A stretch of 61,097 nucleotides of DNA, filler included, from Platydemus manokwari (taxonomy: Eukaryota): NCBI GenBank assembly GCA_037951405.1. It is 5 parts of 5 records of this genome, joined end to end, with 100 filler letters (N's around TTAATTAATTAA, not from the genome) between each part and the next. Parts side by side here need not be neighbours in the genome. Positions count along the whole stretch, not along the records: positions 1 to 9,147 come from JBBMOY011292651.1; 4 more parts are not named here. The stretch is one strand, 5' to 3'. The translations under genes and the position numbers were made by a program. The notes under the pieces are model-generated. The model saw only the letters and a list, made by a program, of their open reading frames with translations, was not told where the DNA came from and did no database searches. Below are positions 1 through 61,097 of this stretch, one piece after another. Numbering within the stretch: the first letter of the stretch is position 1; each line of letters opens with the position of its first letter.

Positions 1-1012
1 TGGAAACATTTAAAACAAAATCCATACAGTTACTAGACGAATCTACTTGAATTTTTTTATGATAAATGTAAGAAAAACAGGTGAACAATAAATAAATGAT
101 CTTAATATTTAAAAAGTTAATAAAACAAGCGATTTCTGAAATAAAAAAGTCATTAATCACTACAATCTATGACAGGGTACTTCATTTGTTTTCCGCGGTT
201 ATCATTCCAACTGATTACATCATATCTCTTATAATGATCCTAAATTTTAATTCGATTAGATCATCTACCAAATGATTTTATTTCATTTCAATGAAAATAA
301 AATGAAACGATTGTTTTTCTATGAACACTGTTGAAAGATACACAAATGATACTTCATCTATTTTTGTATTTATGTTTTATTAGTAATAAATATTATAATA
401 CCAAATGAAAATTTATTATGTGCATACACAGAATCATTTACACTCAATCGATTTGAATAGAATTCATTTTGTTAAATTGTGTTACTCTAATAATTTTCAA
501 AGAATTTATTTTAATAATTTCCGGAATATATTGAAAGAACAGACAGGAATTTCAATTATTAATCACCGATCTATTATTATGTATGTGTTCTATAGAGATT
601 TTTAACTGTTTTTCCTTACATATAAAAATTTTGTTAACTAAATTATTGTTTTTTTTAATTAAAGCTTTTTGCGTATTCATATTTCTTATTTTTTTCCTTT
701 TTTGGACGAGCTGATTTGATATATTCATATGTTGCATTGTATCGCTCTTATGTAGCTAATATGGTAATTTAAGCATTAAGAATATTGTAAGAATTGTGAT
801 GTCCCATCGAATATCTGATAGATAGATTTTGTAGCACTTTCTACTCATCGGTAGATTCGGAAAGCACCTCGAATTTACCATTTAATAATTCACCATTTTA
901 CTTGTCACCGATTTCATATCAGTACATTGTAATTTTACATTTTATTGAAATATATTTAATTAATTATTAAATGAATTATTGAACAAAATTATTCTGTAAT
1001 TTTATTTAAAAG

Positions 1013-1150
1013 GGTGAGAGGCTGTCACACGCAGTTGGATGTGCGTTTGCAGTTTGCCTTGAGAAAAAACAACAGCGAGAAAAGGAAAGCGTTGATGTTA
1101 CATTCAATGACAGCAAGACTAGCTTCACCAGATTAGGATCTTTCAGACAG
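1013..1150 (+). CDS. numb: Single internal exon of Numb/Numb-like (C-terminal end of the PTB domain)
   Basis: AG|GGT...CAG|GTAATT, 138 nt, phase 0-0. It translates to [46 protein letters not shown], matching the conserved Numb [20 protein letters not shown]...FTRxGSFR stretch. It is absent from the ORF track. No other Numb exon was found in the contig. Confidence 0.92.
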
Positions 1151-1596
1151 GTAATTTTAATGTGCATTGAAAAGTATTTTTATTTTGATTAATACATTGT
1201 AATTAAATTAAATTTGAAAATTCTATTTATTCATTTCAAAAATATTCTTCCGTGACAATTTTCGACAAATTGTTGTTTATTTCATGTATTTATTCATTTT
1301 CATCTGACGACACACGATTCATTGTACGAGATTGTCGGAAATAGCTGACGGTGTTTCTTCCAGTTGATTAGAATTATTGAAATGAATATCACTAATCAGT
1401 TATAACGTCAATATTTTCATATTCATTTTTGCTTAGATTTGATGTGTTATTTATATATTAATATAATAATAATAATTATTATTATTTTTTCACATTGCCA
1501 TTTTTGTAATAATTATTAATATTTTTATCGATTTTTATAGTTTGTTATTAATAAAATTTTACCATAATAATAATTATTATTATTCTATTACTATAG

Positions 1597-4500
1597 ACAT
1601 CGTTCGATAATTGTTCACAACTAATTCTGAAAGCAATCGAAAATAAAAATCCAACCATTCGAATGGAAACATTGAGTTTTCTTTTGCGTATTGCTAAAAC
1701 ACCGATTGGACATGCATCGTTAAAGAAAAATTTCAAATCTATTATGCCCGAACTGAGAAAGACGTGTGATGATATGGATAAAAAAGTGCGAGAACAAACA
1801 TTTCAATTGATTGGAGAGCTGATTTCTATGTTGGGAGACAAACAGATCAATTCATTTTTGGAAAATATCGATCCATCCAAAATGCAATTGATCAAATCTT
1901 TCGTTTCTCAATCGTCAAATCCAATTGTTCAAGAATCGATAATTGTCCACGAAGAACCTAAATTATCCATAAGACAAAATGTCGAAATTGTCAAGGAATC
2001 CGTGGCAGAAGTCTCCAAAAAGCAGCCGACCAAGCCTCAACTTAAATTAACTAAAGAAGTTCTCATTTCAGAACAGGAATTGATGGAAAAATATGTCCAG
2101 TAAAATTGAGTATTGATGGGCTTGATATTCTTATTATTGGTCAGGTTGTTGGGTAAAGAAGTTGTCGACAAATTTGTCAGTCAGGTTTGGAAGAATCGAA
2201 TTGAAGCATGTGATAAAGTTTTCCAATACGTTGAATCACATGAAATCGATCGAATGAGTTGTCAAATTATCACTCAACTGATCCTTATTAAACCCGGACT
2301 CAGAGATAGCAACATAATGGTTGGGTTTTTTCGATTATTCGTGATTTTATTCGATTTTCTTTTTTCGTTCAATTTTGATTTGTTTTGCCAAGTGACGATT
2401 TTCGATTTTTTTAGGTTGTTCGCAAACGATTACAGATTTTGCAGGAAATTTTTCGCAAATGTAACAATGGTCCATCGATATTGATTAGTCAGATTTGTTT
2501 GGGTGAAATTGTCGAGAAGATTGGTGACGTGAAATTGGGAGCTTATGCTAAAGAAACGATTTCCGTTCTGATCTCAACGATGCCCGATTTTGTTAACCAA
2601 TTGATTGTTCAATGCTTGCATCAGTTGGTAGAGAGCAAGTCTATTCGATCTGTGACAGAGAATATCGATTGGTTGATTGAATATTTGTCAAATCACGGAT
2701 CCAAGTATGCTTGTATATATTGATTTTGCTTATTATATGATTAATCAAATAATAAAATATCAAATTTCCATTTCAGATCAATATGGTTCCCATTTATTTA
2801 TTCTTATAAGGCCATTTAATTTCGGAATTCTATTTATTTAAAAATTGAGATATTTAAGAGTTTGTGCTTTAATAAATATAAAAACATCGGTAACTGATAA
2901 CACGGTTGGATAAGAATTCATATTTCTAAATGTATATGATTGACCAATCAGATTAGATTAACAATCATTGTTTAAAATAATGATTATAAATCGATGTATA
3001 CTACTTTCAAAATTGCTGGAAATAATTTTATGGAATATTAAGAGTCACAAGTACGTCAACATCTCTTGAAATTAAAATTAAATATTTCATAAAAGTATAT
3101 TGTAAGCCAATCAATTTCCATTACATCGGTTTTCTCACTGGCGCGTTTGCATTAATATTTTCAAATTCATTGTCTGAGCTAATCCTCTTATTGAACCAAT
3201 TTTTACTACACAATCTACTCGATAGTCGTTTGAAATTTCTAAATGGGTTCTTATGGCACTTTCAAAATCAATATGTTATTACGTCTATTAATTGCCGTAT
3301 TTTCTTATTACACAATCCATGAATTTAAACATGTTCCTTTGTCAAGGTGAAAGTATAATGTTGATAGAAATGTCGATATTACAACAGCAAGGAGAGTTTT
3401 TTTTAAATGTACTCTTAAATAGCGGCTCATTCATGAGAGTTGCAAAGGTAAAAAATCGTGTTCACATGTTTTCCATAAATTCATCCTTGATTGTATTACT
3501 CGGTATTTGTTAGTAAATTGTGTCAGTTGTTGTTTTATTAATTTTATCACGCAACTTCACTCTAGTGCAACAAATGCGTTACGAAATAGGTGACAGTTTG
3601 CGCCGGTTTATTTTCATTGGTTTATTATTTTAGTGAATGGATGTAACGGTTTAGAATTATGTAACAGTTGATAAACAAATATTTTTTAACGAAATAGGGA
3701 TGATGTTTCATTTCCTAATTGTAATAACTAAATTGTTTTACTCATTGTTTGTAAGTAAGCTATAAGCAAGCAACTGTATAAAATATAACTAGACTAGATT
3801 TTAAAAAAAATTAATGAAATTTATTATTCGATTATTTTCACATATCGAAGATTTGTTATGTCATTTCAATAATTAAATTATTTGTGCAAGTTTCTTGCTT
3901 TTGTTTTAATAAATATTTGGATTATTTTTCATCATTTATTTATATGATGACATTATTACAAACTTTCTGTATAATGTTACGTAATAATATTATTTTATAT
4001 TTATAACTAATGACAATGCTGTGTAGATCTCTTGTTGTCAAAGATGTCCTACCTCTCGTTCGACAATTATTGTCATCTTCAAATTCAACAGTTAAACAAA
4101 ACACCATCATTCTAATTGGTGTATTATATAAGACACATGGAAAATGTATTCCGAACTATTTTGAATCGGAAAAACCTGCTATCGTTGGTATGATTTCGAA
4201 CGAGGTTAACAAAATCGATAAAACTATGAAAGAAATGAAGTCAAAAATCGAGTAATTATTATTGTTGATTGATTTATTTTAGCACTTTCATAATCGATCA
4301 TTCTTTTATTCAGATTAGCAGATGTCAAATCTATAAAGGAAAATCACGTGGATGATCGACGTTAGAATTTATCAATATCCAATCATTTATATTTATTTGT
4401 TCAGGTTGTTTCAAAGAAGCGTCACCTATTTATAATTCAATCGCTCCGAATGGAAATGCGATTAAAGACAGCCTTCATGTGAATAATTTATCTTTGGATA

Positions 4501-7071
4501 CCGAGGAATTCTCCAATGAAGATAAATCTATTACTGATGATTATGACAGGTGATTGATTGACTTGAATTTTATGATTATTGATTATTTGATTATCTGATG
4601 AATTCGTAGAGCAATCAAAGACAGTTGTCGTTCATTTGTGCTCGGTAATATTGTGTCATTTATTCGTTAATTGTTTCAATTTGCTATCAGAGATATGTGA
4701 TAAATTAGCCGTTTACACCGATCAATACTCGACGAGTCTATTTCAAAAGGAATTAAATCTCTTTTTCTCCTCAATGAAGGCCATTTGCGACCCCAAAATG
4801 AAATCATCCATCAACATCCTATTGACATCTTTACAAAACAGTTGGATTGATTCGGAATCTGTATCGACACAGGTTGTCATTATTTGTTGAAGAGAAATTC
4901 AATTAATCAATTCCAGACGGTCACCGGCGAGATTGTGGAAGAAAATTCTCCGAAATTCGTTCCGGTATTCGATGGATTCGTTAATATGCGAAGAAATCGC
5001 AGGTGATTTTATATTTAAATTCCCGAGCATTATTTAATCAATAATTGAAAGGGCATTTTCCAAGATCGATAAAGAAAATGTAGCTCCATTGGCACAAATC
5101 GATAATCATAATGAAATTGGTTCACATCATTCACCCACACATATGAAGGAGTAATTCAGCTCTAATTATATGATCATGTTTATTATTTTTTCTAGTGCCC
5201 ACCAGGACTGCGTCACACCGTTGTCAATGGTTACAGAAATCATCCGAGTACTGGAAAATGAAAATTCCTCATATATTATTTACGAGAATTTATCGAAATT
5301 AAAGCGCATATTAAAAGGTTTCTCATATATTGATTGATTGATTTTTATATTGATTTGATATTAATAATAAATGTGATTGGTTCAGATGATTCCAAGAATC
5401 AGATCCATAATTGTATACCAGAATTGATAACATCATTATCTAAACGGGCTAGATTTCTCGCTAATATTGTTGTACCGAGCAGTGTTCAGGAATTGATACA
5501 AATTGTAGCCATAATCAATAGTGTGAGTTTTTTGAATTTTTATAAAATACTAATGGTGATGTAGTTTTTCATTTTATATCCGGTAATTTAATGTCATGAC
5601 AACATAACTTTATATGTTCATATATACTGGATATTATATTGATTTCCTTTTGATTAATTATCACAGCAAGTTTATGAGCAGTTGAAATTAAAAGAAAATC
5701 AATACTTTATTGATTTTTTATTATTGATTTTATATGATTAATATTTTTATTATTTATTTTATATGATTAATATTTTTACTATTGATTTTTTATTATTAAT
5801 CTTTTGTTATTGATTTTTTGCCTTTTTAATATTTTTATTATTATTTTTCATTGTCATTGATATGTAAGCATTATTATTAATATTTTTCTGTTAACATCAT
5901 TTTCTTAATCATTATTATTGAAATATTATTATTTTTTTTTATTAAAATTACTAATATCTTTATAATAATTATTATTTTCGTTATTCATTTCATTGTCGTT
6001 AGTTTTATTCATAGTATAATTATTAAAATATTATTATTAAAATAAAATTTTTGCCCACAACAGCTTTTAATCTTATTTACAGTCGGCTACTGAATATATC
6101 ACAGCTTCGCCTCACATCTCTTTTGGTAAACCTCTTTGGCTTTTCATCATCGTCTTAATTTTTATGGTCATCTGATTGTTTGGGATTTCCCAGTAACATC
6201 ATAACTTACTTGATTTGTTTGTCGGTTTCTTCCGAGTCACTTCCCCCTTGATATTGCAATAATCGCTCTCCCGTAATATATTTTTTACAATTTAATCCCA
6301 TTATTTATTATGAATAATATTATTATAGTTTTCATACAAAGTAGACAGTAAACCCATATTAATTTTATGTGATCACTGTAAATACCTTGTCGAAAAAACA
6401 ATCTAATCTCAATTTTTCATTATATCTATATTTTTCTTTAAATATTGCTTTGGAATGGTTTCTAAATCGAATATTTTATTGCTAAAATTTTAGATTTATT
6501 CAAAACCGGATTTTGTACAATTGATTACTGAACCTGTTTTATCGTCATTATACACACAGTTATTCTCGATTCTAGCCAGTCAGAAGTTTCAATCCATTGA
6601 TATTTTCGTCACACTAAGAAAATCGATTTCTTCTCTCATTTTAGACATCACAACTTCGTCATCATCGACTGAAGTACTTTGCTCTATGTTGAGACTTCTT
6701 TCTCTGGCAATAGATGATTCGACCAATCAAAATGTTTACATTAACGTACTCATAAAGAACACTTTAAAAATTTTAGATATCATAAAAACCAATTCCTGCG
6801 TCGATTTAGATTTTTCTAAAATCCTGAAATCATTGAATCAGCCATTCGTGGATTTTGCCGACGATTCGGAGAAGATTGGTAGCATGGCTTTTAAAACGAT
6901 AAAAACCATTGTCGATGTGTTGACAAAGAAGAAAAAACTGCAATTATTAGACTATTTACCAGACGTAACATTTGATATTTGGTATAATTGTTGTTAATAA
7001 TTGCATTCTAGAACAATGATCAACTCACGAAATATATTTATAGATGCTTTAATCGAATAAACGGCCAATGA
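1597..7071 (+). CDS. CKAP5: XMAP215/ch-TOG family microtubule-associated protein, divergent and shortened, 5'-partial (14 exons, ~858 aa visible)
   Basis: Phase-consistent GT-AG exons: 1597-2099, 2145-2319, 2415-2704, 4027-4251, 4314-4360, 4405-4549, 4610-4644, 4691-4872, 4917-5002, 5052-5150, 5196-5317, 5386-5522, 6494-6964, 7012-7071 (TGA). TOG2 end: ENKNPTIR...VREQTFQLIG. TOG3: WKNRIEAC...KPGLRDSNIMV...VEKIGDVKLG...EKPAIVGMI. Exon 6494-6964 resembles the C-terminal cryptic TOG region. Confidence 0.85.
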
Positions 7072-7096
7072 TATGCTTGTATTATTTATTTCATAC

Positions 7097-7102
7097 AATA
7101 AA
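7097..7102 (+). promoter_or_regulatory. Putative polyadenylation signal of the CKAP5-like gene
   Basis: AATAAA about 25 nt after the TGA, followed by a T-rich tract. AT-rich background weakens the call. Confidence 0.45.
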
Positions 7103-9147
7103 TTCTGAACTTTTATCATATTTTTCATTGTTTTGCTATTTTTATTTGTTTATATTCCATAATAATATATTATACATAGATTAAATTTTTATTTGTAATG
7201 AATTGATCTCAAGACTTAAGCATTAACTGGATTGGCTAAAAACTTGACGTCATAAAGTTAATTATTTTATATTTATCACTCAAATTATTGGTTGCAGTAA
7301 TCTGATAATCAATATTTATTCTTAATGAAAAAATCAATTTGGAAATTTTCATTCCATCATACAGATATATATATAGGACTTTTAAAGTCAGAAATTCGGA
7401 CTGAATTGATTTTGAAATCTTAAACACCCACCCAAAAATCAAAAGAATGAATGACAGATAGTAGGCAATGTCAATAAATCGAAAAGTAAGCACTAACTTG
7501 ATCAGGAAATTGCCAAATACATGGTAACATCTAAGATTCTTTCTAATGATTTTTATTAAATTAGTTATAAACACAAGAATACTATAAGACTGAGTATGAA
7601 AGCTAATTTTCGTTTTTCAATTTAGCTTGATGTATCTCTATCGCTGGGTAATATCGGACACAAGGGATTGTTTAATTCCATTAGATATTTTAATGTAAAC
7701 AGTGATTTAGTAACAGTGATATAGTATTCTACGATGGTATTTTTGAGCAAGTATTAGTTCTATTTTGCTTTAAAACAAAGCGATTCTGCTAAAGAAAAGT
7801 ACATTTTTGTTTATATTTATAGCCTCTTACCAAATCTAGCTTGATAATCTGGTAACAACAGAGGTAATAATTGCACATCTCCCTAAAATATGTCAACTCA
7901 AATCATTCATAGGGACACTGAAAGCATCGGGTAAAATATAATACTTCTAAGTGCACGCATGGTTGATACCGTGAATATGACGATACCTCAGAAAACAGTG
8001 AATTTATTAGTGGCAATCACATTACTTACTTATCAAGGCCAAGCGATAATTAATTCAAGAGTCGAATCACGTACTGTACTAGGCATTCATAAAATGATGG
8101 GCCAGACAAAGTGCAAGAAAAAGACAACATCGGTCAGTAGGACGAAGTCCTTTCTCTCAACAAATAGTTAGATATAGCACAGAACAAGATTCTAATTTGT
8201 AGAATTGCACTGTTCTAATGATTGTTAATATCGTGAGTTCTACACTGCCTGTAGAATTGATTCAAATTATACTATAAGAGTTACAATGCAAAATAAAAAG
8301 ACCTAAATTGAGATTCAAAATTTTTTTATGAATAATAATAACAATGTACAAAATGATATATGGTTATCTGCTATCCTTCAAAAGTTGTCAAAATAATATC
8401 TCAATCAAACTTATTTAAACAAAACAAAACTTAATATACATCACACAAACAATGTTAAGATTCAATGGATCGACAAGAAAAATTTCAGATATAGAACCTC
8501 CGTTGTATTGATAATAATAAGAATTTCCATATAAACTTTGTAGTATTTTCACTCAATGACCCAAATTTTTATTTATTAATCCTTTACTTTTGTTTCTTTT
8601 CTTTCTATAAATTAAAATTATCCTTCAATGGATCAAAAGACGAATTAAGCTTTTTATTATTTTGTTCTCATAGATTCAGAAGATTTACAAATCTCTGAGT
8701 GATTTTTTAATTTCCCTACTGCTTATATACTGTTTTTGTTCTATATGGACTATGAATAATTTGTATTATTTTCTTTTGCCTTATTGGATCATAAAATTAT
8801 TTTCTTTTTCCTAATCTGATTTAAAATTTTATTTATATGACAATAATTTGATAGGTTCACAGACGATTCACAGAAAATCGACATCCTTGCTAAATGACAA
8901 ATTTGAAATGTGAGGTCGGATTCCCCATTTCGAGATTTGATCTGCACTCTTCTTTGAAATTAGTCTGTTCACGATTGCAAAGAAAAAACCAAAATCTTTC
9001 AGAAATTAGGAAGAGGCTATTTTATTATGAGGTTGTTTCATTCTTTGATATTGTTGGGATAGCATGGAATGTCTTGTGCTCTATTCAGATAGTGAAGAGA
9101 GCGAAGACGAGAAAATCCCATATTCGATAAAAACATATAGTGAATGG

Positions 9148-9247
9148 NNNNNNNNNNNNNNNNNNNNNNNNNNNNNNNNNNNNNNNNNNNNTTAATTAAT
9201 TAANNNNNNNNNNNNNNNNNNNNNNNNNNNNNNNNNNNNNNNNNNNN
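9148..9247. other. Artificial contig spacer
   Basis: 44 N + TTAATTAATTAA (stops in all six frames) + 44 N. Confidence 0.98.
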
Positions 9248-11253
9248 AACTTGGGTTCATCCATTGGGCACTTGATATCAATGAGCATAATTGTTGATTT
9301 ACGCTCATTGATCATTTGCAAATCGACTCGTAATTTGGAATCAACAAACTGGCATTTTTCATCAATAAAAATCCTAAAATCAGTATTGTATTGTACAAAA
9401 CGTGCTACTATATCAACAATCTCATTGTGCCTATATGTTTTAAAAGAACTCGATGGTGGGCACATTGTAAAAATATGTGTTTGAGATTCTGTTGGATATA
9501 GGCATTTTCGACACGCCATACCATTCATGAATTTCTTGTTGAGTGTTGGCAGGGTGTCTGTCTTTGCCTTGTGAATGAAGTGGAACTCGGCAATCGATAG
9601 GTACCCATGAAAGACAAGCTTGCTACACAGTGGGCTAACGGTACCTAAAAAATTGTTATACCTCCCACTTCTTACTTGCTTTGTCCACTCAATCTGGTAA
9701 GATTGAACGAAACACCTCCTTAACAACTTTGGCGACTCCTTGAATTTCTTGGGTTCTATGATTCCGGAATGTGAAAAGACCCTATTTTCTACATGTATGT
9801 TTTGGTCGACTCGGAGCATGATGGTTTCGTTAACATATATGAATTGGACCTTAGTGTTTAATTTGTTTGCCGCATATTTGATCGACTCGCGGACTTTGCC
9901 CAACCATGTCTTACTTCTCTGAGTCTGGGTCATGTGTGTGTTTATCCACTCCAGTGCTTGTGATATGTTACAAGTGTCGGTGCATGTCTCTGTTTTCGCA
10001 GCCTGGCATAGAGAATGGATCGCAACTTGTCTTGTCATTTTATGTTTACTCGTCAGCAGGTAGAAAACATGCATGATGGATTGCGTAGTGTAATCCTCAC
10101 ACAAGTTTCTAAGCCTACATCCTCCACTTGATTTGGATGCATATAGGCAGTTCGTACTGCAGTATTTCGGAACTCCTAATATGTTCTTAATGTATTTCCG
10201 CATCATAACATCCATCTCTAGCAGGCGCGTGAATGTTATGTAGTAATTTCTCAAGTAGAACGTTGATTTTGTTTGAATAAAAAGTTCCAAGGCTCTTAAT
10301 TTTTGCCAAGGAAGGAGAATTGAATTGGATAGTTTTCCTAAAGAAAGTTGAAGATCATTAAATAGTCCCTTCGTTGAATTGTGTAATTTGAGACTAAAGT
10401 TAACTCCAAGATACCTATAATGGTCTTCCAAGGTAATTGTTGGTATCTCTTCATTGTTAACTTTAATCTTATCAAGGAGGAATCCTTTCCTTACATTATG
10501 GACATAACCACACTTTGCCGCTTTAAATTTAAAACCCAAAATAGTGGCTAGATCGGTGGCCTCGTTTATCATGTCCTGAATACTATCTCCATTCCTCCAG
10601 ATTAGCGCGTCTGCGTAAGCCAGATACGATATTTTGTGGTTCGCCACGAGTAGCCTACCAAGCTTGTTATTCTCCAATTTGACCAAGATTGGGTTCATAG
10701 CTATATTAAATAGCAGCATTGATATAGGGCATCCTTGACGGACCCCGCGCTTCATCTTGATTGGGTTCGTCCCATAATCACCACATTTCAGTGTGGTCTT
10801 GCAGTTTCTATAGAGACTTTTTATGTTGTCGAGGGGTACTCTGTTGCATGTATTTCTTATGTAGCCAAAGACGAGAGGACCACTTTCACCGAAGTTTGAT
10901 TGTAGGTGGCGAGTACAGTTGGTGTTGACTGGTTTGAGTTTTTCATTTTTCCACAATAGTCGAGATATGTTTGTATTTGTGATGTTGATGATGCTTTCTT
11001 TTTCTTCTGTCTGTATGTCACCTTCTGGGTCGAGTATTGTAATTGTTACGTCTAGTACGTGAATAATGACCACAACCCACTTCCTTGTCTGGACCAGAAG
11101 AGGGCAGAAGATGATTTCTCTATTGTCAAAGTATTTGAACGATAGGAATTCTTTAATTTCTTCTATATTATCTAGGGCCAGTGCTCTGCTCAGAAAGGGT
11201 TCTAAAATTAAAAACTTTCTACATCTTATCTCATTTCTAGTCATTGCTGTCAT
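9248..11253 (-). mobile_element. Non-LTR retrotransposon of the restriction-like-endonuclease type (NeSL/R5-like), internally deleted and cut by the contig end
   Basis: The ORF contains an Ulp1-like segment (IFCPLL..KWVVVII..LDP..QSN..ESG), RT motifs GVRQGCPISMLLFN, YAD(D), GFKFKAAKC and YRYLG, a CCHC knuckle (CRKC...ESQTHIFTMC), RHNEIV, and the RLE core RVDL...IDIKCP. Confidence 0.9.
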
Positions 11254-11777
11254 GTGCCTTTCTGAGAAGAGCAGGCAGTCGTCATGAAAGATGTTTTCTT
11301 GAATTCATTGTTTGCCATCAAATCAAGTGAGTCAGATCATAGTATAAAATCATCATCGTTATTATACATTGTATTTCACGTTATCATTCTATTATCTAGC
11401 TGTGTCTCAACCATCTTGAGGTAAAGGTTCTGCTTCTCGAGTTGAAGTACGCAACAGTATTCTTCCTGAATTTGTAGTTTGTAGCCGTCTAGGTCATTTT
11501 ATTTAGTTGTATATCGTAGCATTAACCAACACATTTTATACGTGTATAATTGTATCATTTTTATAATACTAATAAACGTTACTGTAAACGTAATGCGTTG
11601 CGTTGTTGATTCAATAGAATAAAGTCATTAAAATTTAGATTTGTTTGCCAGTAAAATACATTTTTGAGACTGATAAAAATATTACCTGGATCATTGTTGC
11701 CTATCATGCTATCTCCACAGAGTATAGATAGCGAGGTGAAGAAAGAACACTATAAGTTAAGGTTTAATTTGTGCACC

Positions 11778-11895
11778 TTAAGGGGTTGGTCAGAGCTCAC
11801 AGAGACTGATCAAGTCGGAATTGATTCACAATGAAATCAATATAGAGACTGATAATACAAATAAACAAAGCCAACCACAAACACGAATACACAGA
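11778..11895 (+). mobile_element. DNA transposon terminal segment beginning TTAA|GGGG (Kolobok-like); second copy at 51350-51467
   Basis: ttaaggggttggtcagagctcacagagactgatcaagtc matches the reverse complement of 51429-51467 with one mismatch. Similarity continues for ~115 nt. Confidence 0.55.
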
Positions 11896-11956
11896 GATAA
11901 TTTTAAATAATATAAACAAGTAATAAATTTTATATAATGATAATAACTGAATGGGT

Positions 11957-25446: not shown

Positions 25447-28083
25447 TTATCATTTTTCTTATTGTTATTCCTATTATTCTTAATAATATTATTATTATTT
25501 TCTTTATTATCATTCTTATTATTGTTATTATTATTATTATTATTTATAATTTAAAAAATCAATCATATCCTTTATATAATATGAAAATTAAAGAAATTAT
25601 TAAATTCAGCGCTTATATTTTCTTTTATTTTTACCATCAATCTATCCAAATTCTTTCCTTTATTGGGATTTTTGTGTTCCTTTTGCCAAGAAATCGATCG
25701 TTTAAATTCTAGTAAACAGATATCGATAATCTTCACAATAAACAATTACTCGACTAATTGAAAAGATTGAATTACTTTTGATTTCTTCAATTATTCTCCA
25801 AAGAACATTTACAGAACGTTCCTAGTTACAACAATTTGTAATTGTGATACGTCTATTGGGACCATTATTGCATTGTTCTTTTGGTCTAGACTGTGGAATA
25901 TTTTTTGTTATTAATATGTTAATGCAACAAACGATAAGATTAATCGGTTCGATTTAATCTTATCATTTGACTGTAATGTTAAGATAAATATTAAGTACTT
26001 TTATAAATTATATTTTAAAAATTATTATTATTTATTATTATTATAATAACGCAGAAAATAATAATAATCATAATAACAATAATAATATGGCTAGTAATGA
26101 TAATTATAATTATACTAGTAATATTAAGTAATAATAATAATCATTATAATAATCCAAATGGTATAAGTTGTTGATAGAATTTCTTGAATCTTTTCAAAAG
26201 AATATAAGTCAAATCAATACCGTTATTATATAGCAATTGCTACGATATTTACCAATGGTTCAATATTGGTTTATTAAATTTTCTTAACAATAGCATTAAG
26301 TATAAAATATTGCGGCCATTTAAACGATAACAACAAGAGTGTGTAAATAAAAAAGAATCTGCAAATCAAATTTTCATATTATTATTATTATCATTATTAT
26401 TATTATTATTGTTATTTTTATTATTGTTATTATTATTATTTCTATTATTATTATTATTATATATCGTAATAATTTTTAATTTTATTTTTTGATCTATAAT
26501 TTAAAGAAAATTAAACATTTTGAAATTTGAAGTTGTTTTTTATAATTTCAATATAATTTTAAGTGAAATAAATAATTTGGAGTTGTTTCTCATTTCTTCA
26601 TATTGATTTACAGCATTAACAAATTTCAAGAATTACGTAATCGACGTTTGTTGTGCGCTGTGCGTTTATATCAAGTTGCTTAAGAGTAACAGTTTATCAA
26701 GATTTTAACAATTATAATTTGCATTATTTTATTTCATATCTCAACAATGGTGCATTGTTTCTGAGTTGTTTCAACCGGACTAATCTTAAGCGTATTACAT
26801 CGAATCTTAACATTGACCATTGTTGTTTAAGTGGAAATTAATGTTAATATTAATGATTACAGTTAATTAAATCATGTAATTATTTTTCTTCTATTTTTAT
26901 ACTGTCCGGCGTATCTGTGTTTTATTATCTCATATTTCGATTCGGTTACATTTCGTCTTTGTCTTTATCTTACAATATTATAAACAGAATTTATTTTTTA
27001 TAAATAGATATCCTTTTTTATTTTTATTCGATGATATTATTACTGTAGAAAATTTTTTGGATATAATATTGATTAATTCACTCAATTTTTCTTCCATTTA
27101 TTACTTTTGTCCTTTATTAGAGGGATATAATAAATTGCTTTTCTATATTTTATTTCTGGTTGTCTTTCTAGGTAAGTCAAACCAAACTCGAGATAAATAA
27201 ATACTATTACAATTATTATGCCTTTCTATTGTTTAATCATAACTCGTAATTTCCTGGTTTTTTCTCTTACACAATCACTAAATATTAATAATTTTTTAGA
27301 TTTGTTTAAATAAAAAAGATTCATAATTTTATCACAATTAGATTCCATATTTAAAGATTTATAACTTGCCATTGAGCGTTAATGAAATTTATTATCACAT
27401 TTTTATCACATTATTATCACTTCTTCGCATAAATATCATAAATTCCTCTAAAAGTTAAAATCATTAAATTTATTTTATTCTTCAGATGTTTAGTTTATAC
27501 TTTCTTTCGATAATTATGAAAATCAATTTTTGACTCAATGTTTAGTTATATGTTATAATCGGTAATAAACAGTATGTTGGGGTTTTGTATAAATTGACTC
27601 CGTTGTGTGCATGATTTAGTGTATTAAAACCAACCCTGTATCAATGTATAAAAGTATTCTGCATGAAACAAAATTTTTTAGATATTTCGTTGTAAGAATT
27701 CTGGAAAAGCTCTGCGGATGACATAAATTAAATATGCAATATAATTTAAACCCAGAATAATATTGCATTATCCGTTTAAAACATCCCTTAAAATATTACA
27801 ATTAAAAACCCTTTAAAAATCCCCTTATAATAAAAAATACCCATAAAATAATAATAAATAATCCGTTATGTGTTATCGTGCGGCAAATATCTAACATCCA
27901 TTATCGTGCATTGCAGATAAAGTATACACCTAAAATAAATTAAATAGCTATGCATTAAATTTAATAACAACGCATTAAAATAATCACAGAGAATTCCTCA
28001 CTACCTTGAAAAATTTTAGGACATTAAACACATATGCACTATGATAAATCAATATTCGCAAAAAATATCCGCGAATGAGTCAT

Positions 28084-28556
28084 TGTTGCCTATATAAGGC
28101 AGTGACTGCAATTAATAAACACCGTAACGACAGTAGGACAGCAACACAATAGCAGAATCGACGCATAGCTATTTCATTCGAAGCGCAGTAGTACATCACA
28201 CCAATATTACGAACCGGGGAAGAAGATTCAATTGTGCATAAGGGATCCAGATTTTGTATATGCCCAGTACTCGTACTGGAAGAACATCAATTTCATAGGA
28301 AGACAAAGTATGATCCATTAAATATAAAATCATTCATAATTTAGGGTCAATCCCAAACATCTTGAATAATCGGCTTTACTCCTCTCAGGAGCATTGTTAA
28401 CCGGAACTTTTGCCAGAATTGTAAAAATCTGTCCGTTTATGTGTATATAAGTATTTGTAAAATCTAATTTTTATTAATTGTATACAAGTAGAAATTTATA
28501 AGCTTATTGTTATCGTTGTATAATTGTAGCTTTTTATATTAATAAACTTCTTATCA
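28084..28556 (+). mobile_element. Possible solo-LTR-like segment
   Basis: Starts TGTTG, contains TATATAAG, is less AT-rich than its flanks, and ends AATAAA-cttct-TATCA. No target-site duplication was found. Confidence 0.3.
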
Positions 28557-31500
28557 AGGAAATTGGTTTTGATATTAGATCGGGAAATGTCATTGGGTTT
28601 CCACAAATTATTTTCTGTAAATATTATCATTATCAAAAATCATCTCATCATCTTTTTGACAAGATATAGTTAAAGTAGTTAAAGGTTAAACAATAATATA
28701 AATCATTATAACAATATCTAGAGCCACCGATCCCGTCTTCATACGTGGATTGGTGTGATCAAGGCGAAGGGATATCAAAAATATCAGATTTAGTGATTAC
28801 CTGTGGGTCATAAGGGCTCAGAGAGCTGATTAGACTCAGATATTGGCAAAGCGAATAAAAATTCAGACTTTGAAATTAAAATAAAAGAAACCGTAGACTC
28901 CCAAAATTATCAAGTATAATAAAAGAATTAAAATGACAAGTAAAATAATAAGCCAAATAAAATAAAAGCAACGATAAATAATAAGACATAATAAACCAAA
29001 TAAAAAAAACGGGTATAAATAATCGATTATTAGTTGAAAGTCGTCATTATACTAGTAAGTCGAAGGATCACAATGAACACAAAACAATTATCTGTTTCGA
29101 CTTAATAAAAAATTATATTAAAATAATTTTAAAATATTATTTAGTCAATTCATTAAGAGGGAACAAAAATTATTTTTAAATTCCGGCTAAATATATGACA
29201 TTGGAATGCCATTGAGCACTGGTGTTTAAAATACCAACAAAATTGAGTTTTCAAGGTGACATCACTTAAAAGTATCGCTACAACGCGATACAGTTAAATT
29301 CGTTTAGTAATGTGCTTAGATATTGTCAAATTACGATCAAGACTACAACCAGAAGTGGAAAAAAATTAATCAAACAGAAAAAATTGGATCTCTAACGGGT
29401 AATTTAAATTTCAATCATGTTATAGCTGTCGGGATAGACACACACAGGCTGCAAGCCTTATAATATAATAGATTACATCATAATAATAAATAATAATAAT
29501 AATAATAATAATCCCAAATAAACCCACATTAATTAAAATGTAGGCGTGTGGGCGAAATTATATTAATAATAACCATACAATTTTTGAAAAATGATTATTA
29601 ACCCACGTTACCATGGCATTAATAAGTCATAGAAATTCAAATATCAATTCAAATAGCCATGACAGTTGTGGATATTGCCAAAGCAATTAGCAAATAAAAT
29701 ATAATATTAATTATGCGCCCACATCCCAGATCACTATATATACTGAAATAAAATTCAGTATTTTCGCCACAAAACCGAACTAATCTAACAGGATCATATT
29801 TTCGAGTTCAAGACAACTCTAATATCTATTCAACGTTCAACGATTATTATACATTCGAGTTCAACAAGTTCCAGAATCATTCCAGAATTTATTCAGCGTT
29901 CAACAAATCACTTTGATCAAGCTTTATTTAGCAACGTATATATTCACAAATGGTAAACTTAATTCTTTCAATTAATCAATTGATATCATTCACCGAAAGG
30001 AGATTTGTTGTCAGCCACTAACACTTCGCAAAGTCCTAATTGAATTTGTGAGCATTAAAATCGAACTTCTTTAGTTTTCATATCGTAGTGGGACGCCACT
30101 TAATTCCTTCCGGCGGTTTTTCATTACTGATAAAACTCTTCAGGACACGACAAGCTTCTCTTTCTAAAATCTATTCGCATTGGACATTTGCTAATTGTTA
30201 TTATAATAAAGTATTTTATCATATCTTTATTGTTCTCAATATTTATATTATATACACGCAACCTAATTAATCTGTGCAGTTTCAGATATTGGTGGAAACA
30301 TCAATCTCTAACTCACGGTCTCACACAAAATAATATAGTAAATGATCGATTGAAAAATCGTTGATTTATTATTAAATTCTCACCAAAGAACCTGACACAA
30401 CCGGTTTCCACCATAACCATAACTTTGAAAGTACACACCAAAAAATCAAAATTTGTAAAATGCCTTATAATGTATTGAAGAATAAAGCTGGGAAATTATT
30501 CACATTCGACAATAAATAGATTCACTGACCTCTTCTTTTGTTTGGACTTGAATCGGTAATAACACGAGGCCAGTATTTTTTATACATTCATTTTTATGGC
30601 ACTGCAACTTGCACAGTAAAATCAATAAATATCATTTGAATAAATGTTTTATTATTGCATAGTTAATTTATCATTAACTCTATAATTTACTATTGTTGCA
30701 TTGACAAAAGTGATTTATTTGCATTCTTATTGATTTACCATATGTTTTGAAAGGAATCATTTGATTTGTGGAGACAACTCCATAATTTAAATCAATATTT
30801 CATTAAATATAACTTATGACTAACAACATAGGTGCAATCCCATTAAACGAAAAAATGTTAAATTTCAACTCCGATGAGAAACTCTTTGCTATAGAAGTGG
30901 AATCAATAGGAATATTCGAGTAAAATGAGTTTGTAACTTGACTCATAAGTTATTCATTGTTTCAGCAACTTTATAATTGTCGAGTTTCAAATACCAACAC
31001 ACGTAAAATTAAATTCCTTAAATACCATTTATTCGAATATCGTAAAGGGTTCATCACATACATATTTTAATAATATTATTAAAAACACTTCCGTATTTTA
31101 AATGAACCACTAAAGTGCATTACATAATCGGTGACCGCAACTCACTTTACATTACTTGTTCCTGCTATTTTAACAATATATAATATTGTCAATACAATAC
31201 CCAATCAAACGGAAATATCCAGAAAACAAATGGACCATGTTACAACCAGAACCGAATTGGCCATCAATAGATTTATATAATTATATACAAATATGTACAT
31301 ATAATTATCAGTATAAATATATTAAAAGATAAGTTTATTATGTCTTTCGAGTTTGAAAATAAATATTGATTTTTACTCTTAAATCAAATTAAAACAATGA
31401 AAAATTAATAAAATAAACTAAAATTCCATCAGCAACTATTTATAGAAATCCGACAGTATAAAACTTTGAGTGACCACATTTAAAACTGGTGCCTTGAGAA

Positions 31501-32503
31501 TGCGTTTTTAGTCACTGATTAATCGTGGTTCAGTTGTGTTTAGAAAATTAATCATTTGTAAATTATATAATTGATTTTTTTTGCTTTAGAAATTATCGAC
31601 AGCTGGAAAAATAAAATCTATTTCTCGTAATTTTTAAAATAATCAAATAACAACGTCATTGTACATCTTTTCCTTGATATTTGTAACATGCCTTTTAAAA
31701 CCTATTCAAATCTTAACAAAATTCTTTTATCGCTTATTTATTGATTTCTCCAACCTCCGGAGATTTTTCATCTCTCTATTCATTTTCAATGGAATTAAAT
31801 TGTTGTATTTACAAATAAAACATAAGTTTCAACAATCCATCATAGAAAATTTCCTACTTAACAACGATCTCCAAGGACCCATAAGAACATAATATCACAA
31901 ATAACATTGCATGTAAACAAAAATGATAATGAAAATGCACTTTTAAAAGAGAAAATTTCACAGGAATAAAGTAGCAATCTGATATCAAAAGGTAAACAAT
32001 ATTGGAAAACGATTTACGTTGGATAAGAGAGAAATCAGTGAGATAAAAATACAAAAACTTATAAAAATATATTACAAATTTCACACGAATAATGGATTCG
32101 AATCAATAATGATCAGCCGTGCTTTGTAATGAACAGTTTTTTTTTCGAACCAAATTTTTAAAAAATGGATTTCATCCGTAAAATCAGTTGGTTGTGTTGA
32201 ATTTTTCTAATTTTGGAATAACTAAGACAAAAATTGAGCAAATTTCAAAACCGTAAATAATAATATATCGATTCAGTGCAGTCACTTGGTATGTACACTC
32301 CATAGAGCAGGCACAAACACACACGCGCGCACACTCACACAGTGTTACTCTCACATACACACGCACACACCGACACGTACAAGTACTGAAATGACTCACA
32401 CGAATGGGTCACATGTCAATAAAAAGTTTACTGTTGCGGGGGAAACAATAACATAATATCTACAAGCAACTCTCCTCCAACTCATCAATCAATAAGAGCA
32501 CTA

Positions 32504-35386
32504 CTATAATACATTAAGATCTGTGAACAAATTCGACCTTTTCGTGGGTAAAATCGATTTCCCCTTCCATCCGATTTTGTTGATATCACTATCCGACATT
32601 AATTGATCGAAATCATTCATTTTTGTGCTCATCTCCACCAGACTCAACAGCTCCTCATCGATACCGGTATGCATGGCAATGATATGATTCGACACCAACG
32701 AGACCGATTTGCAAGTGAACCAATTGCATTTCGAGCAGATGAAAATGAGAGAATTGAATTTTTTGCCCACTCTCACTTTGCTATGGCAATAGATTTTCAT
32801 TTGATCTTTGATTTTTGGAAATCTCTCCATTATCGATTCGATGCGACAGAGATTTCTCAAAATATTCTCCGAATAATTTAAACAGATATCCCGTTCGATG
32901 ATGATTTTTTTCGGATCTTCAACGTTGAGAGACAGTCGTGACTTTTTCGCCATATCCTGATTCACTACCAGACTGGAAAATCGTTTTTTATTGATTTCCG
33001 AACTATAGATTGTGGATTTGACATCATCAATCGATGATTTGGCCACAACCGGACAACTTTTCCGTGCGTCGATTTGATTGGTTTTCGAGTCGGTATTTTG
33101 CAATTTATGGCAGATGGTATTGATTTCTTCACTGGGGTCTCTTTTGCACAATTTTATACAATCTCTCACCAAATAGCCCGCAATGCCACAATGTCTGGCC
33201 ATGATATGCTTTTTGACGTCGCCTTGATTGTGCTGTGATTTATATCCGCAAATGATGCACACGAAATACTTGACACCGTTGATGTAGATGATTTCCAAGG
33301 AGCATTGTTTGTAGACGTCCAATTTTTTCTCCAGATCACTGAGAAATTCGCTCGTAGCATTGGGGAAAGAGGTTTTCAAAAGATTTTTCGCGTAATACAT
33401 TTGAATCAAAGTCCCATGACCGGAATAGTATGGATTGTCCATTTCGACGACTATCGGACTGGAACTGTTGTCCGGTTTGGTGGAATTAATTGTTTCGATT
33501 GTTTCCGGATTGCTTGCTCGACATTCTTGTTCGATTTCCTCAACATCTTCAACCTCTTCAATGATATCGTCACGCTCGATCAGATCGACAAGCTTGATAC
33601 ATTTGTGAGAATCGGGATTATTGATTCCACAATGCCACACCAAAATATGTCTCCTCACATCCCAATGGGAATAATTGGAAAAATAATCACATTTCAAACA
33701 ATGAAAAGATCGTTTCGATTTCACAAAAAGAACTCCAACGCAATATTTTTCCACTTCGATCAGTTTTTTCTTCAATCGACTGCAGGTTTCCGCACCGACG
33801 CCTTTGAAAATCGTTTCGAACTGTTCCATTCGACAGACCAATTTCAAAACATGAGTAAACTTTTGTTTCGATTTGCTATTATCTGTAATAGAGTCCGTTG
33901 GTATGGCAACCGGGTCGATATTGCTATCTTCATTATCGATATCGATTTGTTCACTGATATTCACTTCATCGTTGAGCGATACATTTTCCGGACAATTTTC
34001 ACGACAATCGACCAATGAAATCAATTTCACACATTTCTGATAATCTTTATTCGATATTGAACAGTGCCAATTCATAATGTGTTTCCGAACATTCCATTTG
34101 GAATGGAGTGACGTATAATTGCAGCTCATGCAATGGAAAACTTTCTTGTTGTTTTTCTCGATGATTCCAATCGAATGCTGCTTGAGAGAGTTCAATTTCT
34201 TTTCCAGATCAACGGTGTAAGGTGGCGTCTTTGAAATCGAGTTGAATGAATCCTTTTGATAATCGATTCTCAGAACAAAATCAAAATCTTTCTCCATATT
34301 CACTTTCCGCGATATATTTCTATTTCCTGGCCGTCGAATAACTTTGGATTTCAATTTGGGAATTGATAATATTTTGGTAACTTTTCGAGCTCGACTGATG
34401 AGTTTGTTGGGTCCTTTGATTTTTTGCTTATTGAATTCCACAAGCATCAAACTCCGTCGAGAATCTTTAAAGGCCATTGAACAATGCAACATCATAATAT
34501 GCTTTTTAATATCCCAATGGGAATATTGTGGTGCATAATCGCATTCCAAACAACTGTAGAGTTTTCTTTCGTTTTTAAATGAGACTCCAACGGAAAATTG
34601 TTCAACAGAAAATAATTTTTTCTTTATTACTGAAATTTCTTTAGAATTGACATTTTTAAATGTTTCGTCGAATAATTCTTTTCGGCATTTCAGTTTCCAA
34701 ATGCAATCGAAATTGGAATTGTCAATCATTGGGTTTTCATCATTGGTTTTATTGCTGGTATCTAAATCTTCATCGGGAACTTCAACCTTAAGTTGGATAT
34801 CATTTAGTAGGCACTTATTGTTGTTCTTAGATTCTGATTCATTGAATAAACAATCAAACGTATGTTCTGCAAGGCACGAATCGCTAATATGACCAGATAT
34901 ATTCTTGTGAAAATTCAATTCTTCATTGTCATTGGTTTTCATTTGACATCCTTCGAATGTGCAATGATAAACAATTTTTAAATTATCATTGATATGATCA
35001 ATGAGTTTAGAATTATCAGTGTACTTAATTTTACAAAGAGGACAAATGCTTTCATTATCATGTTGAATCATTAAATGATCCAAAACGGATTCATGACTGT
35101 CCATTTTAACGGACATGTTACACAAATTACAAACGTGTGTTGACATAAGATTTTCTTCAAAATGTGACTCAATATGATCGGAAATTTGTGAAAAATCAAA
35201 GCTAACTCCACAATATATACAACTTACTTGATCATAATCAATATGATTTTCATGAAGATGATTTTCATATTCTGTTTTTGAATTAGTAAAAAATGTCGAA
35301 CATTTTGGACAAATAAACTTTCCCATGCTTGCCTCTTGAACTGCAACTTTATTTAAAAATGAATTCGTATTAAGTAACTTAATCAT
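32504..35386 (-). CDS. Intronless 960-aa C2H2-type zinc-finger protein with five extended finger modules
   Basis: Long uninterrupted ORF. N-terminal fingers: CPKC..HLHENH, CIYC..HIESH, CNLC..HLMIQH, CPLC.., CTFEGC..H..H. Five repeats are centred on CxxCx[YW]...HIxxxH[CT]. Confidence 0.9.
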   Translation of the reverse strand: MIKLLNTNSFLNKVAVQEASMGKFICPKCSTFFTNSKTEYENHLHENHIDYDQVSCIYCGVSFDFSQISDHIESHFEENLMSTHVCNLCNMSVKMDSHESVLDHLMIQHDNESICPLCKIKYTDNSKLIDHINDNLKIVYHCTFEGCQMKTNDNEELNFHKNISGHISDSCLAEHTFDCLFNESESKNNNKCLLNDIQLKVEVPDEDLDTSNKTNDENPMIDNSNFDCIWKLKCRKELFDETFKNVNSKEISVIKKKLFSVEQFSVGVSFKNERKLYSCLECDYAPQYSHWDIKKHIMMLHCSMAFKDSRRSLMLVEFNKQKIKGPNKLISRARKVTKILSIPKLKSKVIRRPGNRNISRKVNMEKDFDFVLRIDYQKDSFNSISKTPPYTVDLEKKLNSLKQHSIGIIEKNNKKVFHCMSCNYTSLHSKWNVRKHIMNWHCSISNKDYQKCVKLISLVDCRENCPENVSLNDEVNISEQIDIDNEDSNIDPVAIPTDSITDNSKSKQKFTHVLKLVCRMEQFETIFKGVGAETCSRLKKKLIEVEKYCVGVLFVKSKRSFHCLKCDYFSNYSHWDVRRHILVWHCGINNPDSHKCIKLVDLIERDDIIEEVEDVEEIEQECRASNPETIETINSTKPDNSSSPIVVEMDNPYYSGHGTLIQMYYAKNLLKTSFPNATSEFLSDLEKKLDVYKQCSLEIIYINGVKYFVCIICGYKSQHNQGDVKKHIMARHCGIAGYLVRDCIKLCKRDPSEEINTICHKLQNTDSKTNQIDARKSCPVVAKSSIDDVKSTIYSSEINKKRFSSLVVNQDMAKKSRLSLNVEDPKKIIIERDICLNYSENILRNLCRIESIMERFPKIKDQMKIYCHSKVRVGKKFNSLIFICSKCNWFTCKSVSLVSNHIIAMHTGIDEELLSLVEMSTKMNDFDQLMSDSDINKIGWKGKSILPTKRSNLFTDLNVL

Positions 35387-38109
35387 TATTTAAAATAACA
35401 ATATTTCCAATTTGAATATTAAAAGAAATTATAATTAAATATCTTATTTTTATTCGTTGTTAAACTAAAAACTTAGTTTTATTAAACAAATATAGATAAA
35501 ATAATTTTAAATTTTAGTCTTTTAAAATGAAAATCAGATTCCAAATAAATTGCCCTTATATCTCTAATTCATTACAAATTGCAGATGTTTCAAGAATAAT
35601 TAATTTTTCGGAACTTTATTGCTAGTTATTGGTATTATTGTTACTAGACAAAATGAAAACAAAATTTTCAATTTTTATTCACTAAGTTTAATTTAATTCA
35701 TCACAAACTATATATTTACCAAAAATTACATATTACTTAAAAATATTAGTGCGCGAGGAAATTTATGTTTTTTTAAAACAAATATATGTCAAAATGAAGG
35801 AATTATCATGTTAATAAAATTCTATTACCAACATGCTTTAACGAACAAACTGGTTTAAATAGTATCAGTCTGAAGGTATTCGCTCTTAGTATCTCAATTT
35901 TGCATTCGAGAGAGTTAATGTAATAATGATTTTAAAATAAAAAAAATAATAAAGCAATAAAATGTTTAGCAATTATTTGAAATCAATTAATTGCATTAAT
36001 TTTATTAATGTTTTATAGTCAATAGATGAAATTAAACAAGGTTTTTTATTTCTTAAAATAAAATTCAGATGTTTCATAGGTCAGTACTGGGACTTAAAAG
36101 ACCAATTTAAGTGATAACCTTCGTTACTGTTGTATTCATTAAAAAATTGAAACGATGTTGCTTCGTGATTCCAATTCAAAAAGTAAATCTATGTTGGGAT
36201 GTGTATGATGTTTTTATGTAATGTTTTATACTTGAAACTCAACAGCATTGAATCCTTGTTTATTATTTGTTCTATTAAATCGTTAAGCAAATTTATCAGA
36301 ATTAAACACTAACGATTGTAAAATTTTATATATGATATCAATAAATTTTTACATAACACTAAATTGACTCATGAGTTTTATATAACAATTTGGTTAAGTT
36401 ATCTCGCCGTGATCGTGGTAACTGTTTCTAAATGTTCACATATTTTAGTATGTAGTTTAAGATATTGATTCCTTTAGAGCAATTATTTATTATTCGTTTT
36501 TAATTAAGATTACCAAAAAATGTATATATTATTTTCTTATTATTATTATCAAATAGAGTTTATCAATTTCTTCAAATTCTAATAGGCTTCAAAATTCTTT
36601 TAAATAATGAGAGAAATCCATCAGCTTATATAGATGCTGAGACTTGTACCTATGATTTTCCATCACTTTTGGTAATTTTAAATCATTTTTCCTCATTCTT
36701 TAATTATTTATCATTTGAAAAGTAATTTAAAATTAAAAATTCATTAATCTGGCTGATATTACAAATTTTAATATGTTTTGTCAACCTTAAAAATTATCAA
36801 TTAAATTCCTTTTTATTCTTAACTTATTTTCTGATTATAATTATCTGATTTATAAAGTATTTTACAAATTACATATTTTATTGAAATTTTTACAACATCA
36901 CTAAAAATAATCAAATAATGCAATTTTTTGTATTTGATTTGTGGATTATTTTGATGAATTTTGTAGTTGTTCATGTGCGAACTGATTAGGACGATTGAGT
37001 GAAAAATAAACGGCAGTTCATTTGGACCGACATATTTGATACATTTTAAAATATATTTATATTAAAAATTGAAAACGATTAACATATTTTTATTGAAATT
37101 TTTGATGAAATATATTTATTTTGTTTATGAGATATCTATTAATGCTAATGCTAAATATTCAAAGTTGTAATTATGACTCACAATTGTTTACTTTAAAACA
37201 AATTGCCAGGAGTTGCATTAGATAAGATTAGCACCTGAAAGATAAAATAACAACCAAATTAGAATGACTGGGTTAGTCCCCTCACACAACCTGATACCTA
37301 CCTCTAAACTATATATATATATATATCGACTTAATTAATTGGCATCGCTGTTTTTGGTTTTTCTGATGTTGATTCTTATAATTTTAGTTTGATAGGTTGA
37401 ATTTCTTTATTATTCATTTTTAGCTAATGCGATCATGATATTCAGGGGCAGAGATTTGTAAAATATGATTGAATTTCATTCAATACATTGAAAAGTAGTT
37501 CTCATCATAATTAACTTAAACACTGGTATTGAAAGAAGTTAGTTTAAACAGGATATAATCCGGTTTTGTCACTGTGTACATTGAAGGTGTAAAATCTTTG
37601 ATAGATGACTAATCGTAGGGTTACATCTATTTATTGTCTTGTAAATTCACCAATAAACTTTAGAGAAGCGTTCTTATGATAATACCACTGTAGAAATGTT
37701 GTGGATGTGTAAGAGCAATAATATTCATGCTGACTTTATTCAGTAATATGCCCACGTAGGTGGAGTTACCAGTGGGTTATGCACGATTTGCTAGCTGGTT
37801 GATGCAGAAATGCTTAAAATTTTTAAAATCATTGCATTTATTAACGTTTTCAAAAACAAGAGATTTTGAAATTAAAAACATGTTTATATAGATCATATTT
37901 CTTACACCTCTTGACGAGCACACATATTTAAAAGGTAGCGATTTTGCCCTGTGATCAGATTATAATGATAATTTCTGTAAATTATAAGGGACTCCTCTTC
38001 ATTTGGCTACAATCCATTTTTCTGTACCGTCAAGGGTATCACCCATCCAAATCAATCTAACAAATAATCAACACAAACACGATAATGATAATTCAGTCAT
38101 CAAATAAAA

Positions 38110-38129
38110 ACAACAACAATAATAATAAC

Positions 38130-38177
<48 letters not shown>
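38110..38177. repeat. (AAT)n/(AAC)n microsatellite
   Basis: Long near-perfect aat run. Confidence 0.95.
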
Positions 38178-38178
<1 letters not shown>

Positions 38179-39109
38179 GCACGATGATAATAATACAATC
38201 GCAATAAATAATGCGAGAACAATAAAATATTAGCTAATTTAAAAATGCGAATAAAGATAGTAGTGAGGCATAAAAACAGTACATCAAAAATTCTTATATA
38301 TTTTATGAACAAAATAAATTTAAAAATCAAATGTCGGTAGTTCAAATTATAAGCATCGGTAAAAAATAGTATATAAAGATACATCATTTCATAACATCGA
38401 CCCACTAAAAAATCTTAGCTAGAAAAGATAATTCGGATCCTGAAGATAATTCAAATCTTTGTTTACTGAAGGAAGATATTTTGTAAATAAGTAAAATTTA
38501 ATTAAGACCAGTGTGAACTAATAAAACAACAACCACCCCAAATAACTAAAAGTATGATTTGCTTTCTAGTATAAGTTTGTCTTCAATTTTCAGTTTATCA
38601 TTTTTGTCTTTATCTTAGAAATCTTTCATTTGTTTCTGTTAATAGTGAACATTTAGATTTATACTTACCAGGCTATACTAAGACACTCCTTCATGTTAAT
38701 AATTTAATCATCCTATTATATATAATGAAACTTTCAGTTTAAATGTCAAATCTAATAAGTTTCTGTGTTTGAATAAAAAAATGTTTATCACTTACTGGAC
38801 TGCTCTACATTCCTGCATGCAAATCTGTTTGAGGAGATATGGTCATATAGATAAGTTTGGACAGTGATTATAAATAAAAGTGACATGTTAATCAACATCA
38901 TACTATAACGTTTTACCAATAAGTCTGTTTATAGATGGTCCGTCAAAGTTTTCATATTTTATGATCCTGAATATTCGATTCACTTCTTCTAAGATGTTGT
39001 GATATACTCAGCAATATAGTATTTCTTGTTTATTTTAATTATAATTATTTTAAATATATTTTTATGATATAAATTTAGGTGATATAATTTGTATATATAA
39101 TTAAATATA

Positions 39110-39209
39110 NNNNNNNNNNNNNNNNNNNNNNNNNNNNNNNNNNNNNNNNNNNNTTAATTAATTAANNNNNNNNNNNNNNNNNNNNNNNNNNNNNNNNNNN
39201 NNNNNNNNN
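39110..39209. other. Artificial contig spacer
   Basis: 44 N + TTAATTAATTAA + 44 N. Confidence 0.98.
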
Positions 39210-39334
39210 CTTATTTTTTAAGCGAGTTATAGTCTTTTAAAGTTGCTGTTAGATAACGGCCATTATTTTTGCACCAACCTAATATTACATATTTTTTTTT
39301 ATTTTGATGCTTTATTTAGCATTGTTCACAATGT

Positions 39335-40600
39335 GGAAATCGCTTCTGCATTGATGTGTTCTTTGCTTTGCTATATTTTATTTCCATTTCAAATATTTCC
39401 AGCTCTGCTTTCCATATACAATATTTTGATGTATTTGGAGAATCCTAATTCAGAAACTATTTCAGAACTACTTGATCAATTCTAACAATTAATTTCTTAC
39501 CATAAAGTCAATGCTTAAATTTTTTAACAAACACATAGATGGCTAGCAACTTTTTCTTGTTATACAATATTTACGCTGCGCTTTTGTCAATATTCTTGAT
39601 GCGTACGCTATCAATCATTCTTCACCGTTTTGTATTTGAGAAAGAACGGCTCCTATAGCATCGAAAGATGCATCAGTATCCAAAGCATATTCCCCTTCTT
39701 TGCGTGGTAAACTTAGAACTGGTGGTGAAATTAATGATGTTTTTAATTTGTGAACAGATCCAGATGCTAAATCGTTTCACTTAAATTTGCTATCTTTCTT
39801 CAGTAATTGGTATAGCTGTTGGGTAATACGCATAAAAATCCATTATAAACCGCATACAATCACCACATAATCCTATAAATTATTGTAGTACCTTGGCACA
39901 TCGAGGTTTTAACCAATTTTGTCTTACTCCAAGCTTGTCTTCATCTGTTCGCATGCCATTTTCGTTAATTACATATCTTAAATACTTAATTTCTTTTCTT
40001 AAGAAAAAACATTTATTTGGAGCCATTTTAACCCGCCCTATCGATTCGATTCAAAAATCTTTCCAACTTTTTATTGTGTTCATTGACAGTTCTTACAAAT
40101 ATCAGAATATCATCTAGATAAATTACGTAGTGTATTTCTGAAAATTCGCAGGTGCTGAACATAATCCAATGAGCATTCGATAAAAATGAAATTGGCCGTA
40201 TCAATTGCTGAATGCTGTTTATTCTTTTGCTTCTTCCTCCAATTCAACTTGATAATATCCGTTCGCAAAATCTATTGTTGAAAAATATCTGGTTCCTTGT
40301 ACACCATCGAATATTTCTTCGGAATTCGGTATATGAACAATTGGTCTGGACGTAGCTGCATTTAGCTTCCTATAATCTAAGCATTTTCTAGTCGTTGCAT
40401 TCTTTTTCCTAAGTAGCACTATTAAGAAACTCCATGCTGAATTACTTGGACTAATAACGTTTGATTTCAACATTCCATATATTAGATGTTTAACTTCTTT
40501 TCTAATCCTTATGGAATTCTACGAGGTTTGGCAGTTATTGGTTGATCAGTGTTTGTTTTGATACTATGCTTCACGATCTCGAATTTTCCTAATTCATCTG
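39335..40600 (-). mobile_element. Degenerate Ty3/gypsy LTR-retrotransposon pol (RT + RNase H)
   Basis: PITAKPRRIP, SPSNSAWS, RKCLDYRKLN, FSTIDFANGYYQV, VIYLDDIL (~40110), DTDASFDAIGAVLSQ, IAYASRILTKAQRKYCITRKKLLA; contains stops and frameshifts. Confidence 0.92.
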
Positions 40601-42923
40601 GACCTTACAAACTTTAGATTGAACATGGAGTTCTTGATAATATCAACCGATTCTTTAGTTACTTCCTTCAAGATATTTTATAATTTTTCGCTTATCTTCA
40701 ATTCAAAAAAAAATAAACAGACATGAATAACACTTTAATTTTTGTTACAAGACGATTCACTAAATTAAAAAATGTTTTGGTTATTTATCTCCTAAAACAC
40801 TGGTAAAAAATCGATTTGAAAAAAATATTAATTTTAAACCGAGTTATCTATTTATCCAATTTCGAAACTTATCACGTAAAATCTTTCGTTTTCTCATGTT
40901 TTACAAAGTCGTCAAATCAACGAGATTATCAGATTTACAATTTCCTTATGAAGATTGTCGAAGAAGCATTTCAGTTAGTTTCAATAATAAGGATAATAAA
41001 ATGGAAAGTACGTCGAGTTTGTTGAAATTGTCAAGATACATTTTCGGTCTGTGATTTCTACCTGGTTTTATAAAGTTGTTGGGATATTAATCAATAATTA
41101 TACCTGAAAACTCTATTACCCAAAATGTTGCAATTGTAATCTCAACAACTACAAGTAAACATCAACTCACAATGGTTATCACACAAGAATGATTACTAAA
41201 AATCACACAAAGATGAGTTTAACAAGTCAGCTACCGACCAAAAAAACTGGCAGTTATTGATGGAACTCAATCTCTTTTATGGACCTATCGGATATGACTG
41301 CTTGATGTTAGGGATCTTCGTTTTCCATTTGCTGAATGTGTTCATAGATCTGTCTTCTTGAAATTTTCCTCGTATCTCTCAGATATTTGAGCTTGCTGCC
41401 ATTTGTAGGTATGTGCCTGTCGATTCTTAGCTTCTAAATATGGATTAATATTAAGACAAATCTGGTTGGCTGACGGAACATGTGCTGATTAGATCTGTGT
41501 GTGTCGATCCGTTTCAGGATTATTTCATGTGGCTCCTGTAACCATTTTGATTGATTTGTGATTTACCCAATATAATGTTAGAAATTCTTTAATCATTATA
41601 TTATCCCTCTTAATTCTCAAGATTGTCGTTCTGATGATAATTAAAACATGTGAATTTCAAATTTCTCATGGATTTAATAAATATTTTATTTTAATTCCAA
41701 ACACAGCATTTAGTTTTTGATTTAAATTTATTAAATTTATTTATTAGAAAAAAATTCAAAAATATTTTATAGAAATACTCAATAAATTTGATTTGGAATT
41801 AGAAATCTGAAATAGTGGTCGTCAAACGTATTCATATTTACAATATTATATATTGAGATCTATCTTCTCTAAATATATTCTTGATTTCGTGAATAATGTA
41901 GATTATTAGTAAAGAATTTATTAAACAAGTTCCTATTGCCAGAACCGATTAAGTTAATCGGATCAAATTCGAATATGAGCTTGTAGAGTCTGTTTAACAT
42001 GAGTTTAAACGTTTTTAGCCTGATACACCCGTTAGTCTGATTTTTATTGATGCCAAATAACAGTGAAATACTTATTTAGTTATCGATTTCGCTTTGGATT
42101 TATCATCTACTTACTTGTGGTGGTCATATTTATGTAATATATAAGCAAAAACTTTGTGATAAAACTTTGGGTATTATATAGATTGGCTAACCGTTTTTTA
42201 CCAGTACCATTTTTCTGAAGGTTAAAGTTGATAATAAAAATTATTATGTCATTCTTTATAAATAAATAAAAATTATCTGCATATATTTGAGTTAGAAAAC
42301 ATGTCAAGGGTGGGAAATAATTTGCATCTATTTATTTCCAAATTATATTCTCGAATATGAATACATTTATTGAATTCATTATATATTTCAATTTCATTTA
42401 AGAGTTCTGATACTTTAAACATTAAAGATTTTACACAACCTACGCAGAAAAATTAAATTTATTTTACATAAATAAAATGAAAATAAAATGAAGTTAAATG
42501 AAGAAAAATACAAAGTATTCATCACCATAAATTTCAGTTTCAAAAACATTTTCAAGGTTCACAGAAATAAGTGCGGGATACGTTATACATGTTATTATTG
42601 CTTAATACTACTTAAAAATTTTAAAACAGTTTCATACTTATTTATCTTCATGATTCATAAGCTGAAATATAATTCTATGCAAGTACTTAACAATTTTAAG
42701 GTGAAAATAAATGAAAATCATTAAAAACATTACTAACTGAAACTTTTCAATAATCAAACTGGTTATGAAAAAATTTATATTTTAAATTGTAAATTAATTA
42801 CTGGGTTGAATCACTTAAATGTTTTCTAATAAGATTAGCAAAATTATTCTTTCGTCTTGACAACTTTGTTTTAAATAAAGTTATTTTTAAAATTCCTTGA
42901 AATTAAGTAATTATTTAAATGTT

Positions 42924-45900
42924 ATGGCTTCGGCTAATTTGAGCTCTGTTAAAACTTTACAAAAGGAGCTTAAAGAGTTAAAAGAAAATCCAGTGGAAGG
43001 ATTTATTGTTGATTTACTCACTGATGATAACTTATTTGAATGGCAAGTAGCTATATTCGGACCTCCAAAGACATTATACGAAGGGGGCTATTTTAAGGTA
43101 TCGGTGCAAAATTTAATTCTTCAAATTAATATATTTTACAGGCTGTTTTAACTTTTCCTTGTGATTATCCATATAGTCCTCCGTCAATGAAATTTATCAC
43201 TAAAATGTTTCATCCAAATATTTTTGAAGTATTAATATTTTTAACGATTATTTTCCATCATTAATTAGTTTTCAGAACGGTGATGTTTGTATTTCCATTC
43301 TTCACACACCAGGAGATGATCCTCAAAGTGGGGAACTGCCATCAGAGCGATGGAACCCCACTCAAAATGTCAGGTTGTTATTGTTTCGATACTATTTGTG
43401 AACTAATAGATTTCAATATTTATATTTTTAATTATAATAATTACTAAACAAAACAAAAAATTAGTTGTTCTAAACACCGCTTTGTATCAGATTCGATATA
43501 ATATTCGGTCTTATCAAAGGTTTATTTTTATCAATGAAAAACCTTTGCTTTATCTCGGCCATGTTTCTTGATTTGAACAGATAATTTCAATTTATTAATC
43601 AATAAATATGCTTATCGGACATTTTCTATTTGAATTTTTTATTATAATCATATTGTAAAATTGTATTATTTTATATGAAATCCTTTATTTAATTCAATCT
43701 CAATCTGGAAATAACAAGCCAATAATCAACTATTTGAGAGAATCTTTCCATTAGACATCCGATAATACGTAAAAGAATTGTTATTAATAAGTAAATTTTT
43801 AGAGAAGAAATAAAATTATTTGTATCTAGACAAAATTTAATAAATCATTTATAAGTAATTTTTCGGCTACCCTCAACGCTAAATTCAGTATAAAAATGCT
43901 CATCCTGAAAGACAGTTACCAGATTAAAGATTGATTTTAATAAAAACAGAATGATTTTTAACCCCCCCCCTCCATCAATTTTAATGAATATTTTACAGCT
44001 TTGATCTGATTAAATACAATCATCAGTTTATTGAAAATAATTATCAGTGCGCAAATGATTTATAAAGTAGATTTTTTTAATGGGAAAAAGACAAGAGGCA
44101 ACTTAATGTATCGAGATTTACCGCCTCCCCCATGTGTATATTTTAGCTACTTTAATCAAAGATGATTCAATAATTTAAAAAAAAGCAGATATGGTTGATA
44201 AAACCCCATCAATTACTGGATAAATGGTGAATAAAAAGTCATTTAAAACCGATAAAAATTGCTTACACTTATTAGTGGTTTTTGTCATCAATCATCATAA
44301 TTAGACATATAGAAACTGTAAAATTGACCACTTATTTCAGGTAAATTGTAATAAAATCTTTTATCATTAATCCAAACCAATTAAATCACATTTATTAAAG
44401 TGATATTAAAAATTTCACAAAACAAAATTTTAAGAATTATTGATTTTAAAGGATTGATAATGAAATAAATTGCTGGTAATCTATAGTTGATAATGATTGG
44501 ATTTTAGATATGTGATATTAAGCGAATCTGACGATATAAGCTTTGTAATTTATGAGTTGCGAAATTTTATGAAATAATTTAAAAATTAAAACATAAAATT
44601 TTATGGGTCAAATTAGATTCCCATGTTCGTTGGATTATTGTTTGATGCGATTTCTTTATGATAATTATAAATAATCTATTTGTTATTTGATTTATGCGAT
44701 ATATTTATGCATTTCAAGCTCATTTTTCTAACGAATTCAAATAATTGCGCATAATTGTCTACACGTATTAACCTCACATGTTTTTTGTGTTTTATGGTTT
44801 TTGAGATTTGTTTTTTGTAATATGCTTAAAGAGTTTTTCAGTGAATTTCATTGAATTTTTAATTTCAATGATATTAGATTGATTATAAGGACGTAAAAGT
44901 AATTTTCAATTAAAAATGTTTTTTCGCTGTTGTTTGCTCATTGACGCCCACATAAATTTCTCCATATTAAGGGGATATCTAAAATACCAAGAAGTACAAT
45001 TTTTATTTCTATAAAAACGATTCAACTCTGTTAAAAAAGCTTGGAATTCTTAAATTTTGCCATTTTATTTTTCTATTTCATTAATTAGTACTGTATTATA
45101 AAAGATCGGTGAGATATAAAATATCTATTTTAATTGTTTAATATATAATATCATTTGTTAATAGAAAATGATTTTTCTTAAGAAAATATAATTATTTGGT
45201 TTAATTATTATTAAAATAATTAAAACTCAAATGAAAATTTAAAATAATTTCTGTTTTTCAATCGAATATACAAAAGAATTTACGAACCAAATAAAATTTA
45301 TAATCTTACCAAGAGATTGTATATATTATATATATTAATTTGATAGTAAATAAATTTCAATTCTCAGCAATCTTTTAATACAGAAATTGAATTAGAATTA
45401 AAATATATTTTAATAATTCAAAAATATTATGTGGGCGTTATTTTACAAAGGAAGCATTTTTATGTCATTGAATACAATCTATCCAATGAAAAATTATATA
45501 ATTCTTTTAAATGATTATGTAATTTATCAAATTATTAAAATTAATCATCGTTAGATAATCAGGATCCTTTGGGTTTCATAAAATATTTGATCGATTGTGT
45601 TCATTGTTTTCCGAACACTTAAGATGTACAGCCGTTCTATATTTATAAGTTAAATTTTAATCTTTTTTTTTACCGAAGACATGAAAACTTTAACATATGA
45701 TTTATTTACACCGAATGAGTTAATTATTCTGCACTTTGAGTAAAAACTTTGAATGTTTTCCACTTTTTAAGTTAATTTATTTGTGACCTGAGTCAATGAT
45801 GTTATTATTGGTATAACTTTTGGGATATTCGGTTTGGAAAGCATTGTATTAGCAGATTTTTCATTAAAATACGTTTAAAATAAATATAATTGGTTGTAAT

Positions 45901-47368
45901 TTGCTAGTATATATCAATATATGATATAACTATTTTTGGTGAACATGTTCTTGATATTAACATGAATTCTTGTTACTTTCGGAGAAAATTGAAATCATGA
46001 ATTAACATGGGATTATTTGTATTTTTAATCACTTAATATTTTAAAATAAAGCTTGAATAAAATGGCTATTTCGGTTTTTTCTTCCTCTTTTATACAGATA
46101 AAATAATTTACTTACATGAACATTTTTTCTTATCTAAATGATTTCTTAGAAAATTTTATATTTTTTGTATACATTTAGAACAATTCTGCTCAGTGTTATT
46201 TCTATGCTTAATGAACCAAATATCAATTCAGCGGCACATGTTGATGCTTCAGTGTCATTCAGGAAATGGCAGGAATCAAATGGTCATGAGAAAAATTACG
46301 AATGTATGGTTAGGTGAGTTTGAATTTCGTTTGTTGTTGCTTATGACAGAAGATTGCTACTTATTGTTTTATATTTTCTCGATTTTGAACCAGGAATCAT
46401 AGATAATTTCTTACCTTATGTGTAGATATTGAAATTCTATTCCTCTCAATGATTTTAATCATTAAAAAGAAATATATTTCAGATAAATTTTAAAAAGAAT
46501 TTATTTTTATTGAAAAAGTTTCCCTATTCTTCCTTTTATATAATAATAAAATGTATCAGCTGATTCGAACCCTTCAATAAATGAATTTTCGAGTTGATAA
46601 ATTTGACATGGATAATATGAATAAGTCATTTCAAAACCTGTGTATCAGCGAACCGTTTAATATGAATATTTTTCAGTCATATGATATTGTGAGAATTATT
46701 GATTTTGAAATATTTCAAAACACACACACATTTATAACTTAAAATTATTCTAATCAAGAAGGACATTATTTAAAACTCTGAGATTTGGTTTGAAAATTTG
46801 TGTATTAAAAATCTATTATTTGTGGATTTAATTATGAATAATTTAAATGATATCGCTACATTTAACATCGATTTTTCAATTCTGAACTCAAATATGAATA
46901 ACAGTTTTGATAAAATACACCTTTAGATATCAAAAATAAAGATAATTTATGATTCTCTAATACTGTTTTATTCATTTATTTATGATGATTAGTTAATTCT
47001 ATAAGAGAATATGAAAAATATTTCCATTATATGGTGATTGAATTGCAAACATATTTTATATTTACTATATATGACAGGCATTTTTGCTACAAGATATTTG
47101 CTTAAAACTTTAGTCGTTTTTTATGATTTCCAGGCATCTCGTATTCTTAACAAAAGCTGATGCGGAAAAGGACAAGGTAAAAGTACCAACAACATTGGAA
47201 GAATATTGTGGATCTGGTGGTGCAAATAATCGACGATCTGAATTAACTGATCCTTGTGATTATAATGATTATTTAACACCAGATTATGATGACGATGATG
47301 ATGATGATGTTGATTTTGAGGAATTATATGATGATGCTAATAATGTAGAATATCGTAGTAACAGCTGA
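42924..47368 (+). CDS. UBE2R2: Ubiquitin-conjugating enzyme E2 R (CDC34/UBE2R2), complete, 5 exons, ~242 aa
   Basis: Exons 42924-43097, 43142-43228, 43276-43373, 46179-46313, 47134-47368. Motifs: WQVAIFGPPKTLYEGGYFKA, HPNIFENGDVCISILH (catalytic Cys), the CDC34 acidic loop DDPQSGELPSERWNPTQNVRTILLSVIS, VKVPTTLEEYC, and an acidic tail. Confidence 0.96.
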
Positions 47369-49343
47369 GATAAATATTCGCCATGTGTGATATTGCCTTA
47401 TTTATATACATATATATACATGTTACTCTTATGAATGTGTTGATTGGATCATCTTGTTAATGATTGTACAAAACTGGATTAACTCTCAACTGTCATTACT
47501 ATTAGCGGTGGGCATCAGAATGTGAGACTATTCCTATCCATAATATTGGATTAGTCAACTATCGCTAGTAGTAGTAGTTGTTAGTAGCTTATTTTCTAAT
47601 CTTGTTTGAATTTCTATCATTTTCTAGATCTGATTTATTTGAGTAATTAAATTTGATTAATCAGCTGTCCATACAATTTATTCCTCCTATTTCAGTGACA
47701 TGACGCAATGTATTTATTCAGTACAGCTATTTTGGGTATTTTGGTCAATAGATGTGGCGAATATTAAATGTTTATATTGAGCTCTGTCACACAATATTTT
47801 CATATGTTCTGATTTATTTTTGGATTGTCGAACAGTGTCTAATGGTTGTTAATGGGATTATTAATAAATGTTGCTGAATTGTTTATTCTCTTTTACTACC
47901 GATTGTGCGATCTGATATATTTGTATTTGATATCATTCTTTTATATAAAAGTCGATAATTTCATATAATGACGTGTGACAATTTCATTGGTTATTGTCAT
48001 TGGAATATTTTTATTGAATTTATTATGAATGCACGCGGGAATACATGAACTGATATAAATTATTTTCGTTATTAGTGTGTTGCGTTTGTCAAAATATAGA
48101 TATTAAATAAAGAGAATTATCAAAACGGGAATTTATTTAAAATATATCTTTTTCTCATAAAATTGATTTGTATCGTATCAGAATAATTGTTTCTTATCGT
48201 ATTTTAAGCTCAATTGCAAAAAATAATTCTTTTAGATAATTTTGTGATTGAAAGTGCTTATATCAGTCGTGTTTCGGTCGTTAGCGGCAATCATTATCTA
48301 AGATCATAGACATGATTGAAAACAATATTTTTTGCACGTATTTTTTCATTTAGATGTTATCAAGTATGGAGATATCAACTATTTGAAATATTAGTTTAAT
48401 TCACTAAAAACAAATTCAAATGAAACAAATTCATTATTAAAAATAACATGTTTATAATAGAACCATTACAAAATGAAACATTTTTAATAAAATCATAACA
48501 GATTAAGAATCACATGTTAAAAATCTTCAATTTTTCAAGAGTAATCAACGAATAATTATAACAGAATAAAACATGTTAATCATAACAAATCAAGCTAACT
48601 TATGTTAGAAAATGTTGAAAAATGAGAACAATTATAATAAAATTAACAATTTTTTGAAGAGTAGATGTTACAGAAATGTTAGAACATCCAAGCTAAGTTT
48701 GTTGTTAAAATGTAGAAAAATGCAAGCAATTATAATAAAAAGAACAAATAATGAGTTATAAATGACAATTTCTAAGTTGCTATGACAACTTACCAAGATG
48801 TTAGAGAAACTAAACCAACATCCAAACAGAATAAACACAATATAAACAAACAAAAACAGCAAAAAAATAGTATAAAAGCAAAAGTAAATCAGATAAAATT
48901 GCGCAAGTAAATTCGTATCTCGTCAGCCACATTATGAGTCATTTGTACTTATTATAATTCATATTTAATATTAGTAATGCTCGGAAGGGATTATTTATTC
49001 GAAAAATTTCAACGTCAAAGTTCTCAAAGATAATTTGAGTTTATACGTCTACATACCTTCTTTTGTCACTAGAGTTGGGTAACAATAGTTTCCAACACTG
49101 GTTTTTCAATCACAGCGTTAATTATTTAAAATCAGTAAAACTAAAAAGCATTTCGCATTATGAATTATTGTGTTTAATTCATTCAATAAAAATTATCGAT
49201 TTCAATGGCTATTTTTGTCTATACATATTCATATAATATAAACTCGAATATTTAGACACACAAACTACGCTGTCGGCACTGTGACGAGTCAGATATTGGT
49301 GGAATTATCTAACCAAATATATACCCTCACAATTAATAAAGTA

Positions 49344-50540
49344 TCATTGACAACACCGAATCCCATCAGCATCCTGTAATAAATTAAGAATCATTATCGC
49401 TAATTCAATCGAGCTACTTTGTTTGAACTTTTTGGAAAGCAGTCTATACTCGGACTGTGAAGAAAAAGTAAATTTTTGATTGAATGAATGGTAAGAATAA
49501 ACTTGAATTGGTAAGAATATACTTGAATAAGCAAGGATTCTAATTTTAAAAACTTTATGCGCTCATTTTAATGTGCAACAAGAAGACTGTGGTGTTGGTT
49601 TATATTTTGTGAATTTGATAACGTTTTTATTTCTATTATTGGATTCATTTGTTGACACTTTAGTGCAATTTTTTATTTTATTTTTAGTAAATTATGATAT
49701 ATTAAGTAACATATGTTTCTATTTTTATATACATGTTTATTTATGACAACAAAGCTTTGGGTTTCTATATAAGTGTTAAATATCAACACCTCCAGTTCAC
49801 TTTTCGATAACGATTCAGTTCCAAATATAGTTATTATCATAGTAACAGTGTCTTTTGTATTTCTATATCATGCCTATTTATGTCAATAAAAAACCAATCC
49901 AATATTTGATCCAACAACAATTTATATAAAATAGCACAGTTATAAATTACAATCAATTGATAAAAGCAACCTTGAATTAAATTCATTTATGAGATACTCG
50001 GCTTCTTCGAATGGTTTGATGTGATAACTCTTCAAGTTAATAATAACAATAACAAATCAATCACAAGCACAATTTATTCATTTTTGTTTATCGCACAAGT
50101 ACTCGACTTTAGCTCACACATGTTACATGGAAATTTACTCAAATCATTCTCAATATATCGATTTTATGGTATAATAGGTTACATCTGATGGAGAAGCTTT
50201 CAGATTATAAGTAATCAATAATCTTGACCGATTACTGATCACAAGTTTAGCTGCAAATAATCTCTCGTAATCATGAATCCAATGACTGCTAAGCAGTGAA
50301 ATATTCGAATATTTAGTTTCGATTTGTCGACGAATTTTATTAGAGCTGATTTTCCCAATCACTTCAATTTTCGTTTCAATTTTGTTGTCCGAATATGGTT
50401 CAAGTACAATCCAACTCACTGTTAGAATTGTTCTAAAGCTGTTCAAGTGTTTTTAAAATAGCAAAATCATCAAGTGCTATTATTAACACTGAACTCTGTG
50501 TTCATATTGAACTTCACACATCAACTCCAAATGATTATTT
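49344..50540 (-). CDS. Putative multi-exon gene of unknown function (tentative structure)
   Basis: A 98-aa ORF (50150-50446) is flanked by exon-like open segments separated by 44-51-nt GT-AG gaps, with good acceptors such as ttttcttcacag near 49455. No domain was recognised. Confidence 0.3.
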
Positions 50541-51349
50541 CTATCGATTTTTCATTGTTTTGTTGTTAAATAATCAATAATTTTTAAATAATCAATTTCT
50601 CTAATTGTGATTTTTTTTAATAATTAATTTTATGAATAATTATATATAAATTATATATAATTAAATATAAATTATAAATAATTATAAATAATTATATAAA
50701 TATAAATTTTTAATTAAATGATTTTTCATATTTTGTATTTCTTTGTTGGTAATTAAATTATTCTGGTTTTTTATTATTGATTGATTTCTTATTTTATATT
50801 GCTCAAATACGCGTGCGGTTGAATTATATTTATTCTCATTTATTATCGTATTATGTTATCATTTATCATTCATTATTTCTGTAGTCATTTATTGTTGAAT
50901 TTTATCATAAATGATTCATCACATTTCATTAAGCATTCCAAAATGCTATCGAAAGAAAATCACAACCCACGACAAAGCGTTCACACACTAAATTATTCAA
51001 GTCCAGTAATTATTAGCATTGAATCGGATCGAAAATCACAATTGTTGTATTTTCATAATCGACACCCAATTCCAATTCAAGCCGGTTATTAAAATTTTCT
51101 GTTATGTGAAATGAATTTCACTCTCCAGTGTGCAATATCTTGGGAAATTTCTTGATCAAGCAATATTTTTAAAGATTTGTTTGAATTGGTAGTGGGAAAG
51201 ATAGGACTATAATTAAATGTTCCTCCAAAATATTCCACTTGGATAATTTGAATTTATAATTAAAGGATTTTCTAATTTCAATTTCAATGTTACTGAATCC
51301 AATTGGGATAGTATCGCCATTAATAAGAAGGTGGGGAACAGTAAAGCTA

Positions 51350-51467
51350 TTTTTGATGTGTTTTGGGGTTGCACTTATTTTATTTGTATAATCAGTCTCT
51401 ATATTAGTTTTACTTGTGGATCAAAGCTGACTTGATCAGTCTCCGTGAGCTCTGACCAACCCCTTAA
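51350..51467 (-). mobile_element. Second copy of the TTAA|GGGG transposon end, terminating the contig
   Basis: Reverse-complement match to 11778-11895; the contig ends exactly at ...CCCC TTAA. Confidence 0.55.
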
Positions 51468-51567
51468 NNNNNNNNNNNNNNNNNNNNNNNNNNNNNNNNN
51501 NNNNNNNNNNNTTAATTAATTAANNNNNNNNNNNNNNNNNNNNNNNNNNNNNNNNNNNNNNNNNNNN
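51468..51567. other. Artificial contig spacer
   Basis: 44 N + TTAATTAATTAA + 44 N. Confidence 0.98.
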
Positions 51568-51599
51568 CAGCGTTATAACAATTTGTGTTAATAAAATAC

Positions 51600-53657
51600 C
51601 TGCATAAAAACATGAATAACTTTTGACTCAACCTGGTATTTTAATAGGTAAATAAATTTGAAATTGAACAAAACCCAACCTTCAAAAGCCTGGTTATGCC
51701 TTAAAAATGATTGAATGGATTCCATATTACTACCCATGCAGACTATCAATGGTGGATTAACTAATGGGCTACCATCGAATTTAAATTTCACTTTATTGGA
51801 GAACATTGTTAAACTAAATGGTAATTCAGTAAGTTGATTATTGCTTACATCTACTTTTTCCAATTTGCTAGCATTGTGCAGATTAGACGGTAGCTCCTTT
51901 AGGATATTTTTTGACATATTAAGAACTTTTAAATTTTGTAATTCCATAATCATTGGAGGTATAGTTAAGAAATTGTTATTTGAAAAATCTACTTCCGTTA
52001 ATCTCCAAAGATTCTTGATTTCTGCAGGTAAAGTATTTATTTTTTTCCCTTCTGACTGGTTGAATTTTAAAGTTCGTATACTATCGTGAATGCAAAGTTC
52101 AACTGGAAATTCGTCAAAGTTATTGTTGGACAAATCAATGGTACGTAGTTCTTCCCATTTTGTCGTGCTATTTGTGAAAGTACTGATAAAATTAAAAGAT
52201 AAATTTAAATATTTCAAATATCGCAATTGAAAAATTGCAGGCGAAATGCAGTCTAATTCATTGTTTGATAGATCCAGTCTATTTAGAAATGTCATCCAAC
52301 TGATAGAATCACAAATCGTATTGATCTTATTATTATTGAGATACAATTCAGATAAATATGACAATTGACCAGAACATCCCGGAAATATTACAATTTTATT
52401 GAATGACAGATTAAGTGTTCTCAATTGTTTCAAAGAGAAGATTGCCGGTGGTATCTGCCAAAGATTGTTATGACTGAAATCCAATGTTACCAAATTCGAT
52501 AAAAGACAAATATGAATTGGTATCAATTCAAATCGATTTTTATTCAAAGAAAGGTGCTTTAAATTGCAAAAGACTGTGACATTACTTGGTAGTTCAGTCA
52601 TCCAATTTTCCCCTGCTCTTAGTTCAACCAAATCACAACAGAAATACAAACCAACTGGAAATTCTTTCAATTGACATCCAGAAATATTCAACTTGACAAA
52701 TCGATGTATCTTCATCAAACTCTGAGGAAAAAAATTAACATTATTTCCCTGAATATTAAAACTTTTTAATTTCGTCCAATATCCCATTTCGTAAGGGATA
52801 TATTCAATGTGATTATAGGAGAAATCCAATTCTGCTAGATTTTGTAATTTGACCAACTCTACAGGAATGAAATTTAAATCATTGTTTGACAATGATAAAT
52901 GAGTCAGTTCAACACATTCATAGATCTGGCTGGGAATAAATTGAAATTCATTACTATCTAATTTAAGAGTTGTCAGAGCCTTAACCCAATAAATAGGCAA
53001 ATGACTCAGTTGATTATTTGATGCTTCAATAGTTGTCAAAAATTCTAAATATTGAATGCTACTTGGAATCGTAACAATTTCATTTGAATTTAATAACAGA
53101 ACTTTCAACTTCTTCAATAAACCGATTTCTTCTGGTAAAAAGGTTATCTGATTGAAACTGACATTTAAATATTCCAATTCTTTTAAATTGAAAATATTCA
53201 AAGGTATATCTTTCAAAAGGTTCTGGCTCAAATTGAGATAAGTTAAATGAAATAAATTTTCAATTTCCGGAGGTATATTTTCCAATTTGTTATGTGAAAA
53301 GTCTAGGCTATTTAATGTTCGAGTATGAAAACAATTGATGTTTATGGTTTTCAAGAAATTGTTTTTCATAAACAAATGTTGCAATTTGGATAGATTAATT
53401 ATTGTGTCTGGTATTTCTGACAACTTGTTATTTGATAAATTTAATAATTGTACATCTTTTTCGGTGAAAATATCGTCGGGGAATTGGTAAAGATTTTGAG
53501 AAATATAAATCAAACAATTTAATTCTCGATATTGAAATATCCCTTCACCAGAAGAATGAAAACGCCTGTAAACAAAATGAAAAAGGTGAATTTTAAATAT
53601 TTACACTTACTGGCAATAAGAATGAATATTATTCGATATCAATTCTTCAGGCTCCAT
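51600..53657 (-). CDS. LRRD1: Long LRR protein, LRRD1-like (LRR and death domain protein), probably 3'-partial
   Basis: Exon 1 is 53657-53611 (ATG...CA|gtaagt), followed by a 45-nt intron and a large exon from 53565 with more than 20 LxxLxLxxNxL repeats. The NQxxGKK insertion and FDGSPLVNPPxxVCxG cap resemble LRRD1. A small next exon lies at 51632-51600. Confidence 0.72.

Positions 53658-61097: not shown

Follow-up and report, generated by a model that had tools for sequence, protein, structure and literature searches.

A Numb PTB exon beside a 5′-incomplete XMAP215/ch-TOG gene in a Platydemus manokwari contig: probably two ordinary genes rather than a fusion

Results

Two gene parts on one contig

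The window, by which we mean the whole 61,097-nt stretch of Platydemus manokwari DNA that was analysed (five parts of assembly GCA_037951405.1 joined with filler), opens with contig JBBMOY011292651.1 at positions 1-9147, where parts of two genes lie on the same strand. The first is a single exon of numb, and the second is the 3′ two-thirds of an XMAP215/Msps/ZYG-9-type gene, called here the TOG gene. The Numb donor and the first TOG acceptor are 446 nt apart and both boundaries are phase 0; the coordinates and phases given in a preliminary description of this DNA all hold. The features are as follows.

1013-1150, + strand: Numb exon, last PTB helix and GSFRQ motif; 138 nt with both ends in phase 0
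1151-1447, no strand: unique AT-rich non-coding sequence; shares a run contig with the Numb exon (record covers 48-1447); no coding match
1448-1595, no strand: low-complexity tract with two copies of a 49-nt unit 98 nt apart; ends right at the TOG acceptor
1597-2099, + strand: TOG exon 1, the first one visible, with the latter half of TOG2 (roughly HEAT repeats D-F) and linker; phase-0 start; P0002 residues 287-460
2145-2319, + strand: TOG exon 2, start of TOG3, by Pfam and P0002 alignment
2415-2704, + strand: TOG exon 3, middle of TOG3, by P0002 alignment
4027-4251, + strand: TOG exon 4, end of TOG3, after a 1322-nt intron; weak HEAT match
4314-4360, + strand: TOG exon 5, linker, placed by frame and GT-AG continuity alone
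4405-4549, + strand: TOG exon 6, linker, from the spliced-frame model
4610-4644, + strand: TOG exon 7, spliced-frame model
4691-4872, + strand: TOG exon 8, spliced-frame model
4917-5002, + strand: TOG exon 9, spliced-frame model
5052-5150, + strand: TOG exon 10, spliced-frame model
5196-5317, + strand: TOG exon 11, spliced-frame model
5386-5522, + strand: TOG exon 12, spliced-frame model
6494-6964, + strand: TOG exon 13, XMAP215-family C-terminal helical domain, after a 971-nt intron
7012-7071, + strand: TOG exon 14, with stop TGA at 7069-7071

The Numb exon and its counterparts in other animals

Positions 1013-1150 translate on the + strand into 46 residues without a stop, bordered by the splice sites aaaag/GGTGAG at 1012/1013 and AGACAG/gtaatt at 1150/1151. 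A search of all solved structures with this exon returned Numb and Numb-like PTB domains exclusively; the exon matches the C-terminal helix of Numb PTB structures (5njj residues 132-156, E 1e-8, with 22/25 helix residues identical), and the other PDB matches are 2nmb, 3f0w and 1wj1. With numb exons from metagenomes it shares 76-80% identity (tblastn of metagenome Numb against it gives E 3e-21), and none of its 46 codons shows decay. It is a genuine, textbook Numb PTB exon, and the earlier claim of an intact exon with a phase-0 donor, CAG/GTAATT at 1150, is borne out. It stands by itself: tblastn with Numb proteins found no second Numb exon in 1-9147, and queries with three Numb proteins and with four exons matched this contig at 1013-1150 and nowhere else. 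Protein and exon queries and motif scans likewise found no rest of the PTB fold, no ..TLTERL.., no NumbF and no DPF/NPF near the exon, in agreement with the earlier report that the contig holds no NumbF exon downstream. Pfam gave zero matches in the other ORF segments tested, both upstream and downstream of the exon. Capture by a mobile element was considered and rejected, the flanks carrying no terminal, direct or target-site repeats.

Used as the query of a metagenome scan, the Numb exon brought up 23 numb loci from assorted animals. An intron directly before GERLSH (..ag/GG.GA.) recurs in the intron-containing loci among them, and the acceptor of our exon sits at this standard numb position. 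The donor right after GSFRQ has a counterpart in 0/23 of the compared loci, where the exon continues into.T(L/I)TERL.DPQ or stops earlier, after ..KTS. Neighbouring numb exons in other animals are about 50 nt to 3 kb distant; in two loci, L003 and L004, we don't find a further numb exon within 10 kb downstream, so that it would not be unusual for this exon to be followed by a long intron in numb. TOG exons lie near none of the 23 loci, with up to 10 kb of flank searched. One metagenome locus, L009, is vertebrate-like, differs at several residues from what we take to be the human NUMB sequence, and was included only in batch comparisons of all fetched loci.

It could be argued that the exon is a stray duplicate, carried with some flanking intron into a TOG intron while a working numb gene resides elsewhere. 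Such a copy might be recent and inert, or TOG mRNA might include it as a cassette of 46 residues that keeps the frame and separates the two halves of TOG2. The presence of a single Numb exon in the contig and the donor position not shared by the other numb loci are in keeping with this, as is a length of 138 nt which, with phase 0 at both ends, preserves the TOG frame. But a stray copy sits poorly with zero decay over 46 codons and an acceptor where other numb loci have one, no repeats point to mobile-element capture, and the idea still presupposes that the missing start of the TOG gene would lie upstream of position 1. We regard a stray duplicate as unlikely.

The TOG gene

The TOG exon model was traced by hand through open frames and GT-AG sites and checked by script. 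Joined, the 14 exons make 2577 nt, or 858 codons, with no internal stop, and all introns are GT-AG. Eleven of the 13 introns measure 44-95 nt; the two long ones (1322 and 971 nt) both hold AT-rich low-complexity sequence. TOG exon 1 scores 38.3 bits on the Pfam profile XMAP215_CLASP_TOG (PF21041), against a cut-off of 27.1, and matches TOG2 of Drosophila Msps (2qk2) at E 3e-12. An in-frame TAG at 1594-1596 pins its acceptor, ctatag/ACATCG, to 1596/1597 in phase 0, and its donor is CA/gtaaaa at 2099/2100; the first visible TOG exon was thus correctly described as having a phase-0 acceptor at 1597 on the strand of the Numb exon. At the other end, positions 6506-6913 of TOG exon 13 align with residues ~1552-1688 of a 1824-residue homolog (E 5e-7). 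Some 284 codons separate TOG3 from this C-terminal domain, and neither TOG4 nor TOG5 was detected in that interval; the domain count appears reduced. If the missing part amounts to about 400 codons, the whole protein would be about 1,250-1,300 residues long. The gene has lost its 5′ end in this contig but otherwise has the look of an ordinary, functional one.

Its close relatives are few. An exhaustive protein search with TOG exon 1 found P0001 (58% identity), P0003 (45%) and P0002 (39%), and beyond these the general XMAP215/Msps/ZYG-9 family at no more than 31%, the nearest named relatives being scattered over a mollusc, Capsaspora, nematodes and ticks (also ≤31%). P0001, the closest of all, comes from a contig of 1161 nt. 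Residues 287-685 of P0002 are colinear with TOG exons 1-4 (1597-4234), which identifies exon 1 as the second half of TOG2 plus linker and exons 2-4 as TOG3. A word-index protein search with TOG exon 1 gave nothing, a weak null given that the same index also missed P0001; searched with the first-half exons of TOG2, this index, with the same blind spot for P0001, returned L001's own ORF alone. Three ORFs of the window and P0002, looked up by exact match, are not on record, and scanning metagenomes with the TOG alignment gave no hit.

The visible gene starts in the middle of a domain

TOG exon 1 aligns to residues 130-230 of the 242 of Msps TOG2 and to positions 129-224 of the 230 of the Pfam TOG profile, and it therefore starts mid-domain. 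What ought to precede it can be read from L001, a contig of 1745 nt from a related species, which codes for P0003 and holds a compact copy of the same TOG gene. There the first half of TOG2 occupies an exon at 672-977 (ending ..DAAAMT), followed by a 46-nt phase-0 intron and, at 1024, an exon that begins TSLDNC... The window exon opens TSFDNC.. after ctatag, and the intron agrees with that of L001 in position and phase; the phase of the next intron, after TOG exon 1, is also the same in both. The natural partner of the acceptor at 1597 is, by this shared intron, a TOG exon, and the Numb exon and TOG exon 1 do not appear to be natural splice partners. Between P0002 and L001, the two species in which it can be read, the partner exon is 64% identical. 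A tblastn search with ortholog N-terminal exons did not find the TOG 5′ exons, about 400 codons, on either strand of 1-9147. Nor do residues 1-286 of P0002 or the 5′ exons of L001 match anywhere in the window. The earlier statement that the gap contains neither TOG1/TOG2 5′ exons nor a further Numb exon thus extends to the whole contig. The N-terminal exons for TOG1-TOG2 must lie off this contig; the 5′ third of the TOG gene and the rest of numb are both outside it.

These observations bear most directly on the first proposal of the preliminary description, a chimeric PTB-TOG gene in which upstream numb exons and 1013-1150 would be spliced through a 1150/1597 junction to the TOG exons, for a product made of PTB, half of TOG2, TOG3 and the C-terminal domain. 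What speaks for it is the geometry: same strand, 446 nt apart, canonical splice sites and phase 0 on both sides. The phase match, however, carries little weight because any phase-0 donor would fit, and agreement is expected by chance about 1 time in 3. The junction would fall within a TOG domain rather than at a domain boundary, at an intron whose upstream partner in L001 is a TOG exon, and the PTB tail would meet half a TOG domain (3 of 6 HEAT repeats), which is unlikely to fold. One might also expect some relative to share the architecture, but none does: upstream of the junction point P0002 has TOG1/TOG2 sequence and not a PTB domain, the Numb motif occurs in 0 of the 150 best TOG relatives, and none of the 23 numb loci has the combination. 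To our knowledge, no Numb-TOG fusion has been described, and none turned up in our searches. We give a true chimera a very slim chance, and the proposal is not supported. There is a small chance of the broader case, that the two parts are true neighbours and TOG transcripts take in the numb exon, whether as a cassette or as a joint between numb 5′ and TOG 3′ parts.

A repeated AT-rich tract connects the two parts

The two parts meet across the low-complexity tract at 1448-1595. The core of its 49-nt unit, (ATA)3(ATT)4, is its own reverse complement, and the second copy abuts the TOG acceptor. The window as a whole is about 0.12-0.38 GC, and base composition is equal on the two sides of the junction. 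Rfam and tRNA scans were empty. A search of public sequencing runs found one with this DNA, of DNA and not RNA, which is probably the assembly's own source. In this run, one k-mer contig spans 48-1447 at depth 9.8 and another 1614-3786 at depth 13.4, with the break falling within 1448-1595; between 1447 and 1614 there are two short contigs and masked repeat. Summed depth reaches 180 in 1401-1600, as against about 12-27 in neighbouring bins, and loose ends or diverging contigs number 10 at 1564 and 19 at 1584. With its excess depth, its diverging contigs and its duplicated self-complementary unit, the junction sequence is repeated elsewhere in the genome. The run records have low depth, 3-13x.

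None of the run contigs listed spans 1448-1595, although the TOG gene itself contains breaks of this kind. The order of the overlapping contigs is that of the assembly, with which they probably share their data, and the window path is a valid walk through them with 30-nt overlaps. The assembly also crosses an AT-rich tract at ~3786-3946, where P0002 confirms the order of exons 3-4, and a second at ~5700-6060, where the support is frame continuity alone.

Discussion

We have found an intact Numb exon and most of an XMAP215-type gene in close apposition, and the question is whether this apposition belongs to the genome or to the assembly. The adjacency is probably not a Numb-TOG fusion, and the evidence points to two ordinary genes. 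From the identities of the exons, the mid-domain start, the intron shared with L001, the absent partners and the repeat at the junction, we infer an artificial join: the adjacency would have arisen by an assembly join or collapse in 1448-1595, to which we assign a probability of roughly 0.5. The contig would then pair pieces of two unrelated genes, one internal numb exon and the 3′ two-thirds of a TOG gene, either because unlinked loci were joined in the palindromic AT-rich tract or because the 5′ exons of TOG were lost in a local collapse. The collapse variant would also permit a TOG gene that is truly nested in a numb intron.

Several observations argue for such an artefact. The two gene parts are linked solely through a repeated palindromic AT-rich tract in which the run contigs break, and a depth of 3-13x makes tracts of this kind error-prone. 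The first visible TOG exon begins in mid-TOG2, at an intron shared with L001, while the exon that should precede it is absent, and no relative has a Numb-TOG link. Were the adjacency real, the partner of TOG exon 1 would be more than 1.6 kb away with the Numb exon in between; with 11 of the 13 TOG introns at 44-95 nt, a partner at that distance, with a foreign exon intervening, would be atypical. Other observations pull the opposite way. The gene has two other long introns, and a long one before 1597 is therefore possible; the assembler kept the exon order across the tract at ~3786-3946 and is not generally unreliable in such sequence; the repeat cores, at ~21-49 nt, are shorter than ordinary reads; and the short contigs do overlap, by 30 nt, in the assembled order. 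Of the further explanations in the preliminary description (interleaved genes, a captured duplicate exon and misassembly), all are possible, and the repeat tract and the contig breaks favour misassembly without proving it.

It is also possible, though we hold this to be doubtful, that the adjacency is real and the two genes are interleaved on the same strand. The numb exon would then lie in a TOG intron longer than 1.6 kb and the 3′ part of TOG in a numb intron, with the first TOG exons before the start of the contig, the next numb exon beyond 9147, and each transcript skipping the other's exons. As one would expect of a working gene, the numb exon is undamaged, its splice sites are good and its residues conserved, and the TOG part is an intact frame of 858 codons. 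A numb intron large enough has precedent in L003 and L004, where the one after the homologous exon can exceed 10 kb; the assembly crossed other AT-rich tracts, with order confirmed by an ortholog in one and frame kept in the other; and base composition does not change at the junction. On the other hand, a 138-nt exon with phase 0 at both ends and strong splice sites would be hard to skip inside a TOG intron, and numb transcription would have to pass through the end of the TOG gene. The equivalent TOG intron in L001 is 46 nt long and empty, and TOG exons accompany 0/23 numb loci. Same-strand interleaved exons are rare in general.

If TOG transcripts did include a numb exon, exon shuffling would have been caught in the act, with a microtubule polymerase and an adaptor of cell fate as the two parties and in a lineage whose proteins are very diverged; a PTB-TOG chimera would be both a rare live example of exon shuffling and a new architecture tying Numb cargo recognition to microtubule growth. 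In practice the case carries a caution, namely that adjacencies over (ATA)n(ATT)n tracts in this low-coverage, AT-rich assembly should not be equated with gene structure without long reads or RNA.

Comparison with known systems

The closest parallel for the junction is with chimeric or collapsed contigs from low-coverage short-read assemblies, which resemble the present one in that gene pieces meet across a short, repeated, self-complementary AT-rich tract. The resemblance has a limit, since here the chimeric or collapsed nature of the contig is inferred and the same assembly carries exons across a comparable tract in their proper order. A second parallel comes from genes nested or interleaved within the introns of animals, a foreign exon on the same strand inside what would be another gene's intron, but known nested genes are usually contained whole within one intron, whereas here each gene would need exons on either side of the other's.

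Numb and Numb-like proteins (Drosophila numb, human NUMB, NUMBL) are PTB-domain endocytic and cell-fate adaptors, and with them the window exon shares a nearly identical C-terminal PTB helix and the ..TFTR.GSFR. motif, as well as the phase-0 intron before GERLSH common to intron-containing numb loci. It differs in being one exon, the other PTB parts and the C-terminal half being missing from the contig, and in a donor straight after GSFRQ that is particular to the window among the 23 loci compared. The XMAP215/ch-TOG/Msps/ZYG-9/Stu2 proteins are microtubule polymerases whose N-terminal TOG1-TOG2 pair is the tubulin-binding core. The TOG gene has in common with this family its TOG domains, the closest structure being Msps TOG2, and the family C-terminal domain, and it matches P0002 at the level of an ortholog along TOG3 and the latter half of TOG2; unlike these proteins, the part visible in the window has neither TOG1 nor the first half of TOG2. 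The predicted size of the protein is nearer to that of the tick and nematode relatives among the hits, at 1,300-1,450 residues, than to the 2,000 residues of ch-TOG.

Intron structure of the TOG gene

The XMAP215/Msps-type TOG gene of the window is a minimal-intron gene: over positions 2100-7011, 11 of its 13 introns span only 44-95 nt. Long introns and the repeats inside one of them, together with an open reading frame beyond the gene, are as follows.

Features of the TOG gene and its downstream flank
2705-4026 (+): long TOG intron, 1322 nt, AT-rich filling
5523-6493 (+): long TOG intron, 971 nt, AT-rich filling
5707-5852: tandem arrays with periods of 14 and 29, inside the 971-nt TOG intron
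9064-9147: short acidic ORF (..SDSEESEDE..) that runs off the contig end

A compact copy of the same gene, with introns of about 45 nt, is encoded by L001, a contig from a related species (Logan contig of SRR33002330, positions 1-1745). The exon equivalent to 1597-2099 is flanked at both ends by introns whose position and phase are identical in L001 and the window, and the gene is retained in L001 despite a GC content of 53%, versus 28% in the window; base composition differs greatly across the clade that holds the two species.

The intron after GSFRQ in numb

The intron immediately 3' of the ..GSFRQ motif of the numb exon (window 1150/1151) was absent from all 23 numb loci recovered from assorted animals by metagenome scan (L002-L024). 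Such an intron could have been gained specifically in this lineage, or could point to rearrangement.

Protein searches and a possibly shortened TOG protein

Empty results from word-index protein searches are unreliable for this lineage, because such a search overlooked P0001, the closest relative of the 1597-2099 exon, although a cluster look-up verified its presence in the searched collection. Exhaustive search recovered this match (159 residues, 58% identical, with numerous 5-residue words in common).

Downstream of the TOG stop codon, neither a tRNA nor an RNA family nor a gene could be recognised in window 7100-9147, although GC is slightly elevated at 7950-8250.

Between TOG3 and the C-terminal domain, exons 5-12 (window 4252-6493) supply just some 284 codons, and no TOG profile or homolog matched these exons. 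TOG4 and TOG5 of the XMAP215-family protein may have been lost, or may be too diverged to detect. If the absent 5' portion amounts to about 400 codons, the full-length protein would have some 1,250-1,300 residues, a size like that of the shorter relatives from ticks and nematodes.
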